Shown one piece after another: positions 1 through 64,000 of a stretch of 64,000 nt of DNA. The stretch spans positions 24,345 to 88,344 of the forward strand of contig CALSCP010002292.1 of assembly GCA_943704425.1 (NCBI GenBank), read 5' to 3'. The stretch comes from Ministeria vibrans ATCC 50519 (Eukaryota > Protista > Filasterea). The position numbers and the translations under genes were made by a program. The notes beneath the pieces are model-generated. The model saw only the letters and a list, made by a program, of their open reading frames with translations. It was not told the DNA's origin and ran no database searches. Positions within the stretch are counted from its first letter, which is position 1. Each line of letters opens with the position of its first letter.

Positions 1-2
1 TA

Positions 3-2494
3 GCGCTGCTCAATTCGGTCGATCAGGATCTGCGGCAGCAAATCGACCACGTGAGACAAACGTATGTGCACCACTTCCCAGAGCTTTCGACGCTCGTTAC
101 GACTCCGCTTCTGTACGTTCGAGCGGTTTTGCTCATCCGGTCGCGTCAAGAATGCCCAACGGCCGCTGCACGGCTCTCTGCGTTCCTCCCGCGCGACACT
201 ACCGATCGCATTATTGCTGCGGCCCACTCGAGTGCTGGTGCACAGGTAAAGGACGAGGGATACTCTCCTTCCAGTGTTTCTAACGCAAAACACCCATTTT
301 TCGTTTGTTTTTGGTCAGTTTACCGACGAACAATTGAACGAAGTGACAGCGTTCTGCGAGCTGGCCTTGCGGCTCGACGAGGAGCGTATTGAACTGATCA
401 AAACGATCCATCGCATTGAAAACGTCGCGTCGTCCTCGCGATTCTCTCGTCAGGCGCGCGTCTACGTCTCCGCGCTCTTGACCTGCTTCATTTGCTTGGG
501 CGTGCTTGCCGGTGGCTACACGCTCCTGACGCGCTGGCAGACTACAGTGGCCAAGCGATACAGCAGCAGCAGCAGTAGCACAGATGCAAGCCGTCCAATG
601 GCGCTTCAGGGTGGTGTTGCTGCAGCCGCTGTAGCCTCAGCTGCACCTACGGAGTCTTCAGTCAGGCTTGAACTTGAGACGGCGGTGCGCGAATTATTCG
701 CGCTCGAGCCACCATACATTGTATTTAATGCGCGTGTGTACACCATGTCCACACGCGAAGAGCAGTTGCCCGTGGACTCGTTTGCCGTGCTGACTGACGG
801 CCGATTTGGCACAGTGGGCGAACTCCAGGATGTGCTGGCGGCGCACGGTGACATTGTGGTGCGTGTCGATGGACAAGGACTCACTGTGGTCCCTGGACTC
901 ATTGACGCTCATACGCACATGGTTGCCCAGGGACGTCTCTTGGGCATGGCTGACCTGCGGGGTTGCGACGGCGTTGAGTGCGTGGTGGAACGACTGCTCA
1001 GGAGCGCAGCAAGTGAGGAGGCAGAGGGAGGAGCACTCTGGTTGGAAGGATTCGGTTGGGACCAGAACGAATGGAGTGCCTTTGAACACGGCGAGTTTCC
1101 CACGCGCGAACACCTTGATGCTGCGTTTCCCACACGACCCGTTTGGCTGACGCGTGTCGACGCCCATGCGGCCTGGGCCAATACAGCCGCACTTGAGCGT
1201 GTGCGCTCGCTCGCTCTTGCCAATTCTTCTGTGGACCCATTCGCTGCATCGCTAACATTGACTGGTGGATCTGTTGTGCGCAATTCGAAGACGGGTGAGC
1301 CGACGGGCATTTTTGTCGACAATGCAATGGAATTGGTCTCAAAACATGTACCAAAAGCCACTCGGACGGAAAAGAAGGTTGGAAGAGATTTACTATTCCT
1401 ATTATTTAAAATAATTATTATTAATTAATAGTAATAATAATAATAATAATAATTTATTTTTATTTCGGTTTGGACCTTTTTAGAACGCACTTCTTCGAGC
1501 GATCCACGAAAGCCGCACGCGAGGCCTCACTGGCGTGCACGATGCGGGAGTGCCTGATGAAGACCTAGAGCTGTACCGTGAACTGGCAGATGAAGGGTCA
1601 TTGGATGTGCGAGTGAATGCGATGATTGCGTGTCCTGGCGGCGTCACTGAGATTGTGTCGTGTGTGCGTGGACGGGAACCAATGGATTTGTATCGCAATC
1701 GATTGACGGTGCGCTCTGTGAAGTATATGATGGACGGGGCACTGGGCAGTTGGGGCGCGGCTATGCTGGAACCGTACAGTGATCGCGCAGCGTCGCGAGG
1801 GAGTCTGATGGTGGCGAGTGAGACGGACGAACAAGTGCGCGATGCGCTTTCCACGGTCGTCTCCGACTGGCTCGCACACGGGTTTCAGGTGGCAGTGCAT
1901 GCGATTGGAGATCGTGCCAATCGGGTCGTTTTGGATGCATACGAGGTGGCACTGCGCCAGGCGAACGAGACGGACCCGTCGCGCGACCACCGACTGCGCA
2001 TTGAACACGCACAGATTGTTGCACCAAAGGATCTCCCGCGGTTTGGTCAGTTGGGCCTGCTTGCGTCAATGCAGCCAACACATGCGACAGCTGACAGTGC
2101 GTATGCGACGCAGCGACTGGGCAGCGAACGTCTTACGGGCGCGTATGCGTGGCGGGCTCTCTGGCGCACCACCCGCGCATTGCCTCTCGGCTCCGACTTT
2201 CCCGTCTCGCCCGTCTCACCCTTCCTCGGTCTCCAGGCGGCGACCACTCCCGCTCTCACACACCGCCTTACTCTATGGCAAGCGCTCCGCGGGTTTACTG
2301 CTGACGCTGCATTCGCCTCCTTTCACGAACACTCTCTGGGCCACATTGGGCCCTCTGCCTGCGCTGACTTCCTCGTGCTCCCCAGCGACCCGTTCGCCCT
2401 CACCGCTGCCGGTCTCGGCTCACTCCGTCCACTCCTATCCTTTCTTGACGGTCGTCCGTACACTCGCACACTGCCCAAACACGTCACTCCGTAA
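3..2494 (+). CDS. 5'-partial fusion protein: Nop56/Nop58/Prp31-like NOSIC/coiled-coil segment + transmembrane helix + amidohydrolase-3 (YtcJ/LAF3-like) domain
   Basis: Exons ~3-245, 319-1377, 1484-2494 are joined by phase-0 GT-AG introns 246-318 and 1378-1483. The N-terminus ALLNSVDQDL..VRQTYVHHFPELSTLV..IIAAAHSSAG resembles NOSIC. TM segment is VYVSALLTCFICLGVLAGGYTLL. Amidohydrolase motifs are PGLIDAHTH, GFGWDQNEW, DGALGSWGA, HAIGDRAN, RIEHAQ and GSDFP. Confidence 0.85.
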
Positions 2495-2495
2495 A

Positions 2496-2496
<1 letters not shown>

Positions 2497-2570
<74 letters not shown>

Positions 2571-2637
2571 GACAGAGAGAGACAGAGAGAGAGAGAGAAG
2601 AAGAAGAAGAAGAAGAAGAAGAAAGAAACAAAGTGAT

Positions 2638-2675
<38 letters not shown>

Positions 2676-2720
2676 AGAAGAAGAAAGAAACAAAGTGATA
2701 GAGAGAGAAGAAAGAAACAA

Positions 2721-2759
<39 letters not shown>

Positions 2760-2760
2760 G
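2497..2760. repeat. Compound (AG)n/(AAG)n microsatellite with GAAACAAAGTGATAGAG motif copies
   Basis: Directly visible; lies between the amidohydrolase stop and the last visible ASK-like exon. Confidence 0.95.
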
Positions 2761-2803
2761 AAAAGTGAAATATTGTGATGGGAGTATGGCTTTTTATGGC
2801 AAC

Positions 2804-4243
2804 CTGTCCAGACACCACTAAGCAAGTGGCAGCATTGATTGCCGCATATGTAGTTGGAGACTAAAAACCAAACAATCAAATACACACCCACAGGTTGTAC
2901 AAAGTCAGTAACAGAAAATGCACGAATAGACGTGAGAGAAGCGGGAGACCTGTGCGAATGCATTGAAGTAGTCGTCGGCGGCTGCACAGAGGACACTCTC
3001 ATTGGTCATGCCCGACGCGACAAACTCGTCTTTACGGATGCGGCCCCGCGCACACAGCAGTCCCGACGTGTCTACATACGCATTGGCACTCGTCTGTTCC
3101 TCAATGACTTTCAGTGCCTGTCGAAAATGAAGGTAGAATTAATGTGAATGACTTATTATGATGCGTTGAAGTACTCGTTCTCTGTCCGAGCCCACATTGC
3201 GACGGTTGAGAGCAAAGACAAAAAGCTCGGCGACACCCACGGTAAGTAGCTTGGCGTTGACGGCAAGAGAGGCGTCAACAAGGTCGATCATGCCAGAGTG
3301 GTCGCGAAGGTCGCGGAAGCGCAGGAGAAGTGCGATGACAGCCGAGCTGGACAGACGAATGGGCGACTCTGCGTCGAGAAGACGGTCGCGGATGGCATTA
3401 AGCTGTTCGCTTGAAGAAGCGTCGACAAGCCATTGGTGAAAGAAGAGGGCACGTTGTGAGTCGAGAGCCTCAGAGGAGGATAAGGTGCTGAGGAGCTTCT
3501 TGAGATGGTCGTAGAGAGGGACGCTTTCGGGAAGGGCCATAACTGACTCGGATGAGGAGGAGGTGTAGGGCACGACGACGTGCGAGCTCTCTTGGGAATT
3601 GGTCGATCGATGGACTTCCTCGACGAGTTCGTACACATTGTCAATGTCGGCGGACTCGCTGCAGCTGCGCACAGCGTGCAGCACAATGTTTTTGACGAGG
3701 CCCAGCGACTCGCGCACGCCCAGCTGGTAGAAGAGCTCTGCTTTGGAGTCGGCGTGGGTCACGTCAACAATGACCAGCTCGGCAACGGCGAACCCTTCAC
3801 AACCGCTGGGTGCCATGAGATCTTCATAGGTGATCTAAGGAAGGAGAAGGAAGGACAAGACAGGGACAAGTGAGTTCAGCGAATTGGGCAAATCTTGCGC
3901 CCCAAGCGCAGCGATACACCGCATGATTTTGTGGTGGCAGGTGTAAGGATGCAAGGGAATGTGTGGCGGGGTGCAGCGGGAGGCAGGGGGGGCGGAGAGA
4001 GAAGCGACATTCATTAGTTGAAACCTGTTGAAGTGATAAATGCAACGCTTTGCACGCTGAACGGATGGCTTTCAGGACGGGGTCAAACTCGGGTGCGGTA
4101 ATGACGGTGTTGGGATCGGTTGGATCGGGAATGGTCGGCACTATGCAGACCACGGCGGACACTTCGCTCTGCTGCTGCGTCAGCACCCTGATTTCGGGCA
4201 CGGCGGCCTTTGGTCGCTTCTCCGATGCGGCATCGTCGGACAT
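2804..4243 (-). CDS. ASK1/MAP3K5/15-like protein, N-terminal part only (DUF4071/TRAF-binding region); kinase domain not present in window
   Basis: ATG at 4243. Spliced translation contains AELVIVDVT..ELFYQLGVRESLG, FALNRRNVGSDRE, LCARGRIRKD and TYAAINAATCL, which match the ASK-family N-terminus. The last visible donor at 2803 runs into the microsatellite. Confidence 0.75.
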
Positions 4244-4417
4244 GGACGGAGAAGTAGTGCACAAGTAAGAGTATAGAACAATAGCAATAATATTTATTTG
4301 ACCTTTCGACTTTGTTCATCGTTCCATTGACCATTCTTCAGTCTTCTTCACTACAATTATTTTTTTTTACTAAGTTCTCTATTTCGCTATCCTCTGTTGG
4401 CTCTTTATCGCACCACC

Positions 4418-5303
4418 ATGGAGACAACGCCGGCGCTGACACCGCTCTCAACCACGGAGGAGATCAAGGTAGAAAACGCAATCCATGCAAAGACACGCCG
4501 TGCAGGGTTGGGCGTGGTCTATGTTGCAAGAGTGGCCATGGACCGTGGGCGCGGACGTGGGCGAGGGAGAGAGTCCGTCTGTCGACTCGGGAGCTGAGAC
4601 CTTCTGCTTCAAGTCGATTTCGCAAAATGGCTGTTCGTCCAGAGCAGAGTGGACGGCATGCCCGTCTCGGAGTGAATATGTCGTGGGGTGATGTGTGCAT
4701 GTCCGCATTGCAGGGCGTGTGACACTTAGTGTGATGTGGTCTCTTCGACAGTGTTGAACGACAAGTTTTCTTTTGATGGTGTAGGAACTTGAATTGACGT
4801 ACAATAAAGAGATCTACGGGACCCACGGGGCCTCTGTGGACACAACGTACGTGAGCCTTCTAGCGGAATGAGGCTGTATTGACTTCTTTCATGTGTTACA
4901 GGTTCGCATTCGCTTTCATTCTGGCGCGCTCGCCCTTCCGCGACGACGTTGCTCTTGCTCTGAGGCTCTTCAACGGTACGCCGCCCTTGGCGGTGATTGG
5001 GCGCATGCGTGGTACTTCACGCTGACTGTAATGGATGTAGATTTGACGCAGAGTGCGCCGGAGCGGAGGAATGAGTTGAAGTTCTTGATGGCTGCGAGTG
5101 CGTTTCGTCTCAAGCAATATTCGTCGGCCAAGGCGCACCTGAGCCAGATGATCAGGGAGGGCGGCGAACAGCGGCAGGCGGTGGCCCTGGCAGGACAAAT
5201 TGAGCGTGCCATGTTGCGCGATGGAGTCACTGGGATGGCGCTCGTTGGGGGCGCTGTCGCGGTTGCTGCGGTCGCGGCGTGGGGTCTGCTGAGGCGGAGA
5301 TGA
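4418..5303 (+). CDS. FIS1: Mitochondrial fission protein Fis1
   Basis: Exons 4418-4468, 4785-4846, 4902-4975 and 5041-5303 splice in frame. They encode FAFAFILARS, a TPR-like helix pair, and the C-terminal tail anchor DGVTGMALVGG..WGLLRRR. Confidence 0.9.
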
Positions 5304-5458
5304 TACGTCGTCTCAAAAACTCTCCTTGCGATTCAGAAATTCGTATAATTATTATTATAATTGTGGTTGTTTCGAATGTACAGTGTCATAACGTTTATCA
5401 AGTACATATGTTCACAGTGTGCGCCTTCTTCTTCGTCTTCTTTCTTTCGAAAAGGCAC

Positions 5459-6038
5459 TTAGAAGAACCATTCGGTCAGTTGTTCAAAGGGACGTCGTCT
5501 GCGGTAGCAGCCCACAAAAGTGTCGTCAAGGAGAATGAGAAGAGCCACTACAGAGAGAGAGAGAGAGTGTGTGTGAGTGAATGAGACAGCGAGAGAGAAG
5601 CAAAGTGATGTTCGATTGCGTTGCACACTGCGCATGGTCTGTCTTACACTCCAACGAGCCGCTGATTTTGCGTACGGGCAGCAGCGGCTCGATCTCTGCG
5701 TCGGGCAAGTTGGCTTTCCCCTTGAGCGCCACACGAAAGACGTCTGCTCGCAGATCCATAAACTTGTCTGCTGCTCTGCGCGCACGCTCGTTGTCTGCAC
5801 AGCAACACGACGGGCGTCAGCGCCATCCTCAACAACTCTTCCCCCGCCCATGTGTACCAACGGGCCTGTCGGGGTCCGATGCGGCTTCGAGGATTTTCCT
5901 CTTGAAGTTGTCGATGGAGAGAGCGAACCCTGCGACCGTCACGGTGCTTAGCCCCAGCGAAAAGACGGCGACCTGCCCCAGACGCGATCGGGTTCCAACT
6001 CGGACCTCCGTCCTGATGCGATCAGCGATGTAGTTCAT
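5459..6038 (-). CDS. Hypothetical ~130 aa small membrane protein (3 exons)
   Basis: ATG at 6038. Two phase-1 GT-AG introns join MNYIADRI..VAVFSLGLSTVTVAGFALS..DKFMDLRAD..LALLILLDDTF..EWFF* without stops. Divergent from COQ8. No family recognised. Confidence 0.5.
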
Positions 6039-6224
6039 TGTACGGAAGAGAGAACAAAAAGTGAAAGTTGTTGTGAGTCGTCCGTGAGTAGTAAATGTAG
6101 TTCCGACTCAAGCTCAGACTTTGTTTGTATCTTGACCTTACTTTGTACATATATAGTACGATCCACAAGTGTGTTTGGTGATCGACCCCGGACAGATTGG
6201 TGAAGGGGCCAACGGTGTTCTGAG

Positions 6225-8916
6225 ATGGATCCGATTCGCGTGAAGGACGCGACAGCCGTCGCCGCTGGTCTGTGTATGGTATTTCGCGCCTTTGCGCGTC
6301 GCATCGAACAGTAAGTTGGGTTCTATGCTCCGGACGCGCTCGCAATAAGGCACACTACCAAGGAAAAAAACGCACAAAGTGGATGAGATAGCCATTCGCA
6401 TCCGCACCACTCTCGTGTCTCACTCTCGTGTCTGCTTCCCTTGACGTATTTATGTCTATGGGCGGCCCGTCCGCATAATATACTAGTTGATAAACACCAT
6501 CGGATGTTTTAGCCACGCGCCGGTGCTTACCGTGCCGCGCGACACGCCAACGCGCGATTCTGTCAGGGCGCACGAGTCGTCGTCGACCGCACCACTCTCG
6601 CCAGTCTGCACCACGCCAGCCACCACGGCCACCCTTAGCATGGACACGCTACCAGCATCTCCGCTGTTGACACCTGCACCGACGACGGAGCCCGACAGGC
6701 CGTCTGCCACACTCGAGATGGAGGAAGTACGCTCTCATCCACAGATCTTACTCCTGTGCTCTTTTCTCATGTTGTTCTTTGTTTAGGTACACTTGTCAGC
6801 AAAAGCACGCGAACGAGCCGTGCCGAGTGGACGACTCTCGCGAATGTTCCACTATGGCACGCTGGCGCTGGGACTGTCGGTGGACGTTGCCAAGTCGACA
6901 GCACGGCGAACTCTTCTTGGCGACAATTCGTCTGCGGGGGCATTGCTCTCGCCCGAGTCAGCCGATCGCCTAGTAACAACTCTTTGTCGCATGAGAGGTG
7001 CCGCTCTCAAACTTGGGCAAATGATCAGTATCCAAGGTATTCGATTTTCCGTTCGTCAAAGTATGCGGCTCTGATGGAATGTACCATAGACAACGGAGCA
7101 ATTCCAGATGAAATTCTGCGCGTATTTGATCGTGTACGACAGAGTGCCGACTATATGCCTCAGCGGCAACTTGACGTAAGGTTTCAGTCTCTGGTGGATT
7201 TTCGTGCTTTGTGTGGGTTTGTATCTAACGTACACACGCATACACCCACATAGAGTGCGCTCTCGAGCGAGCTGGGTAGCGAATGGCGAACGTTGTTTAC
7301 TACATTTGACAGGCACCCTATTGCTGCAGCATCCCTAGGGCAAGTACACTCGGCCACCATCGCCCTTCCCTCCCCAGACCCCACTAGTACCCTCTCGCTG
7401 TCTCCCCTTCGCGTCGCTGTCAAGGTGCAGTACCCAGGCGTCGCCCAGAGCATCTCTTCCGATCTCTCTGCTGTCCAGTCTCTTCTCAACCTATCAGGTC
7501 TCCTTCCAAAGGGGCTTTTTCTTGAAACAATGCTCTCCGTCGCACGGTATACACACACACACACACACACATATACGAATTTTTGCATATGCATCTGCTC
7601 AGTGTGCCTGTCTGCTCTGTAGCGATGAACTCGCGTGGGAAGTGGACTACTTACGAGAAATGGAGTTTATGGAGCGATTCCGGTCTGTTCTCGACGAGCA
7701 GTCGGGGTTTGTAGTACCCAGACCAATCGGAGAGCTCACGACAGAGTGAGTGAATACTCATCAGCGCCTTTTCGTTGTTCACATCATTTTATTTTGTGTT
7801 TAGACGAGTATTAGTGTCTGAATTTGCAGAGGGAGTGTCATTGGAGCATACTCAACATTTCAGTCAGGAGACCCGAAATAGAGTGAGGCTACTTTTCACA
7901 AAAAAACAAAAACAAAACAAAAAACTGACACTGTGTTGTTTGTTCAGATTGCAGAACGAATGTTAGAATTGTGTTTGCGAGAACTGTTTGAGTTTCAGTT
8001 TATGCAAACAGACCCCAATTGGAGCAACTTTCTCTATTCGCCCAAAACAGATCAGGTTCGGCGCAAAGCAATCCCTTAACAATCATTGTTCAAACAGTTT
8101 TCTGTTCTGTTGTTAGATCACTCTGCTTGATTTCGGTGCTTCTCGAGCATTTGATGATTCGTTTCTGGATCCTTATCTGCGCACCATTGAATGTGCTTCT
8201 GTTGGCGATCGGTCCGTTTCCTTTGAATCTCAATTGTTTCGCTAAATTATTATGTGATTGTGCATTTGCAAGGTAGCGTTTGAGCCTGTTCCCGCGATCA
8301 GTTNNNNNNNNNNGAGGTTGTTCCCCCTGGGTGGTGGTGGTGGTGGCGTGTGTGTGTGTATGTGTTAGGGAGGGAGTAACGCGCTATTCGCACACGCTTG
8401 GCTATCTGACGGGCAACGAAACACAAGTAAGCAATGTACAAGACGCAACAAGAAGCTGTTGACTGACGTTGGTGGGTTGTGTGCAGCCGATGGTGGATGC
8501 GCACACGGAGAGTGTCATGTTGCTTGCGCGACCCTTTGCCACCGATCTTCCCTTTGATTTCTACCGACAAGACGTCACATCTAAAGTGCGTCAACTTATT
8601 CCCGTCATGCTCCACCAGCGACTCACCGTAAGCCAGAGATCGTTTTTTTTATTCATAGTTTGTGCTTAGCATTTGTGAGTGTGAGTGTGAATGGATATAA
8701 TATATATATGTGTGTGTGTGAATTAACCCTGTTCACCAGGCTCCTCCGCGCGAGACCTACTCTCTTCATCGGAAGTTGTCCGGGACCTTTCTTCTCTGTG
8801 CTCGACTGCGGGCCAATATATCGTGCGGTCCGGTCTTTCGTCGCTACTCGGAGATGTATCGCGCTCGACTCGCAGCCCAATCAAGCGAACCAACCAGTAG
8901 AGACGTACCAATTTAG
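6225..8916 (+). CDS. COQ8: ABC1/UbiB atypical kinase COQ8 (ADCK3/4-like)
   Basis: Multi-exon. Motifs are [56 protein letters not shown] and YSLHRKLSG. Stop TAG at 8914-8916. The start at 6225 is inferred from an in-frame splice 6310/6513. Confidence 0.92.
8304..8313. other. Assembly gap (N run) in a COQ8 intron
   Basis: N characters. Confidence 1.
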
Positions 8917-9111
8917 TCACGACCAATTTCATTGGGGCATGTGCTATGATTCACAACCTGTGGATTTTTTTTGTAAATACTGAAGAAATGGCGCCTGTTT
9001 TGAAATTCGTTGATGAATAATATTTTTTCGTTATTATTTTTTTTTTCTAATTTCGACACACGGGCTCTTTCTCTCTCTATCTCTCTTGCTGCTCTCGTTT
9101 GCTGTTGTGCC

Positions 9112-10192
9112 ATGTCAGAGCTCCCTATTGTGTGGGAGGATGTCCTGAATGCCGTTCGTTCGGCTGCGAAACAAAGTGAATCTCTTCTCGAAGTAAGGAC
9201 CACGGCCACAATCGGCGACCCCCCACCATGGCAGGTCACCATCACACGCATACGCGCGCTATGCAGACGTCTTGCTCCTGCAACGCGTCTTTGTTTGTCT
9301 CCTACTTGTTGTCGACGAAGCCAAATGAGGAGAAAATGATGTGCTCTCCTTTCTCAGTGGCCTCTGTTTGCGTGTAGGATTGTAGAGACCGTTTGCGTCT
9401 GGCAGTGAAGCGCGAGAAATCGCTGCAAGAAGAGCTGGAAAGGTTCGAACGGCAAACGCGTTCGGTTTTCGCGCTGAATGTGTTTTTCTCTCCTCATTTT
9501 CAGATTACGCGGCGAATGCGCAGCGCTCAAGCGGGAGAGTCAGTCGGACGACAGCATGCTTCGACAAGAGTTGCGTAGGTAGGGAGCCGGTCGTTGTCAT
9601 GGCCTGTTGCTGACCGTGTGGCGTTTTCGCAAAACAGCGTCCGTTGCGAACGCGATCTGTTCAAGGCGCAGCTGGAAAAGAAAAAGACCGAGGTGCACGA
9701 GAGGACCGTGCAGCAGGAGCGCGATGAAGCATACGTTGCCAGGTGGAAGAAGTTTGCCGAGGCAGTTCGAAGTACGCACTGATGGCATACTTGTGTACAG
9801 TTACAATAGTTAATAGCACTCATGTTGTAGAGAAGCGGGAGAAGCAACAGATCGCATCCACTGGTGCCGGCTATGTATCATCAGTGACGTCTCCGGCATT
9901 CACTGCAACTGATGTTACACCGCCCACCGCTACCTCAACCACGCCAACAAATTCATCTGTCACACCCATTACGCCACCGCCCTCTGTGCGTCGCGCTCCG
10001 CTGGTGTCTCTCATATCTCGTCTGGACGACACGCCGTCGTCCCCACGCAAGGATGCTGTTAGAAAACGTGCGCGAAGTGAAGACGAAGCGGATGAGGAAG
10101 AAGAGGACGAGGATGAAGAGGAGACGCGAGGGTACGACGACGTGGAGGAAGTAGCAGAGGCAGCAAGCAGCACCAAAATCAACAGCAACAGC

Positions 10193-10228
<36 letters not shown>

Positions 10229-11246
10229 AGCAGCTGTAATATCGACTTTCCCACCACTAGCACTAGTTCCACAACTGCCAGTAGCGAGACGCCCATATGT
10301 ATGACGACGATGCGGACGTCGCTGAAACGGTCGCGACATTCGCTGACTCTCGATCGAACCAAATCGGCGCGTCGTTTGCGCTACAACAGCACGGTGACCG
10401 TGCACGATGCAGTCACAAAGGAGTGCGTGAAGGAGCCCCTCGTGGCCGGCAGCCAGTCGACGGAAGATAGCCAAAACTGTGTGCGCACGGTCGTGGACGA
10501 GTCATCCATCAAAAAAGTTGCTGGCGGACCATCCTTGTCGATTGGCGACGACGAAGACGACGACTCGCCCATGCGTCCTCCTTCACCTGCCTTTCCCATG
10601 AGTTCTGTCGTTGCCAAGGAACAACAAAAGCGCTCTCCCTCTTCGTCGGATGCAGAAGATGCAACGGCACACAAGAGCAATGGACACGCGGAAGACGACG
10701 AGGACACCACCGCCGAGTCTCAGTCTCAGTCTCAACACAGTGTCATCTCTGTGCCTTCCTACTCCGCCTCCATCGCATCTTTTCCTCTTGATCAACAACA
10801 ACAACCGCAACAACATCAACAACAACAACAGCAGCAGCAGCAGCAGCACCACCACCACCACCAGTTAACAAAGATCCAACCGCAAGCGTCATCACAAATG
10901 TCCACCGTCGTGCGCCTCTCACCGGCTCTCAATACACCGCAGCATCGTATTTATGGCAATCTCGGGTTCAACTACTCGGCAGCCGTACGTCACAAGGAAG
11001 ACCGCGTCAATCTCTTTGCGGAATTCTGCACCGAATGCGTTGAGGTAATCCAGCATGAGCGTTCACCGTTGCCCCACTCATGTACTCAACTTGTTGTAGT
11101 GGTACCGCAGTGTCTACAACGGCGATGAAGAAAAAATGTACGAGGAGCTGCATCAAACGGGGCGCCACCGACACGTCTGCCCGCGCACGCGCCCCCTCGC
11201 CCCCGGCTACTGGAGCGTCTCCTTTCGTGACTCCGGCGACTTATAA
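9112..11246 (+). CDS. CtIP/Sae2/Ctp1-family DNA end-resection protein
   Basis: N-terminal coiled coil and a long S/T/N/Q low-complexity middle. The C-terminus FNYSAAVRHKEDR..CTEC..GRHRH..PGYWSVSF carries the CxxC-RHR signature; last exon 11100-11246. Confidence 0.8.
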
Positions 11247-11416
11247 TGTAACTACTACCTTTACCGAAACCTGTCCTTTCCATACTTGTGATTACCAATG
11301 CGATTTATATGCTCACCAGCACACACATTATAAAATTGATTTACACGACAGACGGAACACAATAATTATTATAGAATAAATTTTTATATTTTATTACTCA
11401 CTCTTTGTGAGCACTG

Positions 11417-12186
11417 TTAAAACATGTCGTCTTCATCGGCGGTGAGTTCTTCGAGACGCACAAAAGTCTTAGACTGTTTGCCCGATGAGGAGGTACCGGT
11501 GCAGCAGCAAAGAACGCGAGCCCAAAAATTCGAATGGGGTAGCTGGGCAAAACCGGACTGGCCGGCGATGAAGCGACGATAGGAGATGCCGAGGATGCAG
11601 TAGAGAGCGAGGACGCCAAAAAGAGCACCCGCCACTGCACCGACAATGAGCGCAGACGACACGGACGAGCCTGACGCACACGGCGGAGGAGTGCGCACAC
11701 CGCACGAAGCAATGGCCGCATCAAACGTATCAAGAGCATTAGGGCTGGTCGAGAGCAAGTCAAAGGTGCTTCCTGCACAACAGCCTAGCGAATCAATCAT
11801 ATCCTGCGCTTGTGTCACACAATCGGGTGGACATGCGTCCGCGCCGTGTATGGTGCGGTAGTCCTTCCAATACGTGATATTGTAGCAAAAGTCATTCTGC
11901 ACAGCAACCTGCTGCGTCTCTTGCAGCATTGCGTAGTCCACCATTGCTTCGGAGCAAAACTGTCCATGCGCATTCTTGGTACACAGATACTCAAGTCCCT
12001 GCAATGCCTGCGCAGCGTCCGCAGCGCCTGTCACATTGGTCGTCGATTCAGTCATGCATTGTGTGAGAACATGAAGAAACTGAGAAGAACAAAGACAACG
12101 ACAAAAGTGAGTGAGAGAGACAGGAAGGGAGGGAAAGCAAAGCGTGAGAGAGAAGAAGAAGAAGAGCATGTTTGTATGTGTGTAAC

Positions 12187-12282
<96 letters not shown>

Positions 12283-12841
12283 GAGGACACTGGATCGCAC
12301 CTTGGGCCAGCAGCCGCTGGGACATATCACTCCGTTGAAAATGGTCACAACTTCTTGACCGGCGGCTTTGACTTGGGGCAAGTTGTTTTTGATCACATCG
12401 CACTCTGCGCCCTGCGTGAGCACGTCGGAGCATGCCCCCACCTGCAGTGTGATGGGGTTTGCGTCAGAGACTACAAAAGGGGGAAATCCGCTCACCTGTT
12501 CAAGCACCGCAATGTTATCGGCCCCCATGAGGTTGTATGCCTTGAACAGCACTGCCCCGCATTCGTTGTTGTTCAGCGTGAACTCGACAAAGGCCTACGA
12601 GGGAAGCGGGAGGGTCGGAAGTGGTCAAAATAGGCGACAGACGGAAATGCGGGTCGCGACGTACACTCTGGCACGCCTGCTGCGTGCTGTCGGTATCGAC
12701 GCCGCCAGTGTCGGTATTGCGCGTGCGGACGCTGTGGGCAATCACCAAGGCGTTTGTCATCTGGAGATGTTGCGAAAGCAGAGTGTCTTCGGACGCAACG
12801 CACACCGCCGCGAGGGTGCCAAACAGGATAGCACAGCGCAT
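11417..12841 (-). CDS. Type I membrane protein: signal peptide, Cys-rich luminal region, M6PR/ATG27-like TM and cytosolic tail
   Basis: Signal-like start MRCAILFGTLAAVCVA and many Cys. TM ALIVGAVAGALFGVLALYCILGISY is followed by RRFIAGQSGFAQLPHSNFW and the acidic end LEELTADEDDMF. Confidence 0.65.
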
Positions 12842-13047
12842 CGGCAACAGTGGGGCAACGTAGAATGCTGATCAAATAATGTACTGCGAAGACAGCGAAG
12901 TGCGAATCAGATCAGCGAGTTTCGAATGAATCGAATCGAAAGCTTAAAAAGTGAAAAAATAATTTTTCACACATTTTGGCGCTGCCCCCTTCTTAGCGCG
13001 TCAAGAGATCGTTCGTATAGCGACAGGTGTCTACAGAGTGGAGCATC

Positions 13048-14744
13048 ATGTCGAAGCGCGGGCGCAGGGACGAGCAGCAGGCAGCACGCAAGCGCAAGCA
13101 TGCCGACACGGACGCACGCGACACGGTACGCGACACACGCGCCCCCGCAGGCCCCCGCGCCCCCCTGGCCACGCTCGCTGGCGTGCGTGCTTCCTCTCTG
13201 TGTCTTTGGCTGCTCTCACTCTCTGTGTCTCTCTCTCTCACTTTGTCACTTCGTCACTTTGTCATTTTGTCAATTTGTCAATTTGTCTCCATCTCATCTC
13301 TCACTCTCACTTTTTCTCCCTCTTTTCTTCAGCTTCTTGCTGAGATTCGTAAACTCGAAGACCAAGTCAAAGAAGATCTCAAACACGCCAATGGCATTGC
13401 GACATTGCTCGATCATTTTCAAGTACCCTCTGACTAATTGTGACACTGCCCACTTCATACTCACACATCCTTCTTCTCTCTATCCACATATACTATTCAT
13501 TCTTCTTCTTCTTCTTCTTTTTCTTCGTCTCTCTCTATCGCTTTGTTTCTTTCTCCTTCCTTTCTCTCTCTTTCTCTCTTTCTCTCTAGGATGAGAGACG
13601 ACGTGTGGCGCATGCTGCGATGCATTCGCTTCATCGAATTTTTCAAACTGTCATCGCTGACGACTTGGACGGCTGTCAGAAGATGAAGAAGAAGCAGGAG
13701 GAGAAGAAGAACAATAAGAAGAAGAAGTCGAAAGATACCGCGGGGATGGGGGATGATGATGACGACGACACGGCGGCCAGTGCCGTTGCTGACTGGCTTC
13801 GTGCGCGTCGTCAGGACTTTCTTCGTGCTGTCGTTGCCGCTGTCCATCGCGAAGGAATCCGCGTGCCCGCACTACTCGTGCTCATGGAACTGGTGCGAGG
13901 AGAGAGTCGTCGACTGGGACGTTTTGCCACCGCATTGTTTCAGCGTGTGATCGAAACGCTGCTCAAGCTAAATGGAGGTGGTGAGGCGGACAACAATGAG
14001 ACGGAGGGCGCCAGTACAGCTGCCGTCAAAAAGACGCTGGTTGGCGGCGAGGAGGACAACCCACTTGATCGGTTCGTCGAGGACTTTCTCAAGCAGTTCG
14101 ACGACGTGCGCATGTACACATTGCGTGCGATTGCCACGCACGTCCAGTCGGACAAGCGCGTTTCGACTGCTCTCCTTCGCAACGCCTTCTCCATTCTCTA
14201 CCGTCTCAACATGTGCTCGGCCCAAGAGGACCTTACCAGCTTCTTTGTCGAAGAGGACCAGACTCCCGCATTGCGTTCGCTCATCGAGCACAGGTATTGC
14301 GAAGTCGGAGTCGCTGAGAGAGCAACAAAATGACACACACTCTCTCTAATTCTTAGACGAGCATTCTCGGACTGTTGGATTGGATTCCTGCGACACGCGC
14401 TGCCCATTGAGCTGCACAAGCGAGTGCTGGTCATTCTGCATGCTGATGTCATGCCGCACCTGATCAACGCCAAGCTGCTTGTCGACTACCTGTCCGACTC
14501 GTATGCTCAGGGCGGTGTGTGCTCTCTCCTGGCCCTCAACGGCATCTTCATCCTCATGCAGCATCACCACCTTGAATACCCCCGCTTCTACGCCCGTCTT
14601 TACGCCCTCTTTCAGCCCTCCCTCTTTCACGTCAAATATCGCGCTCGCTTCTTCCGTCTTGCAAACACGTTTCTTTCCTCCACGTAAGATCACACTCACA
14701 CATACACATACGTACAGACATACCTTCTCATGAAAATTGGCATC

Positions 14745-14830
<86 letters not shown>

Positions 14831-15558
14831 AATGCCACAGACATCTTCCGGCATACCTTGTGGCGTCGTTTGTGAAGCGGCTGGTGCGCCTGACCCTGCA
14901 TGCGCCCCCGCACGCCCCCGCCCTTGTCATTCCCTTTGCCCACAACATGCTCCGCCGCCACCCCATGTGTCGCGTTCTTATCCATCGTGGATCTCAGTCC
15001 ACAGTCCTTAAAAATATCGAAATTGAATCTGGTACACCCACACACACACATACATTTATACATACAAGGAGGTTGTGTCTTGGCGTGGTGACTGTATAAG
15101 TGGGTTGCATTCTTCTATATAATTATATTTTTATATATGACTACTTTGTTTCTTCTCTCTATTCCTGTATTTTCTTCTCTCTTTTCCTTCCTTCCTTACT
15201 TGCGCTTTCCTTTTCTATTTTTTTTCTCTCTCTCCGTCTCACAATTTGTTTCCTTCGCCCTTTTTTTTGTCTGTTAAACCAATTTTTGAACTCTGTAGAA
15301 ACCAAAAAGGATCCGTTCAACTTTGAGGAGACAGACCCACAAAAGACAAATGCCATTGACAGCTCACTTTGGGAACTTCAAGTACGCGACAACCAGTTCC
15401 ACATACATGCACACTCTAACGACCCCATTCGTCTCTTTAAGATTCTCGACGATCATTTCATGCCGGAAGTGGCGCGACTCGCTCAGATGTTCCGGGCCAA
15501 GTTTACGGGCAAACAGGAACTGGATCTTGATCCTTTTGTCAGTGTCTCTTACGATTCG
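13048..15558 (+). CDS. NOC4L: Nucleolar complex protein 4 (CBF/Mak21 family); final exon apparently missing
   Basis: Motifs are FDDVRMYT, LLVDYLSDSY..SLLALNGIFILM..LEYPRFYARLY, HLPAYLVASFVKRL..P..HNMLRRHP and DPF..DP..TNAIDSSLWEL. The last donor at 15559 enters the CT tract. Confidence 0.9.
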
Positions 15559-15619
15559 GTCAGTCCATCGGTCGATCAAGTGTCATTTTGAAACTCATCG
15601 CCTTCCTTATTCCTTTGTT

Positions 15620-16032
<413 letters not shown>

Positions 16033-16069
16033 ATATTTATATGTTTTTACTAAAACTCTTTTTGCTTAG

Positions 16070-17389
16070 CCGTCGAGCGAGCCGGAGGAGATCATTGACA
16101 TGCGATCGTGTATGGCCGACTTTGCGTTTAGCTACAAGAAACGACCGCACGTGTTTCGTGCCAAGACGGCAGACATGAGGCAGTATTTGTTGCAGGCGAC
16201 CGACGACAACAGCATGTCGCAGTGGGTGCGAGCCATTCAGGATGCAAGCACCCAGCTTGGGACCGAGGAGGAAAAAGTCAAAATGCTAACGCGCCACCTC
16301 GAGGATTTGTCGCACGATGCCGACCATCGACGCAACACCAAAGTTGACGTGTCCACGACAGACCTAGATGCCGTAGAACTGACAGATGTGATCAGCAGCG
16401 ACGACGAAGGTGCATCGGGTGGCAAGAACAAGGCGCGGCGTCAGAACACGGCCGGCAGCGAAAGTAACCTCTCCTTGGGCAGCGAGCGCAGTAAAAAGAA
16501 GCTTACGCAGAAACTGGGTGGGCTGTTTCGCGGCGGTGGTGGTAGTGGTGCAAGTAGCAAGCGCACGTCGCAGGCCGTTGAGGAGACTGCAGCAGCGGCG
16601 AGTGCAGCAGCGGCTCTCCCCGAGTCGACCTGCTTTGGTGTCGACATGGAGGATTACATGGAGTTCCGCGACGACGAGGGCATTCTCATGCCCGAAGTCA
16701 TACTCAAATGCATCGAAAAAGTTGAAGAGTGCGGAATGCAGTCCATGGGAATCTACAGGTACGAACATAATTATAATAAAAATAGAAATAATATAATTAT
16801 ATTAACTCTTTTTTTTAAAAAAAAAAAAAAAAACTCTCTGTGTAGAGTGTCTGGAAACTCAAGCGAGATCCAAGAGCTCAAGAAACAGTTTAACACAGGG
16901 GCACATGCAGTGGACTTGTCCGGCGTCACAGACGTTAACAATGTCACTGGCGTTCTGAAGGTGACCTACTTAGCCATTCGTATTAATGTATCAAATGCGA
17001 TGTTGATCCTTTTTTTTTCGCGTCTCTCCTTGCTTGTAGTTGTATTTCCGCGAATTGCCTGATCCATTGATGACGGACAAGTTTTATCGAACGTTTCTCA
17101 ACTCGTTTCGAACGGGCACGCACGACGAGAAGTTGTACGCGATGAAGGACACTCTGGCTCAACTGCCGCTGCTCAACCGACGGGTTCTCAAGACACTGGT
17201 GGAGCATCTGTCGCGCGTGTCGCAGTACGAGGCCGAAAACCGTATGGCCGTGAGTAATCTAGCTATTGTGTTTGGTCCGACCATTTGCCGACCAGCCGTG
17301 GAAGACCCTACCCTCATGATGATCGATATGAATGTGCAGGTACACCATTTGATTAGTAATGGTGTGGGTTATGTTCTTCTCAACACTTT

Positions 17390-17430
<41 letters not shown>

Positions 17431-18332
17431 AGTGTGCTGTAGTGGACGCCTTGATTACGCACCATGAGTGGTTTTTTGACGCGGAGACGTTTACCGATGT
17501 GGAGGAGGAGGGTGAAGAAGAGGGCGACGGCCATGAGGAGGACGAGCGAGTGGATGCTGAGGAAGACACTGGGGACTATTACGATTCAGTGGAAGGGGTC
17601 CAGGCGACGGCAGGAGCAGAAGCAGCAGCGGAAGCCGGTGTTGCGGCGACGACGGATGTGGCAGAAGGTGGCGTGAAAGGAACAGGGAATGGGGAGGATG
17701 GTGTTGATGTGGGTGAGGACGGTATTTTTGATTTGGTAGACATTACCGGGGAGCATGATGGTGAAGGAGAGATTGAGACAGCAGAGGGAGTTGCGGAGGC
17801 ACAGTACGATGAGCATGGAAACTACGTTGACGAAGACAATGTGTACGATTGTGTGGCGGGAGAAGGCGAATATGTTGAGGATGAAGGGGAATACGCCGAG
17901 GAAGACGTCGAGTATGCTGAGGATGATGATGGAGAGTATGCCGAAGGAGAGTACGCAGAGGAGCAAGGGTACGACGAGCATGGCAATGCGTACGCGGCAG
18001 AAGAGGGCGAGGTGGAGTACGACGAAGATGGGAATGTGGTGTACGCGGAAGGGTATGATGAGGGAGAGGTGTACGACGACGAAGAGTACGCAGAGGAGGG
18101 TGATGTGGAGTACGCAGAGGAGGGTGATGTGGAGTACGCAGAGGAGGGTGATGTGGAGTACGCAGAGGAGGGTGATGTGGAATACACGGAAGAGGGTGAT
18201 GAGGGAGCAGAAGCGTACGAGGAAGAGGGCGGCGCGGTGTATGAGGAGGAGAAGGTGGCGGGCGTGGAAGGGTACGCGCAAGGGGCGGACGCAACGGAGG
18301 CGCATGTCGGCTATGGCGATGACGATGCCTAG
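16070..18332 (+). CDS. PH + RhoGAP protein (ARHGAP21/23-like), 5'-partial, with acidic Tyr-rich C-terminal tail
   Basis: C-terminal half of a PH domain (KKRPHVFR..YLLQA..MSQWVRAI). RhoGAP motifs are FGV, GIYR|VSG with the arginine finger, LK|LYFRELPDPL and NRMAVSNLAIVFGPT. Begins at an acceptor (16069) with no upstream start. Confidence 0.85.
18084..18200 (+). repeat. 24-nt coding tandem repeat encoding (EYAEEGDV)x4-5
   Basis: GAGTACGCAGAGGAGGGTGATGTG repeated. Confidence 0.9.
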
Positions 18333-18522
18333 TACGACACGGTCGCTAACCCACAGTAACTTTTTTGGTTTTCACTTTTTTTTTCTTGCTGACAACGTTT
18401 CGGCCTCTTGTTTGTTGTTTGTTTTCTTGACCGAATCTGTACAGAATTATAAAAATATTTTTCTTCCAATACTATGAGAGTGATGAAAGACGATAGTTCA
18501 GTTTAATGTACTGCAAAATGTG

Positions 18523-19586
18523 TCAGGACTGAGGAGTACTGTCATTAGTGGCAGCAGAGACGGTGGGTGCAGCATCGGCAATGGGAGCAGCAGTGGGTGC
18601 GACAGCGGTAATAATGGGTGCAGCAGCGACAATGGGTGCAGCCGTGGGTGCGACAGCGGCAATGGGTGCAGCCGTGGGTGCGACAGCGGCAATGGGTGCA
18701 GCCGTGGGTGTAGCAGCGGCAATGGGTGCAGCCGTGGGTGCGATATCGGCAATGGGTGCAGCCGTGGGTGCGGCAGCGGCAATGGGTGCAGCAGTGGGTG
18801 CGACAGTGGCGGTGGTTGCCGCAGTGGCAGTGATTGCCGCAGTGGCAGTGGTTGCTGCAGTGGCAGTGGTTGCTGCAGTGGGAGTAGTTGTTGTCGCAGT
18901 GGCGATGACTGTTGTGGCGGTGGGCTGTTTCTTGGGCATAAGGAGCTTTAGCACCTGCGGAGGGTAGAGGAGAGAAATAGGGCCAAAGTGGGAGGCAAAC
19001 GCCGTGCGCAAGACAGTCTCCTCGTCAATAGACGAATGCTCAATGGCCAGGCGGTCGCACGTGTCGGCGACAATCACACGGAAGGGCGCCTAAACAAAAA
19101 TAATTGATGGGTATGAGAACTTCAAAGAAAAAAAAACGGTCGATTGTGAAGCAGGGTATACCAGAAGAGCGCCAAAGAGCTTCTGAGCCTGTTGACGCTC
19201 GACGGGGTTTGCGTTGGGGTCGTTTGCGAGTCGCTTTGCACGGGCGGCGAGTGCCTCTGCGTGGGGCATGACGCATTCGCGCACGGCAACCGCGCCCATG
19301 GCGGCAAAGGCGTGGACGGCGCCAAACGCGGACGTGAGGGGTTTGGTGTCGTCAGCAACAGCCGCCAGCAGTGTCTTGCCCACACGCCGGCGCAGGTCGG
19401 GGTATGCGTCTGCAAAGCGATCGCACACGAGCGCACTCAAACGCGCCGCAAGCATCCGCAGCTCCCAGTGATCCTCCTGCGGCAGTCCACACAGGTGCTT
19501 GCCCACCACGCACGTCAAAATGGCAACGACAAGTTGGTGCAACTGTACAAGTGTAGAAGAGGGGACAAACACAATCATATATACTG

Positions 19587-19679
<93 letters not shown>

Positions 19680-20777
19680 TATATATAGACAAACAGAATA
19701 AAGTTCGTACGTAGGGATCGAGGTAGAGTGAGACATTTTCCAACAGGGCATTGGCCATTTTCATCATGACAAGCAAAACGGGAAGATTGCGCAGATTGGA
19801 CGTGACCTAAAGAGATGTAAGTCAGATACCGACAGAGAAACATCCACACATGATACAATATTGCACTTACGCGGTCTGAAATGAACTGGGTAAAGTAGGG
19901 AAGTAGCTGGTGGAGACCAGGGTCGAGGCGAAGGGACTGGAGGGCTGGTTTGATATGCGAAGGGTCGCCGCTGAGAATGCCCTGCGTCGTGCGGTCGAAG
20001 AACAGCTGCATTTCCCGGCTGAGTACGTGCCGCACGGGCGCGCGTACTTCTGTCGCGTCCGTCGCAGAAACAAATGTGCGTCCAACTGAGTTAGGGACAA
20101 AGTGTTAGAAGTATGGTGCGACCGTAGGATAAGACTAATTTTGGTACTTGGAGGGTTCTGAGGAATGGACGGCTGTACCCCGTCGACAGCAAGCCAGTGT
20201 GCTAGGAAGGGCCAGAAGAACAGTGGATCAGTATGCGCCGACTCGTGTGGCTGCCATGGCTCAAGGATGTACCGGTGACGGAGATGTCGACGGGACAGGG
20301 CGGCAGTGGCTCGGCAAGAATCTCCTTGAGGTCTACTTCGTCGTCGCGCGCGACAAACACCGCTTCGTGACCGGGGTCGTTTAAGCGTGAGAATTTAGGA
20401 AGATTTTGGTCGCTGGCGGCGTGGAATCCGTACGTGGGCTGCGCACAATGGCGTCAATGAAAAAGAGTCGCACAATCATCTTCATACCTCCAAGTTTGCC
20501 GCACGCAGCGCGTTATTGATGTCGCCCGACGAAAGAGTCTGTCGCTTGCCATGGTGCATCATTTTCATCGCGTCCTGTGTCCAAAAGGGGCCCAGAATGA
20601 GCCGCGGGAGGGGAAAGCAGTTTCGGTTTCTCGAAATTGTGTGCAGCAAACCTGAATCAGCGTGCGTAACCTCTTTTCCGTATCCTGGAGCAGTTTCGTT
20701 TGTACATCGTTGCTAGGCATGGCCAGAAGTTCCATCTCCGCAGAGCTGGTCACGAATTCTCGAGGGAGGGAAGTCAT
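18523..20777 (-). CDS. TAF6: Transcription initiation factor TFIID subunit 6
   Basis: Histone fold (DAMKMMHHGKRQTLSSGDINNAL), HWLAVDGVQPSIPQNP, HVLSREMQLFF, DPGLHQLLPYF, LYLDPY|LHQL and DHWELR. Confidence 0.93.
18560..18810 (-). repeat. 30-nt coding tandem repeat encoding (APTAAPIAAx)n in the TAF6 tail
   Basis: GGCAATGGGTGCAGCCGTGGGTGCGACAGC-like unit, ~7 copies. Confidence 0.9.
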
Positions 20778-20893
20778 GGTGAGTAAAAAAGAGTTTTCAT
20801 TTCTGAATTCGACTCATTTCGTATTCGATCTTTAAAGTCTTTTCAATCTAATATCGCTCACATTCACAAATCGATCTCTCAAAATAATTTACC

Positions 20894-21676
20894 ATGCCTA
20901 ATCACACAATCAGCCATGTCATATTTGACATGGATGGCCTTATTCTTGACACGGAGCGGCTCTATTCAATCGCCACCCAGAAATTTCTTGATCGGTACAC
21001 ACTCAAACGATTCAATGTCACGCTCACTCACAAACACACACACACACTCTCTCTCTCTCTCTCCCTCTCTCTTTCTGTCGCTCTTGTTAGCTTTGGCATC
21101 ACGTTCACTTACGAAGTGAAAGCACAGCTGATGGGCTCGCCAGGCTACCCTGCTGCGGTGAAGCTGCTGGAGTTGCTGGAGATCAGCCATCTGACGACGC
21201 CTGAAGAGTTCTTGAAGTGTCGCGATGAGGCTCTTCTCACGCTGTTTCCCGAGGCCCAGCTGCTGCCGGGCGCCGAGCGGCTTATTCGCCATCTGCATGC
21301 ACACAAGGTTCCCATTGCGATCGCGTCGGGATCGAACACAAACTTTTTCGCGCTCAAGACAGCCAAGCACGAAGCGCTCTTTGCTCTCTTCATGCACAAG
21401 ACTCTCGGCGACGATCCCGAACTGCGCAACGGCAAGCCCCACCCCGACGCATTCTTGCTGTGCCACTCGCGGTTTCCCAAGCCGCTGCCTGACCCCCAAT
21501 CAGTCCTCGTGTTTGAGGATGCGCCCAACGGCGTGACAGCCGCACGCGCCGCCAACATGCATGTCGTTGCTGTGCCCGACCAACGCGCGCGCCCCGAGCA
21601 ATTTAGCCATGCATCGCTTGTGTTGTCATCTTTAGAAGAGTTTCGACCTGAACTGTGGGGTCTACCTGCATTGTAA
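20894..21676 (+). CDS. PUDP: HAD-family pseudouridine-5'-phosphatase (HDHD1/GS1-like)
   Basis: FDMDGLILDTERLY, GKPHPDAF, VFEDAPNGV and C-terminal FRPELWGLP; 96-nt intron at 20995-21090. Confidence 0.9.
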   Translation: MPNHTISHVIFDMDGLILDTERLYSIATQKFLDRYTLKRFNVTLTHKHTHTLSLSLSLSLSVALVSFGITFTYEVKAQLMGSPGYPAAVKLLELLEISHLTTPEEFLKCRDEALLTLFPEAQLLPGAERLIRHLHAHKVPIAIASGSNTNFFALKTAKHEALFALFMHKTLGDDPELRNGKPHPDAFLLCHSRFPKPLPDPQSVLVFEDAPNGVTAARAANMHVVAVPDQRARPEQFSHASLVLSSLEEFRPELWGLPAL

Positions 21677-21795
21677 TCAATCAACTTCATTTTCACACAA
21701 AAGAAAGACACACACACGAAAAAAACCCCCCATCCTCACACACACACACACACAAAAGCAAACAAAGAGAGAGAGAAAGAGAGAAAGAGAGCCAA

Positions 21796-23051
21796 TCAAA
21801 GCTGGTAGCGCACATAAGGCACTTCGACATCCTCGCCCTCGGCATCGTTGCAGCAGATCTCAAAGACAAGGAACTTGGTATGGGCCGGAATGTCCTTCTT
21901 GGAGACCACCTTGACCACTTCAGAGAGACTATAAAGTTTGTGTGAGTGTGTGCGTGTGCGTACGTGTGTGTGAAAAGGAGGGGAAGTAATGGGTGAGGTG
22001 ATTAGACTTACGGCATAGCCAGACGCTCCTTCTTCTTGTCCTTGTTCATGAAGAAGGAGTACAGCATCGAGACACCGCACGAGAGCATTGTAATCTCCAG
22101 TTTGTGTTCCTTCTGGAAGTAGTCAATGAACCCTTGAAGAGTCATCGAACCACGCACGTCAAATCGGTCCCACAGTGTCCATGTCGTCTCCCCATACTAA
22201 CAAATTAAAACCACAACGTTAGGATGGAAAACAAACACAGACAAATTGCAACGAGAAAAAAGAAAGAAAAAAAAAAAAGCACACACACACACACAAAAAT
22301 CAAACACAAGAAAGCAAACAGAAACCAAAAAATACATTTACCTTGTTCTGGACAGGAGCAATGGGCGTGGAGAAGGCAGCAAGAGGCAAAGCCAGGTTCA
22401 CAAAGCCTAACAATAATAATAATAAATTGAAGTTAGTTGTTTCGTTTTTGTTTTCTATAGGAAATATATAAAGATATACCATTCTTGAATGCATCGAGGT
22501 CCACCTTGGCCTTACCGGCCAGGAAGGCGACAATCTTGTACATCTCAAGGTTGACCAGACCGACCACAAGGGCGGTGGTGGTCGCAATGGCCGGAATGAT
22601 CTTGCCGGCAATCAGCTTGGACTTGTGCTTGTCTGCCGGAGCAATCGCGTAGTTGGCTGCACGCACATTGGATGTCTATAGTATGTTATATATTAGTTCA
22701 AAAATACGGGAGAATTGACGGCGGAGGTGATCCTTACGGCTGTGATATAGTCCATGTGGAAGTTGGTATCGTCGTCCTTTTCAAACTCGTGGGGGACCAT
22801 TCGGTAGCCGGCCAGCGAGCCTGGTGCTGGCAGTGACTTGATCATGCTCTCCAACTCCTCTGCGTCTGTCTGCGCACCTCCTTGGTCCTCCTTAGCCTCA
22901 GCGTCCGACACGTGGATCTTGACTCCCTGGCGTGGCTGGAATGCCGGAATGTTCACGCCCTTGATTACTTCAACAAACTAAAACAAAAAAAACAGCAAGG
23001 GATCAATCTAAAATGAACGACATTTCACACACACACAGACACACACACACA

Positions 23052-23123
<72 letters not shown>

Positions 23124-24299
23124 ACAAAGACACACCACAAAGACACGCACACACGAAAGAAAGAGAGAGCGAGAGAAAGAAGACACACACAGCGAGAGAC
23201 ATACATCGAGAAACGTGTCATTAATGTAACTCAGTCAGTTACATATTATAGCTTGATACGATGATCTTGGTGACGGCGACGGACGTGAGAGGCGTCGAGG
23301 GTGCGCCTTTCCAGAGGGTTGCATTGCCACAGACTGCACTGATGGCAAAGTTCCAGCCAAACACTGCGACAGGGAAGTTGAAGGCACTGATCACACCCAC
23401 TACGCCCAGTGGGTTCCATTGCTCCATCAACATGTGCTGCGGTCGCTCTGAGGGAATGATCTTGCCGCTCAGCATACGTGACAGACCCACTGCGTAGTCA
23501 CAAATGTCGATAAACTCTTGCACCTAATGCAAAAGTAAACACAAAACATCACCACATCTACGAATACTAAGCACTTTTCACAGACACTTACACACACACA
23601 AACATTGCAACATGCGTGCACCTTGTCTGTATCGGTGTGGCCCTTGAGGCCGTAGTTTTGCGCGTAAAGGTTGGCAGCGGACACAACAAACTCCATGTGA
23701 GTAGCATCCTCGCCATCAAAAGTCTGTGGTTTGGGGCATCGCTTAGGACCTGACCAGAAGGGCTGGCCCGACGACGTCACCTTCAAACAATATGAAAAGA
23801 AAGCATGAGAGTCACACACACATAAACATAATATCATTTGAAATGTGAATGCAAACCTGGTCGGGAGGGAAGTTGAAGAGCAGCTGACGAATCTGGTTGT
23901 CAAACAGGTCTTGAAATTGCAGGCGAGCCCAGACAATGCAATCGTCAAAAGTGAGCGGGCGGTGGGTGACAAGCGCCTCCTTGATGGACGACAGTGTCTC
24001 CATGATCTAAAAAGACACGACACCAAGGGAAATGTTGAGTCGCACTCGATGCAAAAACAAAACGTTTACCTGGCTTCCCGACTGCTTTTGGAGCTGTTCA
24101 AGGTAGTCTGACTGGCCAAGGTAAGCATTGACATTCTCGGGAGTGTTTGCAAAAACCCCCTCGAATCTGTCGCGCGCCCACTGCAGCGTATGCTCGATAG
24201 CATTCGGAAAATTCTTCAGAGTGCAAATGGGAATAGACTTCTCCGGAGGGTCTTGCGATGACGAGTACGACTCTGTGACGTGCGGGAACACAACCTATT

Positions 24300-24336
<37 letters not shown>

Positions 24337-24347
24337 NNNNNNNNNNN

Positions 24348-24405
<58 letters not shown>

Positions 24406-25638
24406 TACCTGAGTGTTTCCTTTGGTACCGAGTGTTCCCGACTCAAGAAGAGGCTTGCCGTAGAACACGCAGCGACGATCCATGTACATTCGAGCCTCGA
24501 CGTTGTCCAGGGCATTGGTGACACCATTCAGGCTGGCGAAAAAAGCGTCGTCGTAGACATTCTCAGTGTCAACACCCACACGGCTCTGGTGGGCAATGAC
24601 ATTGAAGGATGGGTTCATGACCTTGGCGGCCGCTGCCGCAGTGTCCGACTTGAGCTTCTGCACGTCCCAGGGACGGAAGAGGAACTGGCGATTGAGATTG
24701 CTCTTTTCAATGGTGTCCATATCGGTGACGGTGACACGACCAGCCTCGCTCGCACCCAGTCCCATCAAAGCCCAGCACTTGAGCATTTCGCACCCAATCG
24801 CACCGGCACCCACCAAAAACTGATGTTGCGACTCCATCAGTGCCTGGTACTTCTTGCCAAAAACGGCAATCTGTCCGTCATAGCGCGAGCCCGTCATGGC
24901 ATAGTCTTCTGGATCGACCATCTCGTCCGCGTCCTCCACAAGCGACTCGAGACTGTCAAAGTAAAGGTACTAGAGAGAAAAAGATTAATAATTATTAATT
25001 ATAAGAAAGACGTTATTATTATAATAATAATAATAAACAGGAACGTGCGCTGTTGATTTGAGCAAAAAGATTCAAAACAAAAACAATAAACCAAAACAAT
25101 CCCAAAAAAAAAACACTCACTTGGACAATGGGGTGAAACTTGCCAGAGCAAGCCTTGAGGACTTCCTGAGCGGCAAATCCACCAATAAAAGAGTTCATTG
25201 GCGAGAGATTGCCCTGAGCCTGGTAGGCCAGCTTGGTGAGGAGCTTCTCGTCGAGCGTCTCCACCTTGGACGTGTCGGGGGCGGCGGCGTTGATCTCGGC
25301 GGCAATCTCCAGGACAGTCTTGGCATCGGCCGAGTTGCGCGGCGCCGGCTGACGACCACCGTTACGCTTGGCAAAAGCGTCAAGTGCCTGGTAGCCAATG
25401 TGGAGCTGTGCGGGTCGGTCAAACTTAGCCCAGTCGGAGATGAGCATGTCGGGTGCGGCAAGCGACTCCTTGAGCGACTTGAACGTCATCGTCTTGGGCA
25501 TCTTCACCTGCTTGGCAATGCCGCCACGCACATACGGCGAAAAGCCAGTGGTGTCGTCAATGGAGAATGTGTAAGGGCCCAGAACCTAAAAACAAAGTAA
25601 GAGTAATAGTTTTAATGAGTTAATAATATAATAATAAC

Positions 25639-25674
<36 letters not shown>

Positions 25675-26806
25675 TAAAATAATAATATAATTATGATTAT
25701 CATCAGTATTATCATTATTATAATAATAATAATAATAATAATAATAATTATTATTGTAGTTGTTTTTCTATCTACCTTGATGGGCACAGGCTCGCGGTCG
25801 TTGATCTGCTCCATTCCATGAACCTCGCTGAAGGAGACATAGTCACCGTCTTCGAGGCCGTGGCGGGTTTCGTCGAGGCACGTGACGACGCCCTCCTTGT
25901 CCGAGGTGATGGATGCGACCATGACAGAGGTGGCAGGTTCGCCGTTGACGTCGTTGATGACAAAATCTTTGCCAAAGTCGCAGAAGAGCTGGGCAAAGAG
26001 ACCGCGCGTGTCGGCAATGACCGTGTGAGCGTTGTTGGCGCGCGCAGCCTCGTTGACACGAAGCTGTTCGTCAAGCGACGAGCGTGTGAGCACAATGACC
26101 TGGAACTGGGCGACAAGCTCGTCGGTGAGCTCGCCTGTGTGCACCTCCATCTTGACATAATTGTTGAGTTCGGCAAGACGCGGAAGGGTCACTTCAGCAC
26201 GATTTTTGCCAACATCTTCGGGACGCAGGAAGAACTGCGACGACAGATCGGCCATAGTGACTGCCTCCCTGTCGTGGATGGTGACCGACTTGACGCCGGC
26301 CAGCACGACATTCTTGGCAATCTCAATGCCCAGACCCGACATGCCCGAGATGAGCACGTTGCTCGACCCCATCTTCTTCATCGCTTCATGGCCCAGGACA
26401 TACAGCTACAGAGACGACACGTGAGATGCGGAGCCACGGCAGGTCGAGCGTCGATGCGTGCGCGCGCGCGTCACACACACAAAGAGCGCAGAGTGAAGAA
26501 ACGCGAAGGTTTGCAAACAATGTATAAAAAAAAAAAAAAAAAAAAAAAAGAAGAGAATGGACTCGACAGGCGTCGCCCGGACGAAGACACACTGGCACCA
26601 TGTGGCACGGGGCCCTCTTCAGGCCTTCCAGCGACGCCGCGGGGTGCGCAGACCTACCTGGCGGCTGTACAGGCCCTCGTCGATGCTATCTTGCGCGGTG
26701 TCCATTTTCTGTGAAACGGAAAAAAAGAAAAAAGAAAGGGCGAGAGTGTGTGTGTCAGGGATCAAGGTCGGCAGAGGGACGAGGTGGCACTACGTACTTC
26801 AGACAT
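21796..26806 (-). CDS. UBA1: Ubiquitin-activating enzyme E1
   Basis: [38 protein letters not shown], catalytic [32 protein letters not shown] and terminal EVPYVRY. ATG at 26806. Confidence 0.97.
23260..23523 (-). CDS. ALDH7A1: Isolated 264-nt exon of aldehyde dehydrogenase family 7 (antiquitin) inside a UBA1 intron
   Basis: Encodes [61 protein letters not shown]. Flanked by a TAG acceptor (23526-23524) and a GT donor (23259-23258). Confidence 0.9.
24337..24347. other. Assembly gap flanked by poly-A/poly-T in a UBA1 intron
   Basis: N characters. Confidence 1.
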
Positions 26807-26915
26807 GGTGAATGTTGTGATAGTTGTTCGAATAAAAATGATTAATTAGTATTAACAAAATGATTGCATCTAAATTGCAATTGTGACGCTGACTCATCGC
26901 CTCAATCTATCCAGC

Positions 26916-27048
26916 GCGATCAGCCGTACACTCTACTGACTCTAGTGACTGTTTTCTAGTGGCAGTCGGCTCAACGTTCTACGCAGCGACAGTGTGTAGC
27001 TATGCGATCAGTGATATGATCGTATTTCCTTTTTTCTGGGCCGATCAC
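26916..27048. ncRNA. Possible structured element (multi-stem) in the UBA1/kinase intergenic region
   Basis: Complementary segments 26916-26925/27039-27048, 26947-26953/26961-26967 and 27002-27010/27017-27025, followed by a T-rich run. No family recognised. Confidence 0.2.
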
Positions 27049-27320
27049 AAAAGCCATATCGTAAATGTTGATTCAGGCTCTCTTTGCTGCATTAAGGTGA
27101 CAAGGTGTATTGGTAATTAGGTGGTATGCGTATCTTATTCTGATCCTCGATTCAGAGAACCTGAGTTTTTTTTTTTTTTTTTTTTCTCTTTTGGAATTTT
27201 GGTGACTCAATTTTTTCTTTTTATCATTTGTTTTGCCACTCTCTGCTGGTCCTTTAGAGGTGTGTCTGCCTGTGTCGGTTGTGTCTCGTGCGATACACGA
27301 GAGCACGGACAAGAGGCGTG

Positions 27321-29951
27321 ATGTCGAGCGCCGGAAGCGATGGAACGAGCGGGAGTGGTCCAAGTGAACTACAGGTCCCTAAGGATGCCAATGCCAAGCT
27401 GCGCAGCATGCGGCGCGTGTACTCGTTGAAGAAGAGCAACTTGGAGAAGTTGCGGCAGGCGTTTATCGAGAGCGGTGGCGACGAGAGCAGTGCGGCGACG
27501 GGTTTTCTTCGACGCGAAATTGACGACTTGACCAAACAGTTGAGTACGCTTGTGGCCGAAGTAGAGGCCCTCGAGGACGACTTGGCGCGCAAGCAGCAGG
27601 AGCAGTTGGCACAGCAACATGCTCACATGTCGCAGATGTCGTCGTCGTCGCCAGGCTCGCCTGCATCGCCCGGCCAAAAACGTCCGCAGTATGGACATCG
27701 CTACCAGGCGAAGCTCTTTCTCAACCTGGGCACTTCCTGTGGCTACTGCCACAAGCGTGTCTTCCAGGGGATGCGGTGCGATTTGTGTGATTATCGGTGC
27801 CACAAGGGCTGCGTTGCGCGCTCCTCGGATGTGTGCAGCGCCGAGGCCGAGCAAGTCTATCGACGGCTGCTCGCCCTCTCCTGTCCCACCACACCCATCG
27901 CTATCAATGCGCTCTCTGGAAAAGACCGCCAGCAGCAGCAACAACAACAGCTAGCCATGCAAAGACACGAAGCACGGTCCGATGGCGACTCGGAAGGCGG
28001 CTCGCGCCCCAGCTCGGTCGCCACCGTGGTGTCCTCCCCCTCTAACACACCGACGTCTGCCACGCTGCCCGTCCTCGCCTCATCCACATCCCACCAACAA
28101 CAATCGCATCACCACCAGCATCACCACGGCGCATCTCCAACGCCCAAAATACGCACGTTGGGTGGCGGCAACGCCAGCGGCAACTTGAGCTTGGGCAGCC
28201 CTAATGGCAGTCAGGCGGGGTCGGGCACGGGTGTCTTTGACTCGGTCTCCCTGAGCAGCACTAGCACTGGTGCAAGTCGTCCGCCAGGCACCCCCGACAG
28301 TCTTCAACCGCCTCAGATGGTGATTCATTCGTCAGCTGATCCTGCCGATCGACGGCCTTCCGACGTGGACACACTTGACTCGACGAGTCTGCGCAGTTTC
28401 ATCAGTGCGACGAGTCGCATGAGTGGACAGAGCTCGACGAGTGCACGCACGGGAGGCGACACAGCGAGTGCGGTGGGGACGTTGTCGCTCAACGGACTTA
28501 CCATGATGGGTGACAGCCTGTCGGATGCGGGCTCGGACGACGAAGAAGGCCCGCGAGTGCCGCGCAACAGTAAAGAGTGGGAGATTCCCTTTGGCGATCT
28601 TGATCTGGGTGAGCGCATTGGGGCAGGGGCCTTCGGGACGGGTACGTTCAAGGAAAAGGGGAGAGCGAATACTGATGCTACAAATGGGTATTGTGTAGTG
28701 TACAAAGCGAAGTGGCACGGTGATGTGGCGGTGAAGATTCTCAAGGTTCAAAATGCATCCGAGTCGTGTCTGCAGGATTTCAGACGGGAAATTGCTGTTT
28801 TAAGGTATAAGGCTGTACATAGTATGTTGTGTATGGTGTGCATGTATTTATGTCTTTTTGGTGTGTGTCGTTGTGGTGTGTGTGATTGGCGCTGATATTT
28901 GTGAAACGCAGGAAAACACGGCATCAGAACATTGTACTGTTTATGGGGGCATCGACGGCACTGCCGCACCTTGCGATTGTGACGCAGTGGTGCGAGGGAC
29001 GCACGCTGTACCGCCATTTGCATGTCGAGGAGGCGTCCTACACTATGATCCAGATTGTCGGCATTGCCTTTGAGATTGCCCAGGGAATGGAGTACGCTCT
29101 CACTGCCATATGTACGTGTTGTTCATTGCGGTGTTTGTATGTGTGTGTAGGTATTTGCATGCCAAGAACATTCTCCATCGCGACCTAAAGTCCAACAGTA
29201 CGTACTCATCACATAGACACACAGGCACACTCACACTATTTGTTGTAGACGTATTTCTCAACAGCAATCTACAAGTGAACATCGGAGATTTTGGGCTGAG
29301 CACCGTGAAACAGCTGTGGGACGAGAGCAGCGCGGAGAGTGCACGCGTGTGTACTCCCGCTGGGTCGGTGCTGTGGATGGCGCCCGAGGTCATTCGCATG
29401 CCATCCACTCCCAACACTCCTGCCAGCGACGTTTACTCGTTCGGCATTGTCCTCTACGAGATGCTCACTCGCCGCCTTCCATACTCTGATCGTGAACTTG
29501 CTCCAGACCAGGTTAGGGTCGAACAGAGAGCTTGTGTGTTGTGTAGTAACGCGTTAGTCTCCCTCTTCTTCTCTCCTTTTCTTTTCTGTATAGGTTATGT
29601 TTATGGTGGGAATGGGTCTGCTCAAGCCCGACCCATTGCTTGTGCTCAAGGGCAGTCCCCCAATGCTCGTCGTATGAACACACATGGACCATAATGAGGG
29701 AGACAACTGACCGTATGTATGTGTGGTTGTTGGTGTAGGAGCTAATGGAACACTGCTACTCACCCATTGCCGACTCGCGTCCTTCCTTCCGGCACGTTCT
29801 TAAGCTCGTTGAGAAGATTGAGAAAGCGCTAGTGCGCCTCAAGCGCGCCGAGTCGTCTCCTGGCTTCCAGAACAAGCAGCGCAAGCTACAGGCGATGGCG
29901 CGCAGTGTGGGCGTTTCAAGTGCAAGCTCAATCTCCCCTCTCACGCCCTAA
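27321..29951 (+). CDS. KSR/RAF-family MAP3K: N-terminal coiled coil, C1 domain, Ser-rich linker, kinase
   Basis: C1 domain is [23 protein letters not shown]. Kinase motifs are [54 protein letters not shown] and [13 protein letters not shown]. Tail is KRAESSP. Confidence 0.9.
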
Positions 29952-30004
29952 ATCGCACTACTATCCCTCTAATCTTTTTATCAACCTCTTTTTGCCTGCT
30001 TTCA

Positions 30005-30189
30005 ATCACTTTGTTTTTGTTCTCCTCTCTCTCTATCACTTTGTTTCTCTCTCTATCACTTTGTTTCCCTCTCTATCACTTTGTTTCCCTCTCTATCACT
30101 TTGTTTCCTATCACTTTGTTTCTCTCTCTATCACTTTGTTTCTCTCTCTATCACTTTGTTTCTCTCTCTATCACTTTGTCTCTTTCTCC

Positions 30190-30279
<90 letters not shown>

Positions 30280-30280
30280 G
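30005..30280. repeat. Array of CTCTATCACTTTGTTTC units followed by (CT)n
   Basis: About 8 tandem copies directly visible downstream of the kinase stop. Confidence 0.95.
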
Positions 30281-30536
30281 CTAGATATTCTATTTCCATT
30301 CTCTTGTTGTTTTATCCCCACCCAAATATGTACAGAAAGTATTAATAATTTAATATTAATATTATGATCAATACAAAAGTCAAACTGTGTCTCTCTGTCT
30401 TTGTCTTCCGATTTAAACCGTCACTTCCTCTTCTCCGTTGCATTCGTTCAAGCCAAAAGAATTTGCTTTTGTCATCATTTGTTGTTGTGTCATAGAAAGG
30501 ACGGAGTACTGAGCCAGACGGAATTAAAATTGTACA

Positions 30537-31564
30537 TTATGATGAAGAAGATTTTACAAAGGCGGCTTTGGCAGTGCGGTACGCTTCTGCTTGTCGCTCC
30601 AGTGACGCACGCAACGCCGCAATGTCGAGCACAAGATCCAACCCTAACAAAAGAGCGATTGAGATCGAGAGAGAGAGAGAGAGGTGAGGAGATAGAAACA
30701 AAGTGATAGATAGAGGGGAGGAGATAGAAACAAAGTGATAGATAGAGAGGAGGAGATAGAAACAAAGTGATAGATAGAGGGGAGGAGATAGAAACAAAGT
30801 GATAGAGAGAGGCATAGAAATGCGCGATATGAGGCACCTTTGGAGTACGCTTGCTGTGATTGCCGCAATGACAGGGGTGGAAGCATGGCAAACCAGCGCA
30901 GTGGGTCTGTGACTTTCTTTTTGCCCTTCTGCTTCACTTGGTCGGGCTCCTTGTCCTCTCGCTCCTTCTTGTTGCTACTTGACGTGCCCTTTTCCTTTGA
31001 CGTGTCCTTTTCCTTCGACGTGGGCGATGCGCCTACACCTGTACTGTCTCCCTTTCTGCGCTGGCGCACGCCTGACGGCGTCGGCGACGACGAGGGCTCG
31101 GGCGCAGGCGTGCCGGGCCCCTCCTCGTCCGCCACGACGGCCTCCCTGGTCGCACGCGTCCATCGATGCGACTCTTCGTCGACAGTCGCCACCGACGTGG
31201 CATTCATCGAGGCTGGGAACTGCAGTGGAGTGATAGGGACGCCGCTGTAGCGTGCCTGCGCCAGGAACAGATTGCCCTACGCAAAACCAAGAGTGTTACG
31301 CCATCGTCCCTTTCGGTCTCCTCTCGCTGTACTTGTCTCAGCGATTCGCTTAGCTGTGCGTTAAGAGTCTAATGTGCCAAAGGAGCATTCCACAGGAAGC
31401 GAGGAGGAGGAGGAGGAGGAGGAGGAGGAGGAGGAGGGTGCGAAGGCAAAGAGAGAGTGGATGAGGTGTCAGTGTGTTTGTCTGTCATCACACTTGCAAA
31501 CCTGAAGTTTTTCGTAGTCTTCCAGAAAGGACAAGGCCAACCCATCGAGATGTTCGTCGTTCAT
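30537..31564 (-). CDS. CCDC115: V-ATPase assembly factor CCDC115/Vma22-like
   Basis: Coiled-coil N-terminus, G.LFLAQARY, and the conserved DPLRWFAMLPPLSLRQSQQAY motif. Confidence 0.8.
30685..30812. repeat. ~32-nt intronic minisatellite GAGGAGATAGAAACAAAGTGATAGATAGAG x4
   Basis: Directly visible; contains the same core motif on the minus strand. Confidence 0.92.
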
Positions 31565-32188
31565 TGTACTCCAAGATATGAATAAGATTGAAATACCAAT
31601 TTATTCTTCAAATTCTTGATTCCACTTACTTTGATTCCATTCATGCTTGTAACATGAAGGAGGCACTTCCAGCTTACTATCACAACGCAAAAGAGAATCT
31701 AAACCGGGGCGCGTTGAGCGGCGCTGGATTCGGTACTGTCCGCTTCTCTTGATCCTCGCACGTCGCCACTCTGCTGACTTGCACGCCATAGGCATCATTG
31801 TAGCGCAGATTGGGATATGGGGGTTTAGGATTGAAGCGAGTCGCAGGGTCCCCATCTTCATCAGTACGTCTGTGAGTTCACTTTGTCTCTCGGTCTCTCT
31901 CTCTCTCTCTCTCGATCTCTCGCTCTCTCTTCCTCTCAAGCGAATGTCGTCTAGGCACCTCGCTGGGATGCGCGACAATTGGAGCCAGTCTCACTGCATA
32001 CATGATGTACAAGCGAGGCAGTGAGGCTGAGAGGCAAGCGGCACAACGCGATCAATAATAAAAAAACGTCTTTTTTTTTTCATTTTCATTTTCACACACA
32101 TTGAAAAACTAACTCTCACTCACTGTCTCTCTCACTCACTCTCTCTCGCCGTTATTACGTACAAGACAGACAAGAAAGGATGCAGTGA

Positions 32189-33260
32189 TCAGGCGGTCTT
32201 GTTGTCGTTGGGACAGGCGCGAGCAACGTGTCCGGTCTGGCCACACTTGAAGCAGGAGCGCACGTCAACGGGACTGGTACACTCGGCCGACTTGTGTCCG
32301 GCCATGCCGCACTTGTGGCAGCCAGTGGGACCCGATGCCATGCCGCCGTGACCGGTGCACTCGCGCGCCCAGTGACCCGGCTGGCCGCATCGGTAGCACT
32401 TGACTGTTTCCTTGCCACCGCCGGGGCCTTTGGGAGTGGGACAGTCGCGCGCCAGATGGCCAAACTACACACACACAAAAACAAAGGAAATGAGGGCATA
32501 TGTACACATAAGGGCTAGTGGTGTCGTACGCCTTGGCACTGGTAGCAGCGGGTGCTAGGGTCGCCGCCGCCGCCCTGGTGCTGCGGTGCATACGCACCCC
32601 ACGCCGCCTGGTACGCCGCAAAGTTGTACATGTCCATGGCCGCTGGTGGTGAAGGCAATCGTGTTGGGAGTAAGATGTTGCTTTTTCTTGTATGTTTCTC
32701 TTTTTTTTGAAAATGGGGTCTGAGTGTAAACATACCGCGTGCTGAGGCAGCGTAGGGGTCCTGGTGAGCGCCGTGCTGCGAGGTCATGGCGCCGCTTGCT
32801 GCGTGCTGCTGTGCCGCCAGCTGCGCCTGGAAGAACTCAGGCATGGTCGCAGCCGCAGCCAACACGGCAGCCGTAGGAGGCGCGCCTGCTCCCGGTGGCG
32901 GCATGGGTCCCGAACCAGGCTGCGTCGATGAGTAGCGCTCGTACGGTCGAGGCGCGCCGCGTCCACCACCACCATACCTAGAAGAAGTATATATATAAAC
33001 AATGAGTTGCCCACACGCAGTATCTACTCAAACACCAGAGCGAGCGTACCGCATTGGGCCGCCTTCGGGTCGAATGGCACGTCCACTACACAAGCCACAA
33101 ACACATACACATGCCATGAGCGCGCTTCACATGCGACGACACAAGGACGCTTACCGAGTGGGCACAGGGAAGGTAGGGCAATCGGGGCCATGATGGCCAT
33201 GTTCGCCACACACGTAGCACTTGTCGCGCGCAAGATTGGGGCAGTTGCGAGCCAAATGTC
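32189..33260 (-). CDS. Multi-CCHC zinc-knuckle nucleic-acid-binding protein (CNBP-like), 5'-partial
   Basis: Knuckles are GHLARNCP, CYVCGEHGHHGPDC, CYQCQ|FGHLARDC, CYRCGQPGHWAREC, CHKCGMAGHKSAEC and CFKCGQTGHVARAC. The first visible exon starts mid-knuckle. Stop at 32189. Confidence 0.82.
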
Positions 33261-33341
33261 CTGTGATGTGATGTGAGAGAGACTGAGTCAGAACCAGAAA
33301 GAAAAAAAAAAAAAAAAAAAAAAAAAAAAGCCATGTCGTAC

Positions 33342-34840
33342 CTGTTTAAAGAGAAGGGTCGCATTCTCGTAGCCGGACAAAATGGCAAGGCCACTGGCAG
33401 CGGCACAAGCCAGACGAAAATCTTCTTCGCCCGGGAACAAGAACCACATCTTGAGACGCTCGTGTGCACGCCCATTCTCCAACAGGTACGCATCTGCACC
33501 CGTCGGCGACATCAGCATGTTGGCCATACACTCAAAGGCTACATACATAAAAAATAATAAAAAAATTAAGACACAACTATCAGCTCGCATACACACGCAT
33601 CTACTACAGACACACACGCGTACCCGCCTGCTGAATGCGCGGGTGCTCGTCGAACATCATTGTCTCAATCGCATGAAATCCCTTCTGTCGCGTAATCTGC
33701 GTTCGCATTGCCTCGCTGAATCCCGCCAGATTCGTCAGAGCCATCAGTGCCTCAAACTACAACAACAAAGCGACAAAGTAATGAGCAAAAATTGTCGCTA
33801 GCATACACGCTGACCTGTTGCAGGTCGGTTGTAGTGGGTTCAAGCAGCCCAATGAGCGGTCGCACGAGATCAGCCGCCTTCTGAGCCCCATACAGCTGCG
33901 GATTGGTCGTGATGGCCAGTTTTGCCAGTGCCTGAGCCGCAGCAGCTTTGCCCTAACCATTTCAAACACAATCAGTCTCGCAGCGAGTCATATACGCAAT
34001 TATAGTGCCCCATGCATTACCTTGTCCGTTCCGTTGTTCGCAAGAAACATCAGTGTCTTCATGCCACCCTGCTGGACCACTCGGCCCCGCTGTTGCAAGT
34101 CGTTGCCCTTCACCAGCACAAGCATAATCCGCGACATCAGCTCAAGCAGCGCTAAGCCGAGCAGATAAGAAAGGAAACTATGAAAATTGAACGGTTCGTT
34201 CCTTACCAGCACTTTCGTCCGACTGAGTGAGCAAAAAGAGAGAGCCCACAAGACCCACATTAATGACACGTGCAATGCGCTCTTCAACAAAGTCCTCGTG
34301 ATCCAGTTCATGGTCTTCAGGCACGTGCTACAAAAAAAGAAAGGAAGGAAGAAAGAGGAGAAAGGAACAAAGTGATCGAGAGAGAGAGAGAGAAACAAAG
34401 TGATAGATAGAGAGAGAAACAAGGTGATAGAGAGAGAGAATAAAAAAGACGAAAAAAGTAAGAAAGTGAGAGGAAAAACGAAAAAGAAGCCGAACACAAT
34501 ATGTACCTCTTTGGCAAACTTGCGCAGTTTCTCCATATCTTCATTGCGTTCGGGCTTCTCCATGGCATTGGTGACATTATAAAAGCACTGCACAACCCCA
34601 TAGCGCACAGTGCGATCCTCCTCCTCCTTTGCCAGATCCATCAACACCTATGATCATAATATTATTATCATCATTAGTCACTAATTACATTTTCCATCAT
34701 TGATAAGTATTTGTGTAGATCTAACCTTCATTGCGAGAGTGTCCTGTGTTAGCACTTCCTTCACCTCGGGATCCATCGAGAGAAACGCCATAGCCTGCAG
34801 AAAGGAGATGAGTCAGCAGACACACACATGCACATGCAAA

Positions 34841-34888
<48 letters not shown>

Positions 34889-36978
34889 GTTTTGCTGTCT
34901 ACCTCCACTGCCCAGCGACGCAAATCAATATCCTTCTTGGAGTCAACTACAAACTTGCGCGCTGTGCGTCCCAGGTTGACCATGCTACCCTCGCCAAAGG
35001 TCGCACGCGAGGCAGCCGCATCGCCGGCCGTAGTGGCGCCAATTTTGCACAGGCCAACCATGGCGCGGACACGACAGCGGTCGTTAGTCGATTTAAACAA
35101 CGCCTTGAGAGGCATGAAGCCCAGCTGAAGAATCACTCCGGCGCGCTTCTTGTCACTCACGGCAAAGGCAAGTGCCTCGGCCGCGGCGATTTGCGTCTCT
35201 TCGTCGGGATGCGTTGCGAGCTGAATGAGCGACTCGGTCGTGCCCTGTTCGCTCAGAAGCCACTGACCAACCTCTTGCGACGCCTGCATGGTGGTGCTCA
35301 GGCCAAAGCAGCCCTCGAGAATCGCTCGCTCGTTCGTGCTGTTGATGCGGGTGCACACAAAGCGCGAGCACTCTCCCTGAAAGCGGTCCTCAAACTGACG
35401 ACGGACCTTGTCGTAGAGCTTGCGCAGCACCACGCTCGCATGGGTGCGCAACGAACCGTCAGTGTCGCCAATGGACGCGGCAATAAGCAGCGCGCGCACT
35501 CCACCTCGCTCAAGACAGGTGAAGGCATTGTCGCCCACGTCGAGCACACTCATCAGGCCGTTCATGGCCGATTTCTTCACCTTGAGATCAATGCCGGTCT
35601 GCGCCACCGCCGACACCAGTGTGTCCAGTGACGAGACGGCCGTCAGCGAAGTGGACATAACCGGGAAGGTGGACTGTGGCTTGAGTGCGTCGTCGTCGTC
35701 GTTGACAAACTCCTTGCGTACAAACGGCTTGGCCTTCTTCTCGCCATCCTCGCCCACCTCACCGTCGCTTTCTTCGTCGTCCTCGACCTTGCCATCTTCA
35801 TTGCTATTCACCACAACGGTCGCTGCAGCCGGACCCTTGCCCTTGGCTTTCCTCTTAGCCTCCGCCTCGGCCGCTGCCTTCTCCGCCGCCGCAGCCTTCT
35901 CCTGCGCCAATGCACGCTCACGCTCACGCTCCGCCTCCATGTCAAAGTCATCCGGTAACTCTGTAATGGTCGCCGGCTCAACACTCGACGTACCCACCGG
36001 TACGACCCGCTCTGCAGCCTCCGCCTCCGCCTCCATCTCGTTCTTCTTGTCGACTCCCTTCTGAACCGTCTCTTTCATCTTCTCAATGAGCTTCGCAGCC
36101 TTGGACGCCTCGTCCTTGCCGTCCTCCTTCTTCTTCTTGGGCGGCGGCGCTTTCTTCGCCTCGGGATTGTCAATAGGATTGGTCTTGATTGTCTGCGACA
36201 AAATCCCAATGGCACTCTGCGCAACCGGCACATTCGAGCTGCTCGTCAAGTGGTTCAGTCGGTGGATTCCAACCGTCTCCAGCACGGCACTCAAGTGTTT
36301 CTAGTGACCACACACAATTCGGCATTGTTTTAAAAAGAGACTTGTTAATATTATTGATTCGGTTCGATCTGAAATATCGACACACAATGCAATACACCCT
36401 CATAACTACACTAAATATATGTGTATATTTACCTTGTGTTGGGCAACATGGTAAAATACGCGACCCACCGCCGCCTTGAGGGAGTCCGAGGCAATCGAGT
36501 CGTCCTCGAGCAAGGGCAAAATCTTGTCGAGCACACCGTAGCGCACAACTTCGCCGGCCTGCGACTCTTCACGAGCCAGTACCATCAAATTGTTGGCGGC
36601 CGTCACCAGCTGCTCGGCATACGTGTCGTCGTCGACGGGTCGCTCGGGCTTGACGCCACCAATGTAGTCTTCGAGAATGCGCAACATGCTTTTGACACGG
36701 TTCTCGACACTCTGACCTTCCGCCGAAAGTTTCGCATTCGCCTGCGCCAACCGCCGTGCCGACGCAATAGCATCCTTGTTGTTCGGATCGTAGCGCAACA
36801 CACTGCGAATGTCAAGAAACGCATCTGCAATGCGACCGCTCTTCTCCAATGCAACGCCGCGTCTACGCACGAGAAAAACGCATCGTCAACTAAGACCCGT
36901 CTCCTGAGACACGTACCTGTACAGAGCTTTCACATCGGCGGGCGTGAGTTCCAGACAGCGTGTGCACGACGCGATCAC
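33342..36978 (-). CDS. UNC45: UNC-45 myosin chaperone, exons 2 onward (TPR remainder, central and UCS domains); extreme C-terminus missing
   Basis: VKALYRR, AANNLMVLAREE, RVRAMVGLCKIG, LRRWAVE, KLRKFAK|HVP, RGRVVQQGG and AAASGLAILS. Confidence 0.9.
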
Positions 36979-37068
36979 CTGAACGAGTCGGTGTGGAGTC
37001 GAGGATGTGAGGGTGAGTGATGAGTAAAAATACAGTCTCGTCCCTTTCTCGCTCGTATTCCCAACACA

Positions 37069-37125
<57 letters not shown>

Positions 37126-37303
37126 AGGGAGAGAGAGAGAGAAAGCGATCATAGCGCGCGACACACATCAGACCCATAGGAACAGTGCAATGGCCGTGCA
37201 GATGCAGTCGAATCGGAGTGAAACGACAACGACATGTTTCACCAAAAAAAAAAAAAAAAAAAAAAGATGAGTCGATGACAGACCGAATTGTCTCTTTCGT
37301 CAC

Positions 37304-37729
37304 CTCTGCGATTTCGCCACGCGCGGCTGCTAAAAGACGCAATGACTCAAGAGAGAGTTCGCTTCGGCGTCGGGCGGCAGGGCGCGGAGGCGTGGCAGAA
37401 GCGAGCTCGGGAATGTACAGTCCGGTGGTGGAGAGAAGCGGAGACGAGTCACGCCGCTTGAGGATGGAGCGGACGGGCAGGCGCGAGGGCGAGGGAGGAC
37501 ACCGTCTACAGGATGAGAGTGCGCACCGGTTAGAGTGGCGTCGAGCGACGTAGCTGCACATATTTCGTAATGATCGCGCGAGTCGAAAAGAATTAGGTTG
37601 AGCGATGACAGTGAAAACGCAGAGCGTCTCACATGACCACCGCCGAGCGTCGCGTGCGCCGTACCTTCCAACACCCTCTTGTCTCTCGTCCGTCTGGCTG
37701 TCGGTCGCAACGAAATGGAGTTTACGCAT
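37304..37729 (-). CDS. N-terminal exons of a hypothetical protein with SILK and RVxF-like motifs
   Basis: ATG at 37729 next to an AT-rich spacer. Translation is MRKLHF..|..RSILKRRDSSP..; the continuation is lost at poly-T/(TG)n tracts. Confidence 0.35.
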
Positions 37730-37935
37730 TACAGTCACAGCCAGGAATGAACACAAAAAAATACTGATCGAAACGACTCGAATAAATTATTTTTCAAGGA
37801 TCAACTGTCAACTGGGACGAAAAAAAACGTATATTGGACAGCGTCACGCTGGGCGATCTGGAATCTCTGGACACCAACAAGTGGCTAATGGGCAGTAAGT
37901 ACGTGACACACATATGTCCGCATTTCATTCATAAA

Positions 37936-39359
37936 CTACAGAGAGGGTGGGAGTGCCATGTGGGCGCGGGCGGCTCGGCGACGGTAGCGCGAGACGCACT
38001 TGCGTCGACGCACACTCGACAGAACATTGCCTTTCGCATCGTGTGTGGGAATGCCCCACTCGTCAAATGTAGCATACCGACCAGTTTTCACGAATGAATT
38101 CTACAACCAAACAAAAGAAACAGCATCAGAGAGGGAAGAGAAGGGTGAGACAATAGACCAGGGCAAAACCGGCCATACTCGGACGTCTTGTTCACGCTCC
38201 TGTTGTGTCTTGCGCGCTACAACAGCCCTATGCTCGCCTGTACGGGTTCCTCCCGACTTCTCGTGTCCTACACTATCGCGAATTCGCATTCCCACCATCC
38301 GCAGCACATCTGATCGCAATCGATCACAATCCTCCAAATCTTCCTTTTGCCCCTCTCGCTACACACACACACACCACAAAGACACACACCACAAAGACAC
38401 ACACCACAAAGACACACACCACAAAGACACGCACCACAAAGACACGCACCACAAAGACACGCACACACACACACACACACAATTATATATACAACAATGC
38501 GTTTTAGTGTTATCTCCGTTGTGTTTGTGGGAGTACGTTTTTGAGTGCATCTGAACGGACAGTGGCGCGGAAGCTCTGAAATAGATGCAGCACATGATCC
38601 ATTTCACTGCTCGACGTCACAAGAGCGGCCAGTCCATTCTACGCAAATGCATCAGTTGAACAACGCACACGCGCGACACGCAACTGACCTCTTTTGGGCG
38701 GGTCATTTCAAGGCCAAAGAGACAGAGCATACGATCGACAAAGTGTGCAACAGAGCGCACCAAATGGACATGGACTGCACTCGGACCGACAGAGAGTGCT
38801 CCGCTGCGCTCATGGTCGCTCTCCTGGTCACTACTCTCGTTTTGACTGTGGTTGTTGCTCTTGCGCGCTAGGTACGCATTGGTCTTTTGTACCAAATCCA
38901 GAATGCGCTGTAGCGCGGTCGGCGTGTCAAAGTCATCGCGAAGCGCACAGTCAATCTCATTGCGTGTCCCAAATAACCTGCACCACAGAGGAAATTGGTC
39001 CGTTTTCGAACACATTCGAATGTTCCTTACGCCTTTTGCAGCGCCTCCTCCGCAATGGTCCACTGTACTTCCTGCGCATTCTCCAGTGTCTCCACTGTCG
39101 TGAAGAATCCTTTTAGTCGCTTCTCGGTCGCAAGTGCCTATCACAGCCACAAGAGGAGAAAACCAAAATTGAGAACAGCAGCGCTCTCGGTGAGTGTGCT
39201 TCTAACCTGCGTCATACTGGAGTCGGTCCATTCAGTGCGCGATCGGTATTTGGACTGAAGACAAAGCAAACGGAAGTGTTGTGCAGTGTATTGCCCCAGA
39301 AAGTCCTACACGTGTACACAATGATCCCCAGTTGCACACCTGCCACACACAAAATCTCT

Positions 39360-39443
<84 letters not shown>

Positions 39444-41335
39444 GAACCTCAATCAGCACAGAATTGTCCAACGATTTGCTCATTTTGATGCTCTGCACAT
39501 GTAAATGCCCTGTGCGGCACAGTCGAGACATCAGGGGAACATGAAAGAAGTCAGTGGAAGAGGACAATAACTAATATTTGACCGTCATAGTTATACCGGA
39601 GTGAATAAAGTACGAGCACCACTGAGACGAGTCGTGAAGGGCCTCGCACTGGGCAATCTCGTTGTCGTGGTGCGGAAAGGCAAGGTCTTCGCCGCCCGCA
39701 TGCAGATCCAACGACGCCCCAAACACATCCGAGCACATGGCACTGCACTCAATGTGCCAGCCGGGCCGTCCGGGCGCCGCCCCCCGAGGCGATGCCCATG
39801 CTGGTTCGTCTGAATTCTACACATCCCATCCAAAGTCAACATAGAGTGCACTAAAACATATATTTTAAATATATTTTACTACCTTGGCAGCTTTCCACAA
39901 CGCAAAGTCCTTCTGATCTCGCTTCTCTCCGTACGCTACATAACCAATGCGCATCAGACTGTACCTCTCTATCGCTCCGTTCTCTCTCTATCACTTTGTT
40001 CTTTATCACTTTGTTATTTCTCTCTATCACTTTGTTATTTATCACTTTGTTATTTCTCTCTCTATCACTTTGTTATTTCTCTCTATCACTTTGTTCTTTT
40101 CCATACGATCCGGCTCAGCCATCAACTTCCTTCGCGCTGGCTCCAATTTCAAATACCGGTCTCCAAACCGAATCGTGTCAAAGTACACACTACCACACCT
40201 GGTCTGATACGCAACCCTAAGCATTCGTATACATTGGCATCACAAAATACATCTCCTTTTTTTATCATCTCTCTCACTTTGTTCCTTGTCCCTCCTCTCT
40301 CACTTTGATATTTCTGATATTTCTCCCTCCTCTTTGTTCTTTCTCTCTCCACTCTCTCTCACACTTTGTTCTTTTTACCCCTCCCCTCTCTCTCTTACCC
40401 TTTGTCAATCAAACGCTCAACAAACTGAACAATCTCCGGAATAAACTCTGTCACACGCGTAATCAGATGCGGCGACACAACTCCAAGTCGGTTCAAATCA
40501 CGGAAAAAGTCACGCTCGTATCGATCAGCAACTTCACTTGCTGCACACTGCTCCTTCTTTGCTCGTTCAATAATCTACAAACGACCATGGTATGCAACAC
40601 AGCATGAATCTAGCAGCCACGTCTACACAGTACACCGGTATGGGTAGGGTGGTACCTTGTCATCGATATTCGTCACTCCCATTGTCTGAAACACTTGCAC
40701 ATGAAAGTAATCCGCCAAAATGCGTCGCACAATGTCAAACTTGACGTAACAACTGCACACACAAGCAATCGTTGGTGATTTCCGACTGGGTATCGCTCAA
40801 CACGTACCTTGCATGTCCCAAATGCGCGTCGCTGTACACGGTCGGGCCGCACATGTACCATGTGAAAGGACGACCTACATACTCACGCGACTGGTCACAA
40901 CTCACACACTGTCAAACGGGAGACGCGCACACCCTCAGCAAGCAACACACCGCTGGCGCATGGCAACCCGCCTCCCCTTGTTGCAGTACCACATCATCTG
41001 GCGCGCAGGAAGCGCCGTACAGCACCGCCTCAGGTCGAACCGACACGGCGAAACGCTTTGGCGAAACGCACTCCATTCACTCCCTCCCTCTCGATATCCC
41101 CCTCTCCCTTTCTCGCCACATACACTCACTGCAACACTCTATGCACGAACACGACCGCTTTACCTTCCGGGATGATCAGCTTCTCCTTTTGTCGCGTCAG
41201 CGAGTTGAAAATCATAACACCACTGTCAATCCCTGTTGGCTGCTGCCACGGTCGACTCGTCGCCCCACCCGAGTGTCTTCTTCTGCCAGGCCACAGCAAC
41301 GAAGCGGCTCGTCGCATTTGCGACATGCAGAGCAT
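37936..41335 (-). CDS. CARS2: Cysteine--tRNA ligase, probably the mitochondrial (CARS2-type) form
   Basis: Arg-rich presequence, then [72 protein letters not shown] and C-terminal [10 protein letters not shown]. Confidence 0.9.
38369..38462. repeat. 15-nt intronic tandem repeat CACCACAAAGACACR x6
   Basis: Directly visible; the same unit recurs twice at ~23118-23146. Confidence 0.92.
39985..40097. repeat. Intronic array of TATCACTTTGTT units (~6 copies)
   Basis: Directly visible in a CysRS intron. Confidence 0.92.
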
Positions 41336-41922
41336 TTTTTTTGAAGAATTATTATGTTTCACGTATTTGGATAGATCCTTTCAATCTATTCAATCGCTTT
41401 CTTTCACCAAATTCAACGAATCGCAAATTCGCCGTTCGCACGACACACTTTACTCATCTTGCTGCATGAATTCCAAACCGGTTCCTGGGTCCGGAATAGA
41501 CCAAGACGCGCGACCTATCACTCCCGTTCGCGACGCTGTTCTTGACGACGCGGTAATCAATTCCCCTGCCTCCCCTTCCCGCGGCAACTCACGACTACAC
41601 AAGCTCTGCTTTGTCCTCGATCATGTCCACCGTGCTCTCATTAGTTTGATTCTTTCGCGTGCTTTCTTTCTTCTGCTGCACTTGATTTTTCTTCGTCGTT
41701 GTCAATGGCAACGAAATGTCAACATCCACCCCAACCCTCTCTCTCTCTCCCACTCACACTTCGTCAAACTAAACGCCTCTTCGTCGCCATCCTGTAACCT
41801 GGTCTGGCTGTCTCTTGAGCGTGTTCGCTGTGTCCTTCAGAAACCCCTCCATATCCATCCCTCTCGTGATTCTTACTCTCGAATAATCCAAAACTTTTTC
41901 TTGCACTGTTTCTCTGGTGCAG

Positions 41923-44900
41923 ATTGTCGAGGCTCCCGTCACCAGCAGCGAGTGGGTGCACCGTTTTGGCGTGCAAACCACCAAACTGACATTCAATCGA
42001 GTGCTCGCCGACTGTGGCTTCGGCGACGACGACTTTGATGCGTTCGCCGACACTCTCTCAACCGATTTGCAGCGCCACCTTGGCACTGGGCTCTTCGACT
42101 ACTATCGCGATCACGAGCCCACGGGCACATCCTGCGCTAAATCGACTGCCTCGTCCTCTTCTTCGTCGCATGGCCGACTCATGCAAGAGTGCGAGCGGCG
42201 CTTGGCGCTGCACCTTCGTGTGTGTCAGGCGCGTCGTGACTTCCTCAAGCGTGGTAGCCGAGCAACCTTTGGCCTGCTTACTGTGCCTGAGACTGTGCTC
42301 ATTCTCGACACATCAGGTCTTACCTCGTACACCGTCGAATTCCTCAAGGCGTCACTCATGACACTCGTACGCGAGCAATTCTCGCAGCTCAAGCTTGTCA
42401 ACGCAATTCTGTGTGGGCGTCACCCGGACTCCAGCGAGCCCGACCTCTTTTCGGGACGTGCCGTGAGCCCAAGTACATCGCAACTCGACGATCTTTGTGC
42501 ATGGATTCGCGTCAAGGTTCGTCTCGACGCGGCCTCCAGCAAGCCCAGCCCGCCCGCTCTAGCGCCCGCCCTGCGCGCCGCCTTTGCCGACGAGCGCATC
42601 CAGTCGGTAATTTTGGTGTCGCACTCAGCCCCAGGCGAGTCTGCAGACACCCTTGTCACTCAAGTGCTCGAGACCAACTCGCGGCGCACTCTGCCCGTCC
42701 ATGTCGTTGCGTACAACCCTCCCTTTACATCCGAGGCAAGTGAGTTCCACGACAAGCTCACACGAGCAACACGCGCGTCGCTCAAGATCGTCGCTCCCGC
42801 CGCAAATATTCCCTCCGCGGCCAGCAGCATCAGCACTAGTGTCCGTTCATCCATGCCCATATTATCTGCCGATTCGGAAGACCAAATTGTCGCTGGCGAA
42901 CTCGCGCTCGCCCGTGAGTCCCTCGAGCGCCTGCGACGTTTCCGCAAGTCGCTCGCGAAGAAACGTGCTGGGCGTTGCACATCCGTGGTCAACAGCGGCT
43001 GTACTGCAAGAATCACTACACCACACCATGGCGATCCCTGGCTTGCCATCCACGGCCTTACATCCCGACACCTGGACATCGCGTCGCACCTCAAGCCCAT
43101 TGCGTTCAAGCACTGCCCCGGTGCCCACTTCTGCCACCACCTTGACATGGTCCACTACGTCTTTCCCGACGGACGCACACGCCACGTTCGCTTTACTCGT
43201 GCTCTAGGCGACGCCTACGCCATCCAAATCCAAGGCGCAATTGACCTCTACACCGAACGCGTCGCGTGGCTTGCCCGCGGCTCCCGCGCCATCTTTGGCG
43301 AACTGCCCAAAACGGATTCGGCATCTAGTTCTGCAAGCTCGAGCTCGCGCTCCACGACTTCGTCTGTCGTTGTGATTGTCGACACCAGCCTGAGCATGCA
43401 GCCTCGCCTGGCGGTGCTCAAAGACAATCTCATGCGTCTGCTGCGCGAACAAATCGCCGGTCAACGCGCCTTCAACTTTGTCCAGTGCTCCACAGAGGCG
43501 ACTCCGTTCCGCCCGGCCGTCGTCCAGCCTACGCCGTCTGCCATCGACGCTGCCGCTGCCTGGATCCGCGCCTTGCACGCCGACGGTTCATCCAATGTCG
43601 ATGCTGCCTTGCAGCTTGCCCTGCGTGACGTCGGCGCGCACACCATCTTCTTCATTACGGACGGTCGCCCCGATCAGCCCGAGGCCTACCTGCTTGAGCG
43701 CGTCACCGAGACCATCCGTGCACGCGGCCCTCACGCCCCCGTCACCATCAACACCATTTCCTTCCACATGAGCGATCCCGACGCCAATCAGTTCCCGCGC
43801 GACCTCGCCGCTCTCACCTCTACCGGTCGCTTCTTCCAGGTGTCGCGCGCAGACCTGCCGTACACACGCGATGCGCAAACGGGCGCAGTTGAAATCACCC
43901 AGCTGAGCCTTGACGCGCGCGTGCGGGCCGTCCAGGAAGAAATTCTCTTGGCACAAGACTACTTGCGGGTTGCACGCGAACTGTGTGACCAGTGCGAGGG
44001 AAAGGGTCCGGCAGCAACGGCACGCGCTGAGCAACGACGCAAGGCGGAACACAAGGCCCGTCTGGGCATGTCCGACTCGCGACTTCTCGAGCTGCGCGCC
44101 GGACCTCGCTGGCATCACATGAGCTCGTCGCGTCCAGGCGACGCCCAATGGGAGGCGCAGCAGCGATCTATGGCTAAAATCGAGACTGTCAAGCTTCGCG
44201 AGTTTGCTGCACGACGGGCGTCGCAGCGTGCCAAACTGGGCCCCACTCAGCGCGCCGCCATGGAGAAGGAGGACGCCCGTCGTCTTGCTGAACGCACCGA
44301 AGAACTCGAGTCGCGTCTCCGTGGCACCACAGCTCAGTCTCTTGTGACGTCCGTTCGTGCCACGCCAGAGCAACAAAAGAAGGCGGGCAAGGCGCAAATA
44401 CGAAAGATGAATAAGATGACGAAGGGCGAGCCACAACACATTCGTCCCGAGCGAGTGTGCTCGACGCACGACTGGCTCAACGGCGGTGCGTCACTCGAGC
44501 AGCGAAAACTCTCCATCTTTGACGTGTTTAACAGCATGGTGGTGCGCCACTCGCCCAAGTACGTCAAGATGCTGGGCAAGGAGGTACACGCACGCTACTG
44601 CGAGCACGTCTACGACACCTACCAGTTTGTTGACGGTGACATGGAGCATATCAACCCGCAGGCAGCCCACATCCAGCAGTACCTCCTCGACGTCAACGAA
44701 GCTGTTGAGCTGTATCGCCAGCGACTCGTCTGGCTTCAACGCCTTCCGCGCTCTCTGCTCGGCGTCGTCGCCGCCGAGAGCGTCGTCATTGCAGTGGAGC
44801 TGTCGCCTCGCACTCGCGACCATGCAGACCTCATTGTGAAAGCGCTCCAGCTGCAGCTGAAGGAGCTTGTGCAACGCAGCGCCCTCGTCGACCTGGTTCT

Positions 44901-47568
44901 CTTTGACGAGTGCGGCATGCACGCGCTTTTTGGACGTCAGGAACCACTGGACGACGAGGAGCGCGCGGCAGAGGCGAGGTCATTTGTCGACGAACTGGAC
45001 TGGGGCAAGTTCGCAGACGGACGACTGCGCGTGGAGCAGGAACAGCATGACGGCGACGGCACGGCAATCATTTCCGAGGTGTTGCGCGTGATATGCGCAC
45101 GTGGAGGAGCCGATGACACGGGCGGGGACACGGTGGATGTGGTACATGTGCTTATGAGCAGTGCAGTGGACGCTCCGGCCGACGCGCTTGTGGTCAGCGC
45201 ACGCGACGGCGAGACGCCCACGCGTGTGCATACCGTTGCATTCAACACGGACGACGACACGCACGCCGTCTTGCGCAATGTCTCACTGGTCACCGGTGGT
45301 CACCATTTGCGATGTGATGTCATGGATGAGTCGTTGAAGGTGGAGTCGGACGACACGCGCCTGCTTGAGCGTGAGATGGCTCGTGCCGACGAGTACAAGA
45401 AGCGTGCCAACGAATTTGTTCGCGCGCCGGTCCACCCCGAGCGCTCCTCTGTGCCCATTTGGCAACCCTCTCGTGCGCGTCCTGGTGTGCCCAAGGAGGA
45501 GGACAACCCACCACCGCGTCTACTCGAGCTGCGTGCAAAACTGTCGGCGACACGGCGGACCGTCTCGCAGACGTCCAGGCCCGCCAGCGCTGCGCCTTCG
45601 ACGTCGACCTCGTCAATTGCAAAGGGGAAAACAACAGGAGCGCGTTCGGGGGTCATGGAACAGCGTCCGAACACACCTGTCCTGCGGGGACTCGCCTCAC
45701 AATTGCGTGCGTCCGCGTCACAACCCCTGCTGCGACACGCATCGGCGTCGTTCGCTGCCCGACGCCCAGGCCAGCCAATGAACGAGCCCAAGGTGCATGG
45801 ACGCTCGATTGTGGGACATTCCGCAGTGGCATGCTCCTCCGACGATGGGTACTTTTATGGGGCGAGTGTCGAGTCGTGGTTGGGGCGTGACGGGCGCTTT
45901 CTTGTGTCGTTCACTTCGGAGCGCGTGAAGCCAAGCGACAGCGATGGTGACGATGGCTACGATACCGCCGACGGATGTGAGGACGAGCATACACGCAATG
46001 AGCGACGTCAGCGTGAGAACCGCCGTCGTCAAGTTGACCCCGATCGGCTCTTTCCGGAGCGCAGTGCGGTGCGTGGCGAAGCGCTTGCTCCTGGAGATTT
46101 TGTGTTGTATCCCATGGCAACGAGACGTACCGAGAACACATTTGTACCCTGCATGGTTGTGGCGGGCGACAGCGACGGCGAGAGCGCTGGCGAGGTTGCT
46201 CTTGAGCCAGTTCACACACATCAGACGACGGTGGTGGAAGCGGACGCACGGGCGATTGTGCTTTTACGCGACACCTATGTGGATGTGTGTAGCGGAATCT
46301 ACGTGCAGGCACTGCGATTGTTGCGGTGCGTACACTCAACCAAACTGACACGTCGTGAGGCAGCTCTGATTCCCTCGGCGGAGACGGTCGCGGCAATGCG
46401 AGCGCACCTGGTGCATCTCGACGTGGATGTGGAAGGGCTCGAACGCACCGTCAACACCAGTTGTGACGACGGATACACCGTGGCAGGTGGCACGAGTGAG
46501 GTCAGTACGCTGTTGCGAACATCACAGTTGCTGGACGAGGAGCGCGAGCTGCGCTTTGGCGACATGGTCTACGTGCTCGATCGGCAGACGGGACGCTACT
46601 TTGTGGGCAAGGTAGGCAGTGACGAGCTGGATGAGGAGGGTGAGGAGGGAAGTGACGTTGAAGTCAGTCGGGGGCTGCACGACCGCTTTACAATCGAATT
46701 GTGTGACGGGGGGCGATTGCGTGGTGTGGCTCGAGACGATGTGTTCAGTGTGGACGACGACGCGGGTGCGCTTGTCGAGGACGGCGACTATGTGCTAGTG
46801 CGGCGTGTGGACCGTGCGTGTGGCGCGTCCGAAGACGACATCGACGCCACATCCGACTCGCTGGAGTGGGTCATGGAGCCAGCGCGTGTCGTGGCGAAAC
46901 GAGTGACTGTCGAGGAGGACGACGAGGAGGATGAAGAAGAGAATGGCACAGGCCTAGGGGATGATGGCCTGGGGCGCATTGAGACTGAGGAGTTTGCGGT
47001 GCGCTGTTCGTGGGACGATCACGAGTGGCGCTGGTGTCGACGCGAGCACCTCTTCTTGTTGACACAGCCCCTACACGACGACATGTTGCGCTACATGAGG
47101 TATCTGGACACGGCACGACGCAAGCGTGCGGCTGCCAAGAAGAAGAAGAAACGAGAGAGTGCGCAACGCAAGAAGGAACGAGAGACAGTCGCGAGTTCGC
47201 TGATGCGACGACTGCTTGAAAACGAGGGAGGTGCGGCAAGCGAGCGCAAAGTATTGTTGACGCAGCGCATTGCAAGCGAGCACTATCACGAGCGGAGGCC
47301 ATCGCGACGCGAAGCGCAACGGGAGCACAACGAGTCAACGCACACGGAACGCATGGTGGTGGTGGTACGCGACCCGTCGCCTGTCACGCCACCCTCCCCC
47401 GAGCCAGAGCCACCGTTGGTACTGTCGACGACTGAGCTGCGTGATAGTGTTCAGTGGAAGCACACTGACGAACGTCGCAGTCGTGCATGCAAAGCGCGCG
47501 AGCAAGATCTTGTGGAAGCAGAGCACTTGTTGGATCAAAGAGCATGTGTAGCAGACAGCGTGCGATAA
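41923..47568 (+). CDS. Large VWA3A/VWA3B-like protein (three vWA domains, C-terminal Tudor/DUF4537-like repeats); start probably near 41466, 3' end likely truncated
   Basis: 5.6-kb exon. The vWA strands are VLILDTSG, VVIVDTSLSM..FITDGRPD..INTISF and a degenerate third copy. Repeated WL..HGL..-type linkers, plus SDDGYFYGASV and DRQTGRYFVGKV modules. Confidence 0.8.
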   Translation: MVEAPVTSSEWVHRFGVQTTKLTFNRVLADCGFGDDDFDAFADTLSTDLQRHLGTGLFDYYRDHEPTGTSCAKSTASSSSSSHGRLMQECERRLALHLRVCQARRDFLKRGSRATFGLLTVPETVLILDTSGLTSYTVEFLKASLMTLVREQFSQLKLVNAILCGRHPDSSEPDLFSGRAVSPSTSQLDDLCAWIRVKVRLDAASSKPSPPALAPALRAAFADERIQSVILVSHSAPGESADTLVTQVLETNSRRTLPVHVVAYNPPFTSEASEFHDKLTRATRASLKIVAPAANIPSAASSISTSVRSSMPILSADSEDQIVAGELALARESLERLRRFRKSLAKKRAGRCTSVVNSGCTARITTPHHGDPWLAIHGLTSRHLDIASHLKPIAFKHCPGAHFCHHLDMVHYVFPDGRTRHVRFTRALGDAYAIQIQGAIDLYTERVAWLARGSRAIFGELPKTDSASSSASSSSRSTTSSVVVIVDTSLSMQPRLAVLKDNLMRLLREQIAGQRAFNFVQCSTEATPFRPAVVQPTPSAIDAAAAWIRALHADGSSNVDAALQLALRDVGAHTIFFITDGRPDQPEAYLLERVTETIRARGPHAPVTINTISFHMSDPDANQFPRDLAALTSTGRFFQVSRADLPYTRDAQTGAVEITQLSLDARVRAVQEEILLAQDYLRVARELCDQCEGKGPAATARAEQRRKAEHKARLGMSDSRLLELRAGPRWHHMSSSRPGDAQWEAQQRSMAKIETVKLREFAARRASQRAKLGPTQRAAMEKEDARRLAERTEELESRLRGTTAQSLVTSVRATPEQQKKAGKAQIRKMNKMTKGEPQHIRPERVCSTHDWLNGGASLEQRKLSIFDVFNSMVVRHSPKYVKMLGKEVHARYCEHVYDTYQFVDGDMEHINPQAAHIQQYLLDVNEAVELYRQRLVWLQRLPRSLLGVVAAESVVIAVELSPRTRDHADLIVKALQLQLKELVQRSALVDLVLFDECGMHALFGRQEPLDDEERAAEARSFVDELDWGKFADGRLRVEQEQHDGDGTAIISEVLRVICARGGADDTGGDTVDVVHVLMSSAVDAPADALVVSARDGETPTRVHTVAFNTDDDTHAVLRNVSLVTGGHHLRCDVMDESLKVESDDTRLLEREMARADEYKKRANEFVRAPVHPERSSVPIWQPSRARPGVPKEEDNPPPRLLELRAKLSATRRTVSQTSRPASAAPSTSTSSIAKGKTTGARSGVMEQRPNTPVLRGLASQLRASASQPLLRHASASFAARRPGQPMNEPKVHGRSIVGHSAVACSSDDGYFYGASVESWLGRDGRFLVSFTSERVKPSDSDGDDGYDTADGCEDEHTRNERRQRENRRRQVDPDRLFPERSAVRGEALAPGDFVLYPMATRRTENTFVPCMVVAGDSDGESAGEVALEPVHTHQTTVVEADARAIVLLRDTYVDVCSGIYVQALRLLRCVHSTKLTRREAALIPSAETVAAMRAHLVHLDVDVEGLERTVNTSCDDGYTVAGGTSEVSTLLRTSQLLDEERELRFGDMVYVLDRQTGRYFVGKVGSDELDEEGEEGSDVEVSRGLHDRFTIELCDGGRLRGVARDDVFSVDDDAGALVEDGDYVLVRRVDRACGASEDDIDATSDSLEWVMEPARVVAKRVTVEEDDEEDEEENGTGLGDDGLGRIETEEFAVRCSWDDHEWRWCRREHLFLLTQPLHDDMLRYMRYLDTARRKRAAAKKKKKRESAQRKKERETVASSLMRRLLENEGGAASERKVLLTQRIASEHYHERRPSRREAQREHNESTHTERMVVVVRDPSPVTPPSPEPEPPLVLSTTELRDSVQWKHTDERRSRACKAREQDLVEAEHLLDQRACVADSVR

Positions 47569-47570
47569 AC

Positions 47571-47679
<109 letters not shown>

Positions 47680-47689
47680 NNNNNNNNNN
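47680..47689. other. Assembly gap between (AG)n and poly-A
   Basis: N characters. Confidence 1.
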
Positions 47690-47728
<39 letters not shown>

Positions 47729-47752
47729 ACCTTCAAGCGACGTCGTGCGCAC

Positions 47753-47953
47753 CTTTTCGTGATCGCCGCGCTTCGCATGGATCGCAGCAATGTTTTTGTG
47801 GCATGCAGCGCAAAGATCGCGGGCGGCCTTGGGCGACGAGTCGTCCAGCGACACCTGAGACAACGCCGCCTTGTACGAGCCCAGAGCCGCGTCCAGCTGT
47901 CCCGCACGAAACTGCTCGTTGCCCGTCCCCTTCAATTCAACCGCCTTCTCCAT
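47753..47953 (-). CDS. UNC45: UNC-45 exon 1 (N-terminal TPR), separated from exon 2 by 10.8 kb
   Basis: MEKAVELKGTGNEQFRAG..YKAAL..CHKNIAAIHAK. Its phase-0 donor at 47752 is compatible with the phase-0 acceptor at 36979 (VIASCTRCLEL..VKALYR). Confidence 0.75.
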
Positions 47954-48070
47954 ATACTGCTCTTGTAAGATGTCGTAACAATGAATAATTTTGGTTTTAA
48001 ATAAATATGTAATTATTTTTAAATTTTCTTTTACTTTCTTTATTCTTAATTCTTTTTGCCATTGCCGGCC

Positions 48071-51000
48071 ATGGTGGGCTCAATCATAGACGCAAACGAG
48101 CTCAAGCCGTTTGTGCACTATCGAAACGTAAAGTGAACGCAAAAGGATAAACGTTTAGTAATCACAACTCACACTCCTCAACACACAACACACAGCTCGC
48201 AACAAACTACAGTCTTGTCGACAATGTCCACTCGCTGACCAACACCGAGTATATCATTGGGGGGCTTTGCGAGATCCTCGAGAGCGGCGGCGACGTGGTG
48301 GAGTGTGTTCCCTTCATGGGCGGACTCGCCATCCTCTTTGCCTCGGGCGCCGTCTGCTGCGTCGATCTCGCCGTGCCCGACAACGCCAGCCCGCCAAGCG
48401 CCTCTGCTGCCAAGTTTACCGGGCCATCGGAGAAGACCAATGCCAGCGAAGGCGCCGGAAAAGGTGGCAGACCGCCGCGCACAGTCCGCGCGACAAAGTG
48501 GTGGCGCTCCGACGACGACGACATCCCTGCGACAGGTGGCTTTGAATTGCTCGCGCCTATGGGTTCGGTTCTGATCCTCGTTGCTCGCGGTGGCCGTGCG
48601 CTGTTTTCGTGGCCGGCGGACGCCCAACGTGGACCGCTCTCATCCTTATCGCTCACCTTCGACAACGAAACCGAGCGCATCACGCACATTGCCTCGTCAC
48701 TTGTGCGTTGTTCCATCGTTATTGCACGCTGTCGCGTCGCGTCGTTTGTCGACCCTGCCATTCATGCGTTCACATCGTCGCACGCGCGTGGTCGTGCTGA
48801 TATGATCGATCGACTCGAGCACCCTTTCGCCTTTGCCGACACATTTTCATCCGATCCTATTGTCAAATTGCGAGTCGGTGGCATGCAGACTCTTGCTTTG
48901 ACTGCCTCGGGTGTTGCCTACACCTGGGGCGTTGATCAGCAGCGCATTAATAGCACTCTCAACAAACGTGTCTCCTCCGACCTTCTCTCGTCCTTCAATT
49001 TGCCTCCCAACTCTTCGAGCGACGCCAGCAGCAGCAGCAACGCCAACGGTCGTTTGGACGCGCGTAGACGGAACCACGACGGCAGCAACGACGGCAACGA
49101 GGACGGCAGTGCCGACGAAGGGGATGAGGAGGAGGATGAGGATGAGGACGACAGCGACGAGAGCACCACTAGCAATGTCGCACCTGTCAACAGTGGGGCT
49201 GTCACTCGAATTCCCGATGCACTTCTCAGTGCCGTGGCGTCATTTCCCTCTGCCACCGCCACGAACACAGTCACAGCCACTACTACTACTACTACTGCTG
49301 CTGCTTCTGAAGCCACTACCCTCACGGACACTATCGCTTTTGCCGTGGGCGCCAAAGTGAATTGGAAACCTCGTCCACCGACCCCCGTACCACAAGAGGA
49401 GTCCTCGTCGGCGAATTCGGCCAATGACACCGATGGCCCTTCTTTGCCGCCCTTTACTGCTCCACTTGTTGTGCCACCACCCCGGAAAGGTATCGTGGTG
49501 CTCAACGTGTGCACCGCTGAAATCGGCTACGTGATTGAGCCCAACGAGTGTCCGTCTATCTCGCGCCATCGTCAGGGCGAGCTCACATACGTGCATCTGC
49601 CGCTTCACCGTGCCATCAAAACCACCCTCGAGAAGACACTCGAATTTGTTCACTCTTACTCAAACCCAACTTCACTCAATTCGCTTCTCAATGCCGAACA
49701 ACAGTCGCTCGTTGATTCATCCACCTACCCACGCACATTCGACGGCTCCATCGACGTCGAACTTCTGGGGCGCATCCTTCAGGTGCGTCCCTTTGATACA
49801 TGGGAAATTGGTGGTGTGCTCTCCCAACGCGCCAAAGTACCCACCGTTGATCAACTGAGCCTCTCTCCGACACCCCGCGAGCGCGTTTCCACCACACTCG
49901 ATCGATGTTTTCTCATTGTGCTCTCGGAGGGCGAGGATGACCCCGAGCCTAGCACCACCGACACCGACGCCAACGCCAGCAGTGCGTCGGTCAACAACAC
50001 GAACGCGGCTGTGTTGGAGACTCCCGGTGCTGCCTCAGTGTTTGCGTCCGAAGCGGAGCCCATCGAGAGTCGACCGGCAGGCACGGTCATTGCAGTCTCT
50101 GGCGACCAGGTTGTTTTGTACACGGGCGACGACCCGCAGCCCGATATGGTGGCCGCCGCTCTTAGTGGTGCCATCCGTATCGTGCCTGCCGCCGACCTTG
50201 TGTTGTGGACTGATCCATTGAGCTCGTGCCCCAACGCCGAAGCACATGTCTCCACCGTAGACGACGACTGCGCCAGCAACAACAACCAAAACGTGGACGA
50301 GGGCGCTCAGATCGAATCTGAGAGCGAAAAGAAAAAGAAGGCAGAGGAGAAGGAGAAGGAGCCATCGTTGGATGAACCCCTGCTCCACTTTTCCTACTAT
50401 CTCCGTCACGGCACGCGCAGCGCACCTACATTGCGCCCCACCGCCTTGGACCATACGGTCCTTGACGTGTCCGCCATGCCCAATGGTTTTGACTGGCTCC
50501 TGCAAAAGAAGGGCGCGACTGACTGCTCAGATCGACTCTTGTGCGTCACCGACTTCTTTCTTTTTGGAGTCATGTCGCAGACGGGCACCGACACAACCTG
50601 TCGTCTGTGCTCGAAAGAGTTCAAAACGTCCGAGGCACTGCGCCAACACCTCGGTGAGTCCAACCACCAGGTGTCGGGCATTGTCACCGTGCTTCCAGCC
50701 GTCCTTTCCAATCCTGTTCTTCATCCCCTCTCAATTATCTCATCCTCCGATGGCTGCGGTGCAGTACGCGACTGCCATGGACACCTGTATCCCACGAGCG
50801 CTATCTCGCTCAAAGCGGCCGACCTATGTGTTCGAGGACACTCGACGCGACTGGCGTGGCGTCCCGAGAAACGCTCCGTCTTCTCACACACCAAACGCCT
50901 CTTTGACTGCTGCGTTGCCCTGGTCCAACCAACACCGCTTTTGTTTCGTGCCTCTTTTGAAGGCGACATTCTCTATCGCACGCTCAAGGAACCCAAGAAC

Positions 51001-54000
51001 CAAGAAATGCTCACGGAGAAGTTGATATTTGCTCGCGCTCGCTTTGGTGCCTCGCTCCTTCACCTCACCACCGACTCGCGCGTCCTCACTACTCTCTTGC
51101 GCTCCGAGACATTCTCCCCACACATTGACCGTCTTCTTGCACTTGTCAACGCCCTTGGTCAATCACCCCTCGAAACAGCGCTTGCCGAACGTTACCCGCT
51201 CCTTGCGTTTGCCATTTTGCACACCCTCAACACTCGCAGTGAGCGTCTTGCTGCAACGCCAACCGACACACCAACATCAGTCTCATTGGCAACGTCCGCG
51301 CCCAACACCAACGATGCGCTTGCCATTGCTTTTATAATGCGCAATCGTCGCTCACGCTCCGCCACCAACACCATCGGGGTCGCCGCCAGCACACTGCCAG
51401 AAGTCGCTCCCCTTCCGTTCAGTTTGCTTAAGAGTGACATGTTGTCGGGTGCGACGACCAGCGTGTCCGAAACCGAGTCGCCCCAGCAAAGTGTCTCATT
51501 GACCGCTTGCTTTGACAAGGACCCGTCCACGTCTAAGTGGCTCCATGTCAACCACTCACTGCCCGTCAGTGACGGCTTCCACCTTTCATTTACCACGAGC
51601 GCCACTGTCCCCGAGAGCTCTGCTTCACTCAGCACTTGTTTTGTTGTACACCTGTGTCCCACCGAATGCCTCGCCATGTCTTCGCCGGCGCGTCCCAAGG
51701 CGCTCTCCTCCACCGACGACGCACACATCATTGCAGCTCAGTGCGGCATTCCAAACACACTGCGTCTTGTTGTTTTTGTGCCATGGTCTCCCTCTTACTC
51801 TCGCGTTCCGCATGTGTATCTGGTTTCGCACGATTCTGTCGTTGTCAAGCATGCCGTCGTCAACGCCGGCAATATTCTTTCCGGTGTTCTTGACTTTGAG
51901 GTGCGTTTCAATCCCTACGTTGGCACCGACTCATTCACAGTTGCTGCCAATGGTGTCGCAGTGTTTGCGGCATCCATCTCCTCGGACGTGATAGCCCCCA
52001 CCGCTCGCACTTGGCTCTCGTTTAATGTTTCCACCGTGCACATCGCTGCCCCATTCTCTCGCAGCGTTCGACCACCATTGCAGTTGTCGTCGTCCACAAA
52101 AACGACGTCAACGATAACGACGTCGACGAGCGAGCCAGACAAGACGTCGACAGCAGAGAAAGAGGCGGACGAAGACCAACTAGGCGGCAACGAGTGCCTT
52201 GCACGAATTGCAAATCTGTCTTTTCGACAGTTCTCGTCGGGAGGACTCGCTGCGCTCAAGTTCCATGCGGCTCTTCAGACGGGCGGTGACTTTGCTGCCA
52301 TCGACTTACGCCATGCTCCCCTTGACTGTGTGGTTCGTCTCGAGTCGCTCGCGCTCCTCTCGATGGCTACCCCTTCCGTAGAGTCGTCCATGTCCGCGTC
52401 ACCGCCCTCCAGCATCTCGGCGACGTCCGCCACCACCACGACCGCCGTCACCACCACCACCACCGCCGCCGCCGCCTCTTCCACCACGTCTTCTTCTTCT
52501 GCGCTTTCCTCTTTGCACCAACCGTCGTCAAGTCGGTTTGGTGGTGCACGCAAGTCCACGCGTGCCTTTGCCAAGGCGTCCACATCGGCTTCGTCCGCTT
52601 CGTTGACCTCCACCAACACATCGCCGAGTTCCTCGTCCACCGCCTCTGTGCCTCTTATGCGTTTCAGTCCCGCTCAGTTTGCCCTACCCGGCGCTGCGAA
52701 GCCTAATATGATTGTTTCCACGGGGACTACCGCTCCGGCAACGACCTTGGCGTCGTCGTCATCGTCACCACCGAAATCTCTCTTCAACTTCGGTTCCACT
52801 CTGTCCTCCAATTCGCCTCTTTCCTTTGCTTTTGGTGCTGCACCGTCCACAGCCATATCAGATGCGTCTTCCACTGCTTCTCTAACCTCTACCACGACTA
52901 TCGCCGACACCCCGAAAACAGGCGATTCTGAATTGTCCTTAGCGGCGGGAACCGAAGTCGGCCCACCACCTGTGCGTGTGCTGGCTCCGTCTGCGATGGA
53001 GTATGCGCCTCTACGCGCATACCTGGAGAGCACTCTTGCTCCCGATGCGCCCCTGACCTATTCGACACTGGTGCCGCTGCACATTGTTCTAGAAATTCTG
53101 ACTGATCCTACCTGCAATGGCGTGAAGTCGTTTCTCACATCGCCAAAGTTCCAAGTGTCCTCGTGGCGCGACACTCTTTTGCGTTGGCTCGAAATCCACC
53201 ACGACACAACCGAAAGCGCCTCACCATCCGACGGCAATCTTCTCGCACTGTATCCACGCGGCACACTTGTACCTTTCGGTGCCGTGGTTGGTGCTCGTTT
53301 TCTGGAGAAGGCTGTGGAAGAGATTGTCTACGAGCAGTTGTTTGAGCGCGTCGCGCGCTGTGCACCCGAGACATTCCTCGAACCACTCCCGTCGCTCAAG
53401 AACGTGTCGCTCTTTAACTATGCCATGCGTGTGGGCCGTACCGAAGTGGTCGAGCGCATCCTAACGACGCTGCGTGCCCACACCTCTGCCGCACACTTTC
53501 TCGTCAAGGTACTCGACACCATCTCTGCGCTCAATGGCAACACCATTCTGCACGCGCTCCTTCTTAATGCCGCCGAGCCTTTGAGTGCGATCGACACGCG
53601 TCTCATTTGCTTTTGCCTGCGCGAACGACCTGCGATGTTGTTGGTTGCCAACCACGACGGCGACACGCCGTTGTATGCGCTCCTGCGCGCCGGTCGGCTT
53701 GGCATGGTAGACCACTTGCTGACTCTCCTGTCGAGCGACGAGTCACTGCGCCACATTGTGGCATGGCCACAGCTGCTCGAAGGCAGCGCCAAGTACGTTG
53801 GTGGACTCACTCTGTTGCACATTCTTGGTGTCGTAGCAAGCCAGGCGGGCGTCGGCTGGGAGCGGGATTTTGTTTCCGACAACAAAGCACGTCGTCTCAC
53901 GATTACTACACGTCTCGCTCTGCTTGGAATGTGTTCGGGCGAGTCCCACATGCGGCCCATCTCCGAGGCGTTTGGCTGCAGCGACTGCTCGTGTCTTGTT

Positions 54001-57000
54001 TGTGCCGTTTGTGCACTTCAGTGTCACAGCAATCATCGTCTGACCGCCGTTGAGGTGCCTCCGGCAAGTGATGCGAAGTCGGTGTCGTGTGCCTGCAGCA
54101 CTGCACATCCTGCGACCGCCATGCCTGCAAGAAATACAGCCGACACCACCACCTCCTCTACCAATGCTGAAGGAGCAGACACTGCTTCCTCCTCCTCCAC
54201 CACTCCCGCGACTTTCATACCTTCCGCGCACACCTGCCGCTGTTCGTTTGCATACGGCAGCATCACTTCCACAAGCCTGGTGCGCGTGCCAACAACGAGC
54301 AGTGCGGACACGACCACGACGACAAAGAAGACGACGCCTGCCGCTCTCCTCAAGTTGTCCTCGCTCTCTCCACAACTCTCGGCTACCATTGTGCGCAAAG
54401 TGTGTCGCCTCGTCCTTGAACATGCTCCGCACCTGTTCCTCGAGTGTGACTCACCACGTCGAGCCACACCTCTGTATTTTGCCGTTGTGTGCGGTGCATT
54501 TGATTCGGTGGCGCTGCCCATGCTCGATGTGCTCTCGAGCGATCTCTCACAAGAAGGTGCATCATTGCTCAAGCGCCTCTTGTCCATGACCGACGTGCGT
54601 GGCAACACGGTTGCTCACTACCTTGCAGTGTCGGCGACGCCTCTCGCATCTAAGCTGCTCTGTCGCATTCTTGCACACCTTCCCTCGCTGGTTTCAACCG
54701 TCAGCGACACGGGTCTCACTCTGCTGGCTCTGTGTATACACCACACTGGCGCAGCATCGATTCCCTTGCCCAATCTTCTCGACATGGATAGCGCAACGGT
54801 GTCGAGTGGTACCACTGCCACAGCTAATGAGAATGGGGCCCACGCAGATATACAGACGGATGTTCACGAGCTGTTGTGCTCGTGGAACAGCGTTGCGGCC
54901 ACCGTATCGATGGGTCGCTCCTGGAAGTCGTGCGACCAGCTCGACGCTTTTGTGCATCGCCTCTTGTCCGACCGCGAGGCAGTACCTTTGTGTGCTTGGG
55001 TATTTCACACACTGTTTGAGGCAGCGCAGCTCGTGCGCCAGTCGTCGGAGTCCACCACATACAACATGATGACTGAGTACATTGATGAGACACACCACGT
55101 TTTGCGACGCTTTGTGCGCTCCGTTTGCCGCATCTACCTGATGTGTTGCGACGCGGTTGACGCGCGGCGACAGTCTGCCGAGGTGCGTTTCCGTCTGGAG
55201 GCCATTCGCGACTCGTGCTATCTGGTGATGCGAGTGCTTCCGCTCGAATCTGTCGAATACTTTATGGTCTCTTCGTCAGCGGTGCTCGAGCCTGTGATGC
55301 GTGGACATGCCGGTCTTATTGCGCCGTACCAGATGAAGACAGCGCTCAATCTCATGCACACGTCGCCCCTCGTTGGACTTGTTGTGAAACATCAGGTCGA
55401 GCACGCCGCGACTCTAGGCGAGTGGGACGAAGCACGTCTCTCTCAAACAAACAACAACAACAACAACAACAGCGATGACGGGGGAAATGGTCAGGTGGAC
55501 GCGACAAGCGAACTCGCGCGTGGCTTTGCACACTGTACCAAGATGGCCGTGTGTCTCGCGCGTGAGAGTGTGAACGCTTCAAAGAATCTGGCGCGAGCCC
55601 TCGAGATGCTGGCGAAACCAAAGAAAGGCAGCAGTGCCAACAAGGGCAAGGGCAAGGGTTCGGCGTCGAGCAGCACGCAGTCTTTTCTTCGACGCCCTAT
55701 GCCAACGTCTGCTTCGTCTTCGCACTCTCGGACCGTAGTCAATGCCATGCAGCTTGGTGCCAACACGGGCGCCAGTCCCTTCAACGACGATTCTTCTTCA
55801 AACGCAGCCGCTTCCACTGTCGCCACCATGCCACCATTTAGTCCGCCCGACTTTTCCGAAGATACGTCCGTCTTGGAACTCTATACATCCTTGCCGTTGC
55901 CGGAGTCGGAGTCGTCGTTGTCACCCTCGTCATCGCTTCCAGCAGGGAGCGCCTCGCCCGTCACTGCCTCCCACAACACATTACCATCATTGTCGTCGCT
56001 CGCGGTGCAACAGGCCTGTGTGCGGGCCATCAGCGAGAATCTAGCAGGTCCCTTTCATTGGCTCTGTCTCAATATGGACTCGATTGAACGCCGTCTGCGC
56101 CTGCAGGTCTCTCATCCCCTGGGAACCCTGTCGCAGACTCTCACCTCGACGGTTTACATGTTGTATTTGATGCGCGAGCGGAGTGCCGAAGATTTCGGCA
56201 TGTTTCAGACGGTGAACATGAAGGGCGCGACACACATTGCGCTTGTGCTCGACACCGTCTTTTATGCGCTGCAGGCCTTTCCAACACTGACGCTGCCCGA
56301 CATCTTTGGCACCCCGTCTGTCAAGTTGTCTCATTCGACAATACAACAGCGCACTTCAACGACCACAGCAGGTCGCGAAGGGCGCTTGCTGCATCGTCAG
56401 GCGGGTGTACACGATGGTGACAGCACGCCAGCGATGACTCCACAGCCCACGCCCGCCTCACCGTCAACCTCATCGAGTGGTCGTCATGCGCCGAGCCGCT
56501 ATGATTCCTTCTATCACCGCAGCGAAAGTATCGCGAGCTCGTCAAGTGCTGGTGGGAGAGCAGCAGATGGCGGCGCAACTGCAGCATCGGCGACGTCGCC
56601 GTCGTCGGCGTCGGTGTTGCGTGTCAACGACGACATCGACGACGACCTGACCTTTCTTCACCCTGCATCGTACGAGGTGCCGCTTGCCGTGAATCCGTCG
56701 CTTCTCACCTATGCCTACATGTCCGCAACGAGTGCCTCTCCGACGCCCTTTTATACGTCGACCTCTGCCGCTGCGGCGTTCCCAGTGTCCTCGTCGGCGG
56801 CGGCACCGATTATCACCAGCCAGGCACGTCGTTCGCTCTTCTCGCGCACTTTTAGCGTTGGTCTGCCAACGCTGGTGGACGACGATGAACAGGCGGGTGC
56901 AAATGGACTGGCTGCCGATGGCGTCGTTATGGACGATGCGACGTCGTCAACGACGGTCGCGACTGCACTGCTCGCCGATCGTCTTGTTGCTCGCTGGGGC

Positions 57001-58137
57001 TTTACCATACCGCGTTTGGCGAACGCGACGTTTGTCTTGATGCAGCCCGAGACGTGTTCGTTCATTGGACGCTGGATTTCGTTCAAGGACAAACAGGAGG
57101 TGTTCAAGAAGACCATGTTGGAGATTGCGCAGCAGAACCAACTGGCGTTGACCAACGTAATTCGCGAGCATGTCGTGCTCACGAGCATGGCTAACCTGCA
57201 CTTGGAGCAAGGAGGCGCGACGCTTGACGTGGGATTTGCAGACGAACGTGGCTATGGCAGTGGTGTGGTGCGCGGCTGGTACACTGCCGTGGCGCGGGGC
57301 CTCACCGAGTACGGACTAGACGAGGAGCGCGACACGCGCGGGCGCATCTCCGCGGCAGCCATCACGCCGCCGACGCTGATGAACAGCTCGGAGGGCAACA
57401 ACAATTTGAACCAGGTGAGAGCGTCGCGCTTCCGTGCGTCACGCTGGACGCCTCCCACAAGCGGCGTGGGCGCGGCTTCTGTGACACTCAACTTCATCGA
57501 GCTCAAAGGACAACTGCTGCACGAGCCCGGTGCGGCCGGTTATTTCTCTCCCTGCTATCACGCCGTGCTCGAGGAGAGTACCGTGTCGTCGCCCGCTCGC
57601 AACGCCTACGTGCGCGCCTACCGTTTTATTGGACAGTTCATCGGCCTGACTCTGGTGAATGACCATGTGGTCCCCCTGGCGCTCAACCGTCACGTTGTCA
57701 AGCTGCTGCTGGGCCGTCGGCTGCATTTCACCGACCTGGCCTTTTACAATACGGAGCGGTATGAGTCACTGCGCAAAATGCTGCTCATGAGTGAGGAGGA
57801 GCTTGAGGCTCTCGACATGTCCTTTGTGGTGCCACGCGGGGCACACGAAGGTGCTACCGAGGCTGTGCTGTGTGCGGGGGGTGAAGAGTTGCGCGTGACC
57901 ACCACCAACGTGTCTACGTACGTCAAGATGTCGGTGCGCTACCTGCTCGAGCGCAACACGCGCCATGCTCTGGAGGAGATCCGCACTGGCTTCCACCAGT
58001 GCGTTGCCGAGTCCGTCGCCTCCATGTTGACCCCCGAACAGTTCCACCTCATTCTCAGTGGCTCGGGTGCTGTCACCTACGCCGATCTTTCACCATGTCT
58101 GTGCTTTGGCGGTGATAAATTGACACCAGGACGAGAG
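48071..58137 (+). CDS. UBR5: UBR5/EDD-like giant HECT E3 ubiquitin ligase; 3'-truncated at gap before the catalytic Cys
   Basis: RCC1-like repeat (LALTASGVAYTWG) and UBR-box-like Cys cluster. UBR5-like blocks are LDAFVHRLL, RRFVRSVCR, MDSIERRLR, YMLYLMR and FYHRSES. HECT motifs are FADERGYGSGVVRGWY and LNRHVVKLLLGR..DLAFY..YESLR. Short exon 1 from ATG 48071, then a ~9.9-kb exon. Confidence 0.85.
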
Positions 58138-58168
58138 GTATAATATTTGTGTAGTTTTTTTTTTTTTT

Positions 58169-58280
58169 NNNNNNNNNNNNNNNNNNNNNNNNNNNNNNNN
58201 NNNNNNNNNNNNNNNNNNNNNNNNNNNNNNNNNNNNNNNNNNNNNNNNNNNNNNNNNNNNNNNNNNNNNNNNNNNNNNNN
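58169..58280. other. Assembly gap truncating the UBR5-like gene
   Basis: N characters. Confidence 1.
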
Positions 58281-58378
58281 NAAAAAAAAAAAAAAAAAAA
58301 AAAGAAAAAAAAACAAGAAAAAAAAAAGTTAAAAACAGTGAAAACCAAAACAAGAGACACGCGCAAGGGAGAAGAAGC

Positions 58379-63219
<4,841 letters not shown>

Positions 63220-63520
63220 CGCGAATGCCCTCGAGATCAAAAGGTTCAAACGGCTGGCACCCTCAACAGCAATACGAGTAGGAGAGACGATAAATTCAGT
63301 GAATTGTGAAATGTCGAAATTCGAAAATTGAAATTGATGATCGAAGGGCAAACAATTATTAACAAAACGTTTGAGATTTTATTTATTCAAAATTCAAAAA
63401 TCTTAAATCTGATTATCAAATATCAGAACAATTTCATACACTACTGCGGAACACACATCCACCAGTTAGTTCTCAGAGCCTTTTCCAACTCACCCATACA
63501 CTTACAGACATCTCAACAAA

Positions 63521-63523
63521 ATG
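63521..63523 (+). other. Possible ATG-only first coding exon of a gene divergent from SERCA
   Basis: CAACAAAATG followed by the donor GTATGT and a pyrimidine-rich intron-like sequence; no downstream coding exon recognised in the window. Confidence 0.35.
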
Positions 63524-64000
63524 GTATGTGCTTTCTTCTCTCTGTCTCTCTCTCTCCCTGTTTCTCTCTTGCCCTCCCCCTTGCTTTTTGTTCGCTGTAC
63601 TTTCGTGTGTGTCTGTGTGCGGGTGTATGCCACCGTGATCCCTACTGGTATTTTTTTTGCTTTTTCATTGGAGTCGTTTCTTTTTTTTTTGAAACGCTCG
63701 TTGGCGAATGGATTGCTTAAATGCGCCACTGAGGAGGCAAGGCGACTGCTTTGAGTATACATGCGATGTTGGCGCGAACGTGCGAGCACAGGCGACGCTT
63801 GGGGACCGTTTGGACCTTCAGCGAGGTTTCAAAAAAAGCCATCTTTCGCGTGGTGACCCAACGCGCCTTGCTTGTCGCCCCTGCTGTCTGTGGATGCAGA
63901 CCCCGTGAGAATACCCTTCACTGAGGGCATCAGGGGGTCCTTCAAGAGCCCTTGAACAGCCTCGATGGATGTTCAGTTTTTTTTTTTTTTTTTTTTTTTT

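Follow-up and report, generated by a model that had tools for sequence, protein, structure and literature searches.

An ALDH7 (antiquitin) exon inside a UBA1 intron of the Ministeria vibrans assembly: very probably a repeat-mediated mis-join

Split genes whose transcripts are put together by trans-splicing are known, for example HSP90 of Giardia and mod(mdg4) of Drosophila. Exon shuffling and exonization, in which a copied exon ends up in an intron of a different gene, form a second class of systems with which an exon found inside a foreign gene may be compared. A third class is technical: contigs built from short reads are reported to break mostly at simple repeats (PMC7757076).

Here we describe an exon of ALDH7 (antiquitin) that lies, intact and on the same strand, in an intron of the gene for the ubiquitin-activating enzyme E1 (UBA1). 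Both were found in a window of 64 kb, the whole stretch of DNA analysed (G000:C2292:24345-88344), and all positions given below without a contig label are positions in this window. The assembly (G000) comprises 29.7 Mb in 2860 contigs or scaffolds, and the remaining pieces of ALDH7 were found on two of these, C2681 and C1980.

The UBA1 gene and the exon in its intron

The features of the UBA1 locus, in the order in which they are transcribed after the gene itself, are as follows:

21796..26705 (approximate), minus strand: UBA1 (ubiquitin-activating enzyme E1), from ATG to stop (ending ..VPYVRYQL), about 10 exons; open frames, exon model made by eye
23622..23780, minus strand: UBA1 exon of 53 codons ending ..GHTDTDK, matching positions 99-149 of Pfam UBA_E1_SCCH (E 4.8e-21); donor GT at 23621-23620
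23524..23621, minus strand: left-junction segment of 98 nt, from the UBA1 donor (gtgcac..) to the ALDH7 acceptor (..ttttgcattag)
23260..23523, minus strand: exon assigned to ALDH7 (antiquitin) as its third coding exon, 264 nt, 88 codons, phase 0 at both ends; matches 2jg7 and NF050084; single copy
22978..23259, minus strand: right-junction segment of 282 nt, from the ALDH7 donor to the UBA1 polypyrimidine tract and acceptor
22801..22977, minus strand: first part of the next UBA1 exon, starting FVEVIKG.., matching positions 153-206 of Pfam UBA_E1_SCCH; acceptor AG at 22979-22978

The two junction segments differ in their repeats. In the left one (23524-23621), the sole simple repeat is an 11-nt TG run at 23590-23600, within a TG-rich stretch of 25 nt. 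The right one (22978-23259), read 5' to 3', holds the ALDH7 donor (GT at 23259-23258) with about 110 nt of unique intron, two copies of the 15-nt unit TGTGTCTTTGTGGTG at 23120-23147, a pure 68-nt (TG)n, that is, (TG)34, at 23054-23121, and interrupted TG. An earlier note on this DNA had described a stop-free exon of 264 nt (23523-23260) between UBA1 exons bounded at 23622 and 22977, with an AG/GT pair and phase 0 at both ends, and these coordinates hold. Its upstream intron of 98 nt with only a short TG run (given as ~12 nt) and its long (TG)n in the downstream intron were likewise recovered, the former run measuring 11 nt and the latter lying at 23121-23054.

The note's claim that UBA1 is complete without this exon also agrees with our data. 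In the Pfam scan, the UBA_E1_SCCH profile passes from positions 99-149 on one flanking UBA1 exon to positions 153-206 on the other, and the SCCH domain is therefore continuous without the ALDH7 codons. The acceptor that precedes the ALDH7 exon is ALDH7's own, since the start of the exon coincides exactly with the end of the preceding ALDH7 exon, located on C2681. Another intron of UBA1 contains an 11-N gap (24337-24347), with a long poly-A on one side and a long poly-T on the other.

The 88 amino acids of the exon were described as conserved ALDH7A1 sequence, and the searches bear this out. In the PDB search, they aligned with residues 118-205 of seabream antiquitin (2jg7, E 2.6e-43) and with residues 120-207 of human ALDH7A1 (2j6l), and the top matches were all antiquitin/ALDH7A1. 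The Pfam Aldedh match covered positions 91-176 (E 5e-22), and the NCBIfam family NF050084 (piperideine-6-carboxylate dehydrogenase) was matched on positions 80-167 (E 2e-42), with 145.7 bits versus 51.8 bits for the next family. Judged by its sequence, the 88-codon exon belongs to ALDH7-type enzymes and not to other ALDH families, far beyond chance. With the exon as query, the word-index protein search reached at most 77% identity, in proteins of 48-154 aa, a length range outside which full-length ALDH7 proteins fall, and no protein of this organism was among the matches. An exact look-up of three open frames in the protein collection likewise found none of them.

Both protein and DNA searches found the exon as a single copy in the 29.7-Mb assembly, the other ALDH loci being only 27-40% identical to it. 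No second copy or haplotig of the exon, of the UBA1 region or of the ALDH7 pieces on C2681 and C1980 was found assembly-wide, where all other matches were simple repeats. Within the 64-kb window, tblastn with the other ALDH7 exons found no further ALDH7 exon, as the earlier note had also reported.

The remaining ALDH7 exons and the breaks around them

A search of the whole assembly with NF050084 revealed ALDH7-grade pieces at three places only, namely on C2681, at the exon on C2292 and on C1980. The exons were scanned one by one, and only their lengths were summed. The pieces and their exons (E2 to E7) match NF050084 as follows:

C2681:15952-16191: ALDH7 5' piece, positions 2-81, at the very end of a contig of 16,261 nt
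C1980:31122-32531: ALDH7 3' piece with four exons, positions 157-474
E2, on C2681: positions 2-79
E3, on C2292, in the UBA1 intron: positions 80-167
E4, on C1980: residues 3-102 on positions 170-269, so that residue 1 falls on 168
E5, on C1980: positions 270-297
E6, on C1980: positions 299-444
E7, on C1980: positions 446-474

The exon scans tile NF050084 with neither overlap nor hole. On antiquitin 2jg7, the three pieces follow each other residue by residue (11-117, 118-205 and 206/207-307), and in Pfam Aldedh they cover positions 7-88, 91-176 and 179-275. All ALDH7 introns are GT-AG and their phases fit, with both borders of E3 (..GEGE/VQEF.. and ..TKII/SDVL..) in phase 0. The exon lengths (47+349+264+306+85+429+95) add up to 1575 nt in frame, or about 524 codons including a probable ATG exon of 47 nt, and GC3 is 0.66-0.75 across all pieces. 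The single-copy state of E3, together with its residue-exact tiling with C2681 and C1980, indicates that the exon in the UBA1 intron is the sole copy of the ALDH7 third coding exon. We take the exon to be an authentic part of ALDH7 (antiquitin, alpha-aminoadipic semialdehyde dehydrogenase), namely the third coding exon of a gene that this genome has only once.

The probable first coding exon (MLRANRILSLGLTTR.., 47 nt; L048:7587-7633, equal to G000:C2681:15586-15632) probably encodes a segment resembling a mitochondrial presequence, and a divergently oriented gene for a signal-peptide protein is situated ~200 nt away.

On C2681, the second ALDH7 coding exon (15837-16185) is followed by 28 nt of intron and by a 48-nt (AT)n, that is, (AT)24, inside which the contig stops, 76 nt past the exon. 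On C1980, the fourth coding exon (31155-31460) is preceded by gcttag, by a 90-nt (TG)n (31060-31149) and by a 10-N gap (31050-31059); the (TG)n directly abuts the gap and the exon begins 6 nt past it. Both introns that flank E3 in ALDH7 thus coincide with assembly discontinuities at simple repeats. The earlier note had raised the question of whether the other ALDH7 locus lacks exactly this exon, and it does: the locus is broken at both introns, by the (AT)n contig end on one side and by the N gap with (TG)n on the other. In the assembly, therefore, ALDH7 is gapped just where the exon belongs, which the note had named as one mark of a mis-assembly.

A JmjC-domain gene of the same orientation has its 3' end to the left of the C1980 gap. 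The join across this gap must itself be doubted, since some 16.7 kb of 5' sequence from ALDH7 would need to fit into 10 N. When the first part of C2681 was compared with what precedes the gap on C1980, neither an overlap nor a shared gene was seen. A possible minus-strand ORF tail (..RDIPIVHRVLKALDS.., ending in a stop) also runs into the gap (L047:7051-7150, equal to G000:C1980:31050-31149).

By rough inference, about 3% of the assembly is no more than 100 nt away from a gap or contig end. Were ALDH7 really dispersed, its two breaks would therefore both fall so close to such sites by chance in only ~0.1% of cases, again a rough figure.

Simple repeats and the origin of the placement

The window has short GT-AG introns and a GC content of about 52%, and nothing in it points to a human contig. 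Homopolymer or (GA)n runs flank three of its four N gaps, among them those at 47680-47689 and 58169-58281 as well as the 11-N gap in UBA1. Two N gaps also occur in 10 kb of C1980, where a poly-A run adjoins one and the (TG)n the other. The 15-nt unit found beside E3 has 335 copies in the 29.7-Mb assembly versus 0 for the reversed control, and is a genome-wide TG-associated repeat family and a likely assembly hazard. We considered this unit as a marker tying the fragment to C2292 and rejected it on account of those 335 copies. In the window, it occurs as a minisatellite set in TG tracts at 23120-23147 and at 38372-38461.

Compound repeats of the type (AT)6(GT)6 were found 87 times, versus 4 for the reversed string, and several lie within 70 nt of contig ends. 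Since TG-rich and (AT)(GT) compound repeats are so common, the (AT)n at the end of C2681 plausibly continues into the TG run left of E3. The strong orientation bias of compound microsatellites extends over the whole assembly, an example in the window being ~38462-38500. Two further observations concern coding sequences. The plus strand of the window contains an open frame of 1883 codons (41917-47568) for which the word-index protein search was empty at E 1e-30 (8000 candidates scored); it may be lineage-specific or of low complexity. A scan with PF00330 found the Aconitase domain of both family members in order, each on single contigs.

We consider it very probable that the placement of the ALDH7 exon in the UBA1 intron results from a repeat-mediated assembly or scaffolding mis-join. 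This reading is favored by the residue-exact tiling, by the single-copy state, by both ALDH7 breaks lying at simple-repeat discontinuities and by the presence of TG on both sides of the exon. The fragment is flanked by TG at 23590-23600 and at 23054-23121, the same simple repeat as that of the host UBA1 intron, and the donor locus is without exactly E3 and broken there, at the (AT)24 contig end and at the 10-N gap with its 90-nt (TG)n. In the real genome, E3 most likely has its place after the last ALDH7 exon of C2681 and before those of C1980, and its native introns would carry an (AT)n(GT)n-type run upstream and a long (TG)n downstream. The short-read assembly would have broken at these simple repeats, leaving a fragment of ~450 nt bounded by TG runs, and the (TG)n of a UBA1 intron on C2292 might then have received this fragment by threading or gap filling. 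Both joins in the UBA1 intron would thus go back to the assembler or to a library chimera, and the DNA itself would have neither.

Some points count against the mis-join. The left junction is gap-free, with no N, and its TG run is just 11 nt long. Since 11 nt is shorter than the usual k-mer or overlap lengths, this join would need permissive contig merging or gap closing, a repeat that had collapsed, or a template made chimeric, for example during amplification. Moreover, a genuine and very recent second copy would look identical in the assembly, with the copy placed once and the donor broken.

Such a copy is the main competing explanation, and we regard it as unlikely. A segment of ~450 nt (ALDH7 exon 3 with parts of its introns) would have been duplicated, with the (TG)n of the UBA1 intron as its target and by a route such as ectopic conversion or template switching from one TG microsatellite to another, while the original stayed in the ALDH7 locus; the assembler would then have collapsed the identical copies and placed one of them in UBA1. 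A gap-free left junction with 11 nt of TG is easier to understand as real DNA than as a k-mer join, and a collapsed two-copy segment would likewise break the donor locus. On the other hand, the donor breaks lie in long simple repeats that break the assembly elsewhere too, so that no duplication is needed to explain them. The assembly contains one copy only, by DNA and by protein, although an identical copy could have collapsed; such a copy must match the original almost perfectly and hence be very recent. An E1 enzyme would probably suffer from an in-frame exon with good splice sites within its SCCH domain, and in a draft of 2860 scaffolds the prior odds lie towards an artefact.

That ALDH7 is truly dispersed over three loci, with trans-splicing or selective splicing of an interleaved transcript, or that the exon is a cassette exon of UBA1, is highly improbable: the exon is intact, conserved, bounded by a canonical AG/GT pair, on the strand of UBA1 and compatible with its phase, but its phase-0 borders are ALDH7's own and the same strand with a matching UBA1 phase is expected about 1 in 6 times by chance, both other ALDH7 pieces stop at assembly discontinuities less than 100 nt from an exon border instead of in a context of their own (the coincidence of ~0.1%, roughly, given above), the SCCH profile of UBA1 runs on uninterrupted when the exon is left out, and the 88 aa are an internal slice of the ALDH fold (Aldedh 91-176) that would not make a domain by itself. 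The earlier note had left three readings side by side. The chimeric join is the one that the evidence favors; the captured cassette is not supported, given the continuity of SCCH and the slice-like nature of the 88 aa, nor is the interleaved or trans-spliced gene, given the pieces that stop at assembly breaks.

If the exon was mis-joined, its placement is most likely of no biological consequence. For users of the assembly it does matter: with the exon in phase and with good splice sites, gene predictors would splice 88 ALDH codons into UBA1, and would call ALDH7 piecemeal on three scaffolds. The case illustrates how a genome rich in microsatellites is broken up and wrongly joined at TG, AT and homopolymer runs, and other oddities of this assembly that look like split genes, fusions or nested genes should be tested against a mis-join first. 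Should the junctions be real after all, which we think there is little chance of, ~450 nt with one ALDH7 exon would have been copied very recently, via TG-microsatellite homology, into an intron of UBA1, an essential gene, with strand and phase both matching. This would show exon shuffling just as it begins, the donor copy being masked because the assembly collapsed it, and would offer a rare view of an exon moving into an essential gene by way of microsatellites.

Comparison with known systems

As in trans-spliced split genes, the exons of one protein are found at separate places, here of an assembly. Unlike in those genes, the pieces of ALDH7 stop where the assembly breaks instead of belonging to transcription units of their own, and E3, being internal, has both an acceptor and a donor. 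The likeness to exon shuffling and exonization is that the exon is phase 0-0, keeps both splice sites intact and occupies a phase-0 intron of a different gene with the same orientation. In contrast to typical cases, there is no second copy, no divergence and no sign of use by UBA1, and the donor locus is broken in the assembly.

The closest likeness is to repeat-mediated mis-assembly of short-read drafts, in that a fragment is bounded by the microsatellite of the host site, the donor gene is broken exactly there and everything is single copy. The gaps across these scaffolds also lie at simple repeats, a general behavior of such assemblies (PMC7757076). What departs from the typical mis-assembly is the left junction, with only 11 nt of TG, below the usual k-mer. 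As for ALDH7A1/antiquitin itself, and its bacterial counterpart, the piperideine-6-carboxylate dehydrogenase of NF050084, the pieces give a complete CDS of ~524 codons with a probable N-terminal presequence exon. The protein is ordinary; it is only its placement in the assembly that is odd.
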